DNA of 64,000 nt, from assembly GCA_026770705.1 (NCBI GenBank), contig JANJGN010000036.1, forward strand, positions 3,658,001 to 3,722,000, given 5' to 3'. The notes beneath the pieces are model-generated. The model saw only the letters and a program-made list of their open reading frames with translations. It made no database searches and was not told the DNA's origin. Position numbers and translations under genes: made by a program. This document shows, piece after piece, positions 1-64,000 of the stretch. Within the stretch, counting starts at the first letter, position 1. Every line of letters starts with the position of its first letter. Origin of the DNA: Isurus oxyrinchus (lineage: Eukaryota).

Positions 1-19
1 GGCAGAGCTGAAGTAAAGG

Positions 20-280
20 TCACGAACATTACATAGTCACTAATAATTCCAATCAAGAATACAGGAATTCTCCGAGGGGAAAGGGGAGAATGCAGAACTC
101 GTAAACACAGCTAGCAGCCGAGCTAAATAGCTGAGATGCATTTAAGTGGGAAGCTGGGGAAATATTTTATCAATAAATCAATAGAGGTCTATGCTGGGGG
201 GTTGTTGAGGGTGTGGGAGGAGCATCATGTGGAATACAAACACCAGCATAGAGCAAAGGATCCGAATTGTCTGTTTCTGC
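20..280 (+). mobile_element. Degenerate CR1-like LINE 3' end fragment
   Basis: Resembles the ORF2 C-terminus/3'UTR seen in the other CR1 copies of this window, ending ...gaattgtctgtttctgctctg; heavily decayed. Confidence 0.4.
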
Positions 281-585
281 TCTGAAAATAACGTTGAATT
301 TTGCAAAGCAGAGAACATGAGTTGTGACTGAAAGCTGTTTGCTCTGAAGAGTTTGCATCAATAAAATACTTTCTTCTTCGCACTAAAATAAAAAGTTAAA
401 GCTGAAAGTAGAATTCAAAGGACGTTTCACTGAGGTGATCTGATATTTTTGTGTCACACTTTCAATATTATAAACATTAAAATGTAAGGTTTGAGACCAC
501 TGCCTTTTCAGATACATGTTACGACTTCAACCATTGTTATTCACTGAGCAAGGGAAATCCCAGAGGGATGCTTGTCTCACTGGTC

Positions 586-586
<1 letters not shown>

Positions 587-632
<46 letters not shown>
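587..632. repeat. (TA)n microsatellite
   Basis: Direct reading of the sequence. Confidence 0.95.
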
Positions 633-638
<6 letters not shown>

Positions 639-1126
639 CACATTTTTTTTGATTTGAAAACGAGGGGAAAACTTTTACGATCCTTATAGTAAAATATTTA
701 AGAACATGAAAAAAAGTTAATCACACAAGATTACTATTTCACGGCTGAAGCAGTCTTACAATGTATTCCTCCGAAACAAATCCTCGCTTTTCAGAAAACA
801 CAAGTAAACTATTTTGAAGCAGCTCCCTGAGGAACTTAAATCATAAAAATCCAGTAATATTACCCAAGGCAAATAGTGCTGTTACTTTAGTGCCGTATAC
901 CTCACGACTTCTCATTCTCCTCCAGTCTGCTGTGGAAGCCCGAAGGAAGTTCAGAAACAGACTCCCTCCTGAAAGCAAAAACTTCTCTGTGTTTAACTGT
1001 GGCAGCTGCAACAAATTCCACGTTTTTCACGGCTCAGAGCTGGGCTGACGGCATTTCCCTCCACACAGCCACCTCAACGCAACCGAACATTTCCCTTAAA
1101 TACTATTTTCCCCCTTTCATCCTGAG

Positions 1127-1786
1127 CTCCACTGTCCTAAGCATCTCAAATTTAACTCAAATTTTCCAAGCTAAAAAATCCTCCATGCCTCTCTATTGCC
1201 TCCACATCCGCATCAAATAAAATTTAATAACCTTCCTTTGCTCTCTTAAGAAATATTGGCAACTGAAAAACAAGCCCTTACCTCACATCTTATTCAATAT
1301 TTAGAACAACAATGTATTTGCCTTTAATGCCAACATCACCATAGCCTCTCATTATAAATGCATGCCTCGAGCTCCTTTGTATTTCATCTCTAAACTCCCA
1401 CAGGCAATCTGTCTTTACTAACTTTCCCCAGTTTAATTACCCATGGACAGACAGACACACACACAAACACACACCTACACACATCTTTCTTCACTGAATA
1501 CCACCATCTCCCCAAATATATAAAAGCAACATTCATGCTCATTTCACGTACAAAACCCCACTCATTCACCTTGTTCCCCGACCCCTTGGTACGTACACAT
1601 CAACAGCTTTCTGAGGGAGAGAGATCCAGATTTCCACTCCACATTCCACAGCACCTCTTGCTCCAAAACAAGTGATACTCATGTGACAACTCTGACATGT
1701 AGGTTTAAAGTTGGACATAAACCAGAAGGCGCTTTGCAAAAACGAAATGGAACAATCACAAGTTTCCTGAATAACTGCCCGTGTCT
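1127..1786 (+). repeat. 660-bp local duplication, copy A (copy B at 6043-6702)
   Basis: Identical offset (4916) at both ends; about a dozen mismatches seen by eye; ORF track shows matching peptide tails (999..1220 vs 5408..6136; 1566..1922 vs 6482..6781). Confidence 0.95.
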
Positions 1787-2454
1787 TTCTCTTGCTGTGC
1801 TCTAATTCAGTAAATGATAGAACACATAATAGCCCCGAGAAAGAAGCACAGCACTGAGAGCATCTTAACCCAGGACTGATATTGCCAGATTTGCAGAAAT
1901 TGCAGTTTGAAACAAGAGACATTTAATTATAATTTAATTATTAATGAATACAAACCTCTGGTGCATCGTTATAATCGAAGAATAATTTATTTTATTTACA
2001 TACAAACATTTGTCAAGAAATGAACATCCTGTCAGAAACTGGACGAGCATAATCAGCAGACAAATTCCAGAGAAAATAAGGAAAGTTCTTAGCCTTTGCT
2101 CAATGTTTATTTCACACTTAAATTACACGAGAGCGGTGGGATAACCTTAATAATATTTAAAACAACTTCTACATTTAACAAAATGAGCCAGACTTTGTAA
2201 GCTCTGTCGAGTGCATGGGGAAAGATTACTGTTTCATAGGAGCCTCTTTGGCTCCATGTGTATTTCCACTATGCCATGGGTTTTTTTTTGGCAAATCCTG
2301 TCAACTCCATAATTCATCAGAGAGAAACAGGCAGGATTCTCATCTGCGACCAGTCTTCTTTTTTGATCTTTTTTCCAAAGCAGCCAAGTCCAGGGACGCG
2401 TAGAGAGGTCCGCCTTGTGCCTGGGAGACATATTAAACGTTAACAGCGAAACGT

Positions 2455-2710
2455 AGCTAAACGATTTCACCCAGAGGGTGGTAGGAATTTGAAACTCACT
2501 GTCTGAAAGGGTGGTAGAGGAAGAATCTGTTAAATAACATTTAAGAAGTATTTGGAAATGCACTTGCGATGCCATGGCATACAAAGCTATGGGCCTAGCA
2601 CCTGGAAAATTGGAATAGAATAGTTAGTTACTTGATTGACCGGCACAGATTTGATGGCCGGAAGGGTCGTTTTCTGTGCTGTAGACCTCTACGATTCTCT
2701 GAATATGAAT
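2455..2710 (+). mobile_element. CR1-like LINE 3' fragment
   Basis: tttcacccagagggtggtaggaatttgaaactcactgtctgaaagggtggtagagg (FTQRVV.IWNSLP-type ORF2 end), followed by a 3'UTR with short terminal repeats. Confidence 0.7.
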
Positions 2711-3194
2711 CTCTGAGATAGGCAATATTACCCACTCCCATAACCGCTTTTCACATAATTATAGAATGATACAGCACAGAAGGTGTCCGTTGTGCCCATT
2801 GTGTCTGTGCCAACTCTTTGAAAGGGCTATGCAGTTAGACCGACTCTACATTTCTCTGTCCCCATATAGCCGCCATTACTTTCCCCTTCCAAAATTTTTC
2901 TAATCCCTTCTTGAAATTTGCTGTTGGATCGGTTTCCATTGCCCTGTATATCAATTTGAGGAATGTTTTGCTTCATTTGTCTGTCAAAAACATGTCCGAA
3001 TTGATGTTTTGTGACCGAGCAACAGAATTTGTAAAGCAACTGGAACTGACCAAAGTTTAATCAGAAAACTGGGGTGATGGGTCTATCAATTTGTTTGGAT
3101 ACCTTTGTTGAATCCGATTACTGTGTTTCACCCATGTGCCATCTACACGATTGAGTAGAGGCCACAGAATTCATAACATTGAGAAGACTGACAC

Positions 3195-3730
3195 AAACAC
3201 AATCAAAAGACGTGCGTTTATATAGCGCCTGCCACGAGCAGAAGAAGCCTCAGAACATTCGCATCCACTTTTTTGAAGTGTAGTCTCTGTTCTTAATGCA
3301 AGACGGCAGCGAACTTAGGCACAGTAAGATCCCATAAACAGCAATGAATTGATGAGCTAGATAATTTATCTTTTCAAGATGCTGGTTGAAAGATAAAATA
3401 TGAAACCCGTCACCAGACAGAACCCCCAAACCGGCACCTACCATCCCCCCAACACCCAATCACTGTTCTTCTTGCGATAATGGCGGTTATCATAGAGCCA
3501 AAGAGGTCAACATCGCAGAAAAAGACCCTTCGGCACATCGAGTCTGTGCCGGTCAAACAAGCACCTAGCTATTCTAATTCCATTTTCTAGCACTAGGCCC
3601 ATGGCCTTGTATGTCACGCACGGTCTTTTATCCAGATCTGCGAGGGCAGACAGGTCCTCGTTTTAACATTCATGTGAAATGGGCACCTCCGAAAGTGCAG
3701 CACGCGCTCTGGATTTCAGTCTAGACTCTT
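3195..3730 (-). mobile_element. Deu-domain-type SINE (SacSINE1/AmnSINE-like) interrupted by a minus-strand CR1 3' end (~3490-3620)
   Basis: Remembered motifs tttatatagcgcc...tttttgaagtgtagtc...gcacagtaagatcccataaacagcaatg...ctggttgaaagataaaatat, and aggtcctcgttttaacattcatgtgaaatgggcacctccgaaagtgcagcac. Confidence 0.55.
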
Positions 3731-5142
3731 TGCTAAGCCTCTGTACATATAAGTAAGCACACATACGCACATATACACGTAAACACAAACACACACACAC
3801 ACACACACACAAATACAAAACTTCTGCTCAAACTGATTCCATCTTAGTCCAATTACAACAACAACAACACATTTTGATTTATCGACAAAACTCCTATGGG
3901 TTTGGCCTTATCTTCCCTGTAATTCCAATCAGCAATGTATTTTAGTAATTTGTTTCAGTCGGAAGAGGGACAAAGGAGGGAGTTGTGTGAGGGGTATAAG
4001 AGTCACTGTAGAGATAAAAGAAAATAACAGAAATCTGAAACATAAGCTGCTGGAAATCCGCCGTTAACCTGATGGGGACATTCGACAAGGAAATTTATCC
4101 TGTCATTTCTATGATCAGATGGAGTGAGGGACTGGGAGATATTTTCCGATTCCATTTAGAGGGGCGAGTTGGATTTAATACAAATTCAGATGCTCTGGAC
4201 TGTGTACCTGCTCTCTGGTAAACAAGTGGAATACACAGCTTGGGAAGCCTTGTACCTTATCCCCAAAAAACAAGTTTTTGTCTGTTATTACAACGATTTG
4301 AAAAAAACTCACCTGTATTGCATTCCGATGTGGCCGCTTCTCTGTTTGATGGTGGTCATCTGTGTTATTAACGGATAAGGTATAAATTAAAATATTATCC
4401 CAGCCTGGTTAATACATAATTATTACAGATACACCATGCGCCAATGACCGCCAATGTACCAATGGCCCCAGTACGTCAATGGCCTCCCTATGTCACCAGG
4501 CCCCAAATCCACAGAAGGTCCCTCAATACTTCAGTGGAGTGAAAATCGCCAATGGATGGACAGACACTATCTACTCACTGGGGCCTGTTTTCCAACTGGT
4601 ATATTATTGCTACTATTTTTAACCAATAATTGACATTTTCTGTGCGACCCACAGACAGCATTGTGATTCTGGAATTTGTTAGCGGGAAATGCTCTTATAC
4701 ATCTTTGCAATTCCACCCACTTGACATTTAATCTATGCCGATATATCAATGCAACTTACCCGTTTGTCGCTAATTCTGCCTCTCTCTTGGCTTTCTCTCT
4801 CTCAAGTTAAACCTGGATGCAAACAAAAATTTCGAGCACGTGTTATGTTTTATGAACCCTGGCGCAGACCGAAATGGTCGAGCGGTGTTTGCATTAATCT
4901 CAAAAGCTCATGGAAAATGACAGAATATATCACGGTTATCAATGCTAGGGTTCAACTGTGTTAGACGCAATGTTAAATCTAGACAGGGAGTTCCCGATGA
5001 ACTTTTCAAATGGCTCATTTACTCACTTTTCATTGTGGGATCCCTTCTTCTGAAAGGAAAAAGTAAAGTAGCAATTTAAAACAACGAGCAGGGAATCACA
5101 TTGGACAACCAACTATGAAAATGCTCCTGATAAATATTAATC

Positions 5143-6047
5143 CCCACCTACATCCGTGATTCCTCTGACACCTTACGTCACATCAACAATTTCCAGTTCC
5201 CTGGCTCCAACCGCTTCCTCTTCACCATGGACGTCCAATCCCTCTACACCTCCACCCCCCACCAGGATGGTCTGAGGGCCATTAGCTTCTTCCTCGAACA
5301 GAGGCCCGAACAATCCCCATCCACCACTACTCTCCTCCGTCTGGCTGAACTTGTTCTCACGTTGAACAATTTCTCCTTCAACTCCTCTCACTTTCTCCAA
5401 ATAAAAGGTGTGGCTATGGGTACCCGCATGGGCCCCAGCTATGCCTGTCTCTTTATGGGGTATGTGGAACATTCCTTGTTGCGGTCCTACTCCGGCCCCC
5501 TTCCACAACTTTTTCTCCGGTACATCGATGATTACTTCCGTGCCACTTCATGCTCTCATCGGGACTTGGAAAAATTTATTAATTTTGCTTCCAATCTCCA
5601 CCCCTCCATCATTTTCACGTGGTCCATCTCTGACACTTCCCTTCCCTTCCTTGACCTCTCTGTCTCAATCTCAGGTGATAGACTGTCCACCAATATCCAT
5701 TACAAACCCACCGACTCCCACAGCTACCTCGACTACAGCTCCTCACACCCCGCTTCCTGTAAGGACTCCATCCCATTCTCCCAGTTCCTTTGCCTTCGTC
5801 GCATCTGTTCCGATGATGCTACCTTCAAAAACGGTTCCTCTGACATGTCCTCCTTCTTCCTTAACCGAGGTTTTCCACCCACGGTCGTTGACAGGGCCCT
5901 CAACCGTGTCCGGCCCATCTCCCGCGCATCCGCCCTCATGCCTCCTCCTCCCTCCCAGAAACATGATAGGGTCCCCCTTGTCCTCACTTATCACCCCACC
6001 AGCCTCCGCATTCAAAGGATCATCCTCCGCCATTTCCGCCAACTCCA
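5143..6047 (+). mobile_element. Penelope-like retroelement (PLE) reverse transcriptase fragment, truncated at both ends
   Basis: Open frame PTYIRDSSDTL...MDVQSLYTS...FLQIKGVAMGTRMGPSYACLFMG...RYIDD...LPFLDL...YKPTDSHSYLDYSSSHP...IPFSQFLCLRRICSDD; these are PLE RT and thumb motifs. No GIY-YIG domain. The last residues of ORF 5227..6090 come from the fused duplication. Confidence 0.9.
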
Positions 6048-6702
6048 CTGTCCTAAGCATCTCAAATTTAACTCAAATTTTCCAAGCTAAAAAATCCTCC
6101 ATGCCTCTCTATTGCCTCCACATCCACATCAAATAAAATTTAATAACCTTCCTTTGCTCTCTTAAGAAATATTGGCAACTGAAAAACAAGCCCTTACCTA
6201 ACATCTTATTCAATATTTAGAACAACAATGTATTTGCCTTTAATGCCAACATCACCTTAGCCTCTCATTATTAATGCATGCATCGAGCTCCTTTGTATTT
6301 CATCTCTAAACTCCCACAGGCAATCTGTCTTTACTAACTTTCCCCAGTTTAATTACCCATGGACAGACAGACACACACACAAACACACACCTACACACAT
6401 CTTTCTTCACTGAATACCACCATCTCCCCAAATATATAAAAGCAACATTCATGTTCATTTCACGTACAAAACCCCACTCATTCACCTTGTTCCCCGACCC
6501 CTTGGTACGTACACATCAACAGCTTTCTGAGGGAGAGAGATCCAGATTTCCACTCCACATTCCACAGCACCTCTTGCTCCAAAACAAGTGATACTCATGT
6601 GACAACTCTGACATGTAGGTTTAAAGTTGGACATAAACCAGAAGGGGCTTTGTAAAAACGAAATGGAACAATCACATGTTTCATGAATCATTGCCCGTGT
6701 CT
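6043..6702 (+). repeat. 660-bp local duplication, copy B
   Basis: Matches 1127-1786. Confidence 0.95.
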
Positions 6703-7840
6703 GTGTCACTTTCTGTATCTTGAAGCTTCCCTTTGGACCTGAAATTCTGTCAGTTGATGAACGTTGTACTGAAAATTTCACCCTGAATAATGTGAGCCTT
6801 AGTATTGTAGAAACGTGTGAAGAAAGTTGTCTGCATTCACACAGTCCTACATTGTGAAGGTTAAGTTATCTTTGAAGTAATAGGACGTCGGGCCAGGCAG
6901 TCTATATGTACAAACAGGATTTGGTTGATTAAAGAGCGAATTTTAAATGTGTCCTTTGCAGGAGCCGTTTACTGTAAATGCCCTGAGACAATGAAATGCT
7001 TCAGAGCTGTTCACAGGAAATGTCCCGAGAGAATGAAATGGGACCCCAATGTCTGAATAACTTTCCAAGTCTTAAGAGACATGATGGGGACAGAGATATT
7101 GTAAGATACAGACCCTGAGATGCAGAAGAATCACAGAATTGAAGTTGTGGGGCCCTCTCATCTTTCAGAATGTCAGTTTTGATGTTTTACTCTGTGAACC
7201 TGGGCTAATGATTCAGAAAGCAGAAGGTTCTAATCCCACACTTTGCTGTTGTGAATTTCAATTCTGAATTTTCTAAAATTGAATCTGGAATTAAAAACAT
7301 CCGGAATGTAATGATTCTCATTCTGTCTGCTGCTGCAAAGCCCATGTGTGTGCCTCAGTTTCTCTGTTTTTATTAACGATTTAAGATAATGGGATAGAAT
7401 GCCACAAGTTTGCTAAAGGGCACAAAAAGAGGCAGCATTGTCCTCATTGTAGCTGGAAGCTTCAAATTCCAAAGAGATATGAACGCCTTAAGTGAATGGG
7501 TGAAAAAGTGAAAAATGGATTTCATTGTAGGCACATTGTGGCTGCTCACTTTAAAAAGGATGGAACAGATTATATTATAAATGGTGAAAAGCTGCAAACA
7601 GTGAGGGTCCAAAGAGACTTTGGAGTCCCTGTCCATCTGTGTCAAGACTAAATACTTCCAATGAGAAATTAAATTTGATCTTGTGGATAAAACTGTTTAG
7701 CAACTCACACGGCACATTACATGAATCAGCCTCTACAACCTACACTTGAGCACGTCACAAGAAAAATGATATTTTCAACAGTTAATGATTTCAACCCATC
7801 ATTCAATGTAAAAACCCCCCACCGAACCCCTCGATTAGAT
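6700..7840 (+). repeat. ~1.1-kb duplicated block (paralog 24572-25720) containing SINE and CR1 fragments and leading into the 70-bp repeat
   Basis: Colinear match from tctgtgtcactttctgtatcttgaagcttcc through cacaagaaaaatgatattttcaac to the first satellite monomer. Confidence 0.9.
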
Positions 7841-10800
7841 TCCAGTCTGTAACGAACAACCAGGCATCTGTTTTTCTATATATAAACCCCCGAACCCCTC
7901 GATTAGATTCCAGTCTGTAACTCACAACCGAGTATCTGTTATTCTATATATAAACCAGCATGAACCCCTCGAATAGATTCCAGTCTGTAACTTACAACTG
8001 GGTATCGGTTATTTTAAATATAAACTAGCCCGAAACCCTCGAATAGATTCCAGACTGTAACTCATTCCCAAGTGTCTGTCATTCTATATATAAACCAGCG
8101 AAACTCTCGATTAGATTCCAGTCTGTAACTCACTCCCGGGTATCTGTGATTCGACATATAAATCCCCAAACCCCTCGATTAAATTCCACTCTGTAACTCA
8201 CTGCCGGGTATCTGTGATTCTAAATATAAACCCCTGAAGCCCTCAATTAGATTCCAGTCTGTTACTCAAATCCCGATATCTGTTATTCTTTATATAAAGC
8301 ACCCCAAACCCCTCAATTAGATTCCAGTCTGTATCTCACACCCGGGCAACTGTTATTCTTTATATATTATATACATGAGATTTATATATAAACCACCCTG
8401 AACAGCTCAATTAAATACCGGCCTGCAACTCACTCCTGGGTATCGGTTATTCTATATATAAACCAGCCCGAAGCCCTCGGTTAGATTCTAGTCTGTAACT
8501 CACTCCCGCGTATCTGTTATCCTATGTATAAACCATGCCGAAACTCTTGATTAGATTCCGGTCTGTAACTCACAGCCGCGTATCTGTTATCCCATATATA
8601 AACCACCCCGAAACCCTAGATTAGATTCCGGTCTGTAATTCACTCCCGAGTATCTGTTATCCTACAGGTACACCACCCTGAGCCCCTTGAATAGATTCAA
8701 GTCTGTAATTGACTCCCGGGTGCCTGTTATCCTATATATAAACCACACCGCATCCCTCGAATAGATACCAGTCTGTAATTCACGCACGGGTATCGGTTAT
8801 TTTACGTATAAATCACCACGCACCCCTCGATTAGATTCCAGCCTGTACCTCACTCTTGGGAATCTGTCTTTCTACATATAAGCCGCCCGAGCCACTTGAT
8901 TAGATTGCAGTCTGTAACACACTCCCGGGCATCTGTTATTCTTTATATATTATATACATATGATGTATATATAAACAACACCGAACACTACAATTAAATT
9001 CCAGCCTGTAACTCACTCCCGGATATCTGTTAATCTGTAGCTAAACTATCCTGAACTCTTCAAATAGATTGCGGTCTTTAACTCACTCCTGCGTATCTGT
9101 TATTCTATAAATAAACCACACTGAACCCCTCGATTAGATTCCAGCCTCTAGGTCACGCCCGGGTATCTGTTATTCATTAAAAAAACACTCCAAATCCCTC
9201 GATTAGATTGCAGACTGTAACACACTCCTGGGTACCTGATATTCTATATACAACCCCCACCAAACCCCTTGAATAGAATCCAATCTGTAGCTCACTGCCG
9301 TGTATCTGTGATTCGAAATATAAACCACAGAACCCATGAATTAGCTTCCAGTCTGTAAATTACATTCAGATATCTGTTATTTTTTATATAAACCACCTCG
9401 AAACCCTCCATTAGATTCCAGCCGGTCAGTCACTCCCGGGTATCTGCTTTTAAATATATATAAACCACCACTAACCCCTTGATTAGATTCCGGTCTGTAA
9501 CTCCATCCCGGGTAAATGTTATCATATATATAAACCACCCTAACACCCTCAATTAGATTGCAGCCCGTAACTGACTCCCGGGTATCTGTAAACCTATATA
9601 TATACCACCCTGAACCCCACAACTATATTCCAGCCTGTAACTCACTCCCGGGTATCTGTTATCATATGTGTAAACCACTACAAAACCCAAGATTAGATTC
9701 CGGTCCGTAACTCCCTCCCGGGTGCCTTTTATCCTAGACATAAACCACACCGAACCCCTCGATTAGATTCCAGTCTGTACCTTACTCCCGGGAACCTGTC
9801 ATTCCATATATAAGCCCCTCGAACCCCTCGATTAGATTCCAGTCTGTACCTTACTCCCGGGAACCTGTCATTCCATATATAAGCCCCTCGAACCCCTCGA
9901 TTAGATTCCAGTCTGAAACTCACTCCCTGGTTTCTGTGTTTCGACATATAAACCCCCGAACCGCTCAATTACATTCTACTCTGTAACTCAGTGCCGGGTA
10001 TCTGTGATTCTAAATATAAATCCCCGAAGCCTTCAATTAGATTCCAGTCTGCTACTCAAATCCAGATATCTGTAATTCTTTATATAAAGCACCCCTACCC
10101 CTCAATTAGATTCCAGTCTGTAACTCCCACCCAGGAAACTGTTATTCTTTAAATATTTTATCCATATGATTTATATATAAACCACCCTGAACAGTTCAAT
10201 TAGATACCAACCTGCAACTCACTCACAGGTATCGGTTATTCTATTTATAAACCACCCTGAAGCCTTCGGTTAGCTTCCAGTCTGTAACTCAATCCCTCCT
10301 ATCTGTTATCTTATATTTATAAACAACGCCGAAACTCTTGATTAGATTCCGGTCTGTAACTCACTCCCGCGTATCTGTTATCCCATATATAAACCAACCC
10401 GAAACCCTTGATTAGATTCCGGTCTGTAACTCACTCCCGCATATCTGTTATCCTATATGTACACCACCCCGAGCCCCTTGGATAGGTTCAAGTCTGTAAT
10501 TGACTCCCGGGTATCTGTTATCCTATATGTAAATCACACTGCATTCCTCCATTAAATACCAGTCTGCAATTCACACCCGGGTATAGGTTATTTTATGTAT
10601 AAACCACCACGAACCCCCGATTAGATTCCAGTCTATACCTCACTCTTGGGAGTCTGCCATTTTATATATAAGCCCCCGAGCCACTTGATTATATTGCAGT
10701 CTGTAACTCACTCCAAGGCATCTGATATTCTTTATATATTATATACATATGATGTATACATAAACAACGCTGAACATCTCAATTAATTTGCAGCCTGTAA

Positions 10801-13800
10801 CACACTCCTGGGTATCTGTTAATCTGTAGCTAAACTATCCTGAACACCTCGAATAGATTCCGGTCTGTAGCTCACTCGCGGGTATCTGTTGTCCTATATG
10901 TAAACCACGCCGAAGCTCTTGATTAGATTCCAGTCTGTAACTCAGACCTGGGAACCAATTATCCTATATATAAACCACCCTGAAAACCTTGATTAGATTC
11001 CGGTCTGTAATTCACTCCCGGGTATCTGTTATCCTATAAGTACAATACCCTGAGCCCCTCGAATAGATTCATGTCTGTAATTAACTCCAGGGTGCCTGTT
11101 ATCCTATATATAAACTACACCGCATCCCTCAATTAGATACCAGCCTGTAATTCACACCCGGGTATCAGTTATTTTATTTATAAGCCACCAAAAACCCCTT
11201 GATTACATTACAGTCTGTAACTCACTCCCGGGCATCTGTTATTCTTTATATATTATATGCATATGATGCATATATAAACCACACCGAACACCTCAATTAA
11301 ATTCCAGCCTGTAACTCACTTCCCGGGCATCTGCTAATCTGCAGCTAAACTATTCTGAACATCTCAAATAGATTCTGGTCTATAACTCACTCCTGCATAT
11401 ATGTTATTCCGTATATAAACCACAACGAACCCCTCGATTAGAATCCAGCCTGTAACTTACGCCCGGGTATCTGTTATTCAACTAAAAAAACCACTCCAAA
11501 TCCCTCAATTGGATTGTAGTCTGTAACACACTCCTGGGTACCTGATATCCCATATACAACCCCCCCCCCCCCTCCCATCCCCTTGATTAGAATCGAGTCT
11601 GTAAGTCACTGCCAGGTATCTGTCATGCTCAATATAAATCCCTGAACCCCTCGATGAGATTCCAGTCTGTAGCTCACTGCCGGGTATCTGTGATTCGAAA
11701 TATAAACCACACAACCCCTCAATTAGATTCCAGTCTGTAACTCACATTCAGATATCTGTTATTTTTTTATATAAACCACCTCGAAACCCTCAATTAGATT
11801 GCAGCCTGTAAGTCACTCCCGGGTATCTGCTTTCAAATATATATAAACCACCACTAACCCCTTGATTAGATTCCGGTCTGTAACTCCATCCCAGGTATAT
11901 GTTATATATATAAACCACCATAACACCCTCAATTAGATTGCAGCCTGTTACACACTCCCAGGTATCTGTTAACCTATATGTAAACCGCCCTGAACCCCAC
12001 AACTATATTCCAGCCTGTAACTCACTCCCAGGTATCTGTTATCATAAGTGTAAACCACTACAAAACCCATGATTAGATTCTGGTCTGTAACTCCCTCCTG
12101 GGTGCCTGTTATCCTAGACATAAACCACACCGAACCTCTCGATTAGATTCCAGTCTGTAGCTCACTCCCGGGAGCCTGTCATTCCATATTTAAGCCCCTT
12201 GAACCCCTCGATTAGATTCCAGTCTGTAACTCACTCCCTGGTATCTGTGATTCGACATATAAACCCATGAACCCCTCGAATACATTCCACTCTGTAACTC
12301 AGTGCCGGGTATCTGTGATTCTAAATATAAATCCCCGAAGCCCTCAATTAGAATCCAGTGCGCTATTCAAATCCAGATATCTGTTATTATTTATATAAAG
12401 CACCCCATACCCCTCAATTAGATTCCAATCTGTAACTCCCACCCAGGAAACTTTTATTCTATATATATTGTATCCATATGATTTATATATAAACCACCCT
12501 GAACAGTTCACTTAAATACCAGCCTGCAACTCACTCCTGGGTGTCTGTTACTCTATATATAAACCACACCAAACCCCTCGATTAGATTCCAGTCTGTAAC
12601 TCATATCCTGATATCTGTTATTTTTTATATAAAGCACCCTGAACCCCTCAATTATTTTCCAGCCTGTAACTCACTCCCAGGTAACAGTTATCCTACATAT
12701 AAGCCACCCAGAGCCCCTCGATTAGATTCCATTCTACAACTCATTCCTGAGCAAATGTTAAAGTTTATATATTATATACTGATGACGTATACATAAACCA
12801 CCCTGAACAGCTCAATTAAATTCCAGTCTGTAACTCACTTCTGGGTATCTGTTAATCTGTTTATAAACTATCCTGAACACCTGGATGAGATTCCAGTCTG
12901 GAACTCACTGCCGGGTGTCTGTTATACTATATTTAAACCACCCCGTAGCCCTTGATTAGATTCCAGTCTGTACCTCACTCCCGAGTATCTGTTATTTGAT
13001 ATAAAAACCACTCCAGTACTCTCGATTTAATTGCAGTCTGTAACTCACTCCTAGATATCTTATCCTATATCTCAACCACCCCAAACCACTTGATAAGATT
13101 GCAGTGTGTAACTAACTCTCGCGTATTTGTTATTCTATATATAAAACAACTCAAACCTTTTGATTACTTCCCGGTCCGTAACTCACTCCCGGGTATCTGT
13201 TACTCTATATATAAACCACCCCAAACCCCTCGATTAGATTCCAGTCTGTAACTCACTCCCGGGCATCTATTATTCTATATATAAACCACCCGAACCCCTC
13301 GATTAGATTCCAGTCTGTAACTCACTCCCGGGTATCTGTTCTTCTATGTATAAACCACCCGAACCCCTCGATTAGATTCCAGTCTGTAACTCACTCCCGG
13401 GTATCTGTTACTTTATATATAAACCACCCGAACCCCTCGATTAGATTCCAGTCTGTAACTCACTCCCGGGTATCTGTTATCCAATATATAAACCACAGCG
13501 CACCCCTCGGTTAGTTTCCAGTCTGTAACTCATTCCTGGGTGCCTGTTATCCTATATATAAACCACCACGAATACCTTAATTAGATTCCGGTCTGTAACT
13601 CACTCCCGCATATCTGTTGCCCATATACAAACCAACCCGAAACCCTTGATTAGATTGCGGTCTGTACTTCACTCCTGGGTATCTGTTATCCTATATGTAC
13701 ACCACCCCAAGCCCCTCGAATAGATTCAATTCTGTAATTGACTCCCGGATGCCTGTTATCCTATATGTAAACCACACTGCATTCCTCCATTAGATAACAG

Positions 13801-16800
13801 TCTGTAATTCACACCCTGGTATCGGTTATTTTATGAATAAACCACCACTCGATTAGATTCAAGTCTATACCTCACTTTCGGGAGTCCATCATTCTATATA
13901 TAACGCCCCCGAGCCATTTGATTATATTGCAGTCTGTAACTCACTCCAGGGCATCTGATATTCTTTATATATTATATAAACCACACGTAACACCTCAATT
14001 AAATTCCAGCCTCTAACTCACTCCCTGATATCTGTTAATCTGTACATAAACTACCCTGAGCACCTGGACTACATACCAGTCTACAACTCACTCCCACATC
14101 ACTTTTATTCAATTTAAAATCCACCTCAAACCTCTCGATTAGATTCCAGACTTTACCTCACTCCCAGGTATCTGTTATTTGATATAAAAAAACACTCCAA
14201 ACCCCTCGATAAGAGCCCAGTCTACAACTTACTCCTGGGTATCTTTTATCCTGTATATAAGCTACCCCAAACCACTTGATTAGATTGCAGTCCGTAACTC
14301 AATCCCGAACATCTGTTATTCTATATATAAACCACCCTGAACCCCTTGGTTAGATTCCGGTCTGTAACTCATTCTCGGGCATCTGTTATCGTATATATAA
14401 ACTATCCTGAAACTCTCGATTATATTCCAGTCTGTAACTCACTCCCGGTATCTGTTAATTGATATATAGATCACCCTGAACCCCTCGATTAGATTCCAGC
14501 CTGTAACTCAATCCCGGGTATCTGCTTTACTATATATAAACCACCACAAACCCCTTGATTAGATTCCATTTTGTAACTCAGTCCCGCGTATCTGTTAACC
14601 TCTATATAAACCACCCTGATCCCCTCAATTATATTCCAGGATGCAACTCACTCCTGTTTGCCTGTTATCCGACATATAAACCACACCGAATCCGTCGATT
14701 AGATTCCAGTCTATAACTCTTAGGTATTCTATGTTTAAATGACCATGAACCCCTCGATTGGATTCCAGCCTGTAAATCACTCCCATGTATCTCTTATCCA
14801 ATATATAAACCCCCTGAACCCCATGATTATATTACAGTCTGTAACTCACTACCGGGTATCTGTTATTCGATATAAAAACCACTCCAAATCCCTTGATAAG
14901 ATTGCAGTGTGTAACTCACTCCTGGGTATCTATTATTCTATATATAAACCTGCCCAAACCCCTCGATTAGATTCCTGTCTGTAACTCACTGCCGGGTATC
15001 CGTGATACAAAATTTAAACTCCAGAACCCCTCAATTAGATTCCATTTTATAACTCGCATCCAGATATTATATATATAAACCACCACGAAACCCTCAATTA
15101 GATTCTAGCCTGTAACTCACTCCTGGGTATCTGTTATCCTATATATAAATCACCCTGAACCGCTCAATTAGATTCCAGCCTGTAACTCACTCCCGGGTAT
15201 CTGCTTTACTATATATAAACCACCACAAACCGCTTGATTAGATTCCATTCTGTAACTCAGTCCCGGGTATCTGTTAACCTATATATATAAACCACCCTGA
15301 TCCCCTCGATTAGATTCCAGTCTGTAACTCTCAGGTATTCTATGTTTAAACGACTATGAAGCCCTCGATTGGATTCCAGCCTGTAACTCACTCCCGCGTA
15401 TCTCTTATCCTATATATAAACCACCCTGAACCCCTTGATTAGATTCCGGCCTGTAACTTCATCCCGGGTATCTGTTATCATATATAGAACCCACCCTGAC
15501 CGCCTCGATTAGAATCTACTCTGTAAGTCACTCCCTGATGTCTGTTATTCTATATATAAACCACCACAAGCCCCTCGATTAGATACCAGTCTGTAACTCA
15601 CTCCCGAGTGCCTTTTTATCCTGGATATAAAACACACCAAACCCCTCGATTTGATTCCAGTCTGTAACTCAAAACGGGGTATTGGTTAGTCTATGTATGA
15701 ACGACCACGAACCTCTCGATTAGATTCCAGTCTATATCTCACTCCTGGGAATCTGTCATTCTTTATATATTAAATACATATGATGTTTTTATAAACCACC
15801 CTGTATACCTCAGTTAAATTCCAGCCTGCAACTCAATCCTGGGTATCTGTTAATCTGTATATAAACAATCCTGAACACCTGGACTAGATACCAGTCTGTA
15901 ACTCACACCCGGGTATCTGTTATTCTATATATAAACCACCCCGAAGCCCTCGATTCGATTCCAGTCTGTAACTCACTCCTGGATATGTTAGCCTATTTAT
16001 AAACCTCCCCAAACTACTCGATTGGATTGCAGTCTGTAACTCACTCCCGCGTTTCTGTTATTCTATGCATAAACCCCGAACCTCTCGATTAGATTCCAGT
16101 CTGTAATACACTCTCGGCGATCTGTTATGCTACATATAAACCAACCTGAACCCCTTGATTAGATTCCAGTCTGTAACTCACTCTCGGGCATCTGTTATCC
16201 TATATATAAACCGCCCTGAACCCCTCGATTAGATTCCATTCTGTAACTCACTCCCGGTATCTGTTATTCGATATAAAAACAACTCCAAACCCCTCGATTA
16301 CATTCTTGTGTGTACCTCACTCCCGGGAATCTGTCATTCTTTAAATATTAAATACATATGATGTATAAAAAAAACCACCCTGTATACCTCAATTAAATTC
16401 CAGCCTGTAACTCACTCTCGGGTATCTGTTAATCTGTATATAAACTATCCTGAACACCTGGACTAGATACCAGTCTGTAACTCCTCCCAGGTACCTGTTA
16501 TTCTACAAAAAAACTACCACGATGCCTTCGATTAGATTCCGGTGTGTAACACGACCCCAGGTATGTCTTATTCTTTATATATTGTATACATATGATGTTT
16601 ATATAAACCACACCGAACACCTCCATTAAATTCCAGCCTTTAACTCACTCCCGGATCCCTATTAATCTGTATATAAACTATCCTGAGCATCTCAACTGAA
16701 TTCCAGCCTGTCACTGATTCTCGGGTATCTGTTATTCTATATATGAACCACTCCGATCCCTTCAATTAGATTCCAGTCTGTATTCATTCCCAGGCATCTG

Positions 16801-19800
16801 TTATTCTAAAGGAAAACACACCGGACCCCTCCATTAGATTCCAGTCTGTAACTCACTCCCGGGTATCTGTTATTCTATATATCATCACTCCTAGGTATCT
16901 GCTATCCTTCATATAAAGCGCCCCGAACCCCTCGATTAGATTCTAGTCATTAATTCAATCCCGGGTATCTTTTATTCGATATAAAAACCACTCCAATCCC
17001 CTCGATTAAATTCCAGTCTGTAACTCACTCCTGGGTATCTGTTACCCGAGATATAAACCACCCCAAACAACTCGATTAGATTGCAGTCTGTAACTCACTC
17101 CCTCGTATCTCTTATTCTATACATATACCACCCCGAACCTCTCAATTAGATTCCAATCTGCAACTCACTCTCAGGTATCTGTTATCCTATATATAAACCA
17201 CGACGATCCCCTTGATCACGCTCTGGTTTGTAACCCACTCCCGGCTTTCTGTTATTCTATATATAAACCACCCAGAACCCTTTGAATAGATTCCGTTCTG
17301 TAATTCTGGGTATCGGATATTCTATGTATAAATGACTATGAACCCCTCCATTAGATTCCAGCCTTTAACTAACTCCAGGGTATCTGTAACTCGACATATA
17401 AGCCACCGCGAAACCCTCCATTAGATTCGAGTCTATAACTCACTCTCAGCTAACTGTTATTGCGTAGATAAATCACACCAAACTCCTCGATTAGATTCCA
17501 GTCTGTAACTTTCACCTAGACAACTGTTATTCTATATATTTGATAAACATATAATTTATATATAAACCACCCCGAAACCCTCTATTAAATACCAGTCTGT
17601 AACTCACTCTCAGGTATCTGTTATTCTATATGTAAACCACCCCGAAGTCCTTGATTAGATTCCAGTCTGTAACTCAATCCCAGGTATCTGTTATACGATA
17701 TAAAACCACTCCAAAACCCTCGATTAGATTCTAGTCCGTAACTCACTCCTGGGTATCTGTTATCCTATATATAAACCTCCCCAAACCACTCGATTCGATT
17801 GCAGTCTGTAATTCACTCCCTGCTTCTGTTATTCTACATATATAAACTATCCCAAACCACTCAATTCGATTCCAGTCTGTAACTCTCACCCGGCTATCTG
17901 TTATTCTATATATAAACCCTGAACCCCTTGATTGGATGCTGGTCTGTAGCTCACTCTCAGGCATCTTTTATCCTACATATAAGCCACCCTGAACCTCTCG
18001 ATTAGATTCCAGTCTGTAACTGACTCTCAGTTATCTGCTATCCTATATATAAACCGCCCCAAACCCCTCGATTAAATTCCAATCTGTAACTCACTCCCGG
18101 GTATCTGTTATCCTTTGTATAAACCACCCAGAACCCCTTGAAAGATTCTGGTCTGTAACTCTGGGTATCGGATATTCTATGTATAAACAACCACAAACCC
18201 CTCCTTTAGATTCCAGCCTCTAACTAACTCCCAGGCATCTCTAATTCGATATATAAACCACCCCGAAACCTTCCATTAGATTCCAGTCTATAACTCACTC
18301 CCAGGTAACTGTTATTGCATATATAAAAGACACCAAACTCCTCGATTAGATTCCAGCCTGTAACTTTCACCTAGGCATCTGTTATTCCATATATTTGGTA
18401 TACATATGGTTTATATTTAAACCACCCTGAACCCCTCTAACTCACTGTCAGGGAACTGTTATTGCTTATATAAAGCACACCAAGCTCCTCGATTAGATTC
18501 CAGTCTGTAACTCACTCTAGGGTGCCTTTTATCCTATTCTTAAACCACACTGAACCCCTGAATTAGATTTCAGTCTGTAATTCACTCCCGTGTATAGGCT
18601 ATTCTATGTATAAACCACCACAAATGCCTCGATTACATTCCAGTCTGTAACTCACTCCCGGGCATCTGTTATTCTTTATATATTGTATACATATAATGTT
18701 TACATGAACCGCCCTGAACACCTCAATTAAATTCCAGCCTGTAACACACTCCCGGATCCCTGTTAATCTGTATATAAACTATCCTGAGCACATCGAGTAG
18801 ATACCAGCCTGTCACTCACTCTTGGGTATCTGTTATTCAAAATATAAACCACTCCGAACTCGTCGATTAGATTCCAACCTGTATTCCACTCCCAGGTATC
18901 TGTTATTCTATATATCAATCCCTGGACCCCTTGATTAAATTCCAGTCTGTAACTCACTCCCTGGTATCGGTTATTCTATGTATAAATGACCTCCAGTCTG
19001 TACCTCAATCCCGGGCATCTGTTATTCTTTATATATTATATACATGTGATGTATATATAAGCCATCCTGTATACCTCAATTAAATTCCAGCCTGTAAATC
19101 TCACTGGTATCTGTTAATCTGTACATAAACTATCCTGAATACCTGGACTAGATACCAGTCTGTAACTCACTCCCAGGTATCTGTTATTCTATATATAAAC
19201 CACCCCGAAGCCCTCGATTAGATTCCAGCCTGTAACTCAATCCCGGGTATCTATTATTCGATAGAAAAAAGCACTCCAAACCCCTCGATTAGTTTCCAGT
19301 CTGTAACTCACTCCTGGCTATCTGTTATCAATATATATATATACCGCCCCGAACCCCTTGATTAGATTCCAGTCTGTAACTCACTCCCGAGAATCTGTTA
19401 TTCGATATAAAAACCACTCCAAATCCCTCGATTAGATTCCAGTCTGTAACTTACTCTCGGGTATCTGTTACCCTATTACCCAAAATATAAACCAACCCAA
19501 ACCACTCGATTAGATTGCAGTCTGTAATTCACTCCTGGGTATCTGCTATCCAATATATAAACAACCCAGAACACGTTGAATAGATTCCGGTTTGTAACTC
19601 TGTGTATAGGATATTCTATGTATAAACAACCACGAACCCCTACATTAGATGCCAGCCTCTTACTAACCCCCGGGTATCTGTAATTTGATATATAAACCAC
19701 TCCGAAACCTCCATTAGATTCCAGCCTATAACTCACTCCCAGGTAACTGGGAGTTATTGCATATATAAAACACACCAAAAGTCTCGATTAGATTCCATTC

Positions 19801-20888
19801 TGTAACTTTCACCTAGGCATCTGTTATTCTACATTTGATATACATATAATTTATATATAAACCACCCCGAACCCCTCTATTAGATTCTGGTCTGTAACTC
19901 ACTCCCGGGTGTCTGTGATTCTGTATATAAAGCTCCCCAAACCCCTCAGTTAGATTCCAGCCTGTAACTCACTCCCGGGTATCTGTTACCCTATATATAA
20001 ACCACCCCGAACCAAACGATTAGATTGCAGTCTGTAATTCATTCCCTCGTATCTGTTATTCTATACATGAACCACCCCGAACCACTCGTTTAGATTCCAG
20101 TCTGTAACACACTCCCGGGTATCTGCTATCCTGTATATCAACCACCCAGAACACCTTGAATAGATTCCGGTTTGTAACTCTGTGTATAGGATATTCTATG
20201 TATGAACAACCGTGAACTCCTCCATTAGATTCCAGCCTCTAACTAACCCCCGGGTATCTGTAATTAGATAGACAAACCACCTCAAAACCCTCCATTAGAT
20301 TCCAGCCTATAACTCACTCCCAGGTAACAGCTATTGCATATATAAAACACACCAAACTCCTCGATTAGATTCCAGTCAGTAACTTTCACCTTAGCATCTG
20401 TTATTCTATACATTTAATATACATATTATTTATATATAAACCACTCAGAAGCCCTCTATTAGATTCCGGTCTGTAACCCACTCCCGGGTGTCTATGATTC
20501 TATATATAAACCCCCGAAGCCCTCGATAAGATTCCAATCTGTAACTCACATCCAGGTGTCCATTATTCTATGTATAAAGCTCCACAAACACCTCAGTTAG
20601 ATTCCAGCCTGTTACTCACTCCCGGGTATCTATTATCGTATATATAAACCACCTCAAACCCTTTGATTAAATTCCAGTCTGTACCTCCATCCCGGGTAAT
20701 TGTTATCCTATATATAAACCACCCTGAAACCCTCAATTAAATTCCAGTCTGTAACCCCCTCCTAGGTAACTGTTATTATATATAAAAACTACCCTGAAAC
20801 CCTCGATTAGGTTCCAACCTGTTCCTCACTCCCGAATATCTGTTATTCTATATATAAAACACCCCTAACACCTCGATTAGATTCCAGC
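7811..20888 (+). repeat. ~13-kb satellite array of ~69-70-bp monomers (roughly 180 copies) with higher-order structure
   Basis: Consensus aaaccaccccgaacccctcgattagattccagtctgtaactcactcccgggtatctgttattctatatat; cgattag recurs at 13231, 13300 and 13369; longer AT-rich variant monomers are interspersed. Confidence 0.98.
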
Positions 20889-23757
20889 TTTTCCACATCA
20901 CAAGTTGAGGAAGGGGTCTCCCTCCATTTTAAAGATGGGAAAGGATCTCCCTCTAACTTTAAAAATGGGATAGGATCTCCCTCCATTTTAAAGATGGGGA
21001 CAGATCTCGCTCCAATTTAAAGATGGAGAAGTGATATGTCGCACAATATTGTTTTTTATACTCAATAATGTTTACAACTTTTTAAACATTTTCAGTTTTC
21101 CCCTGCACTGTCTCTTTCTCTCACCCCGTCTCGTTCATTCTCTCTCTTTCTCCTGCCCCATCAGTCTGTCACTTTCACCACGTCTCTCTGTTTCTCTGTC
21201 TCACACCATCTCTTTGCCCGACACTCGACCCCCTCTCCTCATCACACTCTCTCTCTCTCACCCCATCCCTTTCTTTTTCTCGATCTGCTCTCTCTACCTC
21301 ATTCGCTTTCCCCATCTCTCTCTCCATCTCTCTCATCCAGTCTCTCCGCCATTATGTCCCTCTATCTCTCGTTCCATCTATCTCTCTATTTCTCTCACTT
21401 CTTACCTCCATTGCTCTGCTGCCCTTTCTGTCCCCGCCATCTCTCTCCCTCTCGCCTCGTCTCTCTGTCGCTCTCTTTCTATCTCTGTCCCTCTCTCATC
21501 CCATCTATCTCTCCTCCTCTCTCTCTCTCTCTCTCTCTCTCTACATCTCTCTCTCCCAGCGTCTTTTGAGCCAAAATTGGATATGAAGTTGAATGGAAAA
21601 TATTTTCAGATCCCGGGAAAAGGCAGATGAGTGAGACCAGTGATTCGTGGATATAAAATTGGCGGAGGGAGAGTAAACAGAGAGTAATGGTTCATGGGTA
21701 TTTTTCAGGCTGGAAGAATGTTTGTAGTGGACATCCCCAGGGGTCAGTATTGGGATCTTTGCTTTTCCTGATGTACATCAACGATTTAGATCTTGGTGTG
21801 CAGGGGACCATTTCAGAGTTTGTGGACAGCACAAAACTTGGGAGAATTGTAAACAATGAGGGGGATAGTGTAGAGCTTCAAAAGAACATTGACAAGTTGG
21901 TAAAGTGGACAGATAGGTGGCCAATGATATTCAATGTGGAGAAGTGTGAGGTGATGCATTATGGTAGGAGGAACATGACAGACAAAATCAAATTAGGGGT
22001 AAAGTTTTGAAGGGGGTGCAGGAGCAGAAAGACCTGGGTGTATATGTGCATTGTTCATTGAAGGTGGCAGGAGAGGGTGAAAGAGTGGTTCATAAAGCAT
22101 ATCGTATCCTGGAATTTATTAATAGGGGCAGAGAGAACAAGTGCAGGGAGGTTATGCTGAATTTATATAAGACATGAGTTAGACCTCAGCTGGAGTATTG
22201 TGTATGGTCCTAGGAGCCACACAATAGGAAGGATGTGATTCCTGGGGCAGTGTGATTACGTAGGATGCAATTGAATTTTACACCTCTTCTGTGTTTGATA
22301 TTGGAATCATCTTCATTTAGGGTGTGCTGTGTTTTCGAGACATTTTCAGATCTATTTAAATAATTTCCTTTTTGGATAGACTGCATCTGATTCAGCGTGA
22401 ATTGGAGCTTTGCGTCCATTTTTAAGATTGTTTCAGAAAGTTTCTAACTTTGGTCCCTTGTTCCAGTCTCTCCCACAAGGGGAAACATCCTCTCTGCATT
22501 CACCCTGTCAAGTCCCCTCAGGAACTTACATGCTTCACTAAGAGCACCTCTCCTAATTCTAAACTCCAATGGATACAGGCCCAGCCTGATCAACCTTTCC
22601 TCATTAGAAAATCAGAATTCTTTCCACATAAGATCAGAGATGATGAGAAATGCCTCGCACAGTTGGCCTCGTCCTTGTCTTCATTGGTTTCTGAGCAACA
22701 ATCTGTTTCTGTTCTGACTGCCCTCGACTATGCCTCTGTTTCTAATACATTGAACCCTGCCTCAGTTATTACTGCACTAGACAATCTCTAAGTCGATATA
22801 ACATGCAGTAATGTCTCTGTGAATGCTACACTTCACCCGCACCTGTTTGGACTGCACAGGACCATTTCTCTGTTTATCACACAATAGGCCTTGTCTTTAC
22901 TTGGTATCTAACCTCACGCTGCCCCCTCCAGATCAGCCAGGATCTCATTGAATGGCAGAACAGGGTTGAAGGGTTAATTGGCCTTTTTCTCTTTCCATGC
23001 GCTATGACCAATATCCTTTATTCACTCTCTGGCTCTCAGTCACCCACTCGGTCTGAGAGTCTCTATTTCACATTCACTTGATCTGTGTCTTCTCTCCCTG
23101 CCTCTCTTTCTCTAAGAATCCAGTCTACAACACCAGTTAGCCATGTTAGGTTTGTTCACAGTGGTCATTTTATGTTCCCACAGCAAAGGGACGTTATTGA
23201 CAGAGTGACTCATATAACATTAATACTTTAGGTGTGAAAGAGAGACAGCTATAGAGACATAAATTCACTGTGTATTCCCTGGAATATTGCAGGATCCGGG
23301 CATTCAGTCCCACATGCTGGTGTTGTGAATTTGAATCCTGAATTATCTAAAATTGAATTTAGAATTAAAACCCTCCGGGATGGAATGATTCACATCCTGT
23401 CTGCTGCTGAAAAGCCCATGTGTATGGCTCAGTTTCTCTGTTTTTATAATGGTTTAAGATAACTTGCCATAAATCAACTCAGTCATAAATGTCCCAGTGC
23501 TATGACCAATATAATTCTTTCACCGTCTGCCTCTTCATCCCATCTTGCTCTGTGTCTCTCTTTTTAACATTCCCTCGTTCTGTGCCTTCGCTTTTTTTTC
23601 TCTCTCTCTCAGATTCTGGAAGAAAAATCAACAATCATCAGGCAGCCAATTGAGGTTTTTTCACAGTGGCCACTTTATGTTCCCACAGCACTGGGACATT
23701 TATGATAGAGTTGACTCCTCACGAATGTGACGTTAGTACTTTCAGTGTGACAGAGAC
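20880..23757 (+). repeat. Segmental duplication copy 1 (paralog 45430-48845): 30-bp minisatellite, CT tract, CR1 RT fragment and unique-looking sequence
   Basis: Colinear from gattccagc..ttccacatcacaagttgaggaaggg onward; ORF pairs 21031..21630/45817..46302 and 22210..22419/46863..47060 are homologous; copy 2 has ~400 extra bp (47570-47970). Confidence 0.92.
21655..22240 (+). mobile_element. CR1 LINE RT fragment (degenerate)
   Basis: SG.PQGSVLG.LLFLMYINDLD...ISEFVDSTKLG (degenerate FADDTKLG)...FNVEKCEVMHYGRRN. Confidence 0.9.
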
Positions 23758-24289
23758 GCAGCTATGGAGACACTGAGACACTGATCAAACACTCATCCCC
23801 GAAACTCTGCATTGTCCAGGTCATTAACACTTGCTGATTTAAAAAGGTCTGCATCACATCCCCCCTTCAGCCCTTTCCCAAATTCTTCAACCTGTATCTC
23901 CCCCATCATTCTTGAACAACATTTGTTGAATTTGACGCTGTGTTGAACCCCATGGTGTAAGTGGGTTGGGAGTGTTTGATGGACAGTGTAGTCAAAGCTT
24001 CACTCTGAAACACTGGAATTGAGGTTAAGGGGTGAATTGATCAAATGCTTCAAGATAATAATGGAAATGAAGAGAGTGGATAACAGTGGTAAACTTGGAG
24101 AAGAGACCTCCCTTCATTTTAAAGATGGGGAAAGGAAATGTCAGAGAGTAATATTTTTTACACCGAGGAATGTAGGAAAATATTTAGAGCTTTACCCTTT
24201 TTTCCAGCTGATAAACTTTTAATTTGAACATTGTTTTTAATTTGAATTCTAATTCAGAGTAGAATGACTCTTTTTTAACTCAAGTATTG

Positions 24290-24530
24290 AGGGAGCTTTA
24301 CTCTGAATCTAACCCCGTGCTGTACCTGTCCAGGGAGCTTTTGATGGGGACTCTGTAGAGGGAGCTTTACTCTGTATCTAAACCCGTGCTGTACCTGTCC
24401 TGGGAGTGTTTGATGGGGACAGTGTAGAGGGAGCTTTACTCTGTATCTAATCCTGTGCTGTACCTGTCTTGGGAGTGTTTGATGGGGACTCTGTAGAGGG
24501 AGCTTTACTCTGTATCTAAACACATGCTGT
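24290..24530 (+). repeat. 69-bp minisatellite (gtgtttgatggggacagtgtagagggagctttactctgtatctaaccccgtgctgtacctgtcctggga), ~3.5 units
   Basis: Direct tandem periodicity; periodic peptide in ORF 24275..24523. Confidence 0.9.
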
Positions 24531-24571
24531 CCAATCTCAGATGCAGAAACAGATAAATCGGAGGTTTCATT

Positions 24572-25720
24572 TCTGTGTCACTTTCTGTATCTTGAAGCTT
24601 CCATTTGGAGATGTAAATCTGTCAGTTGATGAATTTTGTCTTGAAAATTTCACCCTGAATAGTGTGAGCCTTAGTATTGTGGAAATGTGTGAAGAGAGTG
24701 TTTGCATTCACATAGTTCTACGTTGTGAAATGTGAGTTATCTTTGAAGCAATAGGATGTAGGGCCAGGGAGTCTGAATGGACTATCAGGTTTTGGTTGAT
24801 TAAAGAATGAATTTTAATGATGTCCTTTGCAGGAGCCGTTTACTGTAAATGCCCTGAGATAATGAAATGCTTCAGATCTGTTCCCAGCAAATTTTCCCGA
24901 AAAAATAATGGTTTCCCAATGTCTTAATAACTTTCCAATTCTTCAGACCCATGACGGGGGCCAGAGATATTGTAAGATACAGATCATAAGATGCCAGAGA
25001 ATCACAGAATTGAAGTTGTGGGGCCCTCTCATCTTTCAGAATGTCAGTTTTGATGCTTTAATCTGTGAACCTGGGCTAATGATTCAGAAAGCAGTATGTT
25101 CCAATCCCGCTCTTTGAGGTTGTGAATTTGAATTCTGAATTTTCTAAAATTGAATCTGGAATTAAAAACATCCGGGATGGAATGATTCTCATTCTGTCTG
25201 CTGCTGCAAAGCCCGTGTGTGTGTCTCAGTTTCTCTGTTTTTATTTACGATTTAAGATAATGGGATAGAATGCTACAAGTTTGCTAAAGGGCACAAAAAG
25301 AGGCAGCATTGTTAGCATTGTAGCTGGAAGCTTCAAATTCCACAGAGATATGAATGCCTTAAGTGATTGGGTGAAATATTGAAAGATGGATTTCATTGTA
25401 GGCAAATGTGTGGTCGCTCACTTTAAAAAGGTTGGAACAGATTACATTATAAATGATGAAAGGCTGCAAACAGTGGGGATCAAGAGAGACTTGGGTGCCA
25501 CTGTCCATTTGTGCCATTGCAAAGAAAACTTCAAACCGTTATAATGAGAAATTAAATGTGAACAATGGGGTAAAGCTGGTTAACAACTCATGCTAGATTC
25601 CATGAATCAGCCTCTGTAACCTGCACTTCAGCACATCACAAGAAAAATGATATTTTCAACGGTTCATGATTTGAATCAATCATTCTGCATTAAAACCCCA
25701 CTGAATCCCTCGATTAGATT
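24572..25720 (+). repeat. Paralog of block 6700-7840
   Basis: Colinear similarity as above. Confidence 0.9.
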
Positions 25721-25920
25721 CTGGTCCGTAACTCACTCCCAGGTATCTTCTATCCTATATTTAAACCATCACCGGAACCTTTGATTAGATTCCAGTCTGT
25801 AACTCAGTCCCGGGTATCCGTTCTTCTATATATAAACCACCCCAAGCCTCTCTATTAGATTCCAGTCTGTAACTCACTCCCAGGTATACGTTATTCTATG
25901 TATTAACCAGCCAGAACCCA
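25692..25920 (+). repeat. Short (~3-unit) array of the 70-bp satellite monomer
   Basis: gattagattc..gtc.gtaactca.tccc.ggtat repeated three times. Confidence 0.9.
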
Positions 25921-25934
25921 TCTAGCTGCAGCTG

Positions 25935-26418
25935 TTCTGGTAGTGTTTGATGGGGACAGTGTAGAGGGAGATTTACTCTGTATCTAACCCCGTGCTGCAC
26001 CTGTCCTGGAGTGTTTGATGGGGACAGTGTAGAGGGAACTTTACTCTGTATCTAACCCCGTACTGCACCTGTCCTGGGGTATTTGATGGAGACAGTGTAG
26101 AGGGAGCGTTACTCTGTATCTAAACCCATGCTGTAACTGTCCTGGGAGTGTTTGATGGGGACAGTGTAGAAGGAAAAACTTCTACACACAAAAGGTTGTG
26201 GATGTTTGGAACTGCCCTCACCAATTGTAGTTGATGCTGAGTCAATTTTAAATTTTCAAATCTATGATAGACCTGATCTGATGCCTTCCATAAATCCAAA
26301 TATGCCTCTATTCCTCTCTCTCCTTGCTCAATGTGTATATGTTTGTGTGTGTATGTGTGTGTGTGCCTCTTTCTGTGTGTATCTGTTTCAATGGGTGCAT
26401 CTGTGTATGTGTGTTTGT

Positions 26419-26466
<48 letters not shown>

Positions 26467-27835
26467 ATGTGAGCGTGTCCCTATTGCTCTCTCCCGTACT
26501 CTGGAAGCCTTCACATACATCATTTGGCCATTTTCAGTTGGCTCATGGTGGCCATTTTCTACACCAAAATTCTGTTTTACCACAGCAAGTCTTCCTTAAT
26601 ATTGTACACCAACTGATCGGACAATGTAACGGAGCTTGAGGCTCTGTATAACCCTGTATTGTACCTGTTCTCCAAGTGTCTGATGGAAAGTGAAGAGGAA
26701 GGTTTACTCTGTTTCTTACATGTGCTGCACCTGTCATGGGCATCTTTGAAAGGGAGATTGTAGAGGGAGCTTTATTCGGTCCTATACCTGTCCTGTGAGT
26801 GTTTGATAGGGACAGTGTAGAAGGAGCCTTACTCTGTATCGTCCTTGTCCTGCAAGTGTTTGAGAGGAGATTGTGAAGAGAAATTTATTCTGTATTTGAA
26901 CGGACAGTGTAGAGGGAGCTTGACATTCTATATAACCTTGTGTTATTTCTTTACTGCAAGTATCTGATGGGAGAGTGAAAAGGAAGGTTTACCCATTTTC
27001 TTACGTGTCCTGGGCATGTATGAATGGGAGGTTGTAGAGGGAGCTTTACTCTGTACTGTACCTGTCCTGGGAGTGATTGAAAGAGATTATACAGGGAATT
27101 TACTTTGTTGCTAACCATGTGCTGTTCCTGCCTTGGGACTGATTGTTGGGACATTTTAGAGGGAGATTTACTCTGTACATAACCATGTGCTCTAACCCTC
27201 CAGGGACTGATTATGTGTGACCCTCTAAAGGGAACTTTTACCTGTACCTAACCCCGTACTATATCAGCCTGGGGAGCATTTGAGGATACAGTGTAGAGAG
27301 AATTTTATTCCATATCCAACAGCGTGCTGTGCCTGACATGTCCTGGGAGTGTTTGATGTGACAGTTTAGAGGGAGTTAACTCTGTGTTTAACCCCATGCT
27401 GTAACTGTGCTGGGAGTGTTTTATGGGGTCGGTGTAGAGAGAGATTTCCTCTGTATCTAACACTGTGCTGTATCTATCCTGGGAGTGTTTGATGGGACAG
27501 TGTAGAGGGAGCTTTACTCTGTATCAAACCCTGTGCTGTACCTGTCCTGGGAGTGTTTGATGTGTTAGCGTAGAGTTAGTTTTGTTCAGTATCTATCCCT
27601 GTGCAGTGCCAGCCCTGGGAGTTCTTCCTGGGAACAGTGTAGAGAGAGGTTACTCTGTATCTAGCCCCATGCTGTACTTGTCCTGGGAGTGTTTGATGGG
27701 GACGGTATAGAGGGATATTAACTCTGTATCGAACCCTGTGCTGTACCTGTCTTTGGAGTGTTTAATAGAGACAGCGAAAGGGAGCTTTACTTTGTAGTTA
27801 ACCTCGTGCTGTATCATCCCTTGGGGTATTTGATC
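25935..27835 (+). repeat. 69-bp minisatellite arrays (25935-26175 and degenerate 26640-27835) with an intervening (TG)n tract
   Basis: Recurrent gacagtgtagagggagctttactctgtatctaacc motif. Confidence 0.88.
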
Positions 27836-27839
27836 GCAA

Positions 27840-28420
27840 CATTCTCATCCAACATGAAAGCATTCCACAGAGCAGGGCTCACAAATTGAAAATGTGTTTC
27901 CTTGTTTGATTCTTTCTGGTCTGTTCTGATACTCTGATAGGTTCCTGGTGCTTATCCTCCACATGAGCAGTTGTCCTAATCCTGTGTAGTTGTCCTGCTC
28001 CCAAACACGGTATCTGACTCCAATAAGGCAATTAATACAGGAGCGTCTCAGTGAGTGAGACAGGTGAGTCTTGAGCCTGACCCGGGTGTATGTGAGTGAC
28101 CCGGGTTAATCCGACACTCCAGGGACAGTTAAGACAGTTTCAATGCTACACAGCTTTGCCAGAATGAGCCCTGGATGCCAAGGGTTAAATTACAAAGTGA
28201 GATTGCACAAACCCGGGTTGTATTCCCTGAAATTTAGCAGCATCAGGTGTGATTTGATCAAGCTGTCACAGTATGAGCCCTTTTCTTGTGCAACAAGCTT
28301 TCATCATACACCTTATGGAATCCTTCTTGAAAATCCAAGTATCCTTCCATCACCAGCTCTCGGTCTCTCGCTCACCCTCTCGGGCTGTATCTCTCTCAGC
28401 ATCTCTCTGTCTGATGTATA
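27840..28420 (+). repeat. ~590-bp duplicated block (paralog 30290-30880; partial third copy 51645-51890) containing a 123-bp exon-like unit
   Basis: Colinear from acattct.a.ccaaca..aaagcattccaca to cgggctgtatctctctca. Confidence 0.88.
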
Positions 28421-28533
28421 AAATTTTAAACCTCTTCGCAGCTGCATTCACACAATACAGACAGCAATTTGTGTTAGATTTTGGAAATAATGTAAATGTT
28501 GTCAAACTCAGCACGCAGGGAAACATCTTAAAT

Positions 28534-28690
28534 CGGAGAAGGGATCCCCTCCATCTTAAAGGTGGAGTAGGGATCTCCCTCCATCTTAAAGCTGGAGAAG
28601 GGAATTCCTTCCATTTTCAAGATGGAGAAGGGATCTCCCTCCATTTTAAACTTTGATAAGGGATCTCCCTCCATTTTTAATATTGAGGGT
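28534..28690. repeat. 30-bp minisatellite (ggagaagggatctccctccattttaaagat); other arrays at 20908-21030, 45460-45705 and 48846-48990
   Basis: Direct tandem periodicity. Confidence 0.9.
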
Positions 28691-28709
28691 AGTTCTTGCT
28701 CTATTTCGG

Positions 28710-29670
28710 TCCCTCTCTCTCTCTTTTTCTCCCTCTCTCATTGTATGTTTTACCTTCTCTCAAGTCGCCTCCCTGACTCTTTCTCTCACTACTCACCAAA
28801 CCTCTTCTTCTTCTCTCACCCCTTCTCTCCCTCTCCCTCTCGTGCCATCCCTCTTCTCTCTCTCCCCTGTCTGTTTCTTTCATTCTCTCATCCCAACACA
28901 TTTCCTCTCTTTCACCCTGACTATGTCTCTATCTCTCTATTTCTCTCTCTTGCTCTGTCTCTGTGTGTGTCTCTCTCTCTCTTCCTCTTGCCCAATTTTT
29001 CGCTCACATCGCATCTCTTTTTCTCTCTTGCATCTCTCTCTGTCTCTCCCTGCCTCTTTCCCCTTTCCCCTCTCTCACTCCTGCTCTGTCTCTCTCTCTC
29101 TCACCTTGTCTCGTGCCTTCTCTCTATCCAGCCCCATTTCTCTGCCACCCTCTACCCCTTAATTCTGTTTCTCTTTCTAGCTCAACTCACTCCTTTAGCT
29201 ATCAAACCTTCCCCTCCATCTGTCTCTCTCTCTCACCACATCTATTCTTCTGTCACTTAGTCACCTCTCTTTATCTCTCTCCTTCACCCCGTCTCTCTGC
29301 CTCCCTTTACCTCTCAACCAGTCTCTCTGTCACTCTCCCTCTGGCCCTGTCTCTCTCTCTTTCTTGCCCATTCTCTCTCTGTTTCTCTCTTTCTTTCTCC
29401 CTCTCCCTTTCCCTGTCCCTTTTAATCGAAAATTGGATGTGAAGCTGAAGAGAAAATATTTTCAGGGTGACAGAGAAATGGCGGAAGAGTGCATTGTACA
29501 GTATGTGTGAGTGTGTCTCTGTGAGTGTGTATATGTGTCTGCCAGTGCGTGTCTGTTTATATGCATCTGCATGTGCCACTGTGTCTGTCTGTGGGTGTGT
29601 GTGTGCGTGTGTGTGTGTGTCTGTGGGTGTCTGTGTGTGTCTGTCTTTTTGTGTCTGTCGTGTCTTCTGA
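28710..29670. repeat. CT-rich then TG-rich low-complexity tracts
   Basis: Composition; source of spurious S/L- and V/C-rich ORFs. Confidence 0.9.
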
Positions 29671-29764
29671 CGTATCTCCCAGTCTCCTGTCACTTCCTGC
29701 CCTGCCTGCTGAAGACATCTAAAGAATTCAGTTTAAACACAACCTCATTTCCCTCCCTCCGCTC

Positions 29765-30290
29765 TGTACTCTGTATCTAACCCGTGCTGTCTCAGTCCTG
29801 TGTGTGATTGATGAGGAGAGTGTCAATCTCATGTGGAGTGAGATTTACTCTGTATATAACCCCGTGCTGTACCTGTCCTGGGAGTGTTCTGAACTATGTA
29901 AGCTGCTTCTTACCCTTTGCTGTACCTGGCCTGAGAGTGTTTGATGTGCACTGGTTAGTGGCAATTTTACCTGTCTGTAATCCCATGCTGTAACAGCTCT
30001 GGGAGTTTTTAAGGGGTCAGTGTAGGTAGACATTCATTCTGTATCTAACTCTGCGCTGTACTTGTCTGGTGAGTGTTTGATGGGGACAGTGTTGAGGGAC
30101 TTTTACACTGTATCGAACCCCATGCTCTACCTGCCCTGGTTGTGTTTGGTGTGCCCTGTGGAGAGGGAGCTTTACTCTATATCTAATCCCATGCTATACC
30201 TCTCCTGGGAGTGTTTGATGGGGACAGTGCAGATGGAAATTTACTCTTTACTTAACCTCATGCTGTACCATCTCTGGGGTATTTGATGGT
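29765..30290 (+). repeat. 69-bp minisatellite, degenerate, ~7 units
   Basis: Same motif as 24290-24530. Confidence 0.85.
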
Positions 30291-31914
30291 GACATTCTTA
30301 CCCAACACAAAAGCATTCCACAAAGCAGGGCTGACAAATTGAACATGAGTTTCTGGGTTTCCTTGTTTGATTCTTCCTGGTCTGTTCTGATTCTCTGATA
30401 GTTTTGTGGTGCTTATCCTCCACATGAGCAGTCATTCTAATCCCTGGTACCTGCTCTGCTCCCAAACATGGCATCCCACTACAATAAGGCAGGTGATACA
30501 GGAACGTCTCAGTGAGTGAGACATGTGAGTCTTGAGCCTGACCCAGATGTATGTGAGTGACCCGGGTTAATCTGACACTCCAGGGACAGTTTAGGCAGTT
30601 TGAGTGCATCACACCTTTGGCAGAATGAGACCTGGATTCCAAGGGTTAAATGACAAAGTGAGATTGCACAGTCTCGGGTTGTATTCCCTGAAATTTAGCA
30701 GCATCAGGGGTGATTTGACCAAGGTGTCACACTATGAACCCTATTCCTGTGTAACTACCTTTCATCAGACACCTTAGGGAATCCCTTTTGAAAATCCAAG
30801 TATCCATCCATCACTAGCTCTCTGTCTCTCGCTCACCCTTTCGGGCTGTATCTCTCTCACTATCTCTGTCTGATGTTTAAAATTTTTCTCTCACCTCATT
30901 TTGGATGTGTGGGAATAGCAATTGTGAAACAATATTCTAAATCTGCTTTAATTGTATTTACTGCGCCTGTTCGCAACTTGTCAGAGACAGAGAAAGAGAG
31001 AGAGAGAGAGAAGGGGCGAGGAAGCAAGAGAGGGAAGGAGAGATTGAGTTAGAAATGGAGAGGGAGAGAGAAGAGGGTGAATATGAGGCGTGGGGTGAGG
31101 GAGGAGAGAAAGAGAGAAGTACAGAGAGAGAGAGAAGGAAGTATAGACGGACGGAGAGTGAGGAGAAACTTCCATGGAAATCCCATAGTCTGATCAGTGA
31201 TCTCCTTCAGAATTACAATCACATCAAACAGGATTTCCCTTTAACAAAACTATACTAGCATCCACTGCTCAGTTCACATTGCTGAAGACTCCATCCACCC
31301 TATCCTTAATGACAGATTCTAAAAGCTCCCCCACAACTGGCGATACACTGAGATGTCCGTGGTTACCTGGTCATCCTTTGCCCCACCCCTCTTAAACCTT
31401 TCAGGATCGGAAAGAATGTGTATAGATCCCAACACCTCATTACATAAAGCATCGATTGGAAGGGGCGCAGTACAGATTAACCATCGTGTTAATGGGAGTC
31501 CATGGTTTAAATTACGAGGGGGAGTTACATAGTTTGGCTTCCCTGAACTGGGGATTATTAAGGGAGGATATGATAGGGATTTTGAGCATTTGGGAAAAAA
31601 ATGAAGGGATAAATAGAGAGAAGATACTCACTTTATAAGGGGCAACGTCCAAAACCAGGAGACAAGTCTTTAAAATGAATAAATCCAGTGGGGAATTCAG
31701 GAGAAACTTATTAAACTAGAGAGTGGTTAGAATGAGGAATTCTGTCCCCAAGGAGAGGTTGAGGCGGACGCACAGACACATATTTCCCTATTTCTCTTTT
31801 ATGTAATTCTATGCATTATTGCCTGAGCTGCCATTATTCTCTATTGGTCCTCTCAATGTCCCTTTAAGTGTTGGATAATAATGGAGAACTTTAAGTTCAT
31901 GGCTGTATTTCATG

Positions 31915-32082
31915 TTTATTCAGAGCTTCTGTTCACAAACAGTACATGGTCGTTGTCTAAAGAGGGAATTTATTCCCATTCTACAAGCAGAGGGAATTTA
32001 CACAAAGGATACTGGGGACAATTCGACAGGATATTTCGAGTCACAAAGTCGAACACTCATTTCACTCGCTTCCGATTTTATT
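31915..32082 (-). terminator. Candidate polyadenylation signals of the IgL gene (AATAAA at 32077-32082, 31969-31974, 31915-31920)
   Basis: tttatt on the + strand 145-310 bp downstream of the C-exon stop. Confidence 0.6.
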
Positions 32083-32227
32083 CAACATTCAGGTTGTTCG
32101 CCAAAACCTGAAATTGCCACAGCCACTACATTGCAGTAAAAAAGAGGCACAAATTTGCACACATGGAATCTTCTGCGGAATTACATGAAAGATGAATAAA
32201 TGAAACTCTAACTCCAACAAAAGTCTC

Positions 32228-32556
32228 TCAGAGTGAGCAATCGCTGAAGCTGATGGTGTTGAGAAGGGGTGAGTTCAGGGAGCCGTGGCTGACACTGCAG
32301 GAATATCTGGAGCCCTTCTTCCAGTCAGTGGCTGGGACTCTCAGGTAACTGCTCAGGCTGTAGGTTTGATCGCTGTCTGGGGACACGACGCTTGTCCTCA
32401 CTCCGCTGTCTGTCTCTTTGCCATCCACACTCCAGAGGACCCGCACGAAACCCGGCTTAAAGCCACTCACCAGGCAGGACAGAGTGGCCGAGCCCGAGTC
32501 TATCTCTTTCGAGGAAGGGGGGAGAAGAAGGACGGATGGCCTTCGATCCTCAGTAC
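32228..32556 (-). CDS. IGLC: Ig light chain constant (C) exon, cartilaginous-fish type I / NS5 / sigma-cart-like
   Basis: Acceptor ctctctcacacacacag|GT (phase 1). (S)TEDRRPSVLLLPPSSKEIDSGSATLSCLVSGFKPGFVRVLWSVDG...TYSLSSYLRVPATDWKKGSRYSCSVSHGSLNSPLLNTISFSDCSL*: C1-set Cys/Trp/YxCxVxH and a near-terminal Cys for H-L linkage. Closely resembles my recollection of horn shark type I CL. Confidence 0.97.
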
Positions 32557-33230
32557 CTGTGTGTGTGAGAGAGTACAGAAAATATATTAATATAAAGAAC
32601 ACTGACCTGTGCGTTTGTGAGAGAGAGAGGGGAGAATGCCCCTTAACGTATAGAAAACGCTGACGTGTGTCTGAGAAAGAGAGGGAAAAATCTATACTAT
32701 ATAGGAGGGTTCGACCTGTCTGTGTCTTTGAAAGAAAATTCATTCACATAACATTCGTATCTATGTGTGCATATGTGAGTGTGTGAGAGAGAGAAATAAA
32801 TAAATCATTAATATATAGAACACTCTGACCTGTGTTTATGTGTGTGCGTGAGAGAGAGAGGGGGACGGAGAGGGGAGAATGTGAGAGAAAGAGAAAGAAA
32901 GAGAGAAAGAGAAAGTTCTATAATATGTAGAACACTGAACAGTACGTACGTGAGAGAGGAAAAGAAAATGCATTCATATATAGANNNNNNNNNNNNNNNN
33001 NNNNNNNNNNNNNNNNNNNNNNNNNNNNNNNNNNNNNNNNNNNNNNNNNNNNNNNNNNNNNNNNNNNNNNNNNNNNNNNNNNNNNNNNNNNNNNNNNNNN
33101 NNNNNNNNNNNNNNNNNNNNNNNNNNNNNNNNNNNNNNNNNNNNNNNNNNNTTCATTAATATAAAGCAAACTCTGACCTGTGCGTGTGTGTGAGAAAAAA
33201 TCTCATTAATACATAGATCTCGCTGATCTG
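32557..33230. repeat. ~50-55-bp degenerate minisatellite in the J-C intron (contains the N gap)
   Basis: gacctgtg..gtgagagag motif recurs at ~32555, 32605, 32662, 32714, 32827, 32937 and 33175. Confidence 0.7.
32985..33151. other. Assembly gap (167 N)
   Basis: Run of N. Confidence 1.
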
Positions 33231-33875
33231 AAATCGGACTGGACGTCAAAAGTCAATCACGAATCATTTTAACTTTAACTTAAATTATTGATTAATTCAC
33301 GTGATCCAACAACTTTTTATATCCATAATTCCCTGTCCAATCTTAAAATCCCTTTGCTGACATTGTAACAGTGACTAGGTGAAAAATAGTTCGTTGCTTA
33401 TTAATCTTTTGGGCGCCTTGGGGGGCGTTGGAGGCTCTGGAAGAAACTCAAAGAATCAGAGGCTGACCCCTCAAAATAAGAGGTCATGCGGCTCCTCACG
33501 CCTCTGCTAGTTCTTGTAAGAGCTTTCCAAGTAATCCCACTCATCGCCTCTGCTTGCAAAGCCCTGCAAATTTTCCCTTTCAAGTATTTATCGACTTCCA
33601 CTTTTGAAAGTATCTATAGAATTTACATCCACCTGCCTTTCTAGCAGCCTGTTCTTTCATAATTTAATTTATAATTTGACCCTGATTCTCTGTTTCGTTA
33701 TATTCTCCCGGTGCAGTTCAATTCCAAGTCTGATTCAGTTAACAATTCTGGATATAAATTGATCAGATCCAAAATTCATGAAATGGGGATTTGACATCCG
33801 CTGGAGAATGATGTCGCCTCTAAATTACTAATAATTGAAACAATATGAGTTTGAGAGTGAGGGGGAATCACTTAC

Positions 33876-33912
33876 TCCGAACATTCAAGGTGGTCCCACC
33901 TCCGAAGATCCA
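33876..33912 (-). CDS. IGLJ: Ig light chain J segment
   Basis: TGG ATC TTC GGA GGT GGG ACC ACC TTG AAT GTT CGG A|GTAAGT = WIFGGGTTLNVR; FGxG motif; phase-1 donor compatible with the C exon. Confidence 0.96.
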
Positions 33913-33951
33913 CACAGAACGGCGGTGCAATCGGACGGGTCACCTAAAACT
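33913..33951 (+). promoter_or_regulatory. J recombination signal sequence, 23-bp spacer (non-consensus)
   Basis: Heptamer CACAGAA 33913-33919 abutting J, spacer 33920-33942, nonamer CCTAAAACT 33943-33951. Confidence 0.85.
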
Positions 33952-34270
33952 CAGGCTGCGGGGAAAAGTACAGGATGAAATATTAATAACCTCTCTTTTA
34001 TCACATTCCATGTCACATTCTGCCTTTCACATGGTCTAGAACACAGAGAACAAGAGAGATATTTCAAAAATAGCGTGAAACCCCGATAATATTCATCGTT
34101 ACTGACCAGGGTAATATTGAGAACCGCTATTGAGAAAATGCAAATTAACCCTTGAAATCACAGTTAAATTTCTCAAGAACTTACACAAGGAACACTTTGG
34201 AAGTTAATGACATATTCTCGGCCAGGAACACTGCAGCTGCTGTTGTAATTCTGAGCGGTTTTCTACATAC

Positions 34271-34298
34271 AGTTTTTGTATGGCTCTGTCTCACTGTG
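34271..34298 (-). promoter_or_regulatory. V recombination signal sequence, 12-bp spacer
   Basis: CACAGTG-agacagagccat-ACAAAAACT directly after the V coding end. Confidence 0.97.
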
Positions 34299-34624
34299 CA
34301 AGCCTGCTGAGCTATCCCAGACCGAACAGTAATAGACGGCGGAGTCACCGGACTCCAGGCTTCCAATGGTCAGAATGAAATTGTTCCTGGAGGTGTCTCT
34401 CGAAGGTTGGAAACGGTCGGTGAAGCCGGTGCCTCGAGAGACGCTGCCATCTTTGCTGTGCTTTAGCACCCAGACGGGAGCTTCACCGGGTCGCTGCCGG
34501 TACCAGCGCACATTGTAGCTGCCCACATTCCCGTTCTGCATCCCGCACTGTAATCGGGCGGTCTGACCAGCGAAGACTGGGTCGGAAATTGGGGACTGAT
34601 TGAGGACGGGAACCGCCAGGACAC
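34299..34624 (-). CDS. IGLV: Ig light chain V exon (L-part 2 + V), type I / sigma-cart-like, unrearranged
   Basis: Acceptor tttttaattgaag|GT. GVLAVPVLNQSPISDPVFAGQTARLQC...WYRQRPGEAPVWVL...DRFQPSRDTSRNNFILTIGSLESGDSAVYYCSVWDSSAGL; canonical Cys/Trp/YYC, long CDR2, no stops. Confidence 0.97.
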
Positions 34625-34771
34625 CTTCAATTAAAAAGAGACAAAAGAAAACATTCAATAACCTGAAGCAAATCTGTCGTTAATACATCAATAAACATGG
34701 GTCTTAAACCGGAAAGTTCTCGGTGTTTAACGGATTCGCTGTAATCAAAACCCGCTCCTCCAATATCTGAC

Positions 34772-34820
34772 CTGTTAGATGGAGCATCAGAGCCCACAAG
34801 AGATGCAGCACTGGAGCCAT
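34772..34820 (-). CDS. Ig light chain leader exon
   Basis: ATG at 34820, MAPVLHLLWALMLHLT+G, donor CAG|GTCAGA; 147-bp phase-1 intron to the V exon. Confidence 0.92.
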
Positions 34821-34935
34821 TTCCTCTGGAGAAGCGCCAACAGCAGCCCGCCAAAATTTCCCACTGTACCGGTTGTTGTCAACTCCGAGAGGGGCTCCGG
34901 TTCCAGTGCCAGTTATACCGGACACTCCAGCTCCA

Positions 34936-34956
34936 TTTATTAAGCGGAATGCAAAT
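34936..34956 (-). promoter_or_regulatory. IgL V promoter: octamer ATTTGCAT (34949-34956) and TATA-like TTAATAAA (34936-34943)
   Basis: Octamer in light-chain orientation ~130 bp upstream of the ATG, followed by a TATA-like element. Confidence 0.88.
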
Positions 34957-35379
34957 GAGTGGGAGCGGCCAGGGAAACGGTGCAGGCAAATTTACATTTC
35001 GAGGCTTTTTTTTTTGGCTGGTAAAATTATTGTTAAAATGTTTAATCTGCAATTGGAATTTCCGGTTTGGGAAGATTCCAATATTTCTAAGATCTTTATA
35101 TATATGTGTGTAAGTGTGTCTGTGTGTGTGTGTATAAATATGTACATATATAAATGTATGTGTGTGTGTATATATATATAAATATATTTGAAGATTAACT
35201 AATTTCATTGTTACATAATAATTTAACAAATATGCATTTGCTTTCAAATTAATATCTCCCGCAAACCCATCTATCAAGAATTTAATGCCCCCCAAGTAAT
35301 TGATACAAATTAGATTGAATTTCACTTTTAGAAAGACGAATCAAAACTCAGTGTGGAGACATTGCGATGTACACCAGGC

Positions 35380-35720
35380 AGATTTGCAGTCATGGCGGAG
35401 CCTTAGTGAAACATATAATATTCTGGGGGGCGATGGGATTTGACAGGACAGGTGCTGCGAGAATGTTTCCCTTTGTGGGGAATACAGGACTAGGGGTCAC
35501 AATTTCAAATTAGATTTAGAAATTAGATGGAGTTTCATCTGCCACCAGTGGAGACTGGGTCATTGTCTATGTTCAAAGCTGAGTTATTTACAAGGGAGTC
35601 AAGGGTTATGGGGGCAGGCAGGTAAGTAGAGTTGAAACAACAACCAGATCAGCCATGATCTTATTGCCTGGTGGAATGAGCTTGAGGGGCTGAATAGCTG
35701 ACTCCTGCATGTGTCCTTAT
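35380..35720 (+). mobile_element. CR1-like LINE 3' fragment
   Basis: ...gatcagccatgatcttattg...gagcttgaggggctgaatagctgactcctgc; same 3'UTR type as 43770-43851. Confidence 0.65.
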
Positions 35721-36179
35721 GTCCCAGAAACTTCTGACCCTGCCGTCATTTAAGTCACACCGGGATTGCATGGAGAACTACACACATTAATATGAAGCAA
35801 TGGAAAGGCAAACTTTCATTTTAAAATATTGTGCCAACTTTTAACCGCCGTGTAGTGCTTTAGAATGAGCAACTCAGGCTATGCTGTATCAAATTCCCTC
35901 TGCTCAGTATCAGGATCTATAATGTCGCTTTCCCCCTCCCTATGCAGAGTTATTCAATCTCTCTGGGAGTTTCAGCTACTTAATTAAGAATCTGGTTTTC
36001 AGAAGATTGAATTAGCTGCTTTTCATGGAGCGTTATAAAGACGCCTTCCTCAGTACTGTTTCACTCCACATTGAGAGCTGGTGAATGAGAGAGTTATAAA
36101 CGTTAATTTCTATCTAAGTGGAGACTGTTTCCCTTGTTTTTCCCTTTAATTTAGCATTCAAGTAACTTTACTCCATAGT

Positions 36180-38500
36180 TAGAAGTTAAGCTTTATTCCG
36201 TCCTTAAAACAGGGGTATGCCAGCTTCCTGGGAGAGCTGCAGCTATCTAATTAAGTCGTAAGATTAAGCTGGAATTCAGATAAACGAATTAGTTGCTTTC
36301 CAGGGTGCGAGGACTTCCTCAGTGCTGCCCTGTTTGCACTGAGTGCTGCCTTGTGTGCACAGTGTGTAAAGTGAGAGTTGGTTGAGAGAGGGAATTCAGT
36401 GAAGAGGGTCAGGAGGTGATCCTTTCTTTTCTACCTTTTTTGAGCCTCCAGTAGCCGGCTCTTACTGTGGTTCAGGGAGAAAAAAAGCTGACCAACGAGT
36501 TACTGGTAAAGTATTCTGTTCTACTTATTCTAACTGTAATAAATAGGTTTTGTTAAAGTTATGGTTTGGAAGGTCAGGTGTTCCGAGAGGAATGAACGTC
36601 CTGTCATGTGGGAAGTCAGGAACGCACCATATGTCCTTGGCAAACACATCTGCAGGAAGTTTCACCGGCTGCAGACGCTTGGGCGCTGTGTTTCGGAAGG
36701 CCAGTGCTGACTGGAGCCACTGTTGTGCAGAGAAGTGCGTGGGTAGCAGGTGTAGTGGGTTTATCAGGCTGCAGGTTCGGAGTGAACAGGCAGGGAGGGA
36801 ATGGGTGACCGCCAGGCAGTCTGAGAGAGTCTAACAGAGCCAGGCAGGCAGTTCAGGAGTTCCCGGAACCTACCTTGCTTCGTAAACATTTTTTTTTTTA
36901 AATGGATGCTGTGAAGGAAATGGTTTGTCAGGAATGTGATGAGAACCAAATCTATGGCAGCACAGGTGGCTGATCTACACCAGACGGGAGGAAGGAGAGT
37001 GGGAGAGCAATGCTTACAGAGGATTCTACAGCCAGGGGATCAGACAAGCCTTTCTGCTGCAGTTAACGTTACTGCAGGGAGGCGTGATGCCTCCCTGGTG
37101 CCGGGATCAAGGATGTCACGAGCAGCAGTAGGGCACCTCCTTCTGGGGGAAGGTGAACAGCCAGGGATCGTCATCCACATCAGTACCAATGATATAGGAA
37201 GGAAAAGTGAAGAGGTCCTGAAAACAGATGTTAGTGATTTAGGAAGGACTTATAAACAGGACCTCAAAAGCAGTAATCTTAGGATTGCTCCCAGTGCCAT
37301 GTGGTCGTGAGCTCGGGGATAGGAAGAATGATCGATTGAATGCGTGGCAGTAGAATTGGTGTAGGAGACAGGGAATCAGACTCCCTAGGCGTTGGGACTG
37401 GTTCTGGGGCAGGTAGGACCTGTACAAACTGGACGCATTACAGCTTAACAGGATTGGCACTAATATCCTGGCAGGGAGATTTGCTCGTGCTGTTGGGGAG
37501 GTTTGAAACTAGCTTGTCAGGGAGATGGGGACCTGAGGGGTAAGTCAAGTTGGAAGGACATCAAGCCCGTAATGGGAAGTTGGAAATTGGCAAGTGAAAT
37601 TAGAAGGCAGGTGAAGGAAGGGCAGCATCAATTAAGCTTAGAATGTAGAATAATGTCAAAGGCACAAACTTAATGGCTCTCTACCTGAATACACCCAACA
37701 TTCAAAAGAAGGTAGATAGATTAAAGACTCAAATAGAGGTGAATTGGTATGATCTGATTGTCAATGCATGGCTGCAGTGTGAGCAAACTCTGGGGCCGGA
37801 TTTAATATTTCCAAGTTCACGAAGCTAATTGGAAAGTTTGTTGCGAGGAAGAGGCAAAGCAGCTTCATGATGATTTGTTTCGAGTTGGTGAATCACATGC
37901 AGTTAACATTCAGTTCAGCAAGATTTTGGCAAATATTATGCCAGTCGTTATTTGCAAGGGCGTTGGAATGTAAAAGTAAGGAAGTAGTACTGCAATTGTA
38001 CAGGGTTGTGTTCAGATCATACCTGGGCACTTTCAAGGTGGAAGATCTGTCATGTGGAGTATGAAAAGGAACGTTGAGAGGGCTTCAAAAATTTACAATC
38101 TCTATTAATAACTTAGATGAAGAAACCGAGAGTAATATATCTAAATTTGATGACAATGTAAAGTTCTGTTGGAATGCAAACTGTGAGGAGGACACAAAGA
38201 GGCTGCAAAGAGATGTCATCAGTTTAAGTAAGTAGTCAACAAGGTGGCTGAAGGGACATAATATGGGGAAGTGTGACGTTATTCACATTGTTTGCAAATA
38301 TAGACCAAAAGGCACATTTCTTTGCTTCTCCTCGTCCAAGGGACTGAGATTGATCTATTTTTGGACTCTATGGGAATCAAGGGATCTAGGGATAGTGCGG
38401 GAAAGTGGAGCTGAGGTAAGAGATCAGAAGAGAACTTACTGAATGGTAGACTAGGCTATAAAGGCTGAAAGGCCTCCTCCTGTTCCTGTTCCTTCTGTGG
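36180..38500 (+). mobile_element. Old CR1 LINE: 5' region, ORF1 SGNH esterase remnant, rearranged ORF2 pieces and 3' end
   Basis: GEGEQPGIVIHISTNDIGRKSEEVL (SGNH block III of CR1 ORF1) in ORF 36936..37310; endonuclease-start-like ctctacctgaat at ~37680; ISKFDD-like segment at ~38140. Confidence 0.75.
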
Positions 38501-39169
38501 AGGCAGAGCCTAACACGTCAAATGGTTTTGGAAAATCTGCATGTCAGGCAGGGGTGGAGTTAAGACAGGGCAAAACATTTTACTCATGTTTGGATCACGC
38601 TGCTAGTTTAACTGATGTTTGAGTTGTGCTGGGGTTGCAGTGGTGTGTGCTACAAGTTATTAGAGTTATGTTAATGGAGGGCCAATTACTCATGCTGCAT
38701 CTTGCAACCCTCTTTTCTAGAGATCAGACCCCAGCAGCAAATGGAGTCCCTCTTCCTTGGACAGGATTCCATACTCAGTAAGTGGCTTTTGACGGGATGT
38801 TGTAAGGTGATCAGTTGTTTTGAGGGTGGATGTGGCATTATCTACGCTGCCTGCAAGTGATGACGGCCCAAGCCATTCAACCCATTGATCTGTGTTGTCC
38901 CTCTGAAATAGCTCCCTGCCCACCCTTAGTGTACACTCCCCTCAGCTCATAAACTGTTATTTTTGAAATACTGATCAATATCCTTTTAAGATCTTTTCAC
39001 AATTCTGTTCCAAGAAAGCAAGTCCCTGACCAATAACCCGTTGCCTAAAAGATATTATCCTATCCTCTGCCTTGATTATTTTTGGCAATGATTTTAACTC
39101 AATAGTGGCCAATGTAACCGTCTCTGAAGAGAGCTCGGGTGGAGGGGGGCGGTGATAATAAAAAGCTCT

Positions 39170-40170
39170 GACTGAAAGTAAGCAGTAATGAGGAGATAAA
39201 GAGTCTGCAAAGGGAGCTAAACTGCTCAGTTGATTGGGTGAGAAAGTGGCAGATTAAGTGTAATGTTATGAAATGTGACGTCTTGCTTGGGGGTGGGAAG
39301 AATAGATACACAGGGTCTTTGTAAAAGTTGAGTGACTTGGAAATACTGGTACTCAGAGGGATTGGATGCCCTTGTAAACTTAACACAGGAAACGAACAAT
39401 CACGGACAGCAAGCACATTAGGGAGGTAAATAGTTTGTTCAGGCTCATTGCGAGGAGGGTTGGAGTTTAAGAGTAAGGGGAATCTTTGTGTAATTGTTGA
39501 ATGTGTTACTGAGACAGTACCTGGACCTTATCTGGAATAATGTGTGCAGTTTTGCTCTACTTACCTACGGAAGGATGCACTTGCCTGAGAGGGAGTGCAA
39601 TGCGTGTTCACTGGATTGATTCCTTGGATGAGAGGATTGTCATATGATAAGAGATTGAATAGAATGATTCTATATCCTCAGGAGTTTAGAAGAAATATTG
39701 GTGATCTCATTGAAATGTGTAAAATTCTCGGAGAGTTTGACTGGGCAGATGTTGAGAGACTGTTTCAGCCCCATTATCCCCAGCCACCCAACCCCACCTC
39801 CCTGCCTTGGCTGGTGTGTTCAGGACTCAGGATCACAGTCTCAGGATTATAGGCAGCTACTTAGGGCTGGGTTATGGAGAAAATTCTTCACTCAGTGTTG
39901 TGAAGCTTTGGAATTCTCCATCCCAGGGAGCTGTGGGTGCTCAGTCACTGAATATATCCAATGCAGAGATACAAGAATATAGAGTTGAGTGACTGCGTAT
40001 ATTCAAGGCTGACATCAATAGATTAATGCATACTTAGGAAATTAAGGGATGTGGAGATAAGGCAGGGAGATGGTGTTGAACTAGACAATCACCGATAATC
40101 TAATTGAAAGGTGGAGCAAGCGCAAAGGGCCGAAAAGCCTCCTCCTGCTCCAGTTCCTGATGTTCTTTTG
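39170..40170 (+). mobile_element. Degenerate CR1 LINE ORF2 C-terminal part and 3'UTR
   Basis: FTGLIPWMRGLSYDKRLNRM...GDLIEMCKIL; KFFTQ...LWNS motifs. Confidence 0.8.
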
Positions 40171-40779
40171 TGTGAAGGGTGGTGTGGGGTGTACAATAAG
40201 TTTTGGTTGATTTAAAGTCTGCTTTAGGCCTTCATACATTTATCAGTCCAGTTGAAATTACGACAATGATGATTCACATTTTCCAACAACCAGGCCCCAG
40301 TCTGTAGCTGAAAGCGGCACTGAAAGCACCTCAGCCCCTCTCCATCCACTCACACACAACGTGGCTAGTGCTTCAAATGTCTTATTTTAGCTCCCGATAC
40401 CGAATGGTTGCTGTTTTTGGCCTGTTTGTGAAGTAGTGCAGGTGTTGTGGTCATTCACCTCAGGGCAAAGGGGGAGAGCGACACAGGAGGAGGAACTGAA
40501 ACCTTTCTGTTCACTGGGCGATTAGCAGCCAAGGGTGACAGCATCTGTCCCCAGCTTCCACTCTCTGAAATTTCACAGAAGCAGCTGTGGTTTCACACAG
40601 GAAAACGACAGAAATCTCAGAGGCACATTTGAACCCGATATTCTTGGACACCTTGCACTTTACAGAAACTGACAACTCAATGTGGGCCGGGCCGCACAGA
40701 AAACAACCAGCAAAACTCCTATTATTTATCCCCTGGACTGTCTCACTCTTCACTTCTCGACTCTGTTTCCAAACACACC

Positions 40780-40965
40780 TGCCTCAAAACCTAACTCGCA
40801 CCAAGTATCATTCACCCATCAAACCACCCCAGCCTGTGGTCGCTGCTCTGCTTTGGCTCGCAGTTATTCAATGCCTTGATTTTAAACTGTTCATCTTTGC
40901 TTTGAAATCCCACGAGTCTCTCTCCCCTCCCTATCTCTGTAAGTTTTCCAGCCCCTACAGACCAC
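40780..40965 (+). mobile_element. L2 LINE ORF2 C-terminal fragment
   Basis: LTRTKYHSPI...PVVAALLWLAVIQCLDFKLFIFALKSHESLSPPYLC, matching the L2 motif HITPVLxxLHWLPV.RI.FK....K.L.GLAP.YL. Confidence 0.75.
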
Positions 40966-41900
40966 CCTGTTCCTGTAACCTCCTCATGCCTCCATACATC
41001 TTCTAATCTCTGTGACCTGATCAAGCACTGCACACCTCTCCATCTCTGTAATTCCTCCAGACCCTACATCATTCCCTCTCTGTGACATATTCAAACCAGT
41101 ACAAACCTCCCTATCTCTGTAACTTTATCCAGCANNNNNNNNNNNNNNNNNNNNNNNNNNNNNNNNNNNNNNNNNNNNNNNNNNNNNNNNNNNNNNNNNN
41201 NNNNNNNNNNNNNNNNNNNNNNNNNNNNNNNNNNNNNNNNNNNNNNNNNNNNNNNNNNNNNNNNNNNNNNNNNNNNNNNNNNNNNNNNNNNNNNNNNNNN
41301 NNNNNNNNNNNNNNNNNNNNNNNNNNNNNNCTCCCAAACCTATATCACTCCCTATCTCTTTAGGCTTCCTCCATCTCCTAAAATACTCCCTCTCCCTGTA
41401 ACCAACTCAGACCAGTACACCCCTCAGAATGTCTGGAATCCTCTAAGACACCAATTGTTTCTGTAAACACCTTCAGTCCTTACAGCCCTCCATATACCTG
41501 TAAATTCCAATAGCCGCTACACCACTCCCTATCTCTGTAATGCACTCCCGTGCCAAAAACCCTCCCTACCTCTATAATCTGATGCAGCAGCTACAATGCT
41601 CCCTATCTCTGTGACTTGATTAAGCCACTGCAGCCCTCTTTATCTCTGTAACGTTCTTCAGACCTTACATCACTCCCTAACTCTGTCAATTCCTCCATCC
41701 CCCACAATCCTGCCTCCTAATTCTTTAACTTTCTCCAGCTCACACCCCCAAACACCCCGGTCCCAGTATCCCTGCTCCAGCCCCTACACACCTCCATATC
41801 TGTCTAACCTACCCTCGAACCCCTCTAATGCTCCTTATTCCTGTACCCTCTGCAACCATCACAACTTTCCCTATGCATGTAACCTCCTCCAACCACTGAA
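40915..41900 (+). repeat. ~35-bp degenerate minisatellite (ccctatctctgtaacctcctccagccctacaac-like); resumes at 43855-44040
   Basis: Recurrent cctatctctgtaa motif. Confidence 0.8.
41135..41330. other. Assembly gap (196 N)
   Basis: Run of N. Confidence 1.
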
Positions 41901-41902
41901 AC

Positions 41903-43851
41903 AATACAAATTGGCCAGAAAAAACAACAGACCTGAGGATTGGGAGCAATTTAGAATTCAGCAATGGAGGACCAAATTATTGATTAAGAAGGGGAAAATA
42001 CATTACAGAGTAAGCTTGCAGGGAACATAAAATCTGCCTGTAAAAGTTTCTATAGTAGTGTAGAGAAAAAGATTGGTGAAGACAAATGTAGGTCCCTTAC
42101 AGTCAAAAACAGGGGAAATTATAATGAGGAATAAAGAAATAGCTGACCAACTAAATACATACTTTGGTTCTGTCTTCACAAAGGAGGACACTAATAACAT
42201 ATCAGAAATGTTGGGGAACACAGGGTTTAGTGAGAGGGAGGAACTGAAAGACATCAGTATTAGTCGGGAAATGGTGTTGGGGAAATTGAAGGGATTGAAG
42301 GCCGATAAATCCCCGGCACCTGATAATCTACATCCCAGAGTAATTAAGGAAGTGGCCCAAGAAATAGTGGCTACATTGATGGATGGTCATCTTCCAAGAT
42401 TCTATACACTCTGGAACAGTTCCTACAGGTTAGAGGGTAGCTAATGTAACTCCACTATTTAAAAAGGGAGGTAGAGAGAAAACAGAGAATTATATACCTG
42501 TCTGCCTGACGTCGGTAGTGGGGAAAATCCTAGAGTGCATTATAAAAGATTTAATTGCTGAGCACGTGGAAAGCAGTGGCAGAATCGGACATGGTCAGCA
42601 TGGATTTATGAAAGGGAAATCATGCTTGACAAATCTACTGGAATTTTTAGAGGACGTAACTAGTAGAGTTGATGTGGGGGAGCCAGTGGATGTGGTTTAT
42701 TTGCACTTTCATAAGGCTTTCACCAAAGTCCCGCATGTAAAATTAAAGCACATGGAATTCAGGGTAGTGAATTGAGATGGACAGAAAACTGTTTGGCAGA
42801 CAGGAAACAAAGAGTGGTCTTAAACGGTTCATTTTCCGAATGGCAGGCAGTGACTAGTGGGGTACCGCAGGGATCGGTGCTGGGACCCCAGTTATTCACA
42901 ATATATATTAATGATTTAAATGAGGGAATTCACTGCAATATTTCCAAATTTGCAGATGACACAAAGCTGGGTGGGAAGGTGAGCTGTGAGGAGGATGCAG
43001 AGATGCTTCAGTGTGATTTGGACAGCTGAGTGAGTGGGCAAATCCATGGCAGATGCAGTATAATGTGGATAAATGTGGGATTATCCATTTTGGTAGCAAA
43101 AACATGAAGGCAGATAATTATCTGAATGCAGAGAAATTAGGAGAGGAGAATGTGCATCGAGACCTGGGTGTCCTTGTACTCCAGTCACTGAAGGTAAGCA
43201 TGCAGTTGCAGCAGCCGCTAAAGAAGGCAAATGGTATGTTTGCCTTCATAGCCAGATGATTCGACTACAGGAACAGGGATGTCTTGCTGCAGTTGCACAG
43301 AGCCTTGGTGAGACGACACCTGGAATATTGTGTGCATTATTGGCCTCCTTATCTGAGGAATAATGTACCTGCTATAGGGGGAGTGCAGCATATGTTTACC
43401 CAACTGATTCTTGGAATGGCGGGACTGACATACAAGGAGAGATTGATTTGATTAGGATTATATTTGCTGGAGTTCGGGAGAATGAGGGAGGATCTCATAA
43501 AAAGCTACAAAATTCTAACAGGACTAGACAGTGGCGATGGTGGAGTCCAGAATCAGGAGTCACAGTCTGAGGATATGGGGTAGACCATTTAGGGCTGAGA
43601 TAAGGAGAAATTCCTTCACCCAGAGAATGGTGAGCCTGTGGAGTTCGTTACCACAGAAAATAGATGAGACCAAAACATTATATATTTTCAAGAAAGATGT
43701 AGATATTGCTCTTGGGGTGAAAGGGATCAAAGGATATGGGAAGAAAGCAGGAGCAGGCTATTGAGTTAATCAGCCATGATCATAATGAATAGTGGAGCAG
43801 GCTTGAAGGGGCGAATGGCCTACTGCTGCACCTAGTTTCTATGTTTCTATG
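41903..43851 (+). mobile_element. 5'-truncated CR1 LINE (RT domain to 3' end), frameshifted
   Basis: KSPAPDNLHPRVIKE; QHGFMKGKSCLTNLLEF; SGVPQGSVLGPQLFTIYINDL; ISKFADDTKLGG; ends with tandem tttctatgtttctatg. Confidence 0.95.
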
Positions 43852-44541
43852 ATTATCTGAACCCCTCCCTATCTCCATAATCACCTCCAGCCCCACCGTG
43901 ACCTTCTCTGTGACCTTCTCCAGCAACTGTAAACCTCCATATCTCTGTCAGTTTTTTGTAATCCTTACAACAATCTCTGCATCGTTCTCCAGCCACCACA
44001 ACATTCACCTATCTCTGTAATCTCCCCCAGCCCCTGAAATTCTTATCGGTTTGCGTGGCCGAGTGGCCCACTCCTGCTCCTATTTTGTATATTTGTGTGT
44101 TCGTATCCGCTGCAGGAATTCACCAAAGCTCCTTCATCAGCACCTTTCAAACGCACGACCACTGCTACCTAGAAGGGCAAGGGTAGCAGATGCATGGGAA
44201 AATCATTGCAGAGAGAGAGAGAGAGAGAGCGAAATAGGCGAAGAAAAGGCCAATAGCCAGGGAGCACCGATTATTAAAAGCGGCAGAGAGTTCAAGAGCT
44301 AGGAGGTTATGTTGATTATTTATTAAGCATGAGTTAGGCCTCTGCTTGAGTATTGTTCTGGGTGCCACATTTTAGGAGGGGTGTGAAGCCACAGGGCAGA
44401 GTGCAGAAAAGTTTTACGAGAATGGTTCCATGGGTGAGGAACTTAAGTTATGTAGATGGATTGGGGAATTTGGGACTGTTTTCATTGGAGAAAAAAATGA
44501 ATGAGGGCAGAATCTATAGAGGTACACAAGATCCTGTTGGG

Positions 44542-44797
44542 GTGTTTGTGACACATTGGTTAGTGCCCCTACCTCTGAGCCAGTCACTCCAAGTGCGAGT
44601 CCCACTTCAGGACTTGATGGCCATGGAAGGTGTGCCCATAACGTGGCCGAACTGGTTTATTATCAGCCTGGAAATCCTTCCTATGTGTCAGATGGCAGGT
44701 GGTAAGAGTGGGAGAGACTCCTGGTCAGCCAGAACCTGCAGAAGGCAATGGCAAAGCACTGCAGAACCTTGTCAAGGATAACCATGGAGCAAGACAT
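44542..44797 (+). mobile_element. tRNA-derived SINE with RTE-like tail, inserted in a CR1 fragment (44270-44530)
   Basis: A-box-like gtgacacattggttag; B-box-like gtgcgagtccc; tail gaaggcaatggcaaagcactgcag resembles RTE-type SINE 3' ends. Confidence 0.5.
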
Positions 44798-45217
44798 GGA
44801 AGGGAAAGGCTGTCTTAGGACAGGGTACCTGAAGAAAAAGAGATTTAAGATAATGAGGATTCTGGACACTCGGAGACGGTGAGAAACTATTTGTGCGTTT
44901 TGAGTATAACAACATTTGTAGCATCTTATCAGTCAATATAGGCTGCAAAATATATTCTATGAATCCAGGCTTGTAATATCCAGACAAGCAGACACACACA
45001 AACTCAGGTATACAAATACAGACAGACAGACACAGACACATGAGAGAATAATTCCCATATGTCACATATCTGTTATCCTTCCTTAGGTCTGGGGATGAAA
45101 ACTCTCCTCAGTAATCCAGGTGTTCTCTCAGCAAAACACTTGCAGCAAGATGTGCTTACTCTTAAACTCCAACCCCTTTGCAATGAAGGCCAACAGTTCA
45201 TTTCCCTTTCTCTTGGT

Positions 45218-45440
45218 TACCCCTCAATTAGATTCTAGTCCGTAACTCACTCCCGGGTACCTGTTATTCTATATATTAACCATCCCGAACCCCTTGATTA
45301 GATTCCAGTCTGTAACTCACTCCCGGGCATATGTTAACTGATATATAAACCACCACAAACCTTTCTATTAGATTCCAGTCTGTAACTCACTCCTGGGTAT
45401 CTGTTATTCTATATATAAACCACCTCGATGAGATTCCAGC
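45218..45440 (+). repeat. Short (~3-unit) array of the 70-bp satellite monomer
   Basis: attagattccagtctgtaactcactcc repeated. Confidence 0.92.
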
Positions 45441-48400
45441 ACTTCCACATCACAAGTTGAGGAAGGGATCTCCCTCCATTTTAAAGATGGACAAGGGATC
45501 TCGCTCTAATTTTAAGGTTGAGAAAGGATCTCCTTGCATTTTAAAGATGGGGATGGGATCTCCCACAATTTTCAAAATGGACTTGGGACCTCTCTTCATT
45601 TTAAACATGGAGATGGGATTTCCCTCCATTTTAAAGATGTAAGACGGATCTCGCTCCATTTTAATGACGGAGAAGGGATCTCCCTGCAATTTAAAGATGG
45701 GGAATGGATATGTCACAGGATGTGCTTCTTTATACCCAGTAATGTTTACAAATTTTTGAACATTTCCACTTTTCCCCTGCTCTGCCTCTTTCCTTCATCC
45801 CGTCTCATTCCTTCTCTTGCTTTCCCACAGCATCTGCCAGTCACTCTCACCACATTTCTCTGTTTCTCTGTCTAACCCCATCACTTTATCCCACACTCAC
45901 TCCCCTCTCTTCAGTTCTCTTTCTCTCTCACCCCATCCCTTTTTTTGGCGCGATACCCACTCTCTATCTCACTCTCTCGTTCCATCTCTCTTTCTCTCTC
46001 ACCTTGTCTTTCTGCTACTCTGTTCCTCTATCTCTTGTTCCATCTATCATTCTCTCTGTCACTCCCTTCCTCTGTTGCTCTGCTCCTCTCTCTGTCGCCC
46101 CCATCTCTCTCCCTCTCCCCTGTCTCTCTTTCGCTCTCTTTCTATCTCTGTCTCTCTCTCGTCCCGTCTCTCTCCCTCTCTCTCTCTCTCTCGCCCTGTC
46201 TCTCTCTCTCTCTCTCTCTCTCCCCCTATCCCTCTCCCAGTCTCCTTTGAGCCAAAATTGGACGTGAAGCTGAATGCAAAATATTTTCAGGGTCATGGCT
46301 AAAAGGCAGACGAGTGAGACCAGTGAAACGTGGATACAAAATTGGCTGAGGGATAGCTTGGGTATTTATCAGGCTGGAAGTAGGATTGCAGTGGAGTTCC
46401 CCAGGGGTTGATATTGGGAGCTTTGATTTTCCTGATTTAGATCTTGGTGTGCAGGGGCTCAATTCAGAGTTTGTGGAAGGCACAAAACTTGGGAGAATTG
46501 TAAACAATGAGGGGGACAGTGTAGAACATTGACAAGTTGGTAGAGTGGGCAGATAGTTGGCCAATGATGTTCAATGTTGAGACGTGCAAGGTGATGCATT
46601 ATGGTAGGAGGAACATGGACAGACAAAATATAATGAGGGGTGAAATTTTGAAGGGGGTGCAGGAGCAGAAGGACCTGGGTGTATATGTGCACAGATCATT
46701 GAAGGCGGCAGGACAGGTTGAGAGATTGTGCAATGAAGCATATCGTATTCGGGGCTTTATTAATAGGAGCATTGTGTACAAGAGCAGGGGGGTTATGCTG
46801 AATTTATATAAGACACTAGTTAGACCTCAGCTGGAGTATTGTGTACGGTCCTAGAAGCCATACTACAGGAAGGATGTGATTCCCGGGACAGTGTCATTAC
46901 GTGGCAGGGAATTGAATTTTACACCCCTTCTGTGTTTGATATTGGAGTCATCTTCATTTGGGGTGTGCTGTGTTTTGTAGACATTTTCATATATTTTTAA
47001 ATAATTCCCTCTTTTGATAGCCTGCATCAGGTTCAGTGTGAACTGGAGCTTTGCAACCATTTTTAAAATTGTTTGAAGATATTTTTTAAACTTTGGCCCC
47101 TAATTCAAATCTCTCCCACAAGGGGAAACATCCTCTCCACATCCACCCTGTCAAGTCCCCTCAGGGTCTCATAGGTTTCACTAAGATCACCTCTCCAAAT
47201 TCTAAACTCCAATCGACACAGGCCCAGCCTGTCCAACCTTTCCTCATAAGAAAATAAAAATTATTTCCTCATAAGATCGGAGATGATGAGAAATGCCTCA
47301 CACAATTGGCCTTGTCCTTCTCTTCATTGTTGTCTGAGCAACAATCAGTTTCCGTTCTGACTGCATTAAACCAGGTCTCTGTTTCTATTACACGAGACCC
47401 TGCCACAGTTATCACTGCACGAGACGTTCTCTAAGTCGATATAACATGCGGCCATGTTTCTGCAAATCTTACATTTCACCCGGTCTCTGCTTGGACTGCA
47501 CATTTCCCTGCATATCACACAGTAGGCCTTGTCTATACTTGGTATCTAACCCCATGCTGCCCCTTCCCTGGACCTGGTTGACAGGACAGAGCAGAGGAAA
47601 TTTTAGTCTCGATTGAACCCCATACTCTATTTGGGTTGGGTGTGTTTGTTGAACAGTGTGGGTGAAGCTTTACACTGGAATTTAGGTGAGGGGATGATTT
47701 GATGAAATATTTCAGGTTAAAAATAGAAATAGAGGTGGTTGATAAAGCGTAACTATTTCTACCGGTTTGGGGAGTCAAAGCCTTGCGTCCATGGTTTTTA
47801 GACGATGTTTCGAAGTTTAGAATTTCAGGGGAGAAACTAAGAAACACTTTAAAACATCAAGTACGGTATTAGTTTGAACTCGCTCACATGAATGGAAATT
47901 GATGGTCAGCCACTAGTCCATGATAGATTTCTGAAACCTAACAGAGATTTGAGACAAATCGGTTCGATCACAGATCAGCCAGGATCTCACTGAATGTCAA
48001 AACAGGTTTGAAGGGTTAATTGGTCTCTCTCTCTTTCCATGTGCTATGACCAATATCATTTATTCACTCTCTGGCTCTCAGTCACCCAATCAGCCTGAGA
48101 GTCTCTATTTCTCATTCACTGGATCTGTGTCTTCTCTCCCTGCCTCTCTTATTCTGAGATTCTAGTCTACAAACACCAGTCAGCCATTTTAGGTTTGTTC
48201 ACAGTGGTCATTTTATGTTCCCACAGCACTGGGACATTTATGACAGAGTGACCCCTCACTCATCTAACATTAGTACTTTAAACGTGACAGAGTCACAAGT
48301 ATGGAGACATAAATTTCACTTGCATTCCTTGGAATATTGAAGGATCCGGGCGTTCAGCCCCACACTTTGCTGCTGTGAATTTGAATTTTGAATTTTCTAA

Positions 48401-48845
48401 AATTGAATCTGGAATTAAAACCCCGCAGGATGGAATGATTCAAATTCTGTCTGCTGCTGCAAAGCCCGTGTGTGCGTCTCAGTTTCTCGGTATTTATTAA
48501 CATTTTAAGATAACTGGATAGAATGCCACAAGTTAGCCATAAATCAACTCAGTCATAAATATCACAATACTCTGACCAATATCATTCTTTCATTGTCTAC
48601 CTCTTCATCCCCTCTCGCTCTGTGTCTCCATCTTTAACATTCGCTCGTTCTGCAACTTCTATGTTTCTTTCTCTCTCTCTCTCTCTCTCTCTCTCAGATT
48701 CTGTAAGAAAAATCCCCAAACACCAGTCAGCTATTTTAGGTTTGTTCACATTAGCCATTTTATGTTCCCACAGCACTGGGACATTTATGACAGAGTTGAT
48801 TTCTCACGAATGTGACATTAGCACTTTCAATGTAACAAAGACACA
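45430..48845 (+). repeat. Segmental duplication copy 2 (paralog 20880-23757), includes CR1 fragment 46340-46880
   Basis: Colinear homology, direct orientation. Confidence 0.92.
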
Positions 48846-51800
48846 GGGATCTCCCTCCATTTTGAATATGGAGAAGGAGCTCCCTCCATTTAAATGTTGG
48901 AGAAGGGATCTCTCTCCATTTTTAAGATGGAGGAGGGATCTCCCTCGATTTAAAAGATGGAGAAGATATCTGCCTCCATTTTAAATATTGAGGATCGTTT
49001 TCGCTCCATTTCGTCAGTTCTCTCTCTCCCTGCGGCTTTTGCCTTTTCCCGACTGTCTCTCTGATTCTCTCTGTCTCCCATTGTCTATTTCGGACACTCA
49101 CTCCCCTCTCTCTGTCTCTCTCCCTCACCACATCCATTTTTCTTTCACTCAATTGCCTCTCTCTATCTCTTTCTCTTGCCCTCTCTCTATTTCGCTCAAA
49201 CCCCATCTCCCTGTCACTATGTTCCTCTCTCTCTCTCGCCTCATCTCTCTGCCTCTCACCCTCTCTCTGTCTCTGCCTCTCACTCTATCTCTCTGTCACT
49301 CTCTGACCTTCTGTCTATTCTGCCTCTTACAGACACCAATTCCCTCGCTCTCTCTCACACACACACACACAAACACACTCACACGCGCACACACAGACTC
49401 ACAAAGATATTTTCTCCCTCTCGCACACATACACACACATTCTCTGTTTCACACACCCACACAGATGTTCTCTCTCATGCATAGGCACACACACACACAG
49501 TTATATTCTCTCTCTCTCACACAAACAAACCCAAACAGATATTTTCTCTCTCATGCATAGAAACACACACACATACAAGTTTACGTTATATCTCTGACAC
49601 ATAAGTTTTCTCTCTTTCCTCCACACACACGCACTCACAAACTTGCACAAATATATTCTCTAAAACAAGCAGACAGACACACATTCACATACCCTCACAC
49701 ACACATTCTCTTTCTCTCACGCACACATACAAGCTCGCACAGATATACTCTTTCAAAAACGCAGACACATAAACAAACACACACACACATGCACAGTCAC
49801 ACTCACAAATATATTCAGAAATAGTGATCAGAAAAGGGTCATAGATACAATCATAGAATAGTCCAGCACTGGAAGAGGCTATATTCGGCTCATCCAGACG
49901 TGCTGGCTCTTTGGATGAGGAATCCAGTTAGTCTCACTGCCACAATCTTTCCCCCTTAATCCAGCATTTTATTCTCATTCAATGATTTATCCGCTTCTCC
50001 TTTTGAAGGATCCCATTGAATTATTAGCAAACTCCCCAGCAGACAATGCATTATATATTTGTGTTCTGAGGTATTTGGATGACCTTGTACAGAAATCAGA
50101 CAGAAAGTTAACATACAGGAGGAAGGTAAATGTAGTGTTGGCCTTTATTGCAAAGGGTTTGGAGTACAAGAGTAAGGAAGTCTTGCTGTAAGTGTTTTGC
50201 TGAGACCACGCCTGGAATATTGAGGAGGGTTAACAGTTAATTGACATATGTGAATTATTTTCTTATGCATGTGTGTCTGTCTGCTTGGATATTTCAATGT
50301 TGGATTCATACAGCATAATTTGCAGTCGAGATTGTCTGATCTGATGCTGCAAATTTTGTTATACTCAATAATCAATGCTCCCTGGTTATTGACCTCTCTT
50401 TGTCTCTCTCTCTCTCTCTGTGAATCTGTAAAAAAGAAAATTCACCAACATCAGTCAGCCATTTTAAGTTTCTTCATCATGGCTATTTTCTCCTCAAATC
50501 CAAGTCTCATCGGAGCAAGATTTACTCTTGTGCACCAAATATTTGGCAATATAAACCAATTGCAATTGTTATAAAATAAGATCACAGATAACCAGTGATC
50601 TCATTGAGTGCCAGAACAGGGTTGAGTAATTAAAAGTGCTCTGAACAATATCCTTCTTTCACTCTCTGTCCTCTCGCCGCCCCCCCACCCCCCCCCCCCC
50701 CCCCCCCCCCCCCACCTCTCGATCAGTGTCTCTCTCTTTTTGACACTTGCTCAGCCTGTGACTTCCCTTAGTCTCTCCCCTTCTTCTCTCGGAGAATCTG
50801 TAAAATATCCACGAATGTCAATCAGCGATTTTAGGTTTGTTTGCAGTGGCCATTTTATATGAGCACAGCACTGATACACTAATGACAGATTTGTCTCCTC
50901 ACTAAGGTATCATTAGTACTTTAAAAATGACAGGGACAAAGCTATGCAGACACAAACGGCGATTGTATTCCCTGGGTGCAAATTGAGCAAAGTTTTCAGG
51001 AACTTAATGGAAACTGAGGTAGACAGAGAGAAATGCTTTCTGGTTGTGGAGCTTAAGACTAGGATCATAATCTAAAGATTTAGCAATAGTCTGAAACCCT
51101 TTCAAGAGTGAATTGAAGAAACACTTCTTCACACAACAGGATATAGACGTTCTGTAAATGGCCCCTCCCTATCTCCTCTTGTCCCAAAATCCTCCAATAT
51201 CAGTTTTCGATTAATTCCTGCTCTCTGAATTCTCAGACCAGAAAATTAGCTGGAACCTTTCTTTCCTGAAATCTGTGTTTGTTGTTTGTTTCCACTCTGC
51301 CCCATCTCTCTTTCTAGGCCTCTAAGTCGTTCTGTGTCTCGCTGCCATAAGAATGTAAGAATCTATAATTAAGAGCAAGAGGAGCCCATCCGACCCCCTC
51401 CCCCTCCTTCCATCATTCCCTATTGAGCCTTTGGTGTGCTGCCTCTGGGTAGTTCACATCAGGATGCATACAACACACATGGCAAAGTCTTTTATACGAT
51501 GGGAAGCAACCAACACTGTTTCACTCAGTACACATGCTACATTCATGATGCAATGTTATAATATTGAGTCAGACAACTGTCATCACACAGGAGCTAAATT
51601 TCACTGGGTCAACGTTCTCACCAAACACTAAAATTTCCCACTAAGTAGGGCTCACAAAACCAACACGATTCTCCTTGTTTGATTCTGCCTGGACTTTTCT
51701 GATTCTCTAGTTGATTCCTGGTGCTAATCCTCCACATGAGCAGTCGCCCTAATCCCGTGTACCTGTCCTGCTCCCAAACACGGCATCCGATTACAATAAG

Positions 51801-53879
51801 GCAAGTGGTACAGGACCGTTTGATTGACTGAGACAGATGAGTATCGATCCTGATCCAGGTGTGTACGTGACAAGGCTTAATTCCAGAGACAATAGAAACT
51901 GGGCTCCACTCTGCACATAAACCATGCTGTACCTTCACTCAGTGTAGGATGGGATGGTGCAGATGTGGAGAAGTTAATCCTTCAAGATCATATCAAAGTG
52001 TGTTTGAAATGTGCTGAGGGTTCCAGCCTTTCCCACCCTTTCAGGCAGTCAGTCGCTGATCCCCACCAGCCGATGGGTGAAAATATTACTCCTCTGTTCC
52101 AATTAAACCTTTCACATTCAATCGATGCTCCCTAGTTATTGACCTCTCCGCTCAGGAAGGAAGGATCCTCCCTATCCACACTCTGTTGGCCCCTCATCAT
52201 TTCATATCCTCAATTCTTTGGTAGCCGGGTTTCAGGAGGACTGGAATTGGGAGAGAATCCTGACCTCAGCATCACAACCTGTCCTAACCTTGTACACCCT
52301 CGAGCAAACCTCCCCTCAATGGGGTCAAACCCAGTTTCTCCAAACTCAGCATGGAGCTAAAATCCCTCATTTCTGCCGATTTATCCACTCTCAAATATTC
52401 TAAAGATCTCGGTACTTCCCCTCTCAGTCTGGTTATTTCACACAGTATTTCTCACTCCTGCTCCTTATCCACAATGTCTGCATCGCTTCACTGCCCTTTG
52501 CAAACACAGACACAGGGCATTGGATTTCAGAGCTTTACACTTTTACAAGCGAAATTTTGAACATTTCTAAACACAAAAGATGGTAGAAGTTTGGAAGTGA
52601 CTTCCCTAAATGCTGCATCCTATTCAGTCCCAAGTAGTTAAGGGAACAATGGACAAAGTTGCCCAAGTGTTAAGGGGAACTAATGGGGTATTATTTCGGA
52701 AGTGTCTTCCCCAGACAGCAATTGATGCTGAGTCACTGGCTGATTTTTAAATCTAAGGTTGACCTTATCTTCACATGCCTGTCACCAAATCAATACTAAA
52801 ATACAAATATTTCACAGCTGGACTCACACAACACAGACAGCAATGTATGTTACACTTTGGAAATGCTGCAAATGTTGTTGAAAATCATTGCCTTTTCTGT
52901 AAGAACCATTTTGAAATGTCTGTAATGTTTCTTTTATTGTATTGAAGCATCTCAGAGTGGTACCTGATTTAAGTAGAAAAACTGAATATCATTGCACTTC
53001 CTGAAATGTTTTGTAATCTTCTCTCAAATATTTTATGAATAAAGAATAATTTTGCAAAATAAGTGTCTATGTGAGTGTTTCTGAGATTCAATGTATGCAT
53101 TTGTGATTTAAGATGATATTTAGAATGCTTGCTGACATAACACAAAGCTACAAACAGCGGACAGTGGATGTTGAGGGTCCATACATTTTCGCGCGGGGCA
53201 ACTTTACTCAAATGATACCAGGAAGGGGTAAATTACAAAGTGGGATTACACAAGGTCGGAATATATTCCCTGGAATTTAGAAAGATCAGGGGTGATTTCA
53301 TCCTGCACTTCAACACACTTGGGTCGGAGAAGTTTAGAACTGTATTCCACAAGTGATAATTGATACTCAGACAATTGTTAATTTTTAAATATAATATTGA
53401 ACTAAATTTATTCTGTCACTCTCTGTCCCCTGGTGTGTGTGTGTGTTTGTGTTTCAATCCACCCTCTCTGAAACTCTGTAAATCTCCACATACATCGATC
53501 AGACTTTTTGTGTTTGTTTTTGGTGGCCATTTTCTCCCTAAAGCTCTGTATATTCACAGCAAATCAGAACGTTTCGAGCCCAGGGTGAGAACAGTAAAGG
53601 TGTGCGTGTGGGTGATTATGAGAGTGTCCAGCAGAGGGTAGATTGGTCAAGGTAAGTGTGTGATTCTGATGGTGAAGGTGAGTGGGGTAAACCAGCGCTC
53701 CACTGTAGGTTGATATAATATCTCTGCGTTTAAAACTTTTTATGCGTGGGGAAACATGCACCAGTGCCCCCATTGTTGTGTCCGGTCCTTGTTAAACTGA
53801 TTAATATCAACCTGTACCACCCTCCCCCTGCAGGCGGCAATCCAGTAACTTAGTTGTTCGGGCAGCCTTGTGGGCTCAT

Positions 53880-54300
53880 TTTCCCACAATCTCCCGCGCC
53901 GGGAAACGTCCTCCATCCATGACACGGGCCGCGCTGCACTCTGGGAGGGAGAGCCCAGCGCACATGCGCAGCTCCGCTCCCCACTGCACCAACTGCTTTT
54001 AATTTATTATTAATAATATTTATTTATTTTTGTTAACAATAATAATAATCACATACCCGCTGGCTCAGAATACCAGTTCCCGGCTCATCGTGAAGAGTCG
54101 CTTCTTCCATTTCGCTTTATTATTTAAACCGGAAGGATCCGTCGGTGACGTCATGCCAACATGGCGAAAAAAGTTCCGCCCTTCAGCAGTTGGACAAAGA
54201 GCAGCGGCAGGGCCGCGGTGTGGGCAAGAGGTGGAACAGTAGGTCTTGAGGAGAGTGAGACCGCCCCCTAGCGGAGTGGAAACAACGGCAGAAACTGTCA
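53880..54300. promoter_or_regulatory. Small CpG-rich promoter-like module
   Basis: ZNF143/SBS-like ttcccacaat (53881) and ccgcgctgcactctgggag (53929-53947); NRF1-like gcgcacatgcgca (53958-53970); ETS ccggaag (54129); CRE TGACGTCA (54146-54153); YY1-like caacATGGCG (54157-54166). Confidence 0.55.
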
Positions 54301-54714
54301 CTGCAAAGGCTCCAGTTCAGTTGTTAGAGGCTCTGGGAACCTCTTCAAATATAAACTTCAGCTTCTAAATCCACCACCAACAAGAACCATTCCCTCTGCA
54401 GAGCAGCTTTACTCTCCATTCCCAGCCTGTATTCCACATTGTTCGCAGCAACTGTGCTTCCAGATACTTTACACCCTGAGATATTTACAGCAAAAGCTAG
54501 TCCTGGGTCACATTTAATAATTGTTTTGGGGTCAGACATCAGTCACATCATCAATTACACTACCAACCTGGGCTATGGGGATATATTTGTATCGTCTCAT
54601 TTCACAATAAAAAACACCGAGATTTTCAACTCTGCTTATGTTATTCTTCTAATAACTTAGCTGATTGACGCGACTGAGATTGACATTAACCCTCCCTGCT
54701 TTCTGTCTGTCTGT

Positions 54715-55185
54715 GTATGTATGTGTGTGTGTGTGTGTGAGGGTGTGCGGGTGTGTTTGCGTGAATGTGCCTGTGGGTGTGAGGGTATGGGTTTGTATGA
54801 GTGTATGCATGAATGTGTTTATGACTGTGTGTACCAGTGTGTGTCTGCGTATCTGATTGTGGATGAGTGTGTCTGTGTATGCGACTGTAAGTGTGCAAGT
54901 GAGTGTGTGTCTCTGTGAGAGACTATGTGTTTCTTTAAACATGTGGGTGACTGTGTTTTGTGTGTGTGTGTCGTTGTATGCAAGTGCATGTGTGCTTGTC
55001 TGTGTGTGTCTGCGAGACTGAGTGTGTGTGTATGAATATGGCTGAGTGTGTGTGAGGTTGTCTGTGTATGTGAGTGTATGTGTGCGAGTGAGTGTGTGTG
55101 TGTGAATGTGTACTTATGATTGTGGGTGAGAGTGAATATGTGCCCGGCTATGCGAGTGTGTGTGTGATTGAGTGTATCTGTGTGA
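54715..55185. repeat. TG-rich low-complexity tract
   Basis: Composition. Confidence 0.9.
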
Positions 55186-56680
55186 GATTGATATTATAAA
55201 GCAGCAGCACATGCCGACTTTGGAACAGAATCGCTTTACCCACCCTGTGCCCTTTTTCTGTCAACAGTATGCAGAAATAACTAAGATATCATTCGGCCTC
55301 TGTGTGGCTATTGTGGTTTGAGGAAGAGTCACCAGTTTCACCAGAGTCAACACTGCTTTATAAAAGTTAAAGTTTCTTTGTTGGAGCCTTTTTGATGTTT
55401 GTGGCTGGCAGGGTAAATAAGGGGCAAGAGTGGAGTTATTGCATTTGGATTCCAACTCAGCTGGGCTCTCTCTGTGTCACAGAAAACTACAGGGGTGCAG
55501 ACCAAGAGATGTAAAATTGGAAAAGATTGCAGAGCTCTTCACTTCAGGTCCAGCACAGACACAATGTGAATAAAGGCTGCAAGGAAGTGAACATAAATTC
55601 TCTCCCATATATTCTTTGTGTTTTCAATGATTTTTTTTCCTAGGGCAAATAATCTGTTTGATAAATTGAGAAAACTATCTTGAAAACATAATTAACAAAA
55701 ACCTTTAGCAAAATCCAATGTGACGGGTTAAAGATTGACAATGTATTGTAGAGGAGTTACAGAGTACAGCAAAATTATCTCTCCCATTCTGAATGGAATT
55801 ACAGTCTGACAACTGAACCAAACGTGCACATTGCAGACTGAAATAATCCCCAACTACCATCGCTAGACAATATTTCCAATGGGGAATGAGCAGAGAGCTC
55901 ATGCACAGGGTCAGGTGGTAAAAGGGGCGAACACACCACCCGAGCGAACTGTGCACCCGGATTCAAACTTCAATCCCTTACACTATTGGTCAATATTCAC
56001 TCTTCATCAGTCTGTTTCCAGATGCAGCCTTGCAGGAGCTGAACTTCTCTGAGACTGCCAAAGAAAAGCACCTGTAGTGGCGGTGAGCTGCCAGCAGAGG
56101 GTGGGCTTGTATCACTTTAATCACAAGGCAGTGAAACTGGTTTGAGAAGAGGCCTTTTAAAATTCATTCCTTCATCAAACGATAACAAGAGTCAAAACAC
56201 TGACAAACGATGCGAGTCCAGGCTGTATCACTGCCTGTTCAGAGAAAGATAGAAATCACAATCAAAACACCTGGTACCCTGTAGAATGCACAATAAACAC
56301 CGTGCATAAGGGGATGAAACTGTTCAAAAATCTCTCATGTGTCACAATCCGAGGCCTCGTTTCAGTTTGACATCCCGATTGCTATAAATGTGTGAGCAAA
56401 CTTCTCAGCGTAAAACAATTAATAAATCTATCAGTGAACCGCTGGCTCCAGCGCTCTGAGCCACATCCCAACTCTTCCTATTTTGGGTTCTAATTGGGGC
56501 ATCTTGGTGAAAGTGACACCGAGCTCACTGCGCGCAGTGGGAGCATTGACCAAATAAAAATAACTGGACAGAATCTCAACACAATGACATCCCTGCAGCT
56601 GGGAAACAATTGGAGAATTCTCCAAACAAACTAGCTAACAAGAGTCTAAAGATTTATTCTCCATTTATATTGCATGTCGG

Positions 56681-59271
56681 TTATATTGTATAATGTGACA
56701 TGGAAAGGGTCGGTTTTCCTCTGTACGGAGCTCTGTTTTTATTCTTAACAAATTTAACAATCACCAGGATCGGATATATCAACACGCTCTTGAACTGCTT
56801 TCTGAACCTGCTCTGGGTCACTGCATAAGTGAAGGTATTTGTGCAGGAACTTAAATTCAGCAGTATAAACCCGATACGCTCAAAAGAGTAATCTAAGAGA
56901 GTTGTTCCTGCAATGTTATAATATAAGAATTCTGCAACATATGGCAGCCACATGAGAATGAAGCTGCCTGAATTTGTGAAGAGTAAAATAACGGTCTTCC
57001 TTCTGCTCTCCATGTTAGGGACACTGCGGCTCTCTCCCTTGTTCTGACCCCTCAGAGCCTTACGGACTCTGCTGGCTACTAATATGTGTCTGACTGTCAG
57101 TGTATTAAGCAGTAATATTAGAACACATGGGAGCAATGGTGTTAAAAATGTATCAAACCAGTCGAAAGCCAACCAACCAAGCTCAATAAAAAAGTTTGGC
57201 TTAACAGAACAAAACCAGGGTGTATTGTCAATTATCTCCAGAGGTTCATATATAAAATATCAAGCAGCGCTTTTCAAACTCAGAATGCACGTCATTGCTA
57301 TAATTATAGACGCAGTTTTCTTTGTGTAATATTTTGTTCACTCTTTTTGACAACAGATGGCGATGAAGCGATCAAACGAGAAACTAATGGTTAACCAAAC
57401 TGAGCTGTCGCTCGATGCATGAGTCAGAACAGCGATAGCGCTGCGCACAGGGGTAAGGGAGAGTAAAGACCCAGGGTATAATTGATAACCTATCCGAAAT
57501 AATATGATTTTATTGATAATAACTAGTAGATCCGTCACCACCATTGCCAGCATGTAGCTAGTGATACATTTGGAAAGACCACACTCTCCCCGGGTCAGTG
57601 TCAGCATCGCAATGAAGATAACTGTAAAAGAGAATGAGAGAGAAGTTGGGGGAGGAGAGAGAAATACAACAGGAAGTTGACGATACATCTCAACAGCGAA
57701 TTCTAAACAGCTCATTCTAAAAATATTGCGTTTGAGTTTGGGGAGATTTCAGTCTTTCCATCCAAGTTTATGAAAGCACACTGAAGTAGATCATTCAGAA
57801 GGGTTAGACACAAAACTCTGAGTCTCTCAGATTTCTGTTTCATTCTCAATTACTGGCTGGTCTCTTCAACCTAAGACCACGCCTCAATCTAATTCTTCAA
57901 ACTAATGAACGTGGAGATTGCACAGATAATTGCAGAATGTAGTGAAATGCATGTAAATGCATTATGTTGCATTTTAGTAAGAAACCGTTGAAGTAATGTT
58001 GTTAGTATCATGGAGAACAAAAGTGGTCCATGATCACTTTAGAAATGATTCACTAACTTTGGAGGTCCATGTTCATAAGTACATTACATGGATAAAGAGC
58101 AGCGTCTGGAATGATATCTCTGGAAAGATACAATTGAAAAGAGGGGAATATATGTTAAAGCTGCTGACGAATCTTGGTTAGACGACATACGGAGTGCTGC
58201 TTGCATATGTGTGCTTTGGAGAAGCAGCAAAAATGATTTATAAGGAAATGAATGATTATTTCTATCGTGAAGGAATTAACCGACTGCTTTCCTTTCTCGA
58301 ATATAAGCGGCTCGAGATGACCTAACCAAAGCATTCAGTTGGAGAAACTATGATTGTTTCAGTGAAGAAAGTCTATTGAGGAAAGCTTTCTTGGAGATTG
58401 ACAAAATTGCCTTAGGAATAGACACGTGAGGCAATGGGAATTCAGCCCCTATTGACTGAGGTACAAAGATTACTTCATGCTGTGAGTGGTAATGACCTGG
58501 AACTCACATTCCAAGGATGGTGGCAGCGGAGAGAATGAATTATTACAAAAGGACATTCACTGAGGCAAATAATCTGACAGGCAAACACCGGAGTCAGGGT
58601 TTTACATGCGTTACTCTAATATAACGGGTATGCTCTCCATGGTCGAATGACCTTCCTCCGTGTTTTAATAATTCTATGGGTCTATGACTCCGGACGCCTG
58701 GACCTGTGTCAGATACGCATATAATGAAATAAGATTTCATCCGGGGTATAACTCATAAACACACTGAATGCCCAATTGAACTCAATACCATGATTTGGGA
58801 GAGATTCCTGATCTCGGCCTCGTAACACTGAGGCCGTCTGATTTTCAATTAACTGTCGCTAGAAGCATATTTGTGAAGAATTCTTTCAGAACTGCTGCGT
58901 TGCTCCATATGAAACCCCTGATTGGAATATTAGCCCCTCATGGTCAGATAATAGTTCCTCTGCCAGGAATTTGTTTCCAGTGCATCGAGGCTAGTCCAGT
59001 TACATCATCAGAGTTGGGTTTGCAAAGACAATTTCAAATCTTATGGGGAGATTAAAAGAGCGAAGAAAAAGAGAGTTAATTTCGTTCATTTTGCACCAAC
59101 TGAACAGAGCAAAGAGCTGAGGGGGGAAAAATGAGGCGACAGAAATATTGCCACTTGCATCAGCACAATTATACATCATAACAGGTTAAATAAAAACTCA
59201 CCAGGAACTCCAACTGCTGCGAGAGAAGCATAGTAGATGTGCTCTATCGGAAGAATGGATGCATATCCAAT
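56681..59271 (-). pseudogene. GPR139/GPR142-like class A GPCR pseudogene (exon 1 59271-59202, exon 2 57621-56681)
   Basis: Exon 1 IGYASILPIEHIYYASLAAVGVP+G|GTGAGT, with ATT at the expected start ATG. Exon 2 acceptor cttttacag; V.FIAMLTL.RGECGLSKCITSYMLAMVVTDLLV...SVWLTISFSFDRFIAICCQK*...WFDTFLTPLLPCVLILLLN.LTVRHILVASRVRKALRG...MESRRKTVILLF...LNLSSCTNTFTYAVTQSRFR. In-frame TGA at 57338-57340 and 57260-57262. Confidence 0.88.
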
Positions 59272-59939
59272 GGTTGAGAAACACTGAAGCAGGTTGTGTT
59301 GAATCCACAGCTCCAGTGGGCGCGCCGAGATTCAGTATTTGAAGGAGACCTGATTTAAAGGCATCTTAAATCTGCTCTGGTCCGGCTAATCCCCAGATCA
59401 TTGCTATTAGATACACTCACATGAACAAACAACTTGCATCAGCAGCTTTGATTCCAATATGCAAATAATAATGTCGTGCAAAGCACAAACATCTCCATCT
59501 GCTGGTTGTTATTTTTAGAAACCATTTAGTTGGAATCGCGCTAAAAAACTAAGCCTGCAGAGTCGATCCAACAATAATTAGTCAATCGCAGTGGGCTTTC
59601 ATTCTGTGAAGCCCCTTCGCTCCTGCGGGCACCTTGTTAAATGTTAATGATCACTTCGCAAATTGTACATTGTGCCCAGGGATCTGTTCCACTGCTTCCA
59701 CGTGAAGATGCAACGTCTCAGACCCTGACCCGAGGTTTATTGAAGGCCTGGTCCATGAGGGTAGTCTAGAAATTCCTGCGATTGATGCCAGGAGGAGGAC
59801 AATGAACACACTCTGCTGACATTCCTCTCTCTGTCACATCCCTGCTGCTTCCACAATAGCTCAAATTTCCAGGAAGATTGGGACTGTGATACCACATGAC
59901 TGCATTCCTCGGGTTCACTCATTGCCAAAAGCATATCGC

Positions 59940-60720
59940 CCTTCTGCTCAGCGAATTTACCAACCATACCTTCAGCTCCTGCATTAAAGACATTTATATA
60001 AACTCGGAAATGTTCAGTCCACGGTGCTGATCGCTGTAGCAAACTGCTCGCTAGAACGTTCTAACCAGCAAATAAATACCTATTAATGGTTACCCTCTGT
60101 TTCCGGTTAGCCTGATAATCTGCTAGCCGTGCCCATATGTCACACCCTCAGGCATGATCTCTTAACTATCGCAATAACCTGTGATGTGGCAGCTTATCAA
60201 ATGCCTTCTGCCAATCTTAGTTCAGTATATTCACCAGATCCCCTTGATTCACAGCACATGCAACTCCTTCAAAGAACTCCATTAAATTGGTTAGACATCA
60301 TTTCCCTCTCAAACCCATGTTGACGGTGTCGAATTGCAATGAAATTTCCTCAGCGTCCTGCGATTGCATATTCAAAAATATATACCCACATTTTCCCAAT
60401 GACAAATGTTAAGCTACGTCGCCTGTACTTCCCAACTTCCTGTCTCCCTCCCTTTTTGAATAAATTCCTTGCATTTGCAGTTTTCCAATCTCATGACACC
60501 ATCCATTATTCCAGAGAATTTTGGAAAATTAAAACCAACCCATCAACTATCCGGCTAGCCACTTCTTTAAAGACCCTTGTTTGAACTCCATCAGGACCCG
60601 GAGATTTGTCAGGTCACAGGGCCAACAATTTGATAACTAAAACTTCGCTAGTGTTTGCAATATTCTTGAGTTCATCTCTCCCTCCCAAATCCTGATTTCC
60701 AGTTATTACTGGGATTTACT
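59940..60720 (-). mobile_element. Degenerate CR1 LINE RT fragment
   Basis: Reverse strand reads VGKFAE, gggtttgagagggaaatgatgtctaaccaatttaatggagttctttgaagg (GF...CLTNLMEFFE) and cgggtcctgatggagttc (PGPDG). Confidence 0.65.
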
Positions 60721-60739
60721 TATCGTGAGAAGTGATGCA

Positions 60740-62080
60740 AAATGTGGACATGGACTCCTTCAGTGTTTGCGGAGTTGCGAATGGTGCTGAACATTTTGTA
60801 ATCACCAGTGAACATCCCCCCTTTTGACCTTAGGCTGGAAGGAGGGTCACCAAAGAAGCAGCTGAAGATGTTTTAGCCTAGGACATTACCCTGAGTAACT
60901 CTTAAAATGATGTCCTGAAATTGAGATGATTAAACTACAACAACTACAGCCATCTTCCTTTATGTTAAGCATGGCTTCATTTAGCGGAGAGTTTTCCACC
61001 TGATTCCCATTAATTCCAGTTTTGCCGGGGCTCATTAATGCCACACTAGGTCAAATGCTACCTCAGTTTCAAAAGCAGTCACTCTCACCTCACCACTGGA
61101 GTTCAATTCTTCTGACCCTGTTTAAACCTAGGTTGTAGTAAGGTCAAAAGTTGAGTGACCATGGCGGAACACAAATTAAAAGTCAGTGAGCAGGGTATTG
61201 ATAAGCAGTGCCGCTTCATAGAACTGCTGATGACTCCATTGTATCGCTTTACTGATGATGGAGAGTACAATGATAGGGCGGTAATTGGCCGGTTGGATTT
61301 GAACTTTTATTTCATATACATGTCGTATCTGAGCAATGTTCCACATTGCCAGAGAATGATAGAGCCCAAAATGAGGCCATTCAGCCTATTGTGTCTGTGC
61401 TGCCTCTTTGGAAAAGTGCCACTGTCACGCGCCTCTGAGAATAGAAAACCCTCCTCACTCTCCTCTGAAATGAGACACCTCTCATTATGAAGCTGTGCCG
61501 GCAAATTCTAGATTGGCCCCGCAAGGAGCAGATCTGGTCGATCCCTCTCAGAATGGTATATGCTTCCGTTAGATCTGGTCCATCTCTCTCAGAATGCCTA
61601 ATGCTTCAATAAGATCACCTCTCATTCGTCTAAATCCGATATTTGTGGCTCCATCCGGCTCAAATTGTTCTGCAAAACACCCCTTCATCTCACTGAGCCT
61701 TCACAGAACTGCCTCCCATGTGAGTCGTACACATGCACCTACAAACACACACATACACACACACTCACATACAGAGTAGTACGCACACAGATAAATGCAA
61801 ATACATCAAAAAGGACAAAGGCAGCAGATGCATGGGAACACCACCACCTGCACTTCCCCTCCAAGTCACACACTGTCCTGAGCTGCAATGAGATCGCCGT
61901 TACTTCCCGGTCGTTGGATCAAAATCCTGAAACTCGCTTACAAACAGCACTGTGGGCGCACCTACATTACATGGACTGCAGTGGGTCAAGGAGATGGCAC
62001 ATCACCAGCTTCTCAAGAGGACTTAGGGATGGGCAACAAACACTGACCTGGCAAGGAACGTTGACACCCATTCAATAAAT
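60740..62080. mobile_element. Fragments of a second LINE family (minus-strand RT piece 60740-61350; plus-strand 3' end 61810-62078)
   Basis: Reverse strand gggatgttcactggtgattacaaaatgttcagcacc (degenerate GMFADD..MFST); 3' piece gcagcagatgcatgggaacaccaccacctgc also occurs at 44180-44200. Confidence 0.55.
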
Positions 62081-63250
62081 ACAACATGCATATACACACA
62101 GATACACTCTCACTTATGTACAAACAAGGGCAACAAGGCACACACATGAACACGGACATATACAGAGATATAACTGCATACTCAAATCTTGTATAACACT
62201 GCAAAATGTGGCTTCCTCTAACAAACAGAACCGGGAGGGATAACACTCTAGATCAGTGTCTGTTGAAGGAATTACTCCCTGACACTTACTTGACCGTTCT
62301 ATTATTAGATGTCAATGCGGTTTCCAATTAGAACGATAATGGGGACCGGATGCAAATAAAGGTGATGATTACAGAATAATGTCCTCTGTTAACGGGGAGA
62401 CATATCCCTTGCAATCTGGAGCTAAATGCAGAGAAAAGAGTCGAACAAGCATTGCTGGTTATAAATCTAAGAATGAGAGATAATTTCAATGAATCATATA
62501 AGATTCTGAGGGAACTTTGATAGGGTAGATGTTGAGAGACTGTTTGCCCTTGTGGTGAATCTGGAACTAGTGTCTACAGCTTCAGAAAGAGCGTTTTCTC
62601 AATTCCGACTGAGATGAGATGTTTCTCCTCTCAGACTGATTTTTGAATTGTCCTGCCCAGGGAGCAGTTGAAGCTGGGTCAGTGAACCAACTGAAATCTG
62701 AGTCAGACAGGGTTTTCATTGACAAGGTCGTCCTGAAATAAGAATTCGTGACTCGACAAACCTGGCGCCCGGCATCAAGTCAATGTGGGTAAATGGCTTG
62801 ATTTCTGGGTTAAAGCGACACTGGGAATCGGATCCCTTCCTCCACCCGCACCACCACCCACCCCGCCGCCCCCCAATCCCCCCCACCCCCACCGCTCCCC
62901 ACCCCCATCCGAGCGCCGGAAATGATAAATCGACGAGCGTTGTGCAAATTCGTCGCTTAATTTTGGACTCCAAACCCCGCCTCCCACACATGTTAAAATG
63001 CGAATTGTGACCTATTGCTGTTTGCAGGCAGGACCTGTGTGTGGGAGCTGAGCGACTAAAGAGGAAGCTCAGAGTCACCGTTTACCTCCTGCTGCATTTT
63101 CCATCCGCCTGTGTTTAAAAGGCAGCGCCTAATTTCCGCGGCTCCGCATTTCACTATTTCACCCGGTTCCCCGTCTGGATTGAGGTTCCCGACCCCCCAG
63201 AGGAATAAGGGACGAACTCACAACTTCAGCCACAGCCTCGGCCGCCGACA

Positions 63251-63293
63251 ATGAGCGTCATTACTCTCTGCGCCCTGCTTCACCTCTTCCCAG
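63251..63293 (+). CDS. Signal-peptide (leader) exon of an IgSF V-domain gene
   Basis: acaATG...MSVITLCALLHLFP+G|GTTAGA; phase 1; hydrophobic; CpG-rich surroundings; TTTAAAA ~135 bp upstream. Confidence 0.75.
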
Positions 63294-63529
63294 GTTAGAT
63301 TTCCTTACTCCTGATGCGCGAAGGTACCCCACCGGAAGCTCACTGAGGAATGTCAGGAGGGCGAGGAGGCGACGCCGCCGTTTCCTGGAATATTCCTCCT
63401 CTGCCGAGGGACTGAATGGTCTAAAGTTCAGAAGTCTAGATAAACCGAGATGTCTCACATCTCAAGGCTGCAACTGTGAAGAGGACAGGACAGCCCTGAC
63501 TGCGCCCCGGACCGAGACTTATCCCTTCA

Positions 63530-63660
63530 CCCAACAGACTGTCTGATTATTACCACGGCGCTATTTTTGGGATCTTGCTGTGCACTAACTGTTCGCCGCA
63601 TTTCCGAGAATGCAAGAGTGACCGCCCTTGAAAAAGTAATTCATGTGAAGCGCCTTTATC
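63530..63660 (+). mobile_element. Deu-domain-type SINE 3' fragment in the leader intron
   Basis: gggatcttgctgtgcac...gtgacc.cccttgaaaaagtaattcat.tgaagcgc; reverse-complement match to the ~3200-3350 element. Confidence 0.55.
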
Positions 63661-63918
63661 TCCTTCCTATACCTTTCTTTTTCTCTCTCTCTCTTTCTCT
63701 CTTTCTTTCTTTGTTTCTTTGTTCCTTCCTCTCTTTCCAGGTCTGATCTCAAATTTAACCCTCAGCGCTTTATCCCGCCTACAGGTCAGGAACTGGCGAT
63801 CCTTCCTGACAGAATGTCCCTGTCACCAGGTGACAGGCGGAATGTCTCTTTGGTATAAAACAGGTTTTATGTTTCCCTGACATAACAGGATGTCTTGTGC
63901 TGTGTTCTGTCCCCTCAG

Positions 63919-64000
63919 TGACCGTCTCTCAGGCCGCGTTCCCGCAATCTCCGGCCGCTCAGACCGTCTCGGTGGGCAGTAGCTTCAAGGTGCATTGCCA
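63919..64000 (+). CDS. Start of an Ig V-type domain exon (runs off the window)
   Basis: Acceptor tgttctgtcccctcag|TG, phase 1, in frame with the leader: VTVSQAAFPQSPAAQTVSVGSSFKVHC; Q-S-P...G-x-S-x4-C is the A/A'/B-strand V-set pattern. Confidence 0.78.

Follow-up and report, generated by a model that had tools for sequence, protein, structure and literature searches.

A non-rearranging VJ-C1 receptor gene linked to light chain loci in Isurus oxyrinchus, a candidate activating member of a paired receptor family

The receptor gene and its surroundings

The window analysed here is a stretch of 64,000 nucleotides from Isurus oxyrinchus (contig JANJGN010000036.1, referred to as C36, positions 3658001-3722000, in a genome of 4.98 Gb). 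It holds a rearranging immunoglobulin light chain (IgL) minicluster on the minus strand and, at its right edge, the start of a receptor gene on the plus strand. Receptor exons are also given in the numbering of locus L004, where the L004 position plus 62000 equals the window numbering, continued past the window end.

32231..34820, minus strand: rearranging IgL minicluster (leader at 34820; V to ~34300, with a 12-spacer RSS; J at ~33910; C at 32231-32554)
63251..63293, plus strand: leader exon (ATG at 63251, phase-1 donor; an RNA-type contig covers L004 1225-1290 and joins the V exon)
63294..63918, plus strand: leader intron of 625 bp (GT..AG, phase 1; skipped in an RNA-type contig)
63919..64000, plus strand: in-window part of the joined VJ exon, the first 82 bp of 339 bp (whole exon L004:1919-2257)
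L004:2732-3034 = 64732-65034, plus strand: C1 exon, beyond the window end
L004:4896-5009 = 66896-67009, plus strand: transmembrane (TM) exon, beyond the window end
L004:5146-5204 = 67146-67204, plus strand: first tail exon, beyond the window end
L004:6280-6324 = 68280-68324, plus strand: last coding exon, beyond the window end; the tail Tyr of the family is Asp here

The window-edge gene is an intact, non-rearranging VJ-C1-TM-tail chain with a TCR-chain-like layout, fixed in the genome. Its six exons (leader, VJ, C1, TM, and two tail exons) form an intact frame of 903 bp encoding 300 residues, and AG/GT borders occur at all five introns. Joining 63251-63293 to 63919 gives the product expected in the original prediction, a signal peptide followed by a V-set N-terminus with the first Cys, across a leader intron of exactly the length it gave. 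Past the window edge, the elements anticipated for such a gene are all present: the VJ exon contains both Cys, the Trp, a D-S-G-x-Y-Y-C motif, an 11-residue loop, and an FGxG J motif ahead of a donor at 64257, and one C1, one TM, and two tail exons follow. With V and J in one exon and C1, TM, and tail exons behind it, the proposal of a non-rearranging VJ-C1-type IgSF receptor holds, whereas its competitor, an unrecognised rearranging V, is refuted by the absence of an RSS after the V. A loose RSS scan, which recovered the RSSs of IgL and TCR V segments, found no RSS-like site at the V end; its two weak RSS-like matches are intronic (one after VJ, one after C1). Identity with a rearranging Ig or TCR V is rejected, as both an RSS and a separate J are absent.

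In Pfam, the receptor scores 56 bits for V-set and 23.4 bits for C1-set, the latter a narrow pass of the cut-off of 21. The C1 domain has extra Cys residues, namely a family-wide C-x-C at the second canonical Cys and a Cys where Trp stands in most relatives, and an added disulfide is possible. In the TM exon, a membrane-proximal Cys is followed six residues on by an Arg, and a second Arg lies at the inner edge. The last exon is placed at L004 6280 because RNA-type contigs begin at this acceptor; an alternative last exon at 6309 is rejected. A third option raised for the gene, a SIRP-like receptor, is a poor match, as the gene encodes a single C1 domain and a tail with one tyrosine site. The SIRP ectodomain is V-C1-C1, and SIRP is set apart by this description, so identity with it is rejected; NKp30 is a lone VJ domain.

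The receptor gene and the window IgL are divergent, as described originally, since the IgL start codon lies on the minus strand at 34820, 28,431 bp from the receptor ATG. The lack of a proximal octamer is equally confirmed: no exact octamer occurs within 400 bp upstream of the receptor ATG, where one-mismatch octamers are found at 62942 and 62998, and the nearest exact one lies at 62350. The window IgL, whose isotype we take to be sigma-cart/sigma-2, has an exact octamer ~130 bp upstream of its ATG.

Transcript evidence

Splicing of the subfamily can be followed in same-species runs, the RNA nature of which is a guess and the contigs of which have a depth below 6. In one of four runs (X11), a contig with a depth of 4.93 skips exactly 625 bases, bounded by GT..AG, between 63293 and 63919. 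The leader-V junction proposed from the genomic letters is thus seen as an exact skip; the contig carries five letters unlike the window copy and therefore belongs to a sibling copy or allele, not provably to the window copy. Cover of this subfamily contig puts the transcript start at or before ~63225. In run X8, contig 17 spans the VJ-C1 junction, and both X8 and X11 have contigs that begin at the acceptor of the last exon (two of four runs, depth 3-5).

The contigs hold 21 variant letters, all unlike the window copy by construction; sibling copies match between 0 and 13 of them, and some are matched by no assembled copy. As the letters match siblings or no assembled copy, the subfamily appears to be spliced as modelled, and expression of the window copy is not thereby shown. 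A search for runs containing the stretch named no RNA run, and the unique exons are without cover in X9, X6, X10, and X12; neither blank is given weight as evidence. Low cover without a listed difference is also observed in X11 in the bins of the TM and first tail exons; it would fit an activating-type transcript and was left uncounted.

The receptor cluster on C36

In a V-exon search in which the best 150 of 908 candidates were scored, at least 76 A-type V matches were obtained (E <=3.2e-8), and those listed are all located on C36 between 0.59 and 4.07 Mb. They split into A1, with 13 close copies (91-100%) including the window gene, and A2, with at least 63 more distant ones. A second chain type, B, has a degenerate J and at least 82 matches over the same span (best 150 of 630 scored; some are exon fragments). 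The cluster extends over ~3.5 Mb, contains many broken genes, and is interspersed with 14 matches to the window IgL used as query. Among the A1 copies, 10 of 13 are intact and three are broken. An IgL cluster in divergent orientation lies 18-37 kb upstream of each of the ten intact copies but of none of the three broken ones.

The head-to-head arrangement of A2 and B genes was counted for 48 of the 63 A2 matches (43 plus-strand, 5 minus-strand). A B gene lies head-to-head within 6 kb of 23 of the 43 plus-strand A2 genes, against a random mean of 4.6 and a maximum of 13 in 2000 draws, and of two of the five minus-strand ones; within the same distance of the 13 A1 copies, none is found.

The linkage to IgL also exists in a ray, since in a stingray gene model (P0021) the receptor is fused to a light chain falling into one group with the window IgL. 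PSMB4 is located on C36 at 10.4 Mb. Human PSMB4 is located at 1q21, a region proposed as having moved from the MHC. Of 33 MHC class I matches, 31 are on C21 and none is on C36, and the TCR-alpha/delta-type V segments with 23-spacer RSS that were examined are on C26 and small contigs. With class I and TCR V segments on other contigs, the cluster apparently lies outside the MHC and the IgH/TCR complex, as these are presented in the accessible part of PMC12227049.

Near-identical blocks recur on C36 at ~1.7-3.8 Mb with spacings of ~0.74 and 0.93 Mb; in the 10 kb surrounding the gene, their identity is 98.6-99.7%. These blocks are either real segmental duplicates or assembly duplicates. One A1 copy, possibly an assembly duplicate, is 99.7% identical to the window copy across 9.8 kb. 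The linkage between receptor and IgL may reflect nothing other than shared segmental duplication. Three IgL-like matches (C36:1674605, 2261599, and 3184287; L105, L106) have ~70% identity to the window IgL and constitute a second subgroup. On another contig, a V exon is joined to a J motif (L099, C13:58617111-58617431, minus strand); it presumably resembles a germline-joined lambda-type light chain.

Relatives and known receptor systems

Among named proteins, one from the basking shark is nearest to the V exon, with 92% identity. Profile and follow-up searches yielded relatives in bichir, sturgeon, lungfish, coelacanth, caecilian, newt, frog, turtles, alligators, lizards, and birds, the database names of which are automatic ('immunoglobulin-like' or 'uncharacterized'). 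In a tree of 41 rows, a single branch sets off each of three groups, shark A (100/97), bony-vertebrate A (96/94), and B (97/89); the two A groups unite at 93/81, and all are separated from five Ig rows (96/93). The tree is unrooted and was built without TCR, SIRP, and NKp30 rows; newt P0167, skate P0192, turtle B-type P0170, IgNAR P0084, and the joined light chain of C13 were left out of it. Within PDB, the V exon matches IgL and TCR-alpha V domains best; the profile search of PDB was dominated by multi-domain antibodies and uninformative on the nearest kin.

Layout and spread make it fairly probable that the family is PRARP/VJC1. Fu et al. 2019 reportedly described the PRARP pair, with a VJ exon, C1, TM, an ITIM/ITSM-like tail, and two dimerising chain types, and the same layout is reported for VJC1 (Ohta et al. 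2019). The shark family shares the single-exon VJ without RSS, one C1, TM, a tail tyrosine motif, and two chain types, as well as a spread across bony fishes, amphibians, turtles, crocodilians, lizards, and birds. The tail motif is a property of the family (39 of 41 relatives), whereas the window copy has Asp instead. Differences concern the size of the shark cluster (~150 V matches versus a pair), the activating-type forms in both chains, and the interleaved IgL.

Location is a further difference: PRARP is called a VJ gene 'in the MHC' in the available text of PMC10751288, whereas the shark cluster is on C36, where class I is absent. The available text of PMC11599192 lists PRARP among joined-VJ genes. 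None of the 48, 87, or 19 matches is a record named PRARP or VJC1, and the bird relatives found carry neither name. The terms PRARP, VJC1, psmb4, and MHCtrans are absent from the supplement of PMC10751288, and PRARP is absent from the supplements of PMC12227049. Among the papers listed by literature searches, which exclude most subscription papers, none has a title or opening of the abstract that describes this cluster in sharks, activating forms of it, or interleaved IgL genes.

UrIg and UrIg2, as characterised in the accessible part of PMC12227049, have 3 to 11 C domains, are located in the MHC or the IgH/TCR alpha-delta complex, and show expression in liver and gill. Like the window gene, they are shark genes that do not rearrange, with a split leader and a single VJ exon followed by C1 domains; the window gene differs in its one C1, signalling-type tail, many copies, and PSMB4-bearing contig. 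Identity is rejected, as a single C1 followed by TM stands against three or more C1 in those partial descriptions. TCR and Ig light chains share the L-VJ-C1 layout, and the Cys before the TM is TCR-like, but the receptor has neither RSS nor separate J and carries its own tyrosine-motif tail. Taken together, the window gene is a real, intact gene within a probably known family.

Transmembrane arginine and tail tyrosine

The shark and ray comparison comprises 49 records, some of them isoforms, 41 of which have a TM. An inhibitory-type tail motif, x-x-Tyr-x-x-Leu, is present in 39 of these 41, and the TM of the relatives is uncharged; an Arg near the TM start occurs in one, and an Arg combined with loss of the Tyr in none. 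The inhibitory form is therefore taken to be ancestral.

Within the ten intact A1 copies, six (the window's included) combine a TM Arg (CGA) with a tail Asp (GAT), and four have Gly (GGA) at the Arg site and a tail Tyr (TAT). The six Arg/Asp copies constitute one group in the intron-5 tree (support 1.0) and stem from a single event, not six; they have also newly gained the second Arg at the inner TM edge. As only 16 residues separate the two Arg, short of a full span, and the best 21-residue hydrophobic window takes in the first of them, the first Arg is likely located in the outer part of the membrane. All three broken A1 copies have acquired an Arg by a separate change (AGA) and kept the tail Tyr. 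In these copies (L021-L023; C36:1817790, 2751230, and 2550072), part of the leader/intron-1 region is inverted, and C1 has lost one base.

In the 48 A2 loci, the tail Tyr is kept in 44, and nine of these 44, several of them damaged, carry an Arg at a distance of three to seven residues past the Cys. Since Arg and Tyr coexist in these nine loci and in the broken A1 copies, TM charge alone does not predict the tail. Two more A2 loci have an Arg and a last exon that was not found, and another two combine a TM Asp with a Tyr-to-Asn change. The latter genes (L063, C36:3908223; L066, C36:3972442) encode acidic-TM chains with motif loss, which could pair with a basic partner chain.

The coupling of charge and tail recurs in the B chain. 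A TM Arg is present in three of the 21 B loci examined (L072, C36:1686275; L084, C36:3894226; L088, C36:586665), and none of the three has the tail Tyr (two have His, and in one the site was not found within 9 kb), while 17 of the 18 others keep it. A horn-shark B protein (P0103) likewise has a TM Arg and a Tyr-free tail, and because the form is common to this protein, the Arg-bearing B chain is likely an older activating lineage than that of A1.

Probable homogenisation of the 5' half

The Arg/Asp A1 copies were compared with the Gly/Tyr copies L014, L015, and L017. The two forms differ by 3-5% in intron 1 and ~4% in the VJ exon, and by 12.5% in intron 5 and 11-12% in the last exon and 3' flank. 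The contrast between intron 1 and intron 5 is significant in six of six pairs (Fisher p 1e-6 to 2e-16). Non-synonymous differences amount to ~17% in the TM exon and 2-4% in V. Because non-coding intron 1 shares the low divergence, exchange of the 5' half accounts for the pattern better than purifying selection alone. In the Gly/Tyr copy L020, homogenisation of intron 1 is absent (p 0.34 and 0.066) and only the V exon is close.

The Arg/Asp copies fall into two subgroups with an intron divergence of 5-9%, yet frames and splice sites are open in all six, and in one pair compared between the subgroups, divergence of the TM exon is 6% for non-synonymous and 20% for synonymous sites. The CDR3-like loop (L004:2200-2230) varies at 5 of 11 positions among the ten intact A1 copies, above the rest of V; its length is fixed at 11 residues in most copies.

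Proposed function and alternatives

The window copy probably acts as an adaptor-coupled activating receptor that recognises the same ligand as its inhibitory siblings and forms a paired family with them. This reading, drawn from sequence, follows the paired-receptor pattern: an Arg was gained, the Tyr was lost, and V is near-identical to that of inhibitory copies, which makes an activating role likely. The sequence features of an activating paired receptor (charged TM, absence of an ITIM, and a near-identical inhibitory sibling) are all present, and the activating copy is likely a recent derivative of the inhibitory form. According to the available text of PMC3210942, activating paired receptors lack ITIMs and bind ITAM adaptors through a charged TM residue, their activating partners have repeatedly derived from inhibitory ones, and ligand-binding exons are homogenised; the accessible part of PMC10679719 relates the LILRA arginine to FcR-gamma binding. 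LILRA/LILRB, KIR, NKG2A/C, PIR, SIRP-alpha/beta, and NKp30 thus provide likenesses, with a charged TM and no ITIM in activating forms, an ITIM in inhibitory forms, and homogenised ligand-binding exons (PMC3210942 and PMC10679719, in part). The resemblance, drawn from descriptions of these receptors, is one of working, not membership; LILRs have C2-type domains in what is available of PMC10679719.

In the proposed mechanism, the buried TM Arg would pair with an aspartate in the TM of an adaptor of the FcR-gamma or CD3-zeta type, and the ITAM of that adaptor would pass on the signal. Tyr-bearing siblings might recruit SH2 phosphatases or SAP-type adaptors, and recombination or gene conversion of the 5' half likely lets both forms keep the same ligand. 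Three TM exons of the zeta/FcR-gamma type with Asp are found in the genome. Two of equal score are located on small contigs (L113 on C1723 and L114 on C1648), and another is on C18; we take the former to be FcR-gamma-like and the latter CD3-zeta-like.

The chain is predicted to dimerise through a disulfide, and its partner may be a B-type chain from this cluster. A dimer model of zebra-shark A and B chains scored 0.70 against 0.01 for the best control (no V-C1 chain being among the controls), with V-V and C1-C1 contacts. The runs agree on at least 87% of contacts, and the partner pLDDT is at least 79. In a calibration of the tool without antibodies, 51 of 78 solved complexes reach the mark it passed, as do 2 of 108 mismatched pairs; the score may reflect mere likeness to Fab and TCR structures.

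An unlikely alternative is that the window copy is a decaying or signalling-dead duplicate, either a decoy or inert, in which the Tyr was lost by drift after segmental duplication and the Arg is incidental. The cluster is indeed rich in broken genes, an Arg was separately gained in three broken copies, and no RNA contig is assignable to the window copy. Decay is, however, difficult to reconcile with the open frames and splice sites of all six Arg/Asp copies despite their intron divergence, with the low non-synonymous relative to synonymous divergence of the TM exon in the pair of subgroups compared, and with the recurrence of Arg and Tyr loss in the B chain.

It is very unlikely that the window copy is instead a signalling-neutral partner, the B chain or a CD3-like complex doing the signalling and the Arg serving assembly as in TCR chains. 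An ancient assembly residue would be expected among relatives, nearly all of which lack the Arg (present near the TM start in one of 41), and the A1 subfamily has no adjacent B gene (0/13 within 6 kb), despite a TCR-like layout, a Cys next to the membrane on its outer side in A and B chains alike, the excess of head-to-head B genes in plus-strand A2 (23/43 within 6 kb versus a random mean of 4.6), and the passing A-B dimer model.

A germline-joined RAG product of the neighbouring IgL cluster or of a TCR gene, as known for some shark light chains, is barely credible: although divergent IgL clusters accompany all ten intact A1 copies at 18-37 kb and the split leader and J motif are canonical, identity of the receptor to the window IgL is 29% (198 columns), below the 32-36% found with its relatives from turtle, alligator, sturgeon, and lungfish, the family stands apart from the five Ig rows (96/93, in a tree without TCR rows, which bears on an Ig rather than an ancient TCR origin), the CDR3-like loop is fixed at 11 residues in most copies, and TM and Tyr-motif tail exons are absent from light chains. 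Identity as a germline-joined Ig light chain is rejected on the presence of the TM and the lack of grouping with Ig rows.

Implications for antigen-receptor evolution

The activating reading of the window copy implies that a brake was turned into an accelerator by few point changes while the ligand-binding half was kept matched, the same pattern being known from mammalian KIR, Ly49, and NKG2. The receptor is a candidate marker for shark innate lymphocytes.

Intact VJ-C1 genes are sought as relatives of the gene split by the RAG transposon, and UrIg, UrIg2, NKp30, and PRARP are named in this context in the available portions of PMC12227049 and PMC10751288. A two-domain membrane VJ-C1 family with two chain types, linked to rearranging IgL, is nearer to the TCR layout than the multi-domain UrIg. 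As to antigen-receptor origins, the IgL linkage is real and extends to a ray, and the family does not fall inside the Ig rows of the tree (TCR rows missing). The value of these points is tempered by the probable earlier naming of the family and by a linkage that may mean only shared segmental duplication.

A more far-reaching picture is unlikely: a large germline two-chain, TCR-shaped system with inhibitory and adaptor-coupled activating forms in both chains, which would be the missing shark NK/innate-lymphocyte receptor complex and a living sister of the RAG-invaded receptor, its conserved mixing with rearranging IgL clusters marking a third site, outside the MHC and the IgH/TCR complex, where antigen-receptor genes originated or settled early. 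Among the family members from other vertebrates, a caecilian protein (P0115) carries the name 'programmed cell death protein 1' and is probably a mislabelled VJ-C1 receptor.
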